Of a stretch of 32,789 nt of DNA, positions 1 to 32,789 are shown in pieces. The notes under the pieces were generated by a model. The model did not search any database. It was not told the DNA's origin and saw only the letters and a list, made by a program, of their open reading frames with translations. The stretch covers positions 1 to 32,789 of the forward strand of contig JAZNSJ010000096.1 in the NCBI GenBank assembly GCA_045591155.1, read 5' to 3'. The first letter of the stretch is position 1; each line of letters opens with the position of its first letter. This stretch comes from Acutalibacteraceae bacterium (lineage in GTDB: Bacteria; Bacillota; Clostridia; Oscillospirales; Acutalibacteraceae). Both the position numbers and the translations under genes were made by a program.

Positions 1-147
1 GATTACGATATGAAGGATTGGGTTTTGGGGCGTATACCCGCAGAGCAGCAAAACGATTTTAATACCGCGTGTGAAAATGCGGCAAAGGCTGTAGAAGAAA
101 TCATAGCGCGGGGAATTGATAGCGCTATGAACAAATACAGCAAATAA
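1..147 (+). CDS. pth: peptidyl-tRNA hydrolase, C-terminal fragment (5' end lies outside the window)
   Basis: Frame 1 is open from the window edge to TAA at 145-147. The translation DYDMKDWVLGRIPAEQQNDFNTACENAAKAVEEIIARGIDSAMNKYSK resembles Pth C-termini. A position directly upstream of mfd is the conserved Firmicute pth-mfd arrangement. Confidence 0.6.
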   Translation, partial: DYDMKDWVLGRIPAEQQNDFNTACENAAKAVEEIIARGIDSAMNKYSK

Positions 148-154
148 TTTTTAT

Positions 155-3100
155 ATGAAATGTATATTAGATATTTTAAAAAACGAGCCTGACTACGCAA
201 GACTTTTAAAGGATGCTCAAAGCGGTTATCTGCCAATAGCGGCAAGCGGATTATCAGATATACACAAATCGCTTATTTTATCGGCGCTTACCAGCCACGC
301 GCAAAAAAAGCTTTTTGTTATAACTGCCGACGAGCCTACTGCAATATCAATGCAAGGCGATTTGACAGCCTTAGGTATTAACGCCTTGATTTTGCATAGC
401 CGTGATTACAATCTTATGCGTATGACAGGCTACTCAAAAGAATACGAGCACAAGCGTATCGACACCCTATCAAGAGTTCTTGATGGGGATTTTGACGTGT
501 GCTTAATTCCTGTTGAAGCGGCTGTTCAGTATACCGTACCGCCCGAAATTTTAAAGCAAAACATTATTAATATTTGTGTTGGTTATACGGAGGATATTGA
601 GTTTTTATCCCAAAAACTTGTATCGGCAGGCTACACCCGCGCAGAACTTTGCGAGGGTGTAGGGCAGTTTGCGGTGCGCGGCGGAATAGTGGATGTTTTT
701 GCCACAGGTAGTGACAATCCTGTGCGAATAGAATTTTGGGGTGACGAAGTAGATACAATCTCATATTTTGATGTTAATACCCAGCGTAGAACAGAAGCTA
801 TAAAAGAAACAAGGGTCTTTCCTGCAAATGAATTACCGTTTAACGCAAAGCAGCTTGCAGATAGTCTTAAAGATTATTGTGAAAAAAATAAAAAGCTTAC
901 CGACTTACAGCGTGATTTTATAAACTGTGATATTGAAAGGCTTAAAAATGGTTTATCGGTATCGGCAGATTTGTATATACCGTTTGTATATGAAAATGCA
1001 GGTACAATCTTTGATTATTTTGGGGACGGACTTATTGCGGTTTGTGAAACGGGTAATATACTAGAACGGTTAAAAAGTGTATATACCCTCGAAAAAGAGG
1101 ATATAACAGCGCTACTTGAACGTGGAGAATTGTGTCCTAAATCGGCAAAATTAAGGTTAAACATCGCCGATCTTATGTCAAAACTTAAAAAAGCCCTTTT
1201 TCTTGAAAACTTTCCTCGCAGTTCATACGAACTGCCGCTAAAAGAATTATTCTCTTTTAATTTTAAACGTTCTACTGCTTGGAGCGGTGATATAAATACC
1301 CTGTGCGAAGATATTGCCTATACTACGCATATAAAGGGAACAGTGATTATACTTGCGGGAGAGCAAAAGGCAGCAAGGGTTTTGTCGGCCGAGCTTTGTG
1401 ACCGCAATATAAACGCGGTTTATATTGAAAATTCCGACAAGCTAAAATCGGGTGGCGTATATGTGCTATCGGGTGGGCTATCAAGCGGGTTCGAGATACC
1501 TAGTGCCAAACTGTGTGTAATAACGCATCGGCACATCAGCGCCGAGAGTAAGCACGTTTACAGGCGTCATAAAGATAGCAAACAAATAAATTCGCTCGAA
1601 GAACTACATCGAGGTGATTATGTGGTTCACGCATCACACGGTATAGGTGTTTTTGACGGTATAAACCGCATTACCAATGGCGGTGTTACCAAGGATTATA
1701 TAAAAATCAAGTATGCAGGAACCGATGTGCTGTATGTACCCGTAACACAGCTTGATTTGGTATCTAAATATATTGGCGCTGCCGAGGATAGCGGTATTAA
1801 ACTTAATAAGCTTGGTGGTAGCGAGTGGCAACGCACACGGGCCCGTGTTAAAAAGGCTGTACGCGATATGGCAAAGCAATTAACCGCGCTTTATTCTAAA
1901 CGTATGGCTACTAAGGGTTATGCGTTTAGCGAGGACACCGACCTGCAAAGCGGATTTGAAAGTCGATTTGAATATGAGGAAACCGACGACCAGCTTCGTT
2001 GCATTAACGAAATTAAACGTGATATGCAGCGTGACATACCTATGGACCGTCTGCTTTGCGGAGATGTTGGTTTTGGCAAAACCGAAGTGGCGCTTCGCGC
2101 TGCTTTTAAATGTGTAAGTGAGGGTAAACAATGCGCTTTACTTGTGCCTACTACAATACTTGCTATGCAGCACTATAATACTGTTATTAGGCGATTTGGT
2201 GAGCTGCCACTTACAGTAAAACTGCTTAACCGATTTGTGTCAAAACGCGAGCAAGAAAAAACTATAGCAGGGCTAAAATCGGGCAGAGTAGATATGGTTG
2301 TTGGTACACACCGACTAATTTCAAAGGATGTGTCGTTTAAGGATATAGGCCTTGTAATTATTGATGAGGAGCAGCGTTTTGGGGTAGCGCAAAAAGAAAG
2401 ACTTAAAGAGCTATATCCGTTTGTAGATATACTTACTTTATCTGCAACCCCAATTCCGCGAACGTTAAATATGGCAATGTCGGGACTTCGGGATATGTCT
2501 ACTATAGATGAGGCGCCCAGTGATCGACATCCGGTGCAAACCTATGTTTTAGAGCAAAATGATGGTGTGCTTATTGATGCTATAAACCGCGAGCTTCGTC
2601 GCGGCGGTCAGGTGTATTATTTACACAACCGCGTCGATACCATCACGCGTTGCGCGGCAAAGTTAAAAGAAAAAATACCTCACGCACGCATAGGTATTGC
2701 GCACGGAAAAATGAGCGAGGATGAGCTTGGCGATATATGGAAAAAGCTACTCGACCACGAAATTGATGTACTGGTTTGCACTACCATAATAGAAACAGGT
2801 GTAGATGTCCCCAATGCTAACACGCTGATTATTGAAGATGCCGACCGTATGGGACTTTCTCAGCTACATCAACTGCGAGGTAGGGTAGGTCGCTCTCCGC
2901 GTCGAGCGTATGCATATTTTTGCTTTAAAAGGAATCGCGAAATTAGTGAAACCGCATCAAAACGTCTTGAAGCAATACGCCAGTTCACCGAGTTTGGTTC
3001 TGGATTTAAAATTGCTATGCGTGACCTTGAAATACGGGGTGCGGGCAGTATTCTGGGCGGTGAGCAGCACGGTAATATGGAGGCGGTAGGCTATGATATG

Positions 3101-3583
3101 TACCTAAAACTGCTTGCTGATGCCGTAAACGAAGAAAAGGGTATCGAGTCACACGAGGATTTGGTTTGTACTGTAGATCTTAATATTTCGGCACATATTC
3201 CCGAAAATTATATAAAGTCTTTACCTGCTCGACTTGGTATTTACCGCCGCATTGCTGACATACGAGATGATGGCGATGTTACCGATGTCATTGACGAGCT
3301 TTGTGACCGTTTTGGTGAGCCGCCAAGCTCGGTGATGGGGCTTATAAATGTAGCGCTGCTTCGCAGTAAGGCAAGTAAAGCTGGCATTATAGATATTACA
3401 AGCACGCAAAACACTGCGGTGTTGCATACCGTAAAGATTGATATGTCTGTAGCGGCAAAACTTTCTGACGAATTCAAATCAAGCTTTAGTGTAGCGGCAA
3501 TAGGCGAGCCCGCGTATGTTATAAGGCTTAACAATGGCTTGAAGTTGCAGGATGTTGTGGCACGGCTTGCAAAAATTTTGTAA
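155..3583 (+). CDS. mfd: transcription-repair coupling factor Mfd
   Basis: 1142-aa ORF with SF2 helicase motifs GDVGFGKTEVA (Walker A), VIIDEEQRFGV (DEEQ), SATPIPRTL and QLHQLRGRVGRS. It has a CarD-like segment GDYVVHASHGIGVF, and its size and its position after pth are typical. No obvious SD precedes ATG 155. Confidence 0.97.
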   Translation: MKCILDILKNEPDYARLLKDAQSGYLPIAASGLSDIHKSLILSALTSHAQKKLFVITADEPTAISMQGDLTALGINALILHSRDYNLMRMTGYSKEYEHKRIDTLSRVLDGDFDVCLIPVEAAVQYTVPPEILKQNIINICVGYTEDIEFLSQKLVSAGYTRAELCEGVGQFAVRGGIVDVFATGSDNPVRIEFWGDEVDTISYFDVNTQRRTEAIKETRVFPANELPFNAKQLADSLKDYCEKNKKLTDLQRDFINCDIERLKNGLSVSADLYIPFVYENAGTIFDYFGDGLIAVCETGNILERLKSVYTLEKEDITALLERGELCPKSAKLRLNIADLMSKLKKALFLENFPRSSYELPLKELFSFNFKRSTAWSGDINTLCEDIAYTTHIKGTVIILAGEQKAARVLSAELCDRNINAVYIENSDKLKSGGVYVLSGGLSSGFEIPSAKLCVITHRHISAESKHVYRRHKDSKQINSLEELHRGDYVVHASHGIGVFDGINRITNGGVTKDYIKIKYAGTDVLYVPVTQLDLVSKYIGAAEDSGIKLNKLGGSEWQRTRARVKKAVRDMAKQLTALYSKRMATKGYAFSEDTDLQSGFESRFEYEETDDQLRCINEIKRDMQRDIPMDRLLCGDVGFGKTEVALRAAFKCVSEGKQCALLVPTTILAMQHYNTVIRRFGELPLTVKLLNRFVSKREQEKTIAGLKSGRVDMVVGTHRLISKDVSFKDIGLVIIDEEQRFGVAQKERLKELYPFVDILTLSATPIPRTLNMAMSGLRDMSTIDEAPSDRHPVQTYVLEQNDGVLIDAINRELRRGGQVYYLHNRVDTITRCAAKLKEKIPHARIGIAHGKMSEDELGDIWKKLLDHEIDVLVCTTIIETGVDVPNANTLIIEDADRMGLSQLHQLRGRVGRSPRRAYAYFCFKRNREISETASKRLEAIRQFTEFGSGFKIAMRDLEIRGAGSILGGEQHGNMEAVGYDMYLKLLADAVNEEKGIESHEDLVCTVDLNISAHIPENYIKSLPARLGIYRRIADIRDDGDVTDVIDELCDRFGEPPSSVMGLINVALLRSKASKAGIIDITSTQNTAVLHTVKIDMSVAAKLSDEFKSSFSVAAIGEPAYVIRLNNGLKLQDVVARLAKIL

Positions 3584-3602
3584 AAAGGTTTACAATTTCG
3601 TG

Positions 3603-3631
3603 TAGACATTTTTAAAATTATGTTATATAAT
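3603..3631 (+). promoter_or_regulatory. sigma-A type promoter for the lipoprotein gene
   Basis: TAGACA (3603-3608), 17-nt spacer, TATAAT (3626-3631), ~35 nt upstream of the start codon. Confidence 0.5.
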
Positions 3632-3664
3632 TATTTGTATATAAAAATTAAGGAGAAAAAAGGA

Positions 3665-4750
3665 ATGAATACCTTAAAAAGATTTTTTGCATTAATGCTT
3701 TGTTTGGCATTGGTGGTTACCTGCTTTGCAGGCTGTCATAAAAAGGGCGAAATTGCTGTAAAAATTGGTGACGTTGAATTTACCTCTGGCTACTATGCGT
3801 GTGCACTTGTTTTTGCCGATACCGAGGCACGCGCAAAGGTAGAGGAAAACCTATCTGAAGACGAGCTTTCTGGCAACATTAAGTATTGGAACTATAAGGT
3901 AGAAGATACCGATTATACCAAATGGGTACAAAACACCGCGCTAGATACTTTAAAAGAACTTGCGGCAGTAAAAACCTTATGCGCCAAAGCAAAGGTTGAG
4001 CTTGATAGTGAAACTATATCACTCGCACAAAGCAATGCTGAGTATTTGTGGGACACATACGGCTATTCTGCTCTTATGGAGCAAAACGGCGTAGCAAAGG
4101 ACACCTTTATTACTTATATGAAGGACAGTTATCTTGCCGATGAATATTTTGCTTATTTGTATGGTAAGGGTGGCGAAAAAGAAGTTGCTGCCGACGAGAT
4201 TTCGAAACAGCTTACCGAAAACTATGTGCTTGTTAACAAGTTGGAAGTTTCTTTTAGCGAACTTGATGAAGATGAAAAAACAAGCAAGAAAAATCAGTTT
4301 GCAGGATATGAGGCATCACTTAAAGACGGAAGTAAAACCTTTGAGGAAATTTATCTTGAATATAATGATATTTCTGCCGATGAGCATAAACACGAAGAGG
4401 CAGAAGAAGGAGAGGTTCAGCCACAAGATCATCACGCGACAATCTTGGGTAGCGAGAACACCGATTATACCTCTGACCATTATGAAACAGCAAAGGCTAT
4501 GGCTTTAGGTGAAGTAAAGCTTATAACACTTGATGATGACAAGGGTCTTGTGTTACTTGTTAAAAAGGATATTGCGGCAGATCCATATTATATTGAAGAG
4601 TTTGATACTGTGCTTCGTCAAGGTATTGTAGGCGATACCTTTACCAAAGATCTTGCAAAATACGGCAAAGAATTAAATTGCGATATTAATAAATCGTCAA
4701 TAAAGCAGTTTAAGGTTAAAAATATATATTACCCCGAAACAACTTATTAA
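3665..4750 (+). CDS. secreted lipoprotein, possibly a PrsA/SurA-N-like foldase-type protein with no recognisable PPIase motif
   Basis: The start was moved to ATG 3665 (AGGAG at 3651-3655). The signal peptide MNTLKRFFALMLCLALVVTCFAGC carries a lipobox. The gene sits after mfd, where Firmicutes often encode a PrsA-like lipoprotein. I could not see a parvulin motif, so the function is uncertain. Confidence 0.6.
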   Translation: MNTLKRFFALMLCLALVVTCFAGCHKKGEIAVKIGDVEFTSGYYACALVFADTEARAKVEENLSEDELSGNIKYWNYKVEDTDYTKWVQNTALDTLKELAAVKTLCAKAKVELDSETISLAQSNAEYLWDTYGYSALMEQNGVAKDTFITYMKDSYLADEYFAYLYGKGGEKEVAADEISKQLTENYVLVNKLEVSFSELDEDEKTSKKNQFAGYEASLKDGSKTFEEIYLEYNDISADEHKHEEAEEGEVQPQDHHATILGSENTDYTSDHYETAKAMALGEVKLITLDDDKGLVLLVKKDIAADPYYIEEFDTVLRQGIVGDTFTKDLAKYGKELNCDINKSSIKQFKVKNIYYPETTY

Positions 4751-4770
4751 TAATTAACATATATAAAAGC

Positions 4771-4799
4771 AAGGTCCTCAACCAAAAGTTGAGGACCTT
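4771..4799. terminator. bidirectional intrinsic terminator between convergent genes
   Basis: Perfect 12-bp stem AAGGTCCTCAAC/GTTGAGGACCTT with loop CAAAA. It has an A-run upstream and TTTTAATT downstream, and it lies between the stops at 4750 (+) and 4807 (-). Confidence 0.8.
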
Positions 4800-4806
4800 T
4801 TAATTA

Positions 4807-5655
4807 TTACATTATTTCAAAACTGTGTATGCGGTAAAGTTCACCGCCTCGTTCTATACGCTGTATACCTTCCTTTTCGGCAAGGTTTTTATTTGTGTTT
4901 ATGTTATCGGTAATGCCGCACCAAGGTTCTATGCAAATAAAAGGAGCGTTTGGCGCTGTCCAAATAAGCATATAATCAAAACCGTTAAAATCTATCTTGA
5001 TTTTTTGGTCGGTAGTTTTGTTGTGTAAGGTGGCGCTACGAGAATTAAGATTTTTAAATATAAGGCAATCGTTTGAAAAGAGTGAGTGGTCAAGCTGTAA
5101 CTTGTTGGTGTTTTGTCCATAATTTATAGTATCAAACGAAAGCAACGGACCCTTAAGCTGAAAAGCATCTAAGATTTCTTTTTTATCAAAAATAATTTCA
5201 TAATTTTCGATACCCTCGGGGCAATTATATGCTTCGTGAGCGCCTACCGAAAAATACATATCACCATCGGTAAGATTTTTAATATTGTATTCAATGCTTA
5301 ACTTTTTACCTAACAGGGTATATGTAATTCTAAATTCATATTTAAACGGATAGTTGTCGCAGGGGCAATTTTGTGAACTTAATAAAAAGGTAGCGGTGTT
5401 TTCGCAAGCGTGTTCAACAGCCCATTGGGCGCTACGGGCAAAGCCGTGCTTTTGCAACTTGTATATTTTACCTTCGTATACAAATTCATCGTCTTTAAGT
5501 CCGCTGCAAATAGGGAATAATACGGGAGATGACCCTGTCCAAAAGGCAGGGTCACCGTACCAGATATATTCCTTACCATCATATTTTAAACTTTTAAGTT
5601 CAGCGCCGATTTCGCTAAAAGTGGCGGTTAAAAATTTGTTTGTAATGGTAACCAT
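4807..5655 (-). CDS. aldose 1-epimerase family protein (LacX/galactose-mutarotase-like)
   Basis: 282-aa ORF with an N-terminus (ATFSEIGAELKSL...EYIW...FWTGSSPVLFPICSGL...HGFAR) typical of the small LacX-like mutarotase family. It is the last gene of the minus-strand nagB operon. Confidence 0.8.
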   Translation of the reverse strand: MVTITNKFLTATFSEIGAELKSLKYDGKEYIWYGDPAFWTGSSPVLFPICSGLKDDEFVYEGKIYKLQKHGFARSAQWAVEHACENTATFLLSSQNCPCDNYPFKYEFRITYTLLGKKLSIEYNIKNLTDGDMYFSVGAHEAYNCPEGIENYEIIFDKKEILDAFQLKGPLLSFDTINYGQNTNKLQLDHSLFSNDCLIFKNLNSRSATLHNKTTDQKIKIDFNGFDYMLIWTAPNAPFICIEPWCGITDNINTNKNLAEKEGIQRIERGGELYRIHSFEIM

Positions 5656-5666
5656 AATATTAGTCC

Positions 5667-6749
5667 TTAAATTGAGTTTACAATTGCGCGAAGCTTGTCT
5701 TCTTTTGCTTCCATATCAGCAACCAGCTTAAATTGTGTGCGGCAACGGTCAAGGTTATGATTTTCTCTATGTATTTTAAAATAAACGTCGCCGTTAAGAT
5801 GGTCTGTAAGAAAACGCACGCCACATTCAAGAGTCATAAGATATGCGCCTGTTACAAGGCTGTCCTTTTCGGCTGGTGTAAGAAATTTATTTGCGGTTGA
5901 AAGGTAACCCTTTGCAAACACCTCAAACAAATGTAGGTCAACCTCTATCTTTGAAAGGTCGGTTTCGTCTTCTGCACCTGTTGACGCGCCAAAACGTATA
6001 CTGTCGCCAAAGTCGTAAGCTGCAGCGCCTGGCATAACGGTGTCAAGGTCGATAACGCACTTTGCTTTTCCTGTTGCATCATCAATAAGAATATTGTTAA
6101 GCTTGGTGTCGTTATGTGTTACGCGGTATGGAATTTCGCCGCTTTCAAGCTTAGAAGTAATTGCATCTGCTTTACATTCGCGAGCCAAAATAAAATCAAT
6201 TTCTGCCTGAACATCCTTTGCACGACCTATCTTATCCTCTGCCAATGCTTTTTTGAAGTCGGCAAAACGGCTTGGTGTGTTGTGGAAGTTGGCAATTGTT
6301 TCGTAAAGCTTTTCAGCAGGATATTCTGCAAGCATTTGTTGGAATTCACCAAACGCCAAGCCGCAGGTGTAAAAATCGTTATCGTTTTCGATCTGCTGAT
6401 ATGCAGTAGCATTTTCAATAAACTTGTAAACACGCCAATAGCTACCGAATTCGTCAAGAAAATAGTTTTTGCCGTCAAGCGTTTTAATAACGGTAAGTGT
6501 ACCGTCTTCTTCTACCTTGTCACGCAAAAATTCGGTAACACCTACGATATTTTCCATAAGCTGTTCAGGATTTTTAAAAGCAACGGTGCTAATCTTTTGC
6601 ATAAGGTTTTTTGTTTCATTACCGTCAGCGGATTTATGTATAGCGAGCCATGTAGAATTTATATGGCCGCTACCGTACGGTTCTATATAGGTGATTTCAT
6701 CGCTGTTAAACTGCTTTGCCGCAAGTATTGCAATTTCTCTATCAGTCAT
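5667..6749 (-). CDS. nahK: N-acetylhexosamine 1-kinase (NahK/LnpB-like, APH-fold kinase)
   Basis: 360 aa. The stretches PYGSGHINSTW, WRVYKFIE, FHNTPSRFADFKKALAEDKIGRA, RVTHNDTKLNNILID, VIDLDTVMPG, FDFGDSIRFGAST and LTLECGVRFLTDHLNGDVYF closely match my recollection of Bifidobacterium longum NahK. Confidence 0.88.
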   Translation of the reverse strand: MTDREIAILAAKQFNSDEITYIEPYGSGHINSTWLAIHKSADGNETKNLMQKISTVAFKNPEQLMENIVGVTEFLRDKVEEDGTLTVIKTLDGKNYFLDEFGSYWRVYKFIENATAYQQIENDNDFYTCGLAFGEFQQMLAEYPAEKLYETIANFHNTPSRFADFKKALAEDKIGRAKDVQAEIDFILARECKADAITSKLESGEIPYRVTHNDTKLNNILIDDATGKAKCVIDLDTVMPGAAAYDFGDSIRFGASTGAEDETDLSKIEVDLHLFEVFAKGYLSTANKFLTPAEKDSLVTGAYLMTLECGVRFLTDHLNGDVYFKIHRENHNLDRCRTQFKLVADMEAKEDKLRAIVNSI

Positions 6750-6775
6750 TTTAAAATACCTCGTTTTTTATAATA

Positions 6776-7486
6776 TTAGTTTTCGCTGTAAATTACTGTA
6801 ACGTCGGGATGAAGCTGTAAAATGGATGCGGGAACCTGTGGGGTAATAGGACCAAAGAATGCTTTTTCGAGTATTTCTTTTTTATTTGCGCCGTTTGCAA
6901 CAAGAAGAACTTTTTTAGCGTTCATAATAGCGCCCATACCCATTGTAATTGCTTTTTTAGGAACATCGTTAATAGATTCAAAGAAACGAGCGTTAGCCTC
7001 GATTGTTGACTCGTGAAGGTCTACCACATGTGTTTCTTTTACAAAAACATCAGCAGGCTCATTAAAACCAATGTGACCGTCAAGACCGATGCCCAAAAGC
7101 TGTAAATCTATACCGCCAAGGTCGGCAATATGCTTGTCGTAAGCGGCACCCTCTGCTGCAAGGTCGCCCGATATACCGCTTGGTACTGCGGTGCGTGATT
7201 TATCGATATTTACGTGGTCAAAAAGATTGGTGTTCATAAAGTAGCGATAACTTTGGTCGTGATCACCGTTAAGACCAACGTACTCGTCAAGATTTACAGA
7301 AGTAACCGTGCTAAAATCAAGCTCGCCTGCATTGCACTTTTTAATAAGCTCTTTATAAGTGCCTACGGGAGAAGAGCCGGTGGCCAGACCAAGCACACAA
7401 TTAGGCTTCATAATAATTTGTGAAGCGATAATGTTTGCGGCTTTAACGCTTAATTCATCATAGTTTTTTACTGTAATGAAATTCAT
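6776..7486 (-). CDS. nagB: glucosamine-6-phosphate deaminase
   Basis: The start was moved to ATG 7486 (GGAGG 8 nt upstream); the longer track ORF adds a non-conserved extension. Motifs present: LGLATGSSP, VNLDEY, LLGIGLDGHIGFNEP, AITMGM. Confidence 0.95.
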   Translation of the reverse strand: MNFITVKNYDELSVKAANIIASQIIMKPNCVLGLATGSSPVGTYKELIKKCNAGELDFSTVTSVNLDEYVGLNGDHDQSYRYFMNTNLFDHVNIDKSRTAVPSGISGDLAAEGAAYDKHIADLGGIDLQLLGIGLDGHIGFNEPADVFVKETHVVDLHESTIEANARFFESINDVPKKAITMGMGAIMNAKKVLLVANGANKKEILEKAFFGPITPQVPASILQLHPDVTVIYSEN

Positions 7487-7560
7487 AAATAATTCCTCCA
7501 AAAAGAATTTATTTTGTTTTGATAGCAAGTATACGTACCATAACTTATTATAACATATCT

Positions 7561-7589
7561 ATTATAAATATATTCATGCAAAAAGTCAA
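7561..7589 (-). promoter_or_regulatory. sigma-A type promoter of the nagB-nahK-epimerase operon
   Basis: On the minus strand: TTGACT (7589-7584), 17-nt spacer, TATAAT (7566-7561), ~70 nt upstream of the nagB start. Confidence 0.6.
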
Positions 7590-7611
7590 ATAAAATTCCT
7601 TATTTTAGCAA

Positions 7612-7646
7612 TAAAAAAACAAGCCTTGCAGAAACACAAGGCTTGT
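7612..7646 (-). terminator. intrinsic terminator after rpsI
   Basis: On the minus strand: ACAAGCCTTG-loop-CAAGGCTTGT (10-bp stem) followed by TTTTTTTATT, 15 nt after the rpsI stop. Confidence 0.85.
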
Positions 7647-7660
7647 AAAATAGCAAATAA

Positions 7661-8059
7661 TTAACGTTTGCTGAACTGTGGTGCACGACGAGCGCCTTTA
7701 AGACCGTATTTCTTTCTTTCCTTCATACGTGGATCACGAGTGAGGAAACCAGCCTTTTTAAGTTCTGGACGAAGCTCAGCATCAGCCTGCAAGAGTGCGC
7801 GTGCAATACCGTGGCGGATAGCGCCTGCCTGACCGGTAACACCGCCGCCTGCTACACGGCATACAATGTCAAACTTGTCAGCGTTTTCGGTAAGAACAAG
7901 TGGCTGACGAACAATAACCTTTAAGGTCTCAAGACCAAAGTAGTCATCAATATCTCTTTCGTTAATAGTGATTTTGCCTGTACCTTGGTATACTCTAACA
8001 CGGGCAACAGAACTCTTTCTTCTGCCGGTGCCGTAAAAATATGGCTTTCCTTCAAACAT
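7661..8059 (-). CDS. rpsI: 30S ribosomal protein S9
   Basis: 132 aa with [13 protein letters not shown]...[19 protein letters not shown]...[24 protein letters not shown]. The RBS is AAGGGAGA, and the gene lies downstream of rplM. Confidence 0.98.
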
Positions 8060-8076
8060 TGTGTCTGTCTCCCTTC

Positions 8077-8505
8077 TTAAAATTCATACTTTTCAGGCTT
8101 TTGTGCTACCTGAACGTAGTTCTCGCCCTTGTATATGTGAAGACGAGTAAGTGCCTTACGGCCGATTGTAGTATCGGGAACCATACCCTTTACTGCAAGC
8201 TCCATAGCAAGCTCAGGACGGGTGCTCATAAGGGTTGAATACTTAACCTCTTTAAGACCTCCGATGTAGCCTGTATGACGGCGATAATACTTGTTTTCTA
8301 ACTTTTTGCCTGTTAAAACTGCCTTTTCAGCGTTTATAACGATAACGTGGTCGCCACAATCAACATGAGGGGTGAATGTAGGCTTGTGTTTACCGCGAAG
8401 CAAATCAGCAACCTTAGCAGCAGTGCGGCCAAGCGGACGATTAGCTGCGTCGATAATATACCATTTGCGCTGAACTTCGGCAGGTTTTGCCATAAATGTA
8501 GACAT
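8077..8505 (-). CDS. rplM: 50S ribosomal protein L13
   Basis: The start was moved to ATG 8505 (GGAGG RBS); the upstream part of the track ORF overlaps the promoter. Sequence: [46 protein letters not shown]... Confidence 0.97.
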
Positions 8506-8548
8506 AATCAAAACCTCCAAATAGTTTTCTTTTTTTGAGTGCCCGAAT

Positions 8549-8577
8549 ATAATACCACAGCCAAAATGCTTTGTCAA
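8549..8577 (-). promoter_or_regulatory. sigma-A promoter of the rplM-rpsI operon (extended -10)
   Basis: On the minus strand: TTGACA (8577-8572), 17-nt spacer ending in TGG, TATTAT (8554-8549). It lies inside the spurious N-terminal extension of the track ORF. Confidence 0.7.
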
Positions 8578-8610
8578 CATTATTTTTTAAAAATTTTAAT
8601 TTAAAAAACA

Positions 8611-8650
8611 AAATCTCTGTTTTTCTCTTGTTTTCTCTTATTTTCTCTCA
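8611..8650. repeat. four tandem 10-bp repeats (AAATCTCTGT, TTTTCTCTTG, TTTTCTCTTA, TTTTCTCTCA); helically phased T/A-tracts
   Basis: Read directly from the sequence. The period is exactly 10 bp. They lie between the divergent rplM (-) and ymdB-like (+) promoters. Confidence 0.8.
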
Positions 8651-8697
8651 AATACTCACTTGTGATTTTTAAAAAACTGCAAATTTTATAAAATCAA

Positions 8698-8726
8698 TTG
8701 AACTTCCACTAATTATATGTTATTAT
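8698..8726 (+). promoter_or_regulatory. sigma-A promoter of the ymdB-like gene (extended -10)
   Basis: TTGAAC (8698-8703), 17-nt spacer ending in TGT, TATTAT (8721-8726), ~40 nt before ATG 8766. Confidence 0.6.
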
Positions 8727-8765
8727 TATTTAATAAAGTAAAATGGGATAAAAGGCGGTGAGTGG

Positions 8766-9545
8766 ATGAAGGTTTTGGCGGTGGGTGATGTTTGCTCGCA
8801 CGACGGTTGCGAGTATGCGCTTAAAATGATACCTATTATAAAGCGTGAGGAAAATATTGATTTTGTAATAGTAAACGGCGAAAATTCTGCCGTAGGCAAC
8901 GGCATTACGCCCGATAGCGCCAAAACGCTTTTTGCCGCAGGTGCCGATGTTATAACGGGTGGCAATCATACGCTTCGCCGCAAGGAGTTTTTTGACTGTC
9001 TTGAAAACAACCCTTTTGTTCTGCGACCTCACAATTTAAAAGAAGCCGAGGTAGGCAACGGCTACTGCCTTTTTGATATGGGCAAATACACTGCGGCGGT
9101 TATAAACCTTTCGGGTCAGATATATCTTGAAAGGGTAAACGCAGATAATCCATTCGCTTGTGCTGATGAGCTTATACAAAAAGCAAAGGACGATGGCGCA
9201 AAATTTATATTTGTAGATTTTCATGCCGAGGCCACCAGTGAAAAACGAGCTATGGGGTTTTATCTTGACGGTAGAGTAAGCGCTGTTTTTGGCACTCATA
9301 CTCACGTGCAAACTGCTGATGCGCAGATTTTACCAAACGGTACGGGATATATTACCGACCTTGGTATGACGGGTGTTATAAATTCGGTACTCGGCGTAAA
9401 GAGTGATATTATAATTAACCGTTTAAAAAACAATGATATGTCACGCTTTGAGCAGGCAAGCGGCAAATGTATGCTTAATGGCTGCATTTTTGATATCGAC
9501 CAAACTACAGCTCTTGCAAAGTCGGTTAAGTTGATATACAAATAA
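8766..9545 (+). CDS. ymdB: YmdB-like metallophosphoesterase (2',3'-cyclic-nucleotide phosphodiesterase family, TIGR00282-type)
   Basis: 259 aa with MKVLAVGDV..., NGENSAVGNGIT, DFHAEATSEK and GTHTHVQTAD, which are calcineurin-like metal-binding motifs in the YmdB arrangement. Confidence 0.85.
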   Translation: MKVLAVGDVCSHDGCEYALKMIPIIKREENIDFVIVNGENSAVGNGITPDSAKTLFAAGADVITGGNHTLRRKEFFDCLENNPFVLRPHNLKEAEVGNGYCLFDMGKYTAAVINLSGQIYLERVNADNPFACADELIQKAKDDGAKFIFVDFHAEATSEKRAMGFYLDGRVSAVFGTHTHVQTADAQILPNGTGYITDLGMTGVINSVLGVKSDIIINRLKNNDMSRFEQASGKCMLNGCIFDIDQTTALAKSVKLIYK

Positions 9546-9587
9546 TTTTTTACTTTTAATTTTAAGTTTGAATGGTGGTGACGGCGT

Positions 9588-11180
9588 TTGAAAAAAGTAA
9601 TCTCTATTTTAATTTCTTTAATTTTAATAATTTTACTTTGCGGCTGCAGGCAAAATTCTACTAACCTTAGTAGTGCACAAAACAACAGCAATATATCGAC
9701 TGAGTCGCTTGAGCAAAAAGAAATAAGCTTATTGTATTCTTATACCGACAGCCTTAATCCCTACACGGCAATAACTGCTGCCAACCGTGAAATAGCAGGG
9801 CTTTTGTATGATAGTCTTGTAAAGACCAATAATAATTTTGAGCCTATTTTTGTATTGGCGCAATCGGCAGAAATTAAGGATAAAATTTGCGAGGTAAAGC
9901 TGCGTGATGCTCGTTTTACCGATGGTAGCGCCGTTACGGCAGACGATGTTATTTACTCATATAAGATTGCTAAAGAAAGCGCTCGATATATGCATAATTT
10001 TTATGAGGTCGTGTCGGTTTTGGCAATCAATTCAAAAACGGTACAATTTAATCTTTCGCAGTGCGACGAATATTTTATAAATCTACTTACATTTCCAATA
10101 ATAAAAACAGGCACAGCGGGTGTTTATGACAGTGATGGTAAAGAACTCGCGCCTATAGGCTGCGGTAGGTATCAGATTTCTAAAGATGGCACGTATTTTG
10201 AACAAAACAACAATTATTACGGCAAAAAAGGCGCTATAAAAACTGTTAAACTAATAAATTCGCCCGATGCGGTTTCAACCTCTCATTATGTAGAGGTTGG
10301 GGCAACGGGAATGTATTATACCGATAGCGGCAACATAGTTCGTATGAGCGGCAAAAAAACCGAGGTTAATCTTAACCGACTTGTATATATAGGTATAAAT
10401 GATAGCTACGGCTCGTTACAAACAAAAGAAATGCGTTATGCTATTTCTTCCGCTCTTGACCGAGATGCTATTTGTCAAACTGCATATTACAATAATGCTT
10501 TGTCGGCAAATGGATTTTTTAATCCATTATTTAAGCCTACGGGTGCGCTTCAAACTATTGAAAGTAAACCTAATTATAAAATAACGGTTGAAAATTTGTT
10601 AAAAATAGGGTATAATAGTATGAATTCAAGTGGTTACTATGCAAATGCATCGGGCAACAACCCCGTATTTACCTTACTTGTTAATTCAGAAAACAGCTCG
10701 CGCGTTACGGCAGCAAATCTTATTGCGGCGCAGTGTAAAGCGGCGGGCATACAAATAAATGTTACCCAGTGCACATATGAGCAGTATATTCAAAGATTAT
10801 CAAGCGGCAGTTTTCAGCTTTACTTGGGCGAAATACAATTGCTTGATAATATGGATATGACCCAGCTGGTTGTTGCAGGTGGTACGGCGGCATATGGTGT
10901 AAGTGATAAGATTGTGTCACAAACGCCAGACCAAAATCCACAAGAGCCACAACCATCTGAACAAGTCAGCGCATACGCTTCGCCGTGTAAGACTATACTT
11001 GAATCTTACCACGAAGGGCAGTGCGGCATTGGCGATGTAGCAGGTACGTTGCTTACCGAAATGCCACAAATACCTGTGTGTTATCTTGAGGGCGTATTGT
11101 TTTACGATTCTGCCATAAAAGGCGGGGTAGAAGCAAGCAGCAGTGACATTTATTTAAAATTTGAAAACTATGAATTTTAG
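9588..11180 (+). CDS. ABC-transporter family-5 (peptide/nickel-type) substrate-binding lipoprotein, orphan
   Basis: TTG start after GGTGGTGA. The signal peptide ends in the lipobox LLCGC. The length (530 aa) and the general SBP_bac_5-like sequence character fit. No permease or ATPase genes are adjacent. Confidence 0.7.
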   Translation: MKKVISILISLILIILLCGCRQNSTNLSSAQNNSNISTESLEQKEISLLYSYTDSLNPYTAITAANREIAGLLYDSLVKTNNNFEPIFVLAQSAEIKDKICEVKLRDARFTDGSAVTADDVIYSYKIAKESARYMHNFYEVVSVLAINSKTVQFNLSQCDEYFINLLTFPIIKTGTAGVYDSDGKELAPIGCGRYQISKDGTYFEQNNNYYGKKGAIKTVKLINSPDAVSTSHYVEVGATGMYYTDSGNIVRMSGKKTEVNLNRLVYIGINDSYGSLQTKEMRYAISSALDRDAICQTAYYNNALSANGFFNPLFKPTGALQTIESKPNYKITVENLLKIGYNSMNSSGYYANASGNNPVFTLLVNSENSSRVTAANLIAAQCKAAGIQINVTQCTYEQYIQRLSSGSFQLYLGEIQLLDNMDMTQLVVAGGTAAYGVSDKIVSQTPDQNPQEPQPSEQVSAYASPCKTILESYHEGQCGIGDVAGTLLTEMPQIPVCYLEGVLFYDSAIKGGVEASSSDIYLKFENYEF

Positions 11181-11192
11181 GAGGATTTATTT

Positions 11193-11543
11193 ATGATATC
11201 TTACGAAACCAGAACAGGCGCTATCTGCTTTACCGAGAACTTTTTAAGCAAGCTCATAGGTCATGCTGTAACCTCTTGCTTTGGTGTTGTTGGTATGATG
11301 CCTCATACCAATCGTCAGCGTTTATTTGGCCTTGTAACAAAAGAACAGGCGCTGGACACAGGTATCAAAGTAACGGGCAACGCTAATCAAATAGATGTTG
11401 AAATTCATATAATGGTGACCTACGGTATGAATATTACCGCAATTGCGGCAAGTATTACCGAAAAGGTAAAGTATGTAGTAGAAGAATCTACCGGTATTAC
11501 CGTAAATAAGGTAACCGTAAAGGTAGACGGAATAAAAGAATAA
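11193..11543 (+). CDS. Asp23/Gls24 family envelope-stress protein (YloU-like)
   Basis: 116 aa with a GGAGGA RBS. Sequence: FLSKLIGHAVTSCFGVVGM...VEIHIMVTYGMNI..ITEKVKYVVEESTGI.V.KV.V.VDGI. It sits in the conserved position upstream of the DAK2 protein and recG. Confidence 0.88.
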   Translation: MISYETRTGAICFTENFLSKLIGHAVTSCFGVVGMMPHTNRQRLFGLVTKEQALDTGIKVTGNANQIDVEIHIMVTYGMNITAIAASITEKVKYVVEESTGITVNKVTVKVDGIKE

Positions 11544-11582
11544 GAAAACTATTCTTGTCAACTGTAGAAGGAGTGTTTATTT

Positions 11583-13259
11583 TTGTTTAACGGTAATATT
11601 TTAAGAGACGCTATTATTTCTGCCGCTAACAATCTTGCAAACAATCGCAAGCCGGTAGATGACCTTAACGTATTCCCTGTGCCCGATGGTGATACAGGTA
11701 CAAATATGTCTATGACATTATCAAATGCTGTTCGTGAGCTTGAAAAGGTAAGCGGCGAAACAGCAGGTAAGGTAGCTGCTATAAATGCATCTGCATTGCT
11801 TCGTGGTGCGCGTGGTAATTCGGGCGTTATAACCTCGCTTTTGTTCCGCGGTTTTGCAAAGGGTATTGGCAATGACGAAACTGTAACCGCTCAAAATCTT
11901 GCTGCTGCTTTCAAATTGGGCGTTGAGGCAGCATATAAGGCTGTTATGAAGCCAACCGAAGGCACAATACTTACCGTTGCGCGCATAGCAAGTGAACGTG
12001 CCACAGCCGCATTTGAGTCTGGAAAGGATGCGCTGGCAGTTTTTGCCGATGCTATTGAGGGTGCCAAAGAGGCGCTTGCCGAAACTCCCGAGCTTTTGCC
12101 TATGCTTAAAAAAGCAGGGGTTGTAGACGCGGGTGGTCAAGGCTTTGTAATTATTCTTGAAGGTATGATGTCTGTATTCCGTGACGGTGTTATTATTGCT
12201 TCAAATAGCGGTAGCACCGAGATAGAAGAAACAGATGAAAGCGAAAGCCGCAATGCAGCAGGTGAATTTGAAACTGAAATTACATTTACCTATTGTACCG
12301 AGTTTATTGTAAAGCGTGACCCTGAGTGTGCAAAAGAGCCTTCTGAGCTTCGCGCATATCTTGAAACAATCGGCGACTGTGTTGTTGTGGTAGACGACGA
12401 AGAAATTATAAAGGTTCACGTTCATACCGACCATCCTGGTAATGCTTTTGAAAACGGTCTTACCTTTGGTGCGCTTACAAATATGAAGGTTGAAAATATG
12501 CGTGATCAGCACGAGCGCGCAAAGCACGATGCTAAAAACGCTAAAAAGGCGCCCGCAAAAACGGCCGATAACGAAAAGATTGAAGCGGTAGAAATAACAA
12601 AGCCTATAGGTTTTGTATCGGTTTGCGCTGGCGACGGTATTGCCGCATTATTTATGGACCTTGGTGTAGATACCATAGTTTCGGGCGGTCAAACAATGAA
12701 CCCCAGTACCGATAATATTTTACGTGCTATCGAAAGCACACCCGCAGAAACGGTGTATGTGCTTCCTAATAATAAAAATATTATTATGGCAGCCGAGCAG
12801 GCTATTCCTATAAGCACTCGCAAGGTTATAGTACTTCATACAAGAACTATTCCGCAGGGTATTGCCGCGATGCTTAACTTCGACGAAAGTATTGATACCG
12901 AGGCTAACGCTATTGCTATGCAAAAGGCGGCAGAAGGAATTGCTACCGGTCAGGTAACCTTTGCGGCTCGCGATTCAGACTTTGACGGTCACAAGATTAA
13001 GCAGGGCGAAATTATGGCTATGACAGGCGGTAAAATTTCGTTTGTTGATACCGATATTGAGAAGGCTACTTACAAGCTTGTAAAATCTATGATTAAACGT
13101 GACAGCCAGTTTGTAACCGTAATTTACGGTGCAGATATTACCGATACTCAAGCAGCTTCACTTGAACAACAGCTTAATGAAAAATTCGGCAGCAAGGTAG
13201 AAATTACCTTTGTAAACGGCGGTCAACCCGTGTATTATTATATTATTTCTGTAGAGTGA
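11583..13259 (+). CDS. DAK2 domain-containing protein (YloV-like)
   Basis: TTG start 9 nt after GAAGGAG; 558 aa. The N-terminus NVFPVPDGDTGTNMSMT...RGARGNSGVI is the Dak phosphatase/DAK2 signature. Synteny is yloU-yloV-recG. Confidence 0.9.
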   Translation: MFNGNILRDAIISAANNLANNRKPVDDLNVFPVPDGDTGTNMSMTLSNAVRELEKVSGETAGKVAAINASALLRGARGNSGVITSLLFRGFAKGIGNDETVTAQNLAAAFKLGVEAAYKAVMKPTEGTILTVARIASERATAAFESGKDALAVFADAIEGAKEALAETPELLPMLKKAGVVDAGGQGFVIILEGMMSVFRDGVIIASNSGSTEIEETDESESRNAAGEFETEITFTYCTEFIVKRDPECAKEPSELRAYLETIGDCVVVVDDEEIIKVHVHTDHPGNAFENGLTFGALTNMKVENMRDQHERAKHDAKNAKKAPAKTADNEKIEAVEITKPIGFVSVCAGDGIAALFMDLGVDTIVSGGQTMNPSTDNILRAIESTPAETVYVLPNNKNIIMAAEQAIPISTRKVIVLHTRTIPQGIAAMLNFDESIDTEANAIAMQKAAEGIATGQVTFAARDSDFDGHKIKQGEIMAMTGGKISFVDTDIEKATYKLVKSMIKRDSQFVTVIYGADITDTQAASLEQQLNEKFGSKVEITFVNGGQPVYYYIISVE

Positions 13260-13267
13260 TAAATTTA

Positions 13268-15292
13268 ATGTCTAAATTAGATACCGACATAAGATTTTTA
13301 AAGGGCGTTGGCGAAAAACGCGCCCAGCATCTGTACTCACTGGGCATCGATACAATCGGTGCCCTTTTGCGTTATTATCCGCGCGGATATGAGGATTTTA
13401 GCAATATTAAGCAGATTTTTGATTGTTTTGCCGAGCAAAAAGTGTGTGTTAAGGCGCGCATTATTACTCCCATTATCGAATATCCAATACGTAAAAATAT
13501 GACGCTATATAAATTCAAGGTGAGTGACGGTACTGCGCATATGCAGGTTACTATTTTTAATAATAAATATTTGGCTCAGCGCTTAAATGAGGGCTGTGAA
13601 TATCTTTTTGCAGGCAAAATTCAAGAGGGTAAATTTGAGCCTCAAATGTCTTCGCCCGAAATTCGCGAGGTAGGGGATACGGGTATATTGCCTATATATC
13701 CTGCTTCTAAAAATATGACTTCATCAGCGCTGGGTAAGCTTGTAAAAACTGCGCTTGAAGGTTGTGAAATAGATGATGTTCTGCCCGAATGCGTAAGGCA
13801 GTCTTACGGGCTTTGTGATTTGCGCACAGCAATACATAATATTCATTATCCTAAAAGTAAAGAAGCGCTCCAAAAGGCAAAAGAGCACCTTGTTTTTGAG
13901 GAACTTTTTGTGTTGCGCACAGGACTTATGTTGCTTAAAAACAAGCGTAAAATAAAATCCCCTTTTATTTTTGCAAAAGATTATACTCAAGAATATATAA
14001 ATTCGTTGCCATTTAATATGACCGATGCGCAAAAAAGAGTTATAGGTGAATGTGTGCGTGATATGGCATCGGGTAAAGTAATGAACCGTTTGGTTCAGGG
14101 TGATGTTGGTTGCGGCAAAACCGCTGTTGCGGCAGCGCTTATGTATCATACGGCAAAACAGGGTTTTCAAGCGGCTATTATGGCGCCTACCGAAATTCTT
14201 GCCGAACAGCACTATAAAAATCTTTGCGAAAGCCTTAAAAATACTGATATAAGTTGTGTATTGCTTACGGGGTCGCTCAAAAAAAGCGAAAAACAAAAAG
14301 CAAAAGAATTACTGCTTAGCGGCAAGGCGCAAATTGCAGTAGGCACACATGCGCTTATAAGTGGTGATGTAGAGTTTAAAAATTTGGCACTGGTAATAAC
14401 TGATGAACAGCACCGTTTTGGAGTAACACAACGTGCCGATTTGTCGGGCAAAGGTTTACATCCTCACACTCTTGTTATGTCAGCAACACCTATACCAAGA
14501 ACCCTAGGTCTTATCATTTATGGTGATCTTGATATAAGTATAATTGATGAATACCCGCGCGGCAGACAGCAAATAGAAAACTACTGCGTAGAATCGGTAT
14601 TAAGGCAAAGAGTTTTCGGATATATTAAAAAGCATATTGACGAGGGTAGACAGGGCTATATAGTATGCCCTATGGTTGAAGAAAACGAAGAAACAGATAT
14701 AAAAAGCGCCGAGCAATATTTTGCCCAAATACAAAACGGTGCATTTAAAGACTATCGTGTAGGGCTTTTGCACGGTAAAATGAAGCCTAAAGACAAAGAT
14801 GCTGTTATGCGCGCTTTTAAACAGGGCGAAATACAACTACTTGTATGTACTACAGTAATTGAGGTTGGCATTGATGTGCCAAACGCCGCTATAATGGTAA
14901 TCGAGAATGCCGAGCGGTTTGGACTGTCACAGCTTCATCAGCTGCGAGGCAGAATAGGCCGAGGAGAACATAAATCAACCTGTATATTTATATCTGATTT
15001 TAAAAATGGCACTACCGCAGACAGACTAAAGGTTATAAAAGAAAATACCGACGGCTTTAAAATTGCAGATGAGGATTTGGCGTTACGCGGTCCTGGTGAC
15101 TTTTTAGGGTCTCGTCAGCACGGGCTTCCAAAACTTAAAATTGCCGATATTTATGCCGACAACAACATTTTGCGGATGGCAGGCATGGCGGCAGCAAATC
15201 TTCTTGAAAGAGATCCCAAACTTACCGAGCAAGGCAATGCAGGTTTACGTCAAGAAATAATTTTAATGTATAAAAAACTTAATGAAAACTAA
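13268..15292 (+). CDS. recG: ATP-dependent DNA helicase RecG
   Basis: Motifs: LKGVGEKRAQHL (HhH), wedge/OB region, GDVGCGKTAVA, VITDEQHRFGV, SATPIPRTL, QLHQLRGRIGRG. ATG 13268 is preferred. GTG 13256, which overlaps the upstream TGA, is an alternative start. Confidence 0.95.
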   Translation: MSKLDTDIRFLKGVGEKRAQHLYSLGIDTIGALLRYYPRGYEDFSNIKQIFDCFAEQKVCVKARIITPIIEYPIRKNMTLYKFKVSDGTAHMQVTIFNNKYLAQRLNEGCEYLFAGKIQEGKFEPQMSSPEIREVGDTGILPIYPASKNMTSSALGKLVKTALEGCEIDDVLPECVRQSYGLCDLRTAIHNIHYPKSKEALQKAKEHLVFEELFVLRTGLMLLKNKRKIKSPFIFAKDYTQEYINSLPFNMTDAQKRVIGECVRDMASGKVMNRLVQGDVGCGKTAVAAALMYHTAKQGFQAAIMAPTEILAEQHYKNLCESLKNTDISCVLLTGSLKKSEKQKAKELLLSGKAQIAVGTHALISGDVEFKNLALVITDEQHRFGVTQRADLSGKGLHPHTLVMSATPIPRTLGLIIYGDLDISIIDEYPRGRQQIENYCVESVLRQRVFGYIKKHIDEGRQGYIVCPMVEENEETDIKSAEQYFAQIQNGAFKDYRVGLLHGKMKPKDKDAVMRAFKQGEIQLLVCTTVIEVGIDVPNAAIMVIENAERFGLSQLHQLRGRIGRGEHKSTCIFISDFKNGTTADRLKVIKENTDGFKIADEDLALRGPGDFLGSRQHGLPKLKIADIYADNNILRMAGMAAANLLERDPKLTEQGNAGLRQEIILMYKKLNEN

Positions 15293-15302
15293 GGAAAAGG
15301 CA

Positions 15303-17021
15303 ATGTTAAAAAGATTTTTAAGTTATTATAAACCACACAAGGTAATCTTTGCGCTCGATATGCTGGCATCGTTTGCAATGTCGGTAATAGCAATTTTTTA
15401 CCCAATGATTACCCGTAAAATGTTAAACGAGCTTATACCCCAAGAAAGATACCGCGAAATAGTAATCTACGGAGTGGGCTTGCTTGTTGTGTACCTGCTT
15501 CGTATGGGACTTTCGTACTTTGTGCAGTATCAAGGTCATATGATGGGTGTAAAAATGCAGGAAAAAATGCGAAGCGACCTTTTTGCCCATCTTGAAAAAC
15601 TACCCTTCTCTTTCTTTGATAATAATGAAACGGGTAAAATTATGACACGAATGACAAGCGACCTTTTTGACGTGGTAGAGCTTGCGCATCACGGCCCTGA
15701 AAATGTTATAATAACCAGCGTGTCAATTATTATTTCATTTGCATATCTTATGTCTATAAACGTGCCGCTTTCTCTTATACTTTTGGTTTGCGTGCCAATT
15801 TTAATTATAATATCCTCGGTTCTTCGCAAAAGAATGCGTGATGCATTTAAAAAACGCCGCGAATCAAACGCTGTAATAAACGCAGCACTTGAAAGCAGTA
15901 TATCGGGCATTCGTGTTACAAAGGCATTTACCAATGCCGAAAAAGAAATACAAAAATTTTCAATGGGCAATACCCAGTTTGTAGAAAATAGCCGCAAGGC
16001 ATACAAGGCTATGGGACAATTTTTTTCGCAAACATCGTTTATAACCGATGTTTTTAATGTTATTTTGCTTATTGCAGGCGGATTTTTTCTCTTTAATGGT
16101 AAAATTGCAAATTTTGGCGATTATTCAGCGTTTATAGTTTCTATTAATCTTTTTATAAACCCCGTAAATACACTTATTCGTTTTATGGAGTCTTTTCAAA
16201 ACGGCATAACGGGATTTGAACGATTTGTTGAAATTCTTGATACACCTATTGAAGCCGATAGTGATGATGCAGTTGATGTTGGTGAGCTACAAGGAAATAT
16301 TGAATTTAAAAATGTTACATATGGTTATGGTGATGGTGACAATGTACTTAAAAATGTGAGCCTTAAAATTAATAAAGGTCAAACCTTTGCGCTTGTAGGT
16401 CCATCGGGTGGCGGCAAAACCACTATATGCCACCTTATACCGCATTTTTATGATATACGCGAAGGTAAAATTTTGATTGACGGCATAAACATTAATGAAA
16501 TTACCCGCGAATCGCTTCGTAAAAATATTGGTATTGTGCAGCAAGATGTATATCTGTTTAATTCAAGTATTAAAGAAAATATACTTTACGGCAGACTCGA
16601 TGCTACCGACCAAGAGGTTATTGAGGCAGCAAAACGCGCTAATATTCACGATTATGTGATGACTTTGCCTAATGGTTACGATACCGTTATAGGTGAACGC
16701 GGCGTAAAACTTTCGGGTGGACAAAAACAGCGTCTTAGTATTGCACGTGTGTTTCTTAAAAATCCGCCAGTACTTATTCTTGATGTGGCAACAAGTGCGC
16801 TTGATAACGCCACAGAGATTATGATACAGCAGTCGCTTGATGAGCTGTGCAAGGGTAGAACAACGCTTGTTGTAGCACACCGCCTTTCTACCATTAAAAA
16901 TGCCGATGCAATTGCGGTTGTATCGGGCGGCGAGATTTGTGAGTGTGGCTCACATAACGCGCTTTTAAATGCTAATGGAATTTATGCAATGTTGCACAAA
17001 CAGCAATTCAGGCAAGAATAA
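15303..17021 (+). CDS. ABC exporter, fused permease/ATPase (MsbA/multidrug-type half transporter) with an atypical Walker B
   Basis: It has six N-terminal TM segments, then GPSGGGKTT (Walker A), LSGGQKQR (signature) and VVAHRLST (H-loop). Walker B reads LILDVATSALD, with Val in place of the catalytic Glu. ATG 15303 (RBS AAGGAAAAGG) is preferred over 15282, which overlaps recG. Confidence 0.9.
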   Translation: MLKRFLSYYKPHKVIFALDMLASFAMSVIAIFYPMITRKMLNELIPQERYREIVIYGVGLLVVYLLRMGLSYFVQYQGHMMGVKMQEKMRSDLFAHLEKLPFSFFDNNETGKIMTRMTSDLFDVVELAHHGPENVIITSVSIIISFAYLMSINVPLSLILLVCVPILIIISSVLRKRMRDAFKKRRESNAVINAALESSISGIRVTKAFTNAEKEIQKFSMGNTQFVENSRKAYKAMGQFFSQTSFITDVFNVILLIAGGFFLFNGKIANFGDYSAFIVSINLFINPVNTLIRFMESFQNGITGFERFVEILDTPIEADSDDAVDVGELQGNIEFKNVTYGYGDGDNVLKNVSLKINKGQTFALVGPSGGGKTTICHLIPHFYDIREGKILIDGININEITRESLRKNIGIVQQDVYLFNSSIKENILYGRLDATDQEVIEAAKRANIHDYVMTLPNGYDTVIGERGVKLSGGQKQRLSIARVFLKNPPVLILDVATSALDNATEIMIQQSLDELCKGRTTLVVAHRLSTIKNADAIAVVSGGEICECGSHNALLNANGIYAMLHKQQFRQE

Positions 17022-17044
17022 AAAGTTAATATGTTGATAAAAAT

Positions 17045-17085
17045 AACCCAGAGGCGATTTTCAAAAATCCCCTCTGGGTTGTTTT
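17045..17085 (+). terminator. intrinsic terminator after the ABC exporter
   Basis: AACCCAGAGG (17045-17054) pairs with CCTCTGGGTT (17071-17080), followed by GTTTT. Confidence 0.7.
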
Positions 17086-17221
17086 GCACTAGGTCGTTTA
17101 ATATACCACACAGTAAGAAACATTAAAAAATATGTATTTTTATATTAAAGACAAATTTTTTACAATATATTACAATATGTATTGTGTAAAGTGTATAAAT
17201 ATTTGGGGAGGGGGAAATTGT

Positions 17222-18106
17222 ATGACTCAACCACCTTCAGAGTTTGTCAAATTTCATTTTGACAACTGGTTCGTTGACGACCCAATGCACATTGCTCCCT
17301 TTACGGTGTATCAGGTTGGCGAGACAGACACATATCCTGGGTTTGAACTTGCCGACCATCAAAACAATCAGCATGAGCTGACATACATTGTAAAGGGCAG
17401 TGCACAGATTACCTGTGGGGACGAAGTCTATGAATGTAAAGCAGGCGATATAATATATAATGCCAAAGGTAGCACTCACGCTATAAAAAATGCCGATGGG
17501 CATTCGCTTAGGTATTATTTTCTTTCTTTTGGCATAGACGACATATCCTCACCTGCCGAGCGAATTTTGTGCAACTTTTTTAAAAGCACTTCTTCGGGCA
17601 AGGCTACGGCAGACAAATCCATACCAAACGCTTTTCAGGACATATTTATTAACCTATATGATGAGGACGAGCTTTCAAAAGCGCTTATAGTAGATAGTAT
17701 AAGAAAAATACTTATCTACACCCACCGCTCATTTGAAGGTAAGGCAAATCGGGTTTATATTCCTGATGTACGTTTTGGTAAAAAGCGCATTATTTCACAA
17801 ATTTGCGCTTTTATTGATTCTAGTGTAGAAGATATAGCTACACTAAAAAAATTGCCTGAAAAATTTGGTTACAGTTATTCTTATTTATCGTCGTTTTTCT
17901 CAAAATCAATGGGAATAAGCCTTAAAAATTATTTTTTAATAAGCCGACATAAATATGAATGCGACCTACTAAAAAGTGGACTTTCGGTTACCGAGGTTTC
18001 TGAAAAAATGGGATACAGCAGTATCCACGCTTTTAGTAATGCGTTTTCGGCTCGAGAGGGCGTAAGCCCCAGCGTATATGCCGATAAGCGAAAAAAGAAA
18101 ACATAA
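17222..18106 (+). CDS. AraC-family transcriptional regulator (cupin sensor + HTH), paralog 1
   Basis: The start was moved to ATG 17222 after GGGGAGGGGG. The N-terminal cupin-like part is HELTYIVKGSAQITCGD...GSTHAIKN. The C-terminal part, ...SYLSSFFSKSMGISLKNYF...GYSSIHAFSNAFSAREGVSPSVY, is the AraC HTH signature. Confidence 0.9.
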   Translation: MTQPPSEFVKFHFDNWFVDDPMHIAPFTVYQVGETDTYPGFELADHQNNQHELTYIVKGSAQITCGDEVYECKAGDIIYNAKGSTHAIKNADGHSLRYYFLSFGIDDISSPAERILCNFFKSTSSGKATADKSIPNAFQDIFINLYDEDELSKALIVDSIRKILIYTHRSFEGKANRVYIPDVRFGKKRIISQICAFIDSSVEDIATLKKLPEKFGYSYSYLSSFFSKSMGISLKNYFLISRHKYECDLLKSGLSVTEVSEKMGYSSIHAFSNAFSAREGVSPSVYADKRKKKT

Positions 18107-18110
18107 ATAA

Positions 18111-18153
18111 AAAATCAAGTCTTTATCTTGTGTAAGGGCTTGATTTTTTATTT
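18111..18153 (+). terminator. probable terminator between the two AraC paralogs
   Basis: AAAATCAAG (18111-18119) pairs with CTTGATTTT (18139-18147), followed by TTATTTT. The loop is large and partly self-paired. Confidence 0.5.
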
Positions 18154-18248
18154 TGCTTTTGAAATAATAAGAAATGACAAAGAAAAATATTGTTAATGTC
18201 AAATAAAATCTTTTGCATTTGTGCTAAAATTTTAAAAGAGGTGGCAAC

Positions 18249-19121
18249 GTGGCTGATTTTGTAAAATTTCATTTTGATAACGGCTTTTATGAAAAGCCAA
18301 AAAACTTTTCGCCCTTTAGCATCATTCAGGTTGGTGATATTGACACCTACTCTGGTTTTAAGTGTAAGCGCCATATTCAAATAGCGCACGAAATCACATA
18401 TATTGTACGCGGAAAGGCCAATATACTTTGCGGCGATAAAACATATTTTTGCAAAACGGGTGATATAATTTTTAACCCAAAAGGTGTGGCACACGCCATC
18501 GACAGTGCTGACGGTCATTCGTTAAGATATTATTATTTAGCGTTTGATATAATCGATAGCAGTGATGTTTGCGAGCAAATGCTACTTGATTTTTTCAAAA
18601 ACGATAAAAATGCAGGTAGCACACAGGCCGACCGAAGTATACCGTATACTTTTCACGATATTTTTTTAAATCTATACGGTAACGATCAGCTTTCAGAGGC
18701 TATAGTTAAAGATAGCATACGAAAGCTTTTGATATACACACTGCGTTCGCTAAAGGGTGAGGCAAACAGTGTTTATGTGCCCGATTTGCGTTTTGGTAAA
18801 AAACGCGTAGTTGCACAAATATGCTCATTTATTGATTCAAACGTTGAGGATATTAACACGCTAAAAAAACTTCCCCACAAATTTGATTATAGTTATTCGC
18901 ATATATCGTCATTTTTTTCAAAATCGGTAGGGTTAAGCCTTAAAGAGTATTTTTTAATAAGCCGTCATCGTCGAGCGTGTGAATTATTAAAAAGCGGTAT
19001 GACCGTTACTGCTGTAGCCGACCGAATGGGATACAGCAGTATACACGTATTCAGCAAAGGCTTTTCCATACGTGAGGGAATAAGCCCCAGTGCATATGCG
19101 CAAAAATATAAAACAAAATAA
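18249..19121 (+). CDS. AraC-family transcriptional regulator, paralog 2 (tandem duplicate of 17222-18106)
   Basis: GTG start after AAAAGAGGTGG. It is collinear with paralog 1 along its whole length (FVKFHFDN.F, GHSLRYY, RFGKKR..QIC.FIDS.VEDI.TLKKLP.KF.YSYS, GYSSIH.FS..FS.REG.SPS.YA). Confidence 0.9.
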   Translation: MADFVKFHFDNGFYEKPKNFSPFSIIQVGDIDTYSGFKCKRHIQIAHEITYIVRGKANILCGDKTYFCKTGDIIFNPKGVAHAIDSADGHSLRYYYLAFDIIDSSDVCEQMLLDFFKNDKNAGSTQADRSIPYTFHDIFLNLYGNDQLSEAIVKDSIRKLLIYTLRSLKGEANSVYVPDLRFGKKRVVAQICSFIDSNVEDINTLKKLPHKFDYSYSHISSFFSKSVGLSLKEYFLISRHRRACELLKSGMTVTAVADRMGYSSIHVFSKGFSIREGISPSAYAQKYKTK

Positions 19122-19137
19122 AAAGCGAGGTTATATT

Positions 19138-20193
19138 ATGAAGGTTGCAGTTATTGGTTGCGGTTCTATTGCCAACAGGTCGCATATTCCCGCATATTTA
19201 AAAAACGAAAAGGCAGAAATTAAATATTTTTGCGACATCATCCCCGAAAGAGCTGCCGATGCGGTAGAAAAATACGGCTGTGGTATTGCAGTTACTGACT
19301 ATCGAGAGGTTTTAGCCGACCCCGAGGTAGAGGCTATATCGGTTTGCACGCCCAACAATGTTCACGCTCAAATTTCTATTGATGCAATGCGCGCCGGCAA
19401 AAACGTTCTTTGTGAAAAGCCTGCCGCTCGCACTTATACCGAAGCTTTAGAAATGCAAAAGGTACAGCACGAAACAGGAAAGGTTTTAAACATTGGCGTT
19501 TGCAACCGTTTTCATAACGGTGTAAAAACACTTAAAAAGCTTATAGACGAGGGCGATTTCGGCGATATTTTTCATGTTTATGTAAGTTTTAGAGCATTTC
19601 GTTCAATACCGGGTCTTGGTGGAGATTTTACTACCAAGTCGGTAGCCGGAGGCGGTGCGCTGATTGATTGGGGCGTACATTTTCTTGATATAGTTATGTA
19701 TTGCTGTGGCGACCCAAAGCCACTTACAGTTACTGCAGAGGCTTTTTGTAAATTGGGTAAAAACATTCCAGAATACGTATTTCCAGGTGCTATGTGGGCA
19801 GGACCGCCGAAACCGGATGGCATTTATGACGTTGAAGATTCGGTTACTGCACTTATCCGTACCGAAGGTCCCACTATTACCGTTAATGGTGCGTGGGCTC
19901 AAAACGTAAAACACGATGAAATGTTTATAGATTTTATGGGTGACAAGGCTGGCTGTCGTATTAACTATTACACCAAGGATTTCACCGTTTATACAACCAA
20001 GAATGGTGAGCTTTATGAATATAAGCCCGAGTTTGAAAGTAATGTTCAGATTGCATCAGAAATTAATGAGTTTATTGATTGTATCCAATCGGGCGAAAAA
20101 CTGTCATCACATATTGACACCAACATTATTACCGCAAAAATGATGCAGGCAATTTACGATTCGGCAGATATGCATAAGGAGATACAACTATGA
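19138..20193 (+). CDS. Gfo/Idh/MocA-family NAD(P)-dependent oxidoreductase
   Basis: The start was moved to ATG 19138 (RBS GCGAGG). MKVAVIGCGSIANRSH is the Rossmann GxGxxA motif. VLCEKPAA is the family EKP motif. Confidence 0.9.
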   Translation: MKVAVIGCGSIANRSHIPAYLKNEKAEIKYFCDIIPERAADAVEKYGCGIAVTDYREVLADPEVEAISVCTPNNVHAQISIDAMRAGKNVLCEKPAARTYTEALEMQKVQHETGKVLNIGVCNRFHNGVKTLKKLIDEGDFGDIFHVYVSFRAFRSIPGLGGDFTTKSVAGGGALIDWGVHFLDIVMYCCGDPKPLTVTAEAFCKLGKNIPEYVFPGAMWAGPPKPDGIYDVEDSVTALIRTEGPTITVNGAWAQNVKHDEMFIDFMGDKAGCRINYYTKDFTVYTTKNGELYEYKPEFESNVQIASEINEFIDCIQSGEKLSSHIDTNIITAKMMQAIYDSADMHKEIQL

Positions 20194-21041
20194 TTAAAGT
20201 AGGTTTTATAGATTACTATTTAGATGAATGGCACGCACAAAGCGCACCCGCACACCTTGAAAAGCAATCAAACGGCGAGGTTAAGGTGTGCTATGCATAC
20301 GGCGAAATATCCCACCCCACAAAAGGCACGACAAGTGAGGAGTGGTGTGAAAAAATGGGTATAGATTGTTGCTCTACCATTGACGAAGTTATCGAAAAAT
20401 CTGATGTTTTAATGGTTTTGGCGCCCGACAATTGCGAAAGAAAAGAAGATTTATGTCGCAAGGCGTTATCAAGCGGAAAGCCCTGTTTTGTTGATAAGCC
20501 CTTTGGTACCGATTTGGCATCTGCAAAGCGTATGTTCGAAATAGCCGAAAAAAGCGGCACACCTTGTTATAGCTGTTCTTCACTTCGCTATGCGCAGGAA
20601 TACAACACCGTAAACCGCGAGGCGATACAGTCTTTGGTTTCGTTTACACCGCAAAATTCGTATGACAACTATATTCTTCATGGGTTAGAGCCCGCTATGA
20701 TGCTCATGGGCGAGCCCGCTGTTCGTGCTATGGCTGTAAAAAAGGATGATGCGTTTTATTCGGTAACGATTCAAATGCAAAGTGGTAGATACATAGTAAT
20801 AAACAGCTTTAACTATAACACGCCCTATTTGATGAATATATCAATCCCTACCAGCAATCAACTTATAAATTGTAGCTATGATTTTTGGATTTATCATTAT
20901 AAAGCAATGATAGAGTTCTTTAAAACAGGTGTAGCACCTGTATCGCATAAAGAAACCCTTATGATAGCCGCAGCGCGTGAAGCAGGCAAAAAAAGCATAG
21001 AAATGGGCGGCGAATGGGTAACGGTTGATAATAGTTATTAA
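20190..21041 (+). CDS. Gfo/Idh/MocA-like protein with a degenerate dinucleotide-binding motif (uncharacterised partner)
   Basis: Its ATG overlaps the upstream TGA (ATGA at 20190-20193), which implies translational coupling. The N-terminus MIKVGFIDYYLDEWHAQ has the beta1 strand but no GxGxxG. FVDKPF sits at the position of the EKP motif. Confidence 0.65.
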   Translation: MIKVGFIDYYLDEWHAQSAPAHLEKQSNGEVKVCYAYGEISHPTKGTTSEEWCEKMGIDCCSTIDEVIEKSDVLMVLAPDNCERKEDLCRKALSSGKPCFVDKPFGTDLASAKRMFEIAEKSGTPCYSCSSLRYAQEYNTVNREAIQSLVSFTPQNSYDNYILHGLEPAMMLMGEPAVRAMAVKKDDAFYSVTIQMQSGRYIVINSFNYNTPYLMNISIPTSNQLINCSYDFWIYHYKAMIEFFKTGVAPVSHKETLMIAAAREAGKKSIEMGGEWVTVDNSY

Positions 21042-21045
21042 AAAA

Positions 21046-21079
21046 GAAAACCTCACTTGCAGTGAGGTTTTCTTTTTTT
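21046..21079 (+). terminator. intrinsic terminator after the oxidoreductase pair
   Basis: GAAAACCTCACT-TGC-AGTGAGGTTTTC (12-bp perfect stem) followed by TTTTTTT. Confidence 0.9.
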
Positions 21080-21096
21080 GCGACAAAATACTATTG

Positions 21097-21125
21097 TTGA
21101 CTATTGAATTGCGCTATGCTATAAT
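21097..21125 (+). promoter_or_regulatory. sigma-A promoter of the GH3-GH2-symporter operon (extended -10)
   Basis: TTGACT (21097-21102), 17-nt spacer ending in TGC, TATAAT (21120-21125). Confidence 0.7.
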
Positions 21126-21204
21126 CAATATGAATAATAAACAAGAAATATTATTCGTAAATTTTGGAAATATTCTCTAAAAACAGTATGAAAGAGGAAT
21201 TGTT

Positions 21205-24200
21205 ATGGACGAAAAGAAGGTATTGTACAAGCGCACCAAAAAGGCATATAAAAAGGCAAAGCGCAAGGCAGTAGGATTATGGAAAACGCTGGCAATTATT
21301 TGCTTGGTGCTTACTATTATTCTGGTGCCCGTAAGTGTTGTTTTGGGTATGTTTGACAACACGGTTGCAGCCTTTGCTGGCGGTACTTTCTGGGAACTTG
21401 AAAACGAAGACAAAGATGCCCAGTATTATGAAATGGATTTTAAGTCCAATGAAGAAATGTACAAATACGGCGATGATATATGCTATCAGGTTGAGGCAGA
21501 GGGCGCCGCATTGCTGCTGAATCGTGACGGTGCACTACCGCTTGCCCAAGGCGACAAGGTAAGCACACTTTCTTCAAGCTCGGTTAATCTGGTTTATGGC
21601 GGCACAGGCTCGGGTAACGTTGACGCCTCTAAAGCCGACGACTTTAAAACCGCGCTTCAAAAATCGGGTCTTAAAGTAAATCCAACCCTTTGGGATTTTT
21701 ACAAAACAGGTGCAGGTGCGGCTTATGACCGCAGCGCTTCTGCGGGTGAAAGCGCAGTGCTTGCAGGTCAGGCATCTATTGCTGAAGTGCCTATGGAAGT
21801 TTACACCGATGATGTTAAAAACTCTATCGTAGAATATGGCGATGCTGCTATTATCACCTTCTCACGCGTAGGCGGCGAGGGGTATGACCTTCAGTTTACT
21901 GAATATAACTATTTAGCGCTTGACGAAAACGAAAAGGCATTACTTAAATATGTTTCTGATCTCAAAAAAGACGGCAAAATCAAGAAGGTAATTGTTCTTA
22001 TCAACTCGTCAAATGCATTGCAGGTTGATTTCTTAAAGGATGAAACATACTCAGTTGATGCGTGCCTATGGATAGGCGGTGTTGGTATTAAAGGTACAAA
22101 TGCTGTAACCGATATTTTGGCAGGTAAGGTTAATCCATCGGGTAGTCTTGTAGATACATATTGCTACGATAACTATTCTTCACCTGCTATGCAAAATTTT
22201 GTACCTACCACCTACGAAGGATTTGATGGTGAAAATATTGCAAAAAATGCATCTACCTATATGATTTACCAGGAAGGCATTTATGTAGGTTATAAATATT
22301 ATGAAACCCATTACGAAGACTATGTAATGGGCACAGGCAACGCAGGCGACTATAAATATGGAGACAAGGTTGCTTTTCCATTTGGCTTTGGTCTTAGCTA
22401 CACACAGTTTGATTATTCAAATATGAGTGTTGAATATAATGCCGAAACCGATCAGTTTGAAGTAAGCGTAAATGTTACTAACATCGGCAATGTGGCAGGA
22501 AAAGAAACAGTACAGGTTTATTCACAGTCACCTTATACCGAATATGATAAAGAAAACAAGGTAGAAAAAGCCTCGGTTGCTCTTTGTGGATTTACAAAGA
22601 CTAAGGTGTTAGAGCCCGGTCACAGCGAAATTGTTACCGTTTATGTTGACAAGCGTGATTTGGCTTCATACGACGCTTATGGTGCAAAGACCTACATTTT
22701 AGATGCTGGTGATTATTATCTTACCGCTGCTACCGATGCACACAATGCTATTAATAATGTGCTCGCGGCAAAGGGATACACCGTAGCAAACACTAACGGT
22801 AAGATGGATACCGATGGCAATAAGGCACTTGCTTACAAGTGGACACAAAACGCATTTGATGCCGAAACATATTCTACCTCTTTAAACGGCACAGAAATTA
22901 CTAACCAATTGTCAAATGCCGACCTTAACCTTTATGAAGGTAACGATGACAAGATTACTTATCTTTCACGTTCTGACTGGCAGGCAACCTGGCCTTCAAA
23001 AGAAATTTATAAGATTGCACTTACAAAGCAGATGATTGCCGAGCTTCAGGATGTGCAGTATAATGCCGACAACTATGATAAAGTAGAAATGCCAACACTT
23101 GGTGCCAATAATGGCATTACCCTTTACGATATGATTGGCAAAGACTATGATGATCCTGATTGGGATAAGTTGCTTGACCAGCTTACCTTTGATGAAATGG
23201 TATCACTTATAGGTGACTCATTCCATTGGAGAATGCCTGCAGAATCGGTTAACGCCCCCGGTGCGCGTGACGAAAACGGACCTCAGGGTCTTACTGCTGC
23301 AATATTTGGAGCAGGCCTCGGCGATATTGAGCCTACTGCATTTACATCTGAAGATGTAATGGCGGCAACCTATAATGTAGAGCTTATGTATGAGGTTGGT
23401 AAGGTTATTGGTAACAACTGCCTTGCAGCTGACGTTGTATGTCTATATGGTCCCGGTAGCAACACCCACCGCACACCTTATGGCGGCAGAAACTTTGAAT
23501 ACTATTCAGAAGACGGCTTCTTAGCTGGTGAAATCGGCGGTGCCGAAATTAAGGCTATTCAGGACAAGGGCGTTGACGTTGTTATCAAGCATTTTGCGCT
23601 TAACGACTGCGAGCAGGAGCGTTTGGGTCAGGCAGCATGGATAGGCGAGCAGGCTGCTCGTGAAATCTATCTTAAAGCGTTCCAAAAACCACTTGAGGAA
23701 TGTGATGCAAACGGTGTTATGACCGCTTATACCCGTTGGGGAACAAGATGGTCAGGTAGCTACAAAAACCTTATGACAAACATTATGCGTAACGAGTGGG
23801 GCAACAACGGTATGTCAATTACCGATAACGTTCTTGTTAATTATTGCAATGGCGTTGATGCACTTATGGCAGGCGGTGTTACAACATTTGACGCAATGCT
23901 TCCATACATTACTAACCAATTACCCAATTACGAAAACGATGCTGTTATAGTTACTGCTATGCGTAACGCTTGTCACCACAATCTTTATGCCCTTGCTAAT
24001 TCGTCGGGTATGAATGGAGTTGGCAAGAATACTGTAGTTAAGGCTATACAACCTCAAATTTTAATAATCGCTAAGATTGCTACTGTTGTAATTGCGATTC
24101 TTTTGGCAGCGTTTGTAGTGCTTTGGATTTTGGGTAGTAAAAAGCTACGTCAAACAGATGCGTATGCAAACTACAAAACCGCTAAAAAAGACAAAAAATC

Positions 24201-24210
24201 AAAAGTTTAA
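21205..24210 (+). CDS. glycoside hydrolase family 3 (beta-glucosidase/xylosidase-like), domain-permuted, with N- and C-terminal membrane anchors
   Basis: 1001 aa. The GH3 alpha/beta-sandwich (LLLNRDGALPL..., FSRVGGEGYDL) and the FnIII-like module (FPFGFGLSYTQF, VSVNVTNIGNVAGKETVQVY) come first. The catalytic barrel motifs (GRNFEYYSEDGFLAG, KHFALNDCEQE, VMTAYTRWG, MSITDN) come last. Hydrophobic segments lie at aa ~26-48 and ~953-978, and both are flanked by Lys/Arg-rich tails. Confidence 0.88.
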   Translation: MDEKKVLYKRTKKAYKKAKRKAVGLWKTLAIICLVLTIILVPVSVVLGMFDNTVAAFAGGTFWELENEDKDAQYYEMDFKSNEEMYKYGDDICYQVEAEGAALLLNRDGALPLAQGDKVSTLSSSSVNLVYGGTGSGNVDASKADDFKTALQKSGLKVNPTLWDFYKTGAGAAYDRSASAGESAVLAGQASIAEVPMEVYTDDVKNSIVEYGDAAIITFSRVGGEGYDLQFTEYNYLALDENEKALLKYVSDLKKDGKIKKVIVLINSSNALQVDFLKDETYSVDACLWIGGVGIKGTNAVTDILAGKVNPSGSLVDTYCYDNYSSPAMQNFVPTTYEGFDGENIAKNASTYMIYQEGIYVGYKYYETHYEDYVMGTGNAGDYKYGDKVAFPFGFGLSYTQFDYSNMSVEYNAETDQFEVSVNVTNIGNVAGKETVQVYSQSPYTEYDKENKVEKASVALCGFTKTKVLEPGHSEIVTVYVDKRDLASYDAYGAKTYILDAGDYYLTAATDAHNAINNVLAAKGYTVANTNGKMDTDGNKALAYKWTQNAFDAETYSTSLNGTEITNQLSNADLNLYEGNDDKITYLSRSDWQATWPSKEIYKIALTKQMIAELQDVQYNADNYDKVEMPTLGANNGITLYDMIGKDYDDPDWDKLLDQLTFDEMVSLIGDSFHWRMPAESVNAPGARDENGPQGLTAAIFGAGLGDIEPTAFTSEDVMAATYNVELMYEVGKVIGNNCLAADVVCLYGPGSNTHRTPYGGRNFEYYSEDGFLAGEIGGAEIKAIQDKGVDVVIKHFALNDCEQERLGQAAWIGEQAAREIYLKAFQKPLEECDANGVMTAYTRWGTRWSGSYKNLMTNIMRNEWGNNGMSITDNVLVNYCNGVDALMAGGVTTFDAMLPYITNQLPNYENDAVIVTAMRNACHHNLYALANSSGMNGVGKNTVVKAIQPQILIIAKIATVVIAILLAAFVVLWILGSKKLRQTDAYANYKTAKKDKKSKV

Positions 24211-24279
24211 TATTAAATAAAAAAAGGAGGCGCCCATAAGGGCGCTTCCTAAACATAGTTTTAAAGGAAAAAGAAGTTT

Positions 24280-26199
24280 ATGAGAAAAACACACCTGTTA
24301 AATGAAGATTGGATATTCACATATTTTGACGGAGAAAAAAGTAAAATAAATATCCCACACACCTGGAATAATATTGATGGGCAAGACGGTGGTAACGATT
24401 ATCGTCGCGGCACTTGTATTTATGAAAAGGATTTTGTCACGCCCCAATATAGTGATAATGAGTGTGTGTATTTAGAATTTGCAGGTGTAAACGCTTCGGC
24501 AAGGGTGATTTTAAACGACCAAGAGATTATGACTCACGACGGTGGTTATTCAACCTTTCGTTGTGATATAACCAAGCATTTAAAGGCAGAAAATCACCTG
24601 ACTGTTTATGTAGATAATTCGGCAAACGACCGTGTTTATCCACAAAAAGCTGACTTTACCTTTTACGGTGGAATATACCGTGATGTAAAGCTTATAGTTG
24701 TTAATAAACAGCATTTTGATATAGATTATTTTGGTGGCAACGGTTTGGCGGTAAGTGCCACACCAAAAGAGCAGGATGCTGATGTTTGGGTGCGTGCTTG
24801 GCATAATACCGAAAATGCTACCGTTAAAATTAAAATTTTTGATGATTTAGGTGTCGAGGTAGCATCGGGCAATGGCTGCGATACACATATAAAAATATAT
24901 GATGTTCATTTGTGGCAAGGCATAGATAATCCTTATCTTTACACCTGCGAGGCAGAGCTTGTGGTAGATGGCGCAGTTGTTGATAAAATTCAGGCTAAAT
25001 TCGGTGTGCGAGAGTTTTATGTTGACTCTAAAAAAGGCTTTTTCTTAAACGGCAAAAGTTATGCACTGCGTGGCGTGTGCCGTCATCAAGACCGCAAGGG
25101 GCTTGGCAACGCGCTAAATCTCGAGCATCACGAGCAGGATATTGATATGATACGCGAAGTGGGAGCCAACACAATTCGCCTTGCGCACTATCAGCACGAC
25201 CAATATTTTTACGACCTTTGCGATAAATACGGCTTTGTAGTGTGGGCGGAAATACCCTATATTTCAGAGCATATGCCAAACGGTCGCGAAAACACCATAT
25301 CCCAAATGAAAGAACTTATTATTCAAAATTATAATCACGCATCAATTTGTTTTTGGGGACTTAGTAACGTGATTACGATCTCTACCAAAAACAAAAAGGA
25401 TATGCTTGATAACCACCGTGTGCTTAATGATTTAGTGCACGAAATAGACCCAAGCCGCCCAACAACACTTGCTTGCTATGCGGTGTGCGGACCATTTAAT
25501 CCCGTGGCGCATATTTCGGATATTGTTAGTTGGAACTTATATCTCGGCTGGTACACACCGTTTTTGTGGCTTAATGATTTGTGGGTAGACTTTTTCCATC
25601 TTGTTTTCCCCAACCGTGCATTAGGTTATTCAGAGTATGGTTGCGAGGCGATGACAAATCTGCATTCAAGCCATCCATATCGCGGTGACCAAACCGAAGA
25701 ATATCAGTGCGTTTACCACGAATATATGTTACGCTTTTTTGAAAAACGTCCGTTTATGTGGGCAACACATTTATGGAATATGTTTGATTTTGCAGCCGAT
25801 GCGCGTAATCAGGGCGGCGAGCCGGGTATGAACCACAAAGGACTTGTAAGTTTTGACCGCGAGATAAAAAAAGACAGCTTTTATCTTTATAAGGCATATT
25901 GGTCAGACGAAAAATTTGTGCATATTTGCGGCAGCCGATATGTTGACCGAATAGAAACCGTTCATACTATTAAGGTTTATTCAAACTGTGACGAGGTAAC
26001 GCTTTATGCAAACGGCGAAAAGGTCGCTACCAAAAAAAGCAACAAGGTGTTTAAATTTAAGGTTACTTGTCTTAAAAACATCGAATTAAAAGCCGTATCA
26101 GGCGATTGTGAGGATACAACTTTCATTCGTAAAGTTCATAAGCCGAATTTAAGTTATAAGCTTAAAAAAGGCGGTGGCAAGGGTGAAAATTGGGTATAA
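24280..26199 (+). CDS. glycoside hydrolase family 2 (beta-galactosidase/beta-glucuronidase-like), cytoplasmic; the acid/base position is Val
   Basis: 639 aa with no signal peptide. The N-terminus LNEDWIF...PHTWN, NTIRLAHYQHDQYFYDLCDKYGFVVWAEIP and the nucleophile motif YSEYG are all GH2-like. The segment NHASICFWGLSNVI aligns to the NHPS..WS.GNE acid/base motif but carries V where E is expected. Confidence 0.88.
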   Translation: MRKTHLLNEDWIFTYFDGEKSKINIPHTWNNIDGQDGGNDYRRGTCIYEKDFVTPQYSDNECVYLEFAGVNASARVILNDQEIMTHDGGYSTFRCDITKHLKAENHLTVYVDNSANDRVYPQKADFTFYGGIYRDVKLIVVNKQHFDIDYFGGNGLAVSATPKEQDADVWVRAWHNTENATVKIKIFDDLGVEVASGNGCDTHIKIYDVHLWQGIDNPYLYTCEAELVVDGAVVDKIQAKFGVREFYVDSKKGFFLNGKSYALRGVCRHQDRKGLGNALNLEHHEQDIDMIREVGANTIRLAHYQHDQYFYDLCDKYGFVVWAEIPYISEHMPNGRENTISQMKELIIQNYNHASICFWGLSNVITISTKNKKDMLDNHRVLNDLVHEIDPSRPTTLACYAVCGPFNPVAHISDIVSWNLYLGWYTPFLWLNDLWVDFFHLVFPNRALGYSEYGCEAMTNLHSSHPYRGDQTEEYQCVYHEYMLRFFEKRPFMWATHLWNMFDFAADARNQGGEPGMNHKGLVSFDREIKKDSFYLYKAYWSDEKFVHICGSRYVDRIETVHTIKVYSNCDEVTLYANGEKVATKKSNKVFKFKVTCLKNIELKAVSGDCEDTTFIRKVHKPNLSYKLKKGGGKGENWV

Positions 26200-26214
26200 T
26201 ACGAGGTAATAAAA

Positions 26215-28290
26215 ATGAGTGAAAAAGGTACAAATCGCGCAAAATTTTATCAATTAGCGCTGTTTCCTATGAACAACGGCGCTACAAATGTTTATTTTGT
26301 GCTTATTTTAAGTTATATTGCAACCTTTGGCAACAAGGTGTTAGGTCTTGCAATGGTGTTTGCGTCATTTATGGTTACGGGTATGCGAGTGTTCGACGCG
26401 ATAACCGACCCTATAATCGGCGCGCTTATGGACAAAACCAACGGAAAATTCGGTAAATTCAGACCGTTTATGGTTTTGGGTAACATTGTTATGGCGGTAT
26501 CGGTAATACTGCTTTATATGGTCACACCCATAATTCCAAAAGATGCAATGTGGCTTCGCTATACCGCGTTTGTTGCTCTTTATGCTGTTTGGGTTTTGGG
26601 ATATACCTTCCAGACCTCAGTTACTCGTTCGGCGCAACCCGTACTTACTAACGACCCAAAACAAAGACCGCTGTTTACCATTTTTAACACAATAGGTTCA
26701 CTTGTCGGTATGGGTGTTATGCAGTTTGTAGGACCTATTCTTGCGGGCGACGGCTTTGCGGGTGACTATAATGCAAGCTGGTTCCGCATAATGACACCTA
26801 TTGGTGTTGTAGTTTCTATTATCTTAACTATTCTTGCAATAGTCGGCATATGGGAAAAGGACTGTGATAAATATTTTGGTATTGGCGGCAAGCAGGAAAA
26901 GGTTAAGGTTTCGGAATATATTTCGATTATCAAGGCAAACAAACCACTTCAGCGACTTATGGTAGCAGGCGGCGGCTGTAAATTAGCGCTCGCAATCGCG
27001 ACAAACGTTACTGTGCTTTGTATGATTTACGGTTGTATGACACAGTTTGGATTAGGTGTAAGCTCGGGATTTTATGATAAAATCGCGATAAACAACAACA
27101 CAAAAGAGATAGTTGATTTAAAGATTGAAGAGGACACTCAGGTTTTAGGTTTGACCTTTGATTCATCCGCGATTGAACATGTGAAAAAGGGCGAAAAAAG
27201 CAAATATGAAATTGGCAAAAACGCGAGCATTACAAATATTGAAGTAACAACTGCGGGCGAATTGTTCGGTACTGAACCGACAACATCTTCTACCATAAAA
27301 GTAGTAAAGCCTGTTCAGGCGGTTGTTTTATGCTTTGACAAAGAGGGTAATGTCCAAAAAATTGAGCTTGATAACGACGGCAAACCGGTAGGATTGCAAT
27401 ACGATGCTTATGGTAAAATAGCGGGTCTTAGCGTACCTGAGTCCGATACTATGATAGGCCTTCTTGTAAATGATGACGGATTACTTATAAACGTAGAAAA
27501 CGAAGTAATTCCGCTCAGCATTACCAACGAGGGCATAGTAGGCGGTATCAATTCGGAAGATACTATTAAGCTTTCGGGTCGCAACAAGTATGACAGTCTT
27601 TATCTTATTATGATGGTTTTAGGTTATGTTTTTTCGGCGCCGTTCTTCCTGCTTACCGTTCGCACTTCGCAAAAACACGGTCAAAAGAAATCTCTTATGA
27701 CCTATGTCGCAGTAGCCCTTGCTTGTTATATAGGTGTGCTTGCTCTCCTGCTTTTGTGGAAACAGGGAAATCCCGCATTTAATTTTACATTGTTTGATAA
27801 CGGACGTTTAGCGCCAAATCTTTATACTATTTTATTTATACTTTTCTTTGGTGTGGGTTATGGTGCGTATTATTCAACCGCCGATATGCCAATACCTATG
27901 GTTGCTGACTGCGCCGATTACGAAACCTATCGTTCGGGTAAGTTTATACCGGGTATTATGGGTACGCTTTTCAGCCTTGTTGACAAGCTTGTGTCATCAC
28001 TCTCGGCAACCGTTGTAAGTATTGCGCTGTTATTTATAGGCGTTCCAAATTTAGCAACAAAAACCACTCCATACGTTGACGGTATGAACTGGGTGGTAAT
28101 AGCTTTGTTCTGCATAGTGCCTATGGTAGCGTGGGTGCTGACACTTCTCGCTATGAAAGGCTATGAGCTTGACGGTAAGCGCATTAAAACCATTCAGGCG
28201 GTAAACTCTGCAAGAAAACAAGCAATATCGGGCGGTATGACATTACAAGAGGCAATGCGCACCATAAATGATGATACAGTAAATAATTAA
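26215..28290 (+). CDS. GPH-family (glycoside-pentoside-hexuronide) cation symporter, MFS fold, with a ~185-aa hydrophilic insertion between TM7 and TM8
   Basis: It has the GPH loop-2/3 signature DAITDPIIGALMDKTNGKFGKFRPF and 12 predicted TM segments. At 691 aa it is longer than the usual ~450-500. The insert FGLGVSSGFYDK...KLSGRNKYDS is encoded at ~27045-27600. Confidence 0.85.
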   Translation: MSEKGTNRAKFYQLALFPMNNGATNVYFVLILSYIATFGNKVLGLAMVFASFMVTGMRVFDAITDPIIGALMDKTNGKFGKFRPFMVLGNIVMAVSVILLYMVTPIIPKDAMWLRYTAFVALYAVWVLGYTFQTSVTRSAQPVLTNDPKQRPLFTIFNTIGSLVGMGVMQFVGPILAGDGFAGDYNASWFRIMTPIGVVVSIILTILAIVGIWEKDCDKYFGIGGKQEKVKVSEYISIIKANKPLQRLMVAGGGCKLALAIATNVTVLCMIYGCMTQFGLGVSSGFYDKIAINNNTKEIVDLKIEEDTQVLGLTFDSSAIEHVKKGEKSKYEIGKNASITNIEVTTAGELFGTEPTTSSTIKVVKPVQAVVLCFDKEGNVQKIELDNDGKPVGLQYDAYGKIAGLSVPESDTMIGLLVNDDGLLINVENEVIPLSITNEGIVGGINSEDTIKLSGRNKYDSLYLIMMVLGYVFSAPFFLLTVRTSQKHGQKKSLMTYVAVALACYIGVLALLLLWKQGNPAFNFTLFDNGRLAPNLYTILFILFFGVGYGAYYSTADMPIPMVADCADYETYRSGKFIPGIMGTLFSLVDKLVSSLSATVVSIALLFIGVPNLATKTTPYVDGMNWVVIALFCIVPMVAWVLTLLAMKGYELDGKRIKTIQAVNSARKQAISGGMTLQEAMRTINDDTVNN

Positions 28291-28293
28291 ATT

Positions 28294-28340
28294 AAGAAGT
28301 CGGAGTTTGATAAAAACTGCGACTTCTTGTAATGTTTTAA
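28294..28340 (+). terminator. probable (weak) terminator after the symporter gene
   Basis: AAGAAGTCG (28294-28302) pairs with CGACTTCTT (28320-28328), with an inner AGTTT/AAACT extension. The T-tract is interrupted (GTAATGTTTT). Confidence 0.45.
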
Positions 28341-28358
28341 CAAGTTTTGTCGAAGGTC

Positions 28359-28387
28359 TTGACGGTAAAATTTATTTATGTTATCAT
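28359..28387 (+). promoter_or_regulatory. sigma-A promoter (extended -10) driving the structured leader and micro-ORF
   Basis: TTGACG (28359-28364), 17-nt spacer ending in TGT, TATCAT (28382-28387). Confidence 0.65.
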
Positions 28388-28392
28388 AATCT

Positions 28393-28556
28393 TGCGACAC
28401 GAATTTCATATTGCAATTCATAGGAGAGAAGTTTTTACTTCGGTAAAAACACATTCTCTTAATTTGACTATCTCTTGTGGATTGCAAATTCGTGTCGCAG
28501 CGGTTGAGCTATGTGTTTTTCAGTGCGTAGCTTCGGCTGCGCACTTTTTTATTTTT
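28393..28556 (+). ncRNA. structured ~165-nt leader/sRNA of unknown class ending in an intrinsic terminator (candidate riboswitch or attenuator)
   Basis: A 14-bp closing helix forms between TGCGACACGAATTT (28393-28406) and AAATTCGTGTCGCA (28486-28499), extended by GCAAT/ATTGC. There is an internal 8-bp UUCG hairpin, GTTTTTAC-TTCG-GTAAAAAC (28431-28450). AGGAGAGAA can pair with either TTCTCTT (28454-28460) or TCTCTT (28471-28476). The terminator is listed separately. Confidence 0.6.
28522..28556 (+). terminator. intrinsic terminator of the leader RNA
   Basis: GTGCGTAGC-TTCG-GCTGCGCAC (9 bp including one G-U, UUCG loop) followed by TTTTTTATTTTTT. It lies ~55 nt upstream of the micro-ORF RBS. 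Confidence 0.85.
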
Positions 28557-28623
28557 TACAATGGCCGTTGTAACAAATATTGTCGAACCAGACAAATTAT
28601 ATTGTTATAAAGGAGGACTAGTT

Positions 28624-28752
28624 ATGCCTGATTACAAGCAGCTTTATTTAACATTGCTTGACGGTGTCGAAAAAGCAATAAATTTGTTGATAGATACACA
28701 AAGAGCGTGTGAAGATATTTATATTGATACCGACGAAATAAAAGAAGATTAG
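28624..28752 (+). CDS. 42-aa acidic micro-protein (hypothetical)
   Basis: A strong RBS (AGGAGG at 28611-28616) lies 7 nt before ATG 28624. The product is MPDYKQLYLTLLDGVEKAINLLIDTQRACEDIYIDTDEIKED, which looks helical. It lies downstream of the structured leader and terminator. The track ORF from 28561 would start inside the terminator tail and has no RBS. Confidence 0.55.
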   Translation: MPDYKQLYLTLLDGVEKAINLLIDTQRACEDIYIDTDEIKED

Positions 28753-29163
28753 TATTTACAAAACCATCGCAAATTAGCGTGTTATCCTTAACGGAGAATT
28801 TAAAATTGTTTAGATTTTTGTTAAGAACCAGCATCGCATTTGTAAGTACAAATGCAGTTGGGCAGTAGCCCAAAACCCACTAACAATAGAAAAGAGAAGA
28901 TTCGTTTTTTTGCATCGAGTCTTCTCTTTCTTTTTGTCTGTTAAGTGATATGCTGACTACCGTCAGCGTGATATTTTCGCTTTGCGAAAGTGATATTAAA
29001 CCCGATGGGTTTAGTGATATTCTATTTGCTCCTAAACTTGCGAAGTAAATATCACTCGGCTGAAAGCCGAATATTACTGCGTAGCAATATAACTCGCCGC
29101 AAGGCGAATAGAGTTGGCGCAATATCCGTTAAGGATGTCAAGCCATTCAGTCGGGTGCTTTTT
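28750..29163 (+). ncRNA. large hairpin-rich structured element, copy L (candidate novel ncRNA; sense inferred as +)
   Basis: It is homologous in order to the reverse complement of 30436-30800. A 12-bp closing helix forms between ATCCTTAACGGA (28784-28795) and TCCGTTAAGGAT (29125-29136). Hairpins: GCATTTG-N6-CAAATGC (28836-28855), GGGC-AGTA-GCCC (28860-28871), and a 14-bp stem 28891-28904/28916-28929 with one U-G pair. Four GTGATAT 7-mers, each followed by a small hairpin, sit at 28945, 28968, 28990 and 29014. They are followed by ATATCAC (29049), ATATTAC (29071) and ATATAAC (29087). A GCAA tetraloop hairpin lies at 29094-29107. The 3' tail is GTCGGGTGCTTTTT (29150-29163). Confidence 0.6.
28773..28795 (+). 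repeat. 23-bp perfect direct repeat, copy 1 (ATTAGCGTGTTATCCTTAACGGA)
   Basis: Identical to 30452-30474. It forms the outer terminus of element L. Confidence 0.9.
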
Positions 29164-29170
29164 GTTTGCC

Positions 29171-29199
29171 TTGACACGCGTTTGCATTGTGAGTATAAT
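29171..29199 (+). promoter_or_regulatory. consensus sigma-A promoter of the orphan membrane-protein gene
   Basis: TTGACA (29171-29176), 17-nt spacer, TATAAT (29194-29199). It starts 8 nt after the conserved 3' tail of element L. Confidence 0.75.
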
Positions 29200-29231
29200 G
29201 AAATATGTAAATAGTCGCAAGGAGGGGTTTT

Positions 29232-30410
29232 ATGTCTTTAAAGGAGTTACAGGAAAAAGTATACGGCTTTGAATCCGCAAAACGATTGCACAAAGCGACC
29301 GAAGGGTTTGCGCGCTTTTTTGCGTCACTTTTTGTATTGGTAGGCACGTTATTGGCGGCTTACGGTGTGATTGTCACGCAGGTGTATGAGCCTAAACAAG
29401 CGGCACAGGTGGATGTGTGGGTGTTGTCGGATGCGTGGGAAAAGATTTTCTCGCATTTTGAAACTTCTGAGATGCCTATTTGGGCAGTAGTGCTCATTAT
29501 CGGCTTTGGCTCGGCTTTTGTAGCGGCACTTGTCACCCTTTTGTTTTTCTTTATCGCAAAAGCGTTGTGCGGTAAAAAGAAACTGAAAGAAACGGAAGAA
29601 ACGGTCGAAAATGCCCGTCTTTTGCAAGAACGGATGGGTGGGGACACGTACGACTGGCAAGAGCAACAAGAAAAAATCGGCAAACAATTAAAGAGGTTTG
29701 TTGTCTTTTTCATTATATTCTTTTCGATCTTTACAATGATGCAAACACAAGTGGTGATACCGGACAAAGTCTATTTGACCGGCTTTTTATATGCAGTGTT
29801 GTCCTTAATAGCTTTTTACATTTTCAGAGCCGCCTTTATTTTATCTGTCAAGGTTTGTTGGAAGAAAAACGTCAAGTTAGAAAACGAACTTAAACAGCAA
29901 CTGGAAACCACTATAAAATATTTAGAGAGAAAAGGGAAAGAAGAGGCAGAAAAACAAAAAGCGGAACAATTAGAGAAAGAAAAGAAAGAAAATCTGGCAC
30001 GCGCAAACGCTATGTACGAGGCGTTTGAGCAAGAACAGTCCAAAGATATGCATCAGTTGTTTCAAATTGCTAAATTGGGTCATCACGATGCGACTTTGTC
30101 GTACATTGAATGGTGTCTGCCCAAAACGGTGTCCCCTGAGTTAACAAGAGATGAACAAAAGAGATTTCTCAAAAGGATGTATGATGCGCTCGTTATGGTG
30201 GGGAAATATGACCAACATAGCAACATTACCAAGTTTTTCTATTACTCCACCTTGATGGGACTTGGTAAGATCAACAATAAGAAGATCGCACAAGAGGCAT
30301 TGGATGAATTGCGGTTTATTAAGCGATGCGGCGACTTGTCCGAAGAACATACCGAGGTTTGCACAGATTTGATCGAAGCATTGGTAAGTTTTATTAACAA
30401 GTTAAGTTAA
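29232..30410 (+). CDS. hypothetical membrane protein: 4 TM segments, Lys/Glu-rich coiled coil, C-terminal helical (possibly Sel1/TPR-like) domain
   Basis: A consensus promoter lies 33 nt upstream and the RBS AAGGAGGGG is at 29219-29227; 392 aa. The TM segments are FFASLFVLVGTLLAAYGVIV, IWAVVLIIGFGSAFVAALVTLLFFFI, FVVFFIIFFSIFTMM and FLYAVLSLIAFYIFRAAFIL. The coiled coil is KGKEEAEKQKAEQLEKEKKENLARANAMYEAFEQEQ. I recognise no family. Confidence 0.75.
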   Translation: MSLKELQEKVYGFESAKRLHKATEGFARFFASLFVLVGTLLAAYGVIVTQVYEPKQAAQVDVWVLSDAWEKIFSHFETSEMPIWAVVLIIGFGSAFVAALVTLLFFFIAKALCGKKKLKETEETVENARLLQERMGGDTYDWQEQQEKIGKQLKRFVVFFIIFFSIFTMMQTQVVIPDKVYLTGFLYAVLSLIAFYIFRAAFILSVKVCWKKNVKLENELKQQLETTIKYLERKGKEEAEKQKAEQLEKEKKENLARANAMYEAFEQEQSKDMHQLFQIAKLGHHDATLSYIEWCLPKTVSPELTRDEQKRFLKRMYDALVMVGKYDQHSNITKFFYYSTLMGLGKINNKKIAQEALDELRFIKRCGDLSEEHTEVCTDLIEALVSFINKLS

Positions 30411-30435
30411 ACGGCAATTTTCAATACAACAACAT

Positions 30436-30800
30436 AAAAATCACCCGACACATTAGCGTGTTATCCTTAACGGATAACACGCAACGATATAAATCCCTTG
30501 CGGGATTTGCGATATGCCCTCTTGGGCGTGAAGGGATTTATATCATATCGCATTGGCGTAAAGCGACAATATATCGCACGAGCAAAGCAAGTATATCGCG
30601 TTTGCTTACAAACATATCGCCTAACAAAAAAGAGAGAACATTTCGGCTATAAACCGATTTGTTCTCTCTTTCTGTTTGTAAATATGGGCTTGGGCTTAGC
30701 CCGTTCTGCGTTTGGACATACAAACGCGATGCCGGTTCTTAACAATTCAAATTCTCCGCTAAGGACATCACACATTTGCGATGGTTTTTGTTTTATACTA
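30436..30800 (-). ncRNA. large hairpin-rich structured element, copy R (inverted, diverged homolog of copy L; sense inferred as -)
   Basis: Read on the minus strand it has the same order as L. It starts with a TAGTAT box (30800-30795) and AAAACCATCGCAAAT (rc of 30774-30788). The closing helix is GTCCTTAGCGGA (rc of 30755-30766) with rc of 30463-30474, giving 10 Watson-Crick and 2 G-U pairs. Hairpins: GCGTTTG-N6-CAAACGC, GGGC-TAA-GCCC, and the AAAGAGAGAACA...TGTTCTCTCTTT stem. Four GCGATAT 7-mers with hairpins are the rc of ATATCGC at 30614, 30593, 30571 and 30545. They are followed by ATATCGC and ATATCGT (rc of 30509 and 30484), a GCAA tetraloop hairpin (rc of 30491-30508), and the tail GTCGGGTGATTTTT (rc of 30436-30449). 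Confidence 0.6.
30452..30474 (+). repeat. 23-bp perfect direct repeat, copy 2 (ATTAGCGTGTTATCCTTAACGGA)
   Basis: Identical to 28773-28795. Here it is part of an 11-bp perfect local hairpin, GCGTGTTATCC-TTAAC-GGATAACACGC (30456-30482). Confidence 0.9.
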
Positions 30801-30858
30801 TTGAAATATTGTTTTAATATGGTAAAATAAACTTAAATTGTGAACTAATGAAATAGAG

Positions 30859-32241
30859 ATGAAATATAAAGTGCAATCAAAGTCAATTACAAAAAACTTT
30901 ACAAGCGGACCTATAATGCGGCAGATGTTCTTTTTTATGCTGCCGTTTATGCTATCTAACGCAATGCAGGTGCTTTACAGTACGGTAGATATGGTAATTG
31001 TAGGGCATTATGTGGGCACGGCGGGTATTTCTGCCGTGGGGCAGAGTAGCCAAATTGTAAACTTTGCCACAATGGTGTGTCTTGGCTTTTCTAATGCAGG
31101 GCAGGTGCTTTTGGCACAGGCGTTGGGTGCTGGCAAAAAACGCGAAATGAATAGTATTATGGGTACGCTTTTTAGCTTGATACTCGCTTTAGCCATAGCC
31201 CTGTCGGTTGTGATACTTTTATTTAAAAATATTATTCTTAACATAATGAACATACCAGCCGAGTCGTACGATATGGCTATGCAGTATATGGTAATTTGCG
31301 CGGCAGGGCTTATATTTACCGCTGGGTACAATATGGTATCTGCCGTTCTTCGAGGTATGGGTGATTCAAAAAGACCGTTTTTGTTTATTGCAATAGCATC
31401 GGTTATAAATCTTGTACTTGATTTGTTGTTTACAGGTGTACTTAATTGGGGTGTGGCAGGCGCTGCCTATGCTACGATTATAGGACAAGCAGTATCGTTT
31501 GTGTTTTCAATTTATTATCTTACCAAGCACAAGGCAGAATTTGGCTTTGATTTTAAAAAGAGTAGCTTTAAAATAAAATCGCAGTATGCCAAAATGATTG
31601 CCTCAATAGGCACGCCAATGGCAATACAGTCGGGCTGTATAAATATATCTATGCTGTTTGTAAACTCTATGATAAACGGTGTTGGCGTTGTGGCATCGGC
31701 TACATTTAGCGCAGGTGTTAAGATTGACGATATTATAAATAAAATATCACAGGGCATTCATCACGCGGCAATGCCTATGATAAGCCAGAATATAGGCGCC
31801 GATAAACCAGACCGTGCTAAAAGAATTGTATACTGTGCGTGGGGCTTTTCGGCCGTGTGGACTGTTGTGTTTATGGCACTTTACATATTTTTTGGTAAGC
31901 AGATGTTTATGCTGTTTTCTTCCGACCCCGCTGTCCACGAAATGTCGGCAACATTTATAAAGGCTATTTTGTGGATGTTCCCAGCCCTTGCTATGATGCG
32001 CGGTACGGGTGCTTTAATACAAGGTATAGGCAACTCAAAACTCAGTATGGTGTTGGCGCTTTTAGATGGTGTTATACTGCGCATAGGCCTTAGTTGGTTG
32101 TTTGGTGTGTTTTTAGACTGGGGATTTTATGGCTTTGTATTGGGTTATGGTTTAGCGCCATATGGCTTTGCCGTGCCTGGTGTGATATACTTTTTGTCAG
32201 GAATGTGGCGGCGACACAAGGTGCTTGCAAAGGATATATAG
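30859..32241 (+). CDS. MATE-family efflux transporter
   Basis: 460 aa with 12 hydrophobic segments. The N-terminus FMLPFMLSNAMQVLYSTVDMVIVGHYVG and the second-half repeat IGTPMAIQ... are typical of MATE/NorM-like proteins. The weak RBS leaves the exact start uncertain. Confidence 0.88.
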   Translation: MKYKVQSKSITKNFTSGPIMRQMFFFMLPFMLSNAMQVLYSTVDMVIVGHYVGTAGISAVGQSSQIVNFATMVCLGFSNAGQVLLAQALGAGKKREMNSIMGTLFSLILALAIALSVVILLFKNIILNIMNIPAESYDMAMQYMVICAAGLIFTAGYNMVSAVLRGMGDSKRPFLFIAIASVINLVLDLLFTGVLNWGVAGAAYATIIGQAVSFVFSIYYLTKHKAEFGFDFKKSSFKIKSQYAKMIASIGTPMAIQSGCINISMLFVNSMINGVGVVASATFSAGVKIDDIINKISQGIHHAAMPMISQNIGADKPDRAKRIVYCAWGFSAVWTVVFMALYIFFGKQMFMLFSSDPAVHEMSATFIKAILWMFPALAMMRGTGALIQGIGNSKLSMVLALLDGVILRIGLSWLFGVFLDWGFYGFVLGYGLAPYGFAVPGVIYFLSGMWRRHKVLAKDI

Positions 32242-32335
32242 TTTTTATTTGCAAACAATTATTTCGCATTTGCAATTTAAAAATTTATTTAATTAGATAT
32301 GATGAAATAAAAAGACTGCAAAAAGGAGAATATTT

Positions 32336-32789
32336 ATGCCAAAGGTTTTTCCCCAACTTAAATCTTCACCCGTTATAAAAAGGTATGAGGGTAATCCTAT
32401 TCTATCAATGAAGGATATTCCCTATGAGGCTACCTGCATATATAATGCAGGTATTACCAAATACAACGGTAAATACGTTATGGTGTTCCGCAACGACGTA
32501 CGCACTAACGGTTACGGCACAATGCCGCTAAGCAGAATTGATTTGGGGCTTGCTACAAGTAATGATGGTATACATTGGATCGTTTCCGACAAACCCTTTA
32601 TACCTCAGTCGGCTATTGAAACCGACGAGATAGAGCGTATATATGACCCTCGTCTTACAGTTATTGATGGAGTTTTACATATGTGCTTTGCGGTTGACAC
32701 TAAGCACGGTGTTCACGGCGGCGTTGGTATAATACACGACCTTGAGCGGCTTGAGATTATGAGCATTTCAGCTCCAGATAATCGCAATA
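32336..32789 (+). CDS. GH130-family beta-mannoside phosphorylase/hydrolase, N-terminal part (3' end lies outside the window)
   Basis: ATG 32336 follows AAAGGAGAA, and the frame stays open to the window edge. The translation is MPKVFPQLKSSPVIKRYEGNPILSMKDIPYEATCIYNAGITKYNGKYVMVFRNDV...LATSNDGIHW...IYDPRLTVIDGVLHMCFAVDT...SAPDNRN, with GH130 hallmarks (NPIL, N.G....G.Y.M.FR, S.DG..W, DPRL, DNRN). It is not listed in the supplied track because it has no stop. Confidence 0.8.
   Translation, partial: MPKVFPQLKSSPVIKRYEGNPILSMKDIPYEATCIYNAGITKYNGKYVMVFRNDVRTNGYGTMPLSRIDLGLATSNDGIHWIVSDKPFIPQSAIETDEIERIYDPRLTVIDGVLHMCFAVDTKHGVHGGVGIIHDLERLEIMSISAPDNRN

Follow-up and report, generated by a model that had tools for sequence, protein, structure and literature searches.

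The insertion sequences IS1397 and ISKpn1 target the loops of REP repeats, and IS1397 is an autonomous IS3-family element with its own transposase. Group IIC introns target a stem-loop and insert downstream of the stem, and they are ribozymes with a reverse transcriptase (PMC1702495). REP/BIME-RAYT systems and the IS200/IS605-derived PATEs are hairpin-ended and move as single-stranded DNA (see PMC8266576 and PMC3479197). In TIGR arrays, edge repeats alternate with loop repeats (or there are stem-loops), the 8- to 12-nt spacers are unpaired and have box C/D flanks, and a Nop-domain tas gene is adjacent (PMC12045711). The original description of Gut-1 (Rfam RF01706; Weinberg et al. 2010, PMC2864571) presents it as a non-coding RNA confined to the human gut, with its function unknown.

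The window (the whole 32.8-kb stretch of DNA analyzed here) contains two elements, L (28775-29149, plus strand) and R (30777-30449, minus strand), which probably belong to a mobile, non-coding repeat that is widespread in gut Clostridia, rather than to a private strand-specific RNA gene. The preliminary description had reported two diverged, inverted, hairpin-rich non-coding copies, and this was borne out by matches to a family HMM (nhmmer; 374 bits for L and 183 bits for R) and by the alignment of L with the reverse complement of R, which are homologous end to end with their modules in identical order. The two are only 63% identical and by pairwise identities belong to different subfamilies, L to the main (GTGATAT) one and R to a diverged (GCGATAT/ATATCGC) one; the closest relative of R (L074) is 68% identical to it, and L shares 86% identity with a copy from a different MAG (L013). 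As claimed, there are exactly two occurrences of the 15-mer AAAACCATCGCAAAT, in inverted orientation, and the boxes GGAGAATTT and TTGTTAAGAACC-R-GCATCGC, the three hairpins, the 7-mer/hairpin array, and the GTCGGGTG-N-TTTTT tail could all be located.

Three modules make up the element, namely a 5′ domain of three hairpins, a doubled inverted Gut-1 array, and a terminal hairpin, and there are also versions with the array alone or the 5′ domain alone. The 5′ terminal region of L (28777..28837, plus strand), the most conserved block in the family alignment, holds the terminal inverted-repeat strand GCGTGTTATCCTTAACGGA, GGAGAATTT, and the box TTGTTAAGAACCAGCATCGC, and its CTTAAC and GTTAAG pair locally. 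The three hairpins follow on the same strand (H1, 28836-28855; H2, 28858-28873; H3, 28883-28937), with variants of H1 and H2 across copies consisting mostly of single, disruptive changes. After the array comes the 3′ terminal region (29115..29149, plus strand), a degenerate terminal hairpin containing the 3′ inverted-repeat strand TCCGTTAAGGATGTCAAGC; this hairpin is perfect in relatives (GGCGTGATACTC-CGTTAA-GAGTATCACGCC) and in R (GCGTGTTATCC-GTTAA-GGATAACACGC), whose array spans ∼30484-30622. The terminal complementarity of L covers 19 nt (28777-28795/29125-29143, 84%), and the ∼19-nt terminal inverted repeats are imperfect, with 16/19 positions matching in L and 14/19 in R by eye; the 3′ repeat also forms one half of a local palindrome.

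Outer boxes bracket both elements. That on the 5′ side of L (28750..28774, plus strand) consists of TAGTAT, which overlaps the stop codon of a small ORF, plus AAAACCATCGCAAAT, and it is probably the decayed 5′ arm of the terminator hosting L; at this position, the related locus L099 has a plain terminator with a GAAA loop, of which AACATCCCAAACGC is the 5′ arm. The 3′ outer box of L (29150..29163, plus strand; GTCGGGTGCTTTTT) is probably the decayed 3′ arm and T-run of that host terminator. Around R, the 3′ outer box lies at 30436..30448 (GTCGGGTGATTTTT on the minus strand) and the 5′ outer box at 30774..30800 (TAGTAT..AAAACCATCGCAAAT on the minus strand), where the T-run side runs into the promoter region of the MATE gene, a region conserved in L093. 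The outer boxes are common to L and R despite their different subfamilies, and simple independent insertion does not account for them. Neither a single inversion nor a Campbell-type recombination of two terminator-nested copies, worked through by hand, reproduced the observed order a-L-b′...b-rc(R)-a′.

L sits in the terminator between a 42-codon ORF (28624..28752, plus strand) with a strong RBS, as whose 3′ UTR it would be transcribed, and the sigma-70 promoter of ORF392 (29171..29199, plus strand; consensus TTGACA-17-TATAAT), which is host sequence outside the element and is conserved in L099. R lies antisense behind ORF392 (29232..30410, plus strand) and would be read antisense, as its 3′ UTR. 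ORF392, the orphan between the two elements, has no Pfam match and appears by eye to be membrane bound from its hydrophobic segments. Nine homologs of ORF392 were found, and the five that were looked up (L007 to L009, L099, and L100) have no significant flanking element; the suggested link between the elements and the ORF they flank did not hold up, a recurring L-ORF392-R composite was rejected, and ORF392 is judged not to be functionally tied to the elements. The island between the sugar symporter and the MATE gene is wholly absent from the syntenic relative L093. The absence of transposase, integrase, and Cas-like genes that had been noted extends to the whole window.

The preliminary description had taken the structure for a probably unclassified RNA. 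In an Rfam search, the array of L (28945..29114, plus strand) came out as a doubled, inverted Gut-1-like array, matching at 28943-29025 (plus strand, 49.9 bits) and 29044-29116 (minus strand, 46.9 bits), with a weak match in R (30482-30553, 27.4 bits); no match in the window reaches the gathering threshold of 50 bits, which is passed by homologous copies in L023 (61.8 bits), L010 (59.1), L029 (51.3), and L025 (50.3). The array of L consists of four GTGATAT linkers with 15- to 17-nt hairpins between them, an apex, and an inverted half of ATATCAC, ATATTAC, ATATAAC, and ATAGAGT with hairpins. Linker 7-mers are far better conserved than the hairpin sequences. A four-way-junction ladder in which the 5′ 7-mers pair with the 3′ 7-mers was rejected, as complementarity is regular in the innermost pair only; the outer 3′ 7-mers are degenerate (ATAACAC and ATAGAAC), and the last one pairs with the apex instead (TCTATTCGCC/GGCGAATAGA).

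The family was retrieved with one 19-nt box, and 73 of 79 genome hits were true homologs. Their sources are MAGs of Oscillospirales-type Clostridia (Acutalibacteraceae, Oscillospiraceae, and Ruminococcus), most of them recovered from the guts of ruminants and other animals. Some assemblies have 2 to 4 matching loci, and many copies lie at contig ends. Elements are ∼320 to 400 bp long and contain only spurious ORFs, and as in MITEs they are small, non-coding, multicopy, and dispersed. Interiors are up to 95 to 96% identical between species, no two family loci share orthologous flanks, and orthologous flanks for the window's own elements were sought among the other copies and not found. One scan of JGI metagenomes gave a single true match (L101); the family is rare there. 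Three pattern scans of viral contigs gave chance matches or none, and a phage BLAST search returned one fecal contig, a putative phage by label only, with an array-only copy. Across the ∼4-kb neighborhoods of the 73 loci, there was no transposase, no autonomous partner with matching ends, and no recurrent adjoining protein gene, and no RAYT, TnpA, TnpB, or Y1 HUH transposase gene was found near the copies or in the window. Because many near-identical dispersed copies exist, the plain-MITE alternative that the preliminary description had set against its own proposal largely applies; the parts of it that fail are target-site duplication, which is not seen, and the absence of covariation, which is present.

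In ∼28 of the ∼36 complete copies, a strong locus-specific outer stem, bordered by an A-run and, at the opposite side, by a T-run, encloses the element; A-run, GC-rich stem, and T-run together have the anatomy of intrinsic, often bidirectional, terminators. Stem-nested copies lie just after a gene's stop codon (10 to 50 nt), in either orientation. The interior is highly conserved between species, whereas the bracketing stem is unique to each locus. One precise empty/filled pair was identified, in which the empty contig (L096) ends within the 3′ arm. L096 and L025, whose RluD proteins are 95% identical, share the same terminator stem (GCACCGGAGA/TCTCCGGTGC), closed by a tiny loop in L096 (AAAAGCACCGGAGA-GT-TCTCCGGTGC) and by a ∼370-nt element in L025, where the filled site after rluD reads AAAAGCACCGGAGA/GATACGCTG..∼370 nt..CACGCTA/TCTCCGGTGCTTTTTT (slashes mark the junctions). 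In L095, all that is present is a hairpin similar to the terminal one of the element. Presence and absence also distinguish the window's L from L099, with its plain terminator at that place. With element ends placed to within a few nucleotides, no consistent direct repeat of fixed length was seen across copies: the L025/L096 pair has no duplication longer than 1 to 2 nt, TA...TA occurs in some copies only, and a fixed TA or AAA target duplication was rejected as inconsistent. Nor is there a fixed tetranucleotide at the junctions.

We consider it likely, with a probability of roughly 0.7, that L and R are copies of a dispersed, non-autonomous, structure-constrained mobile repeat that lodges in terminator loops. 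The element would insert into the single-stranded loop of terminator hairpins, probably by means of a trans-acting enzyme for hairpin or single-stranded DNA. An HUH/Y1-type enzyme (IS200/IS605- or RAYT-like) or another structure-recognizing recombinase is the favored candidate because the ends are embedded in hairpins, the ∼19-nt terminal repeats are imperfect, target-site duplications are not visible, and the targets are hairpin loops. Dense self-folding would then let the split terminator halves re-pair in the transcript in either direction, which would explain selection for hairpins on both strands; as far as MFE predictions indicate, termination would survive the insertion, making it nearly neutral.

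The hairpins are indeed maintained by compensatory change, as had been proposed. The covariation of GCATTTG/CAAATGC to GCGTTTG/CAAACGC is real, with half-changed intermediates in other copies; three hairpins (the apex hairpin, the one preceding it, and the first one in the 3′ half) each occur in several sequence versions, all fully paired, and a 10-nt long-range pairing covaries. RNAalifold on the full MAFFT alignment was too noisy for a consensus structure. The compensatory changes and the covarying pairing exceed the needs of a decaying selfish repeat, and an RNA function could, from these sequence patterns, be present. It is also possible, if rather unlikely, that the repeat is a structure-guided mobile element of an unrecognized kind that targets any intrinsic-terminator hairpin loop via single-stranded or cruciform DNA and whose strand-symmetric fold keeps the terminator bidirectional. 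Built around Gut-1 as core module, such an element would amount to a self-insulating, portable "terminator guest," and a bolder variant would make the doubled array a functional RNA or protein-binding scaffold exploited by the host.

The position of the copies also bears on a second, unlikely reading, that they are putative cis-acting 3′ UTR modules of mobile origin, domesticated for stronger bidirectional termination, insulation of convergent genes, protection of mRNA 3′ ends, or titration of an RNA-binding protein by the GUGAUAU linkers of the Gut-1 array. Copies are always found at the 3′ ends of genes: in 39/49 cases the gene upstream has the same orientation, in 29/36 the downstream gene is convergent, and among 26 flanking gene pairs 16 are convergent (+-), with 6 ++, 4 --, and no -+. 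Furthermore, the outer stem re-forms in the predicted MFE fold of the whole unit on both strands in 28/28 cases, interiors and linker 7-mers are conserved as described above, and array-only copies persist beside terminators and tRNA genes. Against domestication, presence or absence varies at one locus in close relatives with nothing else changed, many copies are truncated or decayed, and no candidate binding protein is linked to them.

We regard as improbable a reading along the lines of the preliminary description, that each copy is the gene for a discrete, strand-specific, trans-acting ncRNA of ∼400 nt (plus strand for L, minus for R), with a closing helix and its own terminator. L and R fold far better than shuffled sequences, but do so on both strands alike (z = -9.2 to -9.7). 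For the window's L and R alone, the sense strand folds 9 to 15 kcal/mol better than the antisense strand, and the compensatory hairpin variants and long-range pairing, together with the rating of the Gut-1 core as a likely RNA (Weinberg et al. 2010, PMC2864571), fit such a gene. Across 33 family members, however, there is no strand bias in summed MFE (-4,759 kcal/mol sense versus -4,761 antisense) or in G-U pairs (319 versus 340). The 12-bp closing helix appears in the MFE fold of 0/28 relatives, in which local 5′ and 3′ terminal hairpins are preferred. Relative to the transcription of their neighbors, copies point either way, and they are not preceded by a conserved promoter, the one candidate being a weak 9/12 match upstream of R. 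The sequences flanking them are terminator arms that differ from locus to locus, and one site is known in the empty state. The copies lack the own promoter, fixed orientation, and strand-biased G-U pairing of a stand-alone sRNA gene.

Arrayed heptads have a precedent in inc18 plasmids, whose omega repressor has WATCACW sites. A DNA-level protein-binding array of iteron, centromere, or operator type is very improbable: the heptads are spaced about two helical turns apart (22 to 24 bp start to start), direct and then inverted at the apex, and change in concert between subfamilies (GTGATAT, GCGATAT, TCGATAT, and ATGAAAT), but the spacers are regularly palindromes and carry compensatory changes, neither of which would be required of a duplex-DNA site, the 3′-half heptads are degenerate, no DNA-binding gene is linked, plasmid BLAST searches were empty, and the one phage contig is so labeled only.

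Gut-1, an orphan Rfam family known since 2010 with no organism or function assigned, here gains a genomic context as the repeated core of a modular, mobile element of named gut Clostridia lineages. For metagenomic "structured RNA" candidates this is a caution: even with covariation support, they can be mobile DNA with a fold selected on both strands. In practice, these repeats interrupt MAG assembly and leave contig ends, and they should be masked or annotated by annotation pipelines. If loop targeting and preserved termination are true, the family would offer a clean case from nature of safe-haven insertion as a strategy and a ready-made test of the insert size that an intrinsic terminator tolerates.

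Among known systems, a TIGR array was rejected because the variable parts are self-complementary stems with 3- to 5-nt loops; the window has no Nop-domain or nuclease gene, and no recurrent neighbor protein adjoins the copies. As with group IIC introns and IS1397, the target is set by a stem-loop and not by sequence, and IS1397-type elements enter the loop itself. A class C group II intron was rejected, as no Rfam intron matched even at E ≤ 10 and the element sits within the loop rather than past the stem; unlike IS1397, the repeat is non-autonomous, with no transposase in the window or near copies. The repeat resembles REP/BIME-RAYT elements and PATEs in its hairpin ends without long perfect terminal repeats or target-site duplication, its location at gene 3′ ends between convergent genes, and its hairpin arrays of alternating orientation; it differs in lacking a GTAG-type guide tetranucleotide, in having hairpin sequences that differ within one element, and in showing no evident insertion 3′ of a fixed tetranucleotide. 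The comparison with bacterial MITEs and intergenic repeats was based on pneumococcal BOX, RUP, and SPRITE, Correia, and ERIC (reviewed in PMC3184786 and PMC10969869). Small, non-coding, multicopy, and dispersed, with empty/filled polymorphism and imperfect terminal inverted repeats, the repeat is MITE-like; it shares modularity and a variable number of internal units with BOX, stable RNA folds and association with terminators with SPRITE, and the insertion of elements into one another with such repeats generally. Unlike MITEs, it has no target-site duplication and no cognate IS was found, it is larger (320 to 400 bp), its hairpins are kept by compensatory change, and its target, the loop of a pre-existing terminator hairpin, is unreported in the two reviews. 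With Gut-1 it shares three small variable hairpins, the repeated GUGA(A/U)AU linker between them, and a gut-microbiome Clostridia-type source, and the flanks of the published seed already hold the inverted AUAUCAC half. Gut-1 in Rfam is one half only, whereas the motif here is doubled and inverted, L/R-type copies place the array after a ∼190-nt 5′ domain and before a terminal hairpin, and the whole unit is nested in terminator loops and mobile.

Reading and aligning the region at 28100-31100 bore out every module that the preliminary description had listed for L (28775-29149, plus strand) and the reverse complement of R (30777-30449, minus strand): a TAGTAT box, the 15-mer AAAACCATCGCAAAT, which occurs exactly twice in the window in mutually inverted copies, the boxes GGAGAATTT and TTGTTAAGAACC-R-GCATCGC, three hairpins, an array of 7-mer-plus-hairpin units, and a GTCGGGTG-N-TTTTT tail. 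The terminal strands of L (28777-28795 and 29125-29143) are 84% complementary. Both elements fold much better than dinucleotide shuffles, with both strands alike (z of -9.2 to -9.7), and the underlying observation is real and beyond chance. L and R are only 63% identical to each other; L belongs to the main subfamily (86% identity to the copy L013) and R to a diverged subfamily with GCGATAT/ATATCGC linkers (68% identity to the copy L074). Between them lies ORF392 (29232-30410; 392 aa), which had no Pfam match and whose promoter at 29171-29199 matches the consensus at 12/12 positions. The remainder of the window is unremarkable chromosomal sequence (mfd, rplM, recG, fakA, ABC and AraC genes, GH3, GH2, an MFS symporter, and MATE), and, as described earlier, no mobility or Cas-like gene was detected across it.

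The window had no match in Rfam at gathering thresholds. A permissive scan placed Gut-1 (RF01706; threshold, 50 bits) at 28943-29025 on the plus strand (49.9 bits), at 29044-29116 on the minus strand (46.9 bits), and at 30482-30553 within R (27.4 bits). Because both strands of L are matched, the 7-mer-plus-hairpin array consists of two Gut-1-like halves in inverted orientation. The threshold was passed by homologous copies at four other loci (L010, 59.1 bits; L023, 61.8 bits; L029, 51.3 bits; L025, 50.3 bits). Array-only copies of pure Gut-1 type, without the 5′ domain, were seen at L010 (2925-3101, adjoining a terminator and a tRNA gene), L048 (6277-6483), L038 (1479-1650), and L061 (5669-5872). 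Other copies are reduced to about 200 nt, in which the 5′ domain and the first hairpin of the array are retained (L020, 386-608; L047, 2753-2982; L048, 3502-3713). The sequences of the L020 and L048 versions were read; they close on a ..TTAAGAAC.. or ..CAAGAAC.. strand, a potential pairing partner of the 5′ terminal repeat.

A scan of one genome per species for TGTTAAGAACCNGCATCGC gave 79 loci. Of these, 73 are whole elements or pieces truncated where a contig stops, and six, in unrelated taxa, match by chance. All 73 true matches are in Clostridia MAGs (Acutalibacteraceae, Oscillospiraceae, Ruminococcus, and "Eubacteriales"), mostly from the guts of ruminants and other animals. Two to four matching loci were seen in at least 11 assemblies, and in L025 two full copies are separated by 4.6 kb. 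Many copies lie at contig ends, as is typical of repeats. Cross-species identity reaches 95 to 96% (L017 versus L011 and L032), and no flanking sequence common to any two loci and no recurrent protein family beside the copies was found. The JGI metagenome collection added only one further copy, and the viral and plasmid collections held none.

The conserved interior is bounded by G(Y)GTKRT..CTTAWCGGAGAATTT and ..CACGC(Y)AA. Each locus has its own sequence beyond this interior, but the sequences on the two sides are complementary to each other, in the order A-run, 8 to 12 GC-rich pairs, element, complementary strand, and T-run. About 28 of about 36 complete copies have a strong outer stem of this kind, and the stop codon of the upstream gene usually lies 10 to 50 nt ahead of it. 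Convergent genes flank the element in 16 cases; both genes lie on the plus strand in 6 and on the minus strand in 4, and no pair is divergent. Thus, the element always sits at the 3′ end of a gene, whichever way it is oriented. In minimum free energy (MFE) folds of flank, element, and flank, the outer stem formed in 28/28 cases on each strand. The 12-bp closing helix proposed earlier formed in 0/28, since the local 5′ (GTTCTTA..TAAGAAC) and 3′ terminal hairpins win.

Related sites with and without the element were then compared. The RluD protein of L025 was used as the query for relatives of that site, where the filled sequence reads ..tgAAAAGCACCGGAGA GATACG[CTGTTG..element..TATCACGC]TA TCTCCGGTGCTTTTTTG. 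In L096 (GCA_045651085.1; RluD 95% identical), the sequence is ..AAAAGCACCGGAGA-GT-TCTCCGGTGC, followed by the contig end: the terminator stem GCACCGGAGA/TCTCCGGTGC is the same as in L025, but it closes a minimal loop without the element. In L095 (RluD 94% identical; 69-nt spacer), positions 2612-2655 hold the hairpin AAACGGCGTGATGTC-GCAAGCG-GACATCACGCCGTTTTTT, also given as GGCGTGATGTC-GCAAGCG-GACATCACGCC, plus a T-run. Its only likeness is to the element's terminal repeat and hairpin, and it may be a deletion remnant now serving as a terminator. In L099, which carries the closest ORF392 homologue (83% identical), a small ORF is followed by a plain terminator, AACATCCCAAACGC-GAAA-GCGTTCGGGATGTT, and this by a promoter region nearly identical to window positions 29158-29235; the place of that terminator is occupied by L in the window. 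The outer boxes of L look like decayed arms of a host terminator. Other ORF392 homologues (L007 to L009 and L100) lie in unrelated contexts with short flanks.

In the syntenic locus L093, the symporter and MATE genes are separated by 107 nt with one terminator (6893-7001), and the entire 2.46-kb island of the window (28291-30858) is absent. The gap varies further: in L094 a peptidyl-prolyl isomerase and an acetyltransferase are encoded there, and in L090 the acetyltransferase gene alone precedes MATE, behind unrelated genes. The MFS_2 sugar symporter itself (26215-28290) has 691 aa, compared with 516 aa in L093 and 688 aa in L094, and its Pfam matches fall in two separate stretches, indicating an insert of about 175 aa. 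The island also holds a possible small RNA gene (28359-28555; no Rfam match) with a TTGACG-17-TATCAT promoter with an extended TG, a 107-nt hairpin (28393-28499) closed by a perfect 14-bp stem (TGCGACACGAATTT/AAATTCGTGTCGCA), and, 3′ of it, an intrinsic terminator (28522-28545) and T-run. The 21-nt direct repeat GTTKTAACAARTWTTGTCGAA (86% identical copies at 28334-28354 and 28567-28587), just upstream of this promoter and upstream of that of the small ORF, may be a shared operator. The small ORF preceding L (28624-28752; 42 codons, strong RBS) is replaced in L099 (200-367) by a different, Cys-rich ORF of 55 codons, with weak C-terminal resemblance only (blastp E = 0.43).

Despite their different subfamilies, L and R both have AAAACCATCGCAAAT on the 5′ side and GTCGGGTG-N-TTTTT on the 3′ side, giving the plus-strand order a-L-b′...ORF392...b-rc(R)-a′; boxes of a similar kind surround a copy from a different MAG (L022/L070). 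The order seen in the window does not result from a simple inversion or integration involving two copies nested in terminators. It may have arisen if a terminator was duplicated in inverted orientation together with its element and one of the two interiors was then gene-converted. The L 5′ end (28770-28798) and the plus-strand R 3′ terminal hairpin (30449-30477) are 93% identical over 29 nt, with 19/19 matches over the terminal-repeat strand. Neither element's own two ends match each other this closely, a hint that L and R have exchanged sequence.

The reading of the preliminary description, a strand-specific sRNA gene, drew on G-U pairs that made a persuasive case as long as L and R were viewed by themselves. 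Such a bias is not a property of the family: over 33 non-identical copies, G-U pairs number 319 in sense and 340 in antisense, the summed MFE is -4,759 versus -4,761 kcal/mol, and the sense strand folds better in 13/33 copies. In the window, L would be transcribed as the 3′ UTR of the 42-codon ORF, and R would be read in antisense behind ORF392; ahead of R on its own strand, the only promoter match is weak (9/12). The two other rivals are a domesticated 3′-UTR module or protein sponge and an array of heptads acting as duplex DNA. Judging from the sequence variants of the hairpins, structure is under selection despite the strand symmetry. The hairpin before the apex, where orientation flips, occurs as AAGCCC/GGGCTT, GAAGCC/GGCTTC, AAACCC/GGGTTT, AAGTCC/GGACTT, and GAAACC/GGTTTC; the apex hairpin as TTGC/GCAA, TCGC/GCGA, TGTCC/GGACA, and TGCC/GGCA; and the first hairpin of the 3′ half as TCGGC/GCCGA, GATGC/GCATC, TATGC/GCATA, and TTGAAC/GTTCAA. 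A 10-nt long-range complementarity joins the apex (TCTATTCGCC; TCTATTTGCT in L, 29021-29030) to the array 3′ end (GGCGAATAGA; 29103-29112). The pair TCTATTCGCC/GGCGAATAGA becomes TATATTCGCC/GGCGAATATA in another lineage. In array-only copies and those of L023 type, covariation changes one position from C-G to A-T. In the 5′-domain hairpins H1 and H2, by contrast, most changes are single and disruptive, and both G-T and A-C types occur, a pattern resembling that of decaying copies.

The data fit a non-autonomous mobile repeat that is lodged in intrinsic-terminator loops and is under selection for tight folding on both strands. Insertion would be targeted at the single-stranded loop of a terminator hairpin, suggesting a trans-acting enzyme specific for structure or ssDNA, and self-folding of the element would keep the host terminator functional.

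Variable palindromic units also occur in some TIGR-type guide arrays (PMC12045711), so these were considered as well; the absence of unpaired spacers and of a tas gene led us to reject them. Gut-1 was described as a likely non-coding RNA of the human gut only, with no known organism (PMC2864571), and the inverted AUAUCAC half is visible in the unmodelled flanks of its original seed alignment (PMC2864571, supplementary file 95); no mention of it was found in later papers of the literature searched. The elements are structured, non-coding, and conserved, as first proposed, but the main point of that proposal was wrong: they are not a private, strand-specific, unclassified RNA gene. L and R are two members of a family of mobile repeats that has a known Rfam motif at its core. 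What is new is the tie of Gut-1 to a mobile element, the doubling of the array, the added 5′ domain, and the terminator loop as its niche.

Follow-up and report, generated by a model that had tools for sequence, protein, structure and literature searches.

A heptamer-hairpin array from an Acutalibacteraceae bacterium resembles repeated recognition sites tied to a family of small four-helix-bundle proteins more than it resembles stacked RNA junctions

Introduction

The window analysed here, a stretch of 32,789 nucleotides from an Acutalibacteraceae bacterium, holds two arrays in which copies of one heptamer alternate with small hairpins, and the heptamer differs in a concerted manner between the two arrays. 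This raises the question of whether the heptamers are kept alike by pairing with each other or by something that reads them. An earlier note on this DNA had offered both answers: nested 7-bp helices between 5' and 3' heptamers, separated by side hairpins in a stack of multi-way junctions, or concerted evolution of an iterated protein-binding site. We have compared the two arrays with their relatives in other genomes and metagenomes, and consider here which of these readings, or which other, best accounts for them.

Results

Arrays in the window

GTGATAT occurs 17 times in the window, as against 4.1 +/- 2.3 in shuffled sequences, of which 0/100 reached 17, and five of the 17 copies are packed into 111 nt. 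In copy L (Table 1) the heptamer stands on the + strand at 28945, 28968, 28990 and 29014, with its complement at 29049. The spacers of this outer half are perfect hairpins flush against the heptamers (GCTGAC-TACC-GTCAGC, TTTCGC-TTT-GCGAAA and TAAACCC-GAT-GGGTTTA). On the inner side ATATCAC at 29049 is followed by ATATTAC at 29071 and ATATAAC at 29087, with the hairpins TCGGC-TGAAA-GCCGA, TGC-GTA-GCA and TCGCC-GCAA-GGCGA, and the helix P0 around this half competes with a local hairpin at 29094-29107. In copy R the heptamer is GCGATAT, on the minus strand at 30545, 30571, 30593 and 30614, and its complements, in the sense of R, are ATATCGC at 30509-30515 and ATATCGT at 30484-30490; here P0 is a perfect helix of 14 bp that encloses a short inner half (the ATATCGC at 30509-30515). 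L and R are inverted copies of one element of ~400 nt, with 77% column identity; they belong to different heptamer types, GTGATAT and GCGATAT, and lie one in each terminator of the gene ORF392. The positions of both heptamers and the sequences of hairpins and complements given in the earlier note were all confirmed, as was the competing perfect 14-bp helix in R, which is an inverted repeat. We also agree with the note that the array region is non-coding and that the heptamer change is concerted across 5' and 3' copies.

The promoter of ORF392 matches the consensus at 12/12 positions, and no family in Pfam or PADLOC was matched by its product. ORF392 was considered as the element's own gene and rejected, as its orthologues lie between plain terminators without the element; it is an ordinary host gene outside the element. 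The position of the terminator arm at 29150..29163 relative to the promoter was compared with that at the ORF392 orthologue loci.

Table 1. Positions of the two element copies, their parts and the adjoining host features in the window
Feature	Position	Strand	Evidence or remark
5' arm AAAACCATCGCAAAT of the host terminator around the whole L-ORF392-R block	28760..28774	+	Perfect 15-nt inverted repeat with 30774-30788
E copy L, GTGATAT type	28777..29143	+	Alignment of 22 copies; end pairing
Terminator-like hairpin of L, directly before the array	28883..28937	+	Inverted repeat; conserved in nearly all E copies
L outer half-array, 4 x GTGATAT and three perfect hairpins	28945..29020	+	Heptamers nearly invariant, hairpins covary, n=19 copies
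L helix P0, 29022-29030 CTATTTGCT with 29103-29111 GGCGAATAG	29022..29111	+	Encloses the inner half-array
L inner half-array, ATATCAC, ATATTAC, ATATAAC, ATAGAGT and hairpins	29049..29114	+	Two central heptamer positions vary between copies
3' arm with T-run GTCGGGTGCTTTTT of a terminator immediately before the ORF392 promoter	29150..29163	+	Inverted repeat; partner arm 30436-30449 after ORF392
ORF392, host gene	29232..30410	+	Consensus promoter at 29171-29199
E copy R, GCGATAT type, inverted relative to L	30456..30771	-	Alignment with L; inverted repeats
R helix P0, 30486-30499 with 30531-30544	30486..30544	-	Inverted repeat; homologous helices in loci L029, L010, L173
R outer half-array, 4 x GCGATAT and hairpins	30545..30620	-	Sequence inspection
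Terminator-like hairpin of R	30629..30671	-	Inverted repeat
3' arm ATTTGCGATGGTTTT of the enclosing host terminator	30774..30788	+	Same 15-nt inverted repeat as 28760..28774

Relationship to the Gut-1 motif

Gut-1 (RF01706) was described as three hairpins separated by GUGAWAU heptamers, solely from human-gut metagenomes and as a free-standing sRNA of unknown function, and Rfam treats it as an RNA on account of hairpin covariation (Weinberg et al. 2010, PMC2864571). In a search with the Rfam covariance model, L gave 49.9 bits on the + strand at 28943-29025 and its inner half 46.9 bits on the - strand at 29044-29116, and a third match in the window scored 27.4 bits; with the gathering threshold at 50 bits, the window thus holds no match at the threshold. 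Elsewhere, W-type Gut-1 arrays, which are oriented as in the Rfam model, share this architecture and pass the threshold with 51-67 bits. The window array has the three consecutive hairpins and the conserved GUGAWAU heptamer of Gut-1, and the flanks of the original Gut-1 alignment contain a second arm of AUAUCAC units and an enclosing helix, the two-armed layout seen here. By this comparison the window array is a two-armed, mirror-symmetric version of the Gut-1 motif. It differs in that the Rfam model covers one arm only and the window copies fall just under its threshold, in that the heptamer is GUGAAAU in Gut-1 but GTGATAT or GCGATAT here, and in that the array is embedded here in a larger repeat with extra conserved domains. 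The description of Gut-1 in PMC2864571 mentions neither mirror symmetry nor heptamer types, neither a terminator context nor the association with PF05635 genes reported below, and a literature search on Gut-1 and heptamers yielded nothing past that 2010 paper.

The E element and its sites

The larger repeat, which we call E, is a non-coding repeat of ~370 nt that is multicopy in Oscillospiraceae/Acutalibacteraceae MAGs. It is made up of the two-armed array with a terminator-like hairpin just before it, a conserved 5' domain and a repeat at each end; the terminal sequences TTAAGTGTGAT... and ...ATCACGCATAA form an inverted pair (in L, 28777-28795 pairs with 29125-29143), and there is no coding capacity. 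E-related loci in gut MAGs number 34; a single MAG has several copies, many copies sit at the ends of contigs, and copies in different MAGs are up to 99.4% identical with unrelated flanks. The GCGATAT type recurs at three loci (L018, L010 and L173). Usually E is positioned between the two arms of a locus-unique terminator-like stem: in about 10/16 complete copies the flanking stems are locus-specific, of 10-19 bp with A-run and T-run. Relative to the upstream gene its orientation is 18 to 17. At a syntenic relative of ~80% identity (L277), a plain terminator stands at the same place after a small ORF; an exact search of metagenomes for the empty site AAACCATCGCAAAT..ATTTGCGATGGTTT found nothing.

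E shares with MITEs its terminal inverted repeats, lack of coding sequence and many near-identical copies. Its flanks are inverted terminator arms, not direct repeats, and neither a direct target duplication nor a transposase was seen. Two truncated copies (L003 and L016) were considered as transposase carriers and contained none.

Arrays also occur in phages, in transcribed intergenic gaps of late operons, two or three per phage, and one phage contig has three near-identical arrays; being inside late operons, the phage arrays are certainly transcribed. Viral scans for three spaced copies of GTGATAT or GCGATAT returned mostly coding tandem repeats of giant viruses, which were set aside, and only a handful of true arrays (L053, L090, L173 and L246).

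Pairing and covariation

We measured pairing in 19 distinct type-A array copies, with shuffles as control. Pairing in the small hairpins amounts to 97.9%, and 10 of their pairs have changed on both sides; 0/500 shuffles scored as high. These side hairpins, put forward as structures in the earlier note, are selected structures. The covariation between 5' and 3' heptamers that the note had proposed to look for did not appear: its heptamer helices are 84.6% paired with zero compensatory changes, indistinguishable from the shuffled expectation. The four outer GTGATAT are near-invariant, and the inner copies change at their two central positions without any offsetting change. Pairing in helix P0 reaches 99.4%, and its changes are all C-to-U (U.G), on one strand; in other heptamer types its arms are of different sequence at the same place, and it covaries between types. 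An invertible switch working through P0 was also considered; the segment between the P0 arms has the same orientation in all copies seen.

Within each array the heptamers are identical, and the hairpins between them differ wholly in sequence and length. Between arrays there are at least eight heptamer types, in many taxa and with the same architecture, and each type keeps its 5' heptamer complementary to its 3' one. Such 'covariation' is no guide to which reading is right, since a site and its inverted copy are by definition complementary. The heptamers are 16 to 26 nt apart, up to 53 nt in some copies, without helical phasing, and this spacing goes to zero if the intervening hairpins fold. 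The hairpin loops are constrained: the closing pair is C-G in 107/134 hairpins, GAA, GCA and GTA triloops are common, and some loops are GNRA or UUCG. Loop polarity (G..A) lies on opposite strands in the two half-arrays, by 59 to 4 overall and, in an independent set, by 28 to 2 and 28 to 3, one figure for each half. The full unit has two arms that mirror each other: the outer one holds four strict heptamers, and the inner one lies inside P0. Many arrays consist of direct heptamer and hairpin units without a complementary half. Unit number and order differ among strains, with hairpin units reshuffled, and at one locus (L412) a hairpin alone has expanded in tandem. On whether DNA or RNA is the active form the evidence is divided: wobble in the hairpin stems (3 G.T as against 5 A.C) is balanced between strands, yet the P0 changes are all U.G on one strand.

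Association with PF05635 genes

The gene ~54 nt downstream of many arrays encodes a PF05635/TIGR02436 protein, a four-helix bundle of the Avd-like kind, and bona fide Gut-1 arrays stand directly upstream of, or on both sides of, such genes. A search with a local model gave 31 PF05635-type ORFs over 0.62 Mb of array loci, as against none over 2.1 Mb of unrelated viral loci; of these ORFs, 26 stand directly downstream of an array and share its strand. Among arrays with sufficient sequence downstream, only 25/87 have a PF05635 gene. Six homologues picked by protein similarity alone came from 4 distinct loci, and an array lies upstream in 4/4. Divergent PF05635 genes adjoin other heptamer types. 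One PF05635 cassette (L336) has contiguous heptads in the same mirror arrangement without hairpins between them. Duplicated terminators and long inverted repeats enclose one PF05635 cassette. The -10 region of PF05635 promoters is overlapped by a sequence like the heptamer; this could be trivial, because the heptamer resembles an extended -10 element (TGnTAT). Neither the window nor the 235 kb of E loci contained a PF05635 gene, and therefore any protein acting on these copies must act in trans.

The closest solved structure to the PF05635 protein is 2RLD, with five chains, and Xcc0516 is reported as a pentamer (PMC3936711). A link of PF05635 to HEPN or RNase proteins was considered and dropped, since the family is not in the HEPN survey and the protein matched none of the PADLOC defence or toxin models. 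Literature searches on PF05635 and HEPN found no paper linking PF05635 to such repeats. PF05635/TIGR02436 is a very large family, of which the DGR accessory protein Avd is to our knowledge the sole characterised member, and we know of no sequence-specific activity in it.

Discussion

One reading of the concerted difference between L and R is that of stacked perfect four-way junctions, formed when each 5' heptamer of a single RNA pairs with a 3' heptamer. The heptamers are flush with the hairpins and leave no spare nucleotides on either arm, all types keep the two heptamers complementary, the outermost pair is found on the + sense either as G.U+U.G or as G-C+U-A, several inner variants could form tandem G.A pairs, and RNA parameters give the nested pairing 5-10 kcal/mol over hairpins alone. 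The G-U pairing of imperfect copies that the earlier note described holds for ATATTAC in L and ATATCGT in R, which are wobble-compatible, but ATATAAC gives a G.A mismatch with GTGATAT. However, without a constraint the minimum free energy fold prefers extended hairpins with P0, which is mutually exclusive with the nested helices and better conserved, and under DNA parameters the nested pairing is unfavourable. The lack of compensatory change, together with outer heptamers that stay fixed while inner ones vary, also argues against these helices. One-armed arrays are common, the mirrored loop polarity is not predicted by a single-strand function, and orientation is inconsistent with respect to genes, promoters and terminators. 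We therefore regard nested helices as improbable. A transcribed array might instead act as a sponge or antitoxin-like RNA, in which heptamer linkers sequester an RNA-binding protein, possibly the downstream PF05635 protein, with the phage copies as mimics. Arrays that immediately precede a small protein gene and share its strand, the late-operon copies of phages, GNRA or UUCG loops, P0 changes that are all wobble-compatible on one strand and the classification of Gut-1 as RNA by Rfam on hairpin covariation (PMC2864571) are all consistent with this. Against it, several loci have a strong terminator before the array and a promoter after it, leaving a gap without evident transcription, and the orientation of E relative to neighbouring genes is random, a context that argues against a fixed transcription unit for the array as a free-standing small RNA. 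The mirrored polarity would put one arm in the 'wrong' sense of any transcript, and the PF05635 protein has no PADLOC match and the HEPN link was not borne out. We consider a sponge RNA unlikely, if a better candidate than the junction stack.

Two further readings dispense with a folded RNA. The heptamers could have no sequence-specific reader and be a selfish or decaying tandem repeat, kept identical by slippage or gene conversion within the array, and the reshuffled units and the hairpin-only expansion in L412 are what such a process would leave. However, the heptamers stay identical although the intervening hairpins differ completely, loop sequence and closing pair are constrained with polarity kept in both arms, and the architecture is common to at least eight heptamer types in many taxa, all of which makes this explanation very improbable. 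The least probable, in our view, is that the heptamers serve a duplex-binding regulator, a replication protein or a partition protein as iterons or operators in double-stranded DNA. A short site present in direct and inverted copies, a spacing close to 22 bp in L and the heptamer-like sequence over the -10 region of PF05635 promoters would suit it, and concerted site changes of the kind seen here are typical of iteron/Rep pairs. The overall spacing of 16 to 26 bp, with some of 53 bp, has no helical phasing, though, and hairpin potential in the spacers, kept here by compensatory change, would be superfluous for duplex binding. No rep/par gene, AT-rich unwinding region or DnaA boxes lie nearby, and the context is chromosomal. 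Resemblances to Omega-protein heptads (WATCACW), the phiX174/pC194 nick sites (TG/ATAT), the extended -10 (TGnTAT), Chi sites, integron attC core sites and Tn7 end repeats were also entertained, and fail on the variety of heptamer types and on the hairpin spacers.

Of the two readings in the earlier note, the evidence disfavours nested helices and favours an iterated binding site with concerted evolution, so that its interpretation of the array is partly supported. The explanation that we prefer, tentatively and at a little less than an even chance, is that the arrays at 28945-29114 and 30484-30620 are copies of Gut-1 within the gene-less element E and that their heptamers are putative recognition sites of a REP/RAYT-like system. 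The spacers would be stable mini-hairpins that fold away when the DNA or the transcript is single-stranded, lining up the spaced heptamers as a platform with many sites for an oligomeric protein. The likeliest protein to read them would be a PF05635 four-helix bundle (Avd-like), because its relatives form pentamers and its genes adjoin or sit between such arrays. The concerted T-to-C and A-to-G difference between L and R would then mark two specificity types, or lineages, of the repeat, not base-pair covariation. E would be a gene-less derivative of a system with dispersed, type-specific hairpin repeats and a partner gene flanked by the same repeats. Several observations count against this explanation: just 25/87 arrays have the gene downstream, the window and the E loci contain none, no exact empty site came to light for the insertion in the window, neither target duplication nor transposase was seen, and the phage arrays are transcribed. 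A broader proposal, which we consider doubtful at present, is that Gut-1 arrays and PF05635 genes form a previously unrecognised class of protein-plus-repeat element. Its oligomeric protein would read heptamers that come together when the hairpins fold. Its cassettes, and derivatives without the gene such as E, would spread into stable hairpins or beside them: intrinsic terminators, tRNA genes at their 3' ends and, by extension, helices of 23S rRNA.

Gut-1 has been in Rfam since 2010 without a function, and the motif can now be seen as one half of a mirror-symmetric, type-diversified dispersed repeat. The physical linkage of Gut-1-type repeats to PF05635 genes gives each of these orphans a concrete partner. 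If the broader class is real, it would also account for how the ORF-bearing intervening sequences of rRNA arose. In practical terms, these elements break assemblies, and those inside terminators may alter termination or the stability of neighbouring transcripts.

Several known systems share part of this organisation. REP/BIME sequences are short hairpin-forming repeats, dispersed in intergenic regions and at 3' ends, with several types per genome, and in REPtrons the partner RAYT gene is flanked by copies of its own repeat, with arrays in alternating orientation. The repeats described here are likewise dispersed, multicopy, hairpin-forming and intergenic. In contrast to REPs, whose hairpin sequence is conserved, conservation here is confined to the 7-nt linker, the hairpins being free to vary; we saw no gene of the HUH/Y1 (RAYT) kind, and what the repeats flank is a PF05635/TIGR02436 gene, whose product is not known to have nuclease activity. 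Plasmid iterons with inverted half-sites also combine direct repeats of a short site with inverted copies, and their site and protein change in concert between lineages; the array differs in having neither 11 or 22 bp phasing beside a rep/par gene nor any replication gene, and in having hairpin spacers under selection. ToxI/ToxN and CsrB-type systems resemble it in a repeat array directly upstream of a small protein gene and in short single-stranded motifs between hairpins. Here, however, only 7 nt per unit are conserved, and arrays occur in both orientations, often behind terminators. The near-identical RNA repeats and endoribonuclease toxin of type III toxin-antitoxin systems are not what we found, the downstream protein having no PADLOC match. 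The intervening sequences of 23S rRNA encode, according to the account of Ralph & McClelland (1993) given in PMC3936711, the S23p/IVP protein of PF05635. As far as that account goes, these inserts share the protein family and lie in the loop of a stable hairpin, bounded by inverted repeats. They differ from the present elements in their target, which here is the terminator after a tRNA or protein gene and not an rRNA helix, and in that E is without an ORF, the PF05635 ORF lying next to bona fide Gut-1 arrays elsewhere. In its position, E is like them: it too stands between the arms of a hairpin, that of a terminator, and is bounded by inverted repeats.

Results

The arrays in L and R, the two inverted copies of element E (~370 nt, 77% column identity) on either side of ORF392, belong to the Gut-1 family (Rfam RF01706), and the feature in the window is real, a variant of a known, uncharacterised motif. 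An Rfam scan of the window returned no family at its threshold, while Gut-1, for which this is 50 bits, was matched three times in a permissive scan. Because its matches fall on opposite strands, the array comprises two Gut-1-like halves in mirror orientation. The motif was reported in 2010 merely as occurring in human-gut metagenomes (PMC2864571). The flanks of the original alignment hold the full two-armed layout of the window: in order, a terminator-like hairpin, UAUAUUCGCC-loop-GGCGA and three G[UC]GAUAU units, followed by the centre, GGCGAAUAUA and four AUAUCAC units. A metagenome scan for this layout gave 120 loci, with Gut-1 scores of 51-67 bits in those that were scored. At one of the 120 (L392) an E-type terminal hairpin is joined to a perfect Gut-1 array, a composite which ties the window arrays to the family.

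Heptamers and competing helix alike were found where the earlier note had placed them. GTGATAT occurs 17 times in the window versus 4.1 +/- 2.3 in shuffles, five of these copies lying inside 111 nt, and the spacers are perfect hairpins that abut the heptamers with zero spare nucleotides. Either strand forms far more stable folds than its shuffles do (z = -7.6 to -10.6), as expected for palindromic DNA, and folding is therefore uninformative on which strand matters. In type A arrays generally (window 28945-29020), read as RNA, the UAU that ends one GUGAUAU can pair with the GUG that begins the next copy (two G.U pairs), adding 3 bp to each hairpin with a single A between; this extension fails for GCGAUAU and UCGAUAU.

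Features of the window
Feature	Position	Strand	Remarks
MFS_2 transporter ORF	26215-28290		691 aa
Conserved structured non-coding stretch	28335-28560		~75-80% identity in relatives
Its inverted repeats	28393-28406/28486-28499; 28411-28427/28471-28487
Its terminator	28522-28545		at end of stretch
Conserved ORF	28561-28752		63 aa
Outer arms	28760-28774/30774-30788		perfect pairing
E copy L	~28777-29143	+	inverted relative to R
GTGATAT x4 in L	28945, 28968, 28990, 29014		complement at 29049
Gut-1 match	28943-29025	+	49.9 bits
Gut-1 match	29044-29116	-	46.9 bits
Sigma-70 promoter	29171-29199		perfect consensus: TTGACA, 17 nt, TATAAT
ORF392	29232-30410	+
E copy R	~30456-30771	-	inverted relative to L
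Gut-1 match	30482-30553		27.4 bits
14-bp helix in R	30486-30499/30531-30544		competing fold
GCGATAT x4 in R	30545-30620	-	then ATATCGC, ATATCGT in R sense

Arrays of other heptamers, each with its own complement, are present in the same genomes, and the types are diverse: GCGATAT, TCGATAT, ATGATAT, GTTATGA, GAGATAT, ACGATAT (paired with AACATCG), contiguous TNTTCAC heptads, and GTGAAAT, the Rfam consensus. Several occur together in the window (L versus R) and within 8 kb on one contig (L018), where GTTATGA, GTGATAT and GCGATAT arrays lie at 1-240 and 5856-6260 and a truncated GTGATAT-type E copy is fused directly to a GCGATAT array. Mixed arrays also occur, for example one GCGAUAU followed by two GUGAUAU. 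More than 12 units (GTGATAT/GTGTTAT/GTTATAT) with three alternating hairpins on both strands adjoin a PF05635 gene at L375 (1-600), and at L412 (~975-1015) one Gut-1 hairpin is replaced by four tandem TGCTGAGCA(T), heptamers being absent between them.

Two explanations of the arrays had been put forward in the earlier note: nested 7-bp heptamer helices forming a stack of junctions, or an iterated protein-binding site evolving in concert. Across 19 distinct GTGATAT-type arrays the local hairpins are under selection, with 97.9% of cells paired, 10 pairs changed on both sides, and pairing, double changes and covariation score reached by none of 500 shuffles (slid controls, 25-43% pairing). The nested helices are without support in the same arrays, with 84.6% paired, no pair changed on both sides and values identical to those of shuffles. 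The outer four GTGATAT copies are almost invariant; the inner heptamers vary at two central positions (ATATCAC, ATAACAC, ATATTAC, ATATAAC, ATAGAAC and others). The two-armed architecture includes a helix, P0 (CTATTCGCC with GGCGAATAG), which encloses the inner half; its pairing across the 19 arrays is 99.4%, with C-to-U changes only. In other heptamer types its position is occupied by arms of different sequence (TATATTCGCC/GGCGAATATA, GATATAAATTCC/GGAATTTATATC, TAGGATTGCC/GGCAATCCTA, TATGATCGCC/GGCGATCATA, or the 14-bp helix of R). P0 and nested heptamer pairing are mutually exclusive. With RNA parameters nested pairing is worth 5-10 kcal/mol over hairpins alone and the unconstrained optimum prefers extended hairpins with P0; with DNA parameters nested pairing is unfavourable. 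Many arrays are one-armed (L283, L284, L287, L374, L379, L090 and the first array of L246), and the complementary arm is thus dispensable. The iterated site evolving in concert therefore fits better than the stack of junctions.

Heptamer spacing varies from 16 to 26 nt, and up to 53 nt with an enlarged hairpin, which argues against phased binding to duplex DNA and for a state with the hairpins folded out. The loops are mirrored between the halves. On the strand reading ATATCNC, G..A loops occur in 59 of 134 unique hairpins and T..C loops in four, the loop-closing pair is C-G in 107, and GAA, GCA, GTA and AAA triloops are common; in an independent Gut-1 set, on the top strand, T..C outnumbers G..A by 28 to 2 in the inner half and G..A outnumbers T..C by 28 to 3 in the outer half. 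The two arms are thus 'proper' on opposite strands, and one transcript always has one arm in the complementary sense. Such polarity is as expected of a twofold-symmetric DNA element, or of a module working in either orientation; an RNA fold on one strand does not predict it. Triloops of the form C-GNA-G are characteristic of very stable DNA mini-hairpins, here a lead only.

Gut-1 arrays are physically linked to genes of family PF05635. A tRNA or tmRNA gene with its terminator often precedes the arrays, and ~54 nt past many arrays starts a gene for a 118-aa protein of PF05635 (23S_rRNA_IVP; E = 3e-29) and TIGR02436 (four helix bundle protein), whose closest solved structure is 2RLD, with five chains. 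A pentamer of four-helix bundles with a GxxRxxxSxxxNxxE motif (PMC3936711) and relatedness to the DGR protein Avd (PMC10053308) have been reported. A local profile found 31 PF05635-type ORFs in 0.62 Mb of array loci, 26 of them directly downstream of an array and on its strand; unrelated viral loci (2.1 Mb), E loci and the window gave none. Two more lie beside an ACGATAT-type array at L278 and L280, where array and gene together account for ~620 bp inserted relative to L279. The gene is present at 25 of the 87 arrays with enough sequence; many array-gene loci are one locus from different samples, and about a dozen distinct genomic contexts are represented overall. Reciprocally, six homologues picked by protein similarity only represent four distinct loci, with an array upstream in all four. 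The PF05635 gene of the TrmO locus has arrays on either side, and these vary in unit number and order among strains; there (L403-L409, L411) the gap upstream is between 218 and 535 nt long and a few hairpin units recur in shuffled order, minisatellite-like. Other heptamer types flank more divergent PF05635 genes (L310, L331). At L336 long inverted repeats built of contiguous heptads bracket the gene, the cassette sitting between the duplicated terminators of a convergent pair of tRNA genes. Of two related phage contigs, one has two arrays and the other three, all in intergenic gaps of the terminase-portal-head operon, and neither has the gene; on either side of one phage array (L173, 4310-4560) is an 18-bp direct repeat (CCCGGCTAAGCGAGCCGC), which takes in the upstream gene's stop codon and could be an insertion or recombination scar.

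Element E is dispersed as near-identical copies at terminators. A 20-nt pattern from its conserved 5' domain retrieved 34 true loci, in animal-gut MAGs of Oscillospiraceae, Acutalibacteraceae, Ruminococcus and other Clostridia, several with multiple copies; many matches lie at contig ends. Its parts are, in order, an end repeat, the conserved 5' domain, a conserved terminator-like hairpin, the array and a terminal hairpin. Copies are up to 99.4% identical across different MAGs, with unrelated flanks, and in ~10 of 16 complete copies a locus-specific stem of 10-19 bp encloses E exactly, with an A-run before and a T-run after, so that E takes the place of the loop in a bidirectional-terminator-like hairpin. 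Relative to the upstream gene, 18 copies lie one way round and 17 the other. The window arms run a-L-y ... y'-R-a', and the syntenic relative L277 (~80% identity) has a plain terminator at exactly the place of the outer arms, after the homologous small ORF. A metagenome search for an exact empty site of the window insertion found none. Since its orthologues are flanked by ordinary terminators, with E absent, ORF392 is a normal gene, each of whose two terminators holds a copy of E.

ORF392 itself matches no Pfam or PADLOC family and has ~10 homologues among 5.8 billion proteins; inspection by eye shows hydrophobic segments, a K/E-rich stretch and a C-terminus resembling helical repeats. The promoter driving it lies directly after L, a layout kept at orthologue loci. 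Near another E copy (L030, 4474-5117) is a long, probably coding tandem repeat of 30-nt period. The non-coding stretch upstream of the 63-aa ORF recurs in L277 (3928-4150) and L278/L279 and could be a leader or small RNA. The syntenic MFS_2 ORF of L277 (2133-3683) has 516 aa, and the window lacks the acetyltransferase gene (Mac/Hexapep) that relatives have before the MatE gene.

Discussion

The heptamers of the arrays would be recognition sites that hairpin folding draws together, in an active form that may be single-stranded DNA or RNA; the PF05635 oligomer is a candidate reader, and E may be a gene-less derivative targeted in trans. The searched literature makes no mention of the PF05635 link or of insertion into terminators, and both are directly testable. 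The closest working analogy for Gut-1 and PF05635 is REP/RAYT, although membership of that system fails, as the partner gene here is PF05635 and not a transposase.
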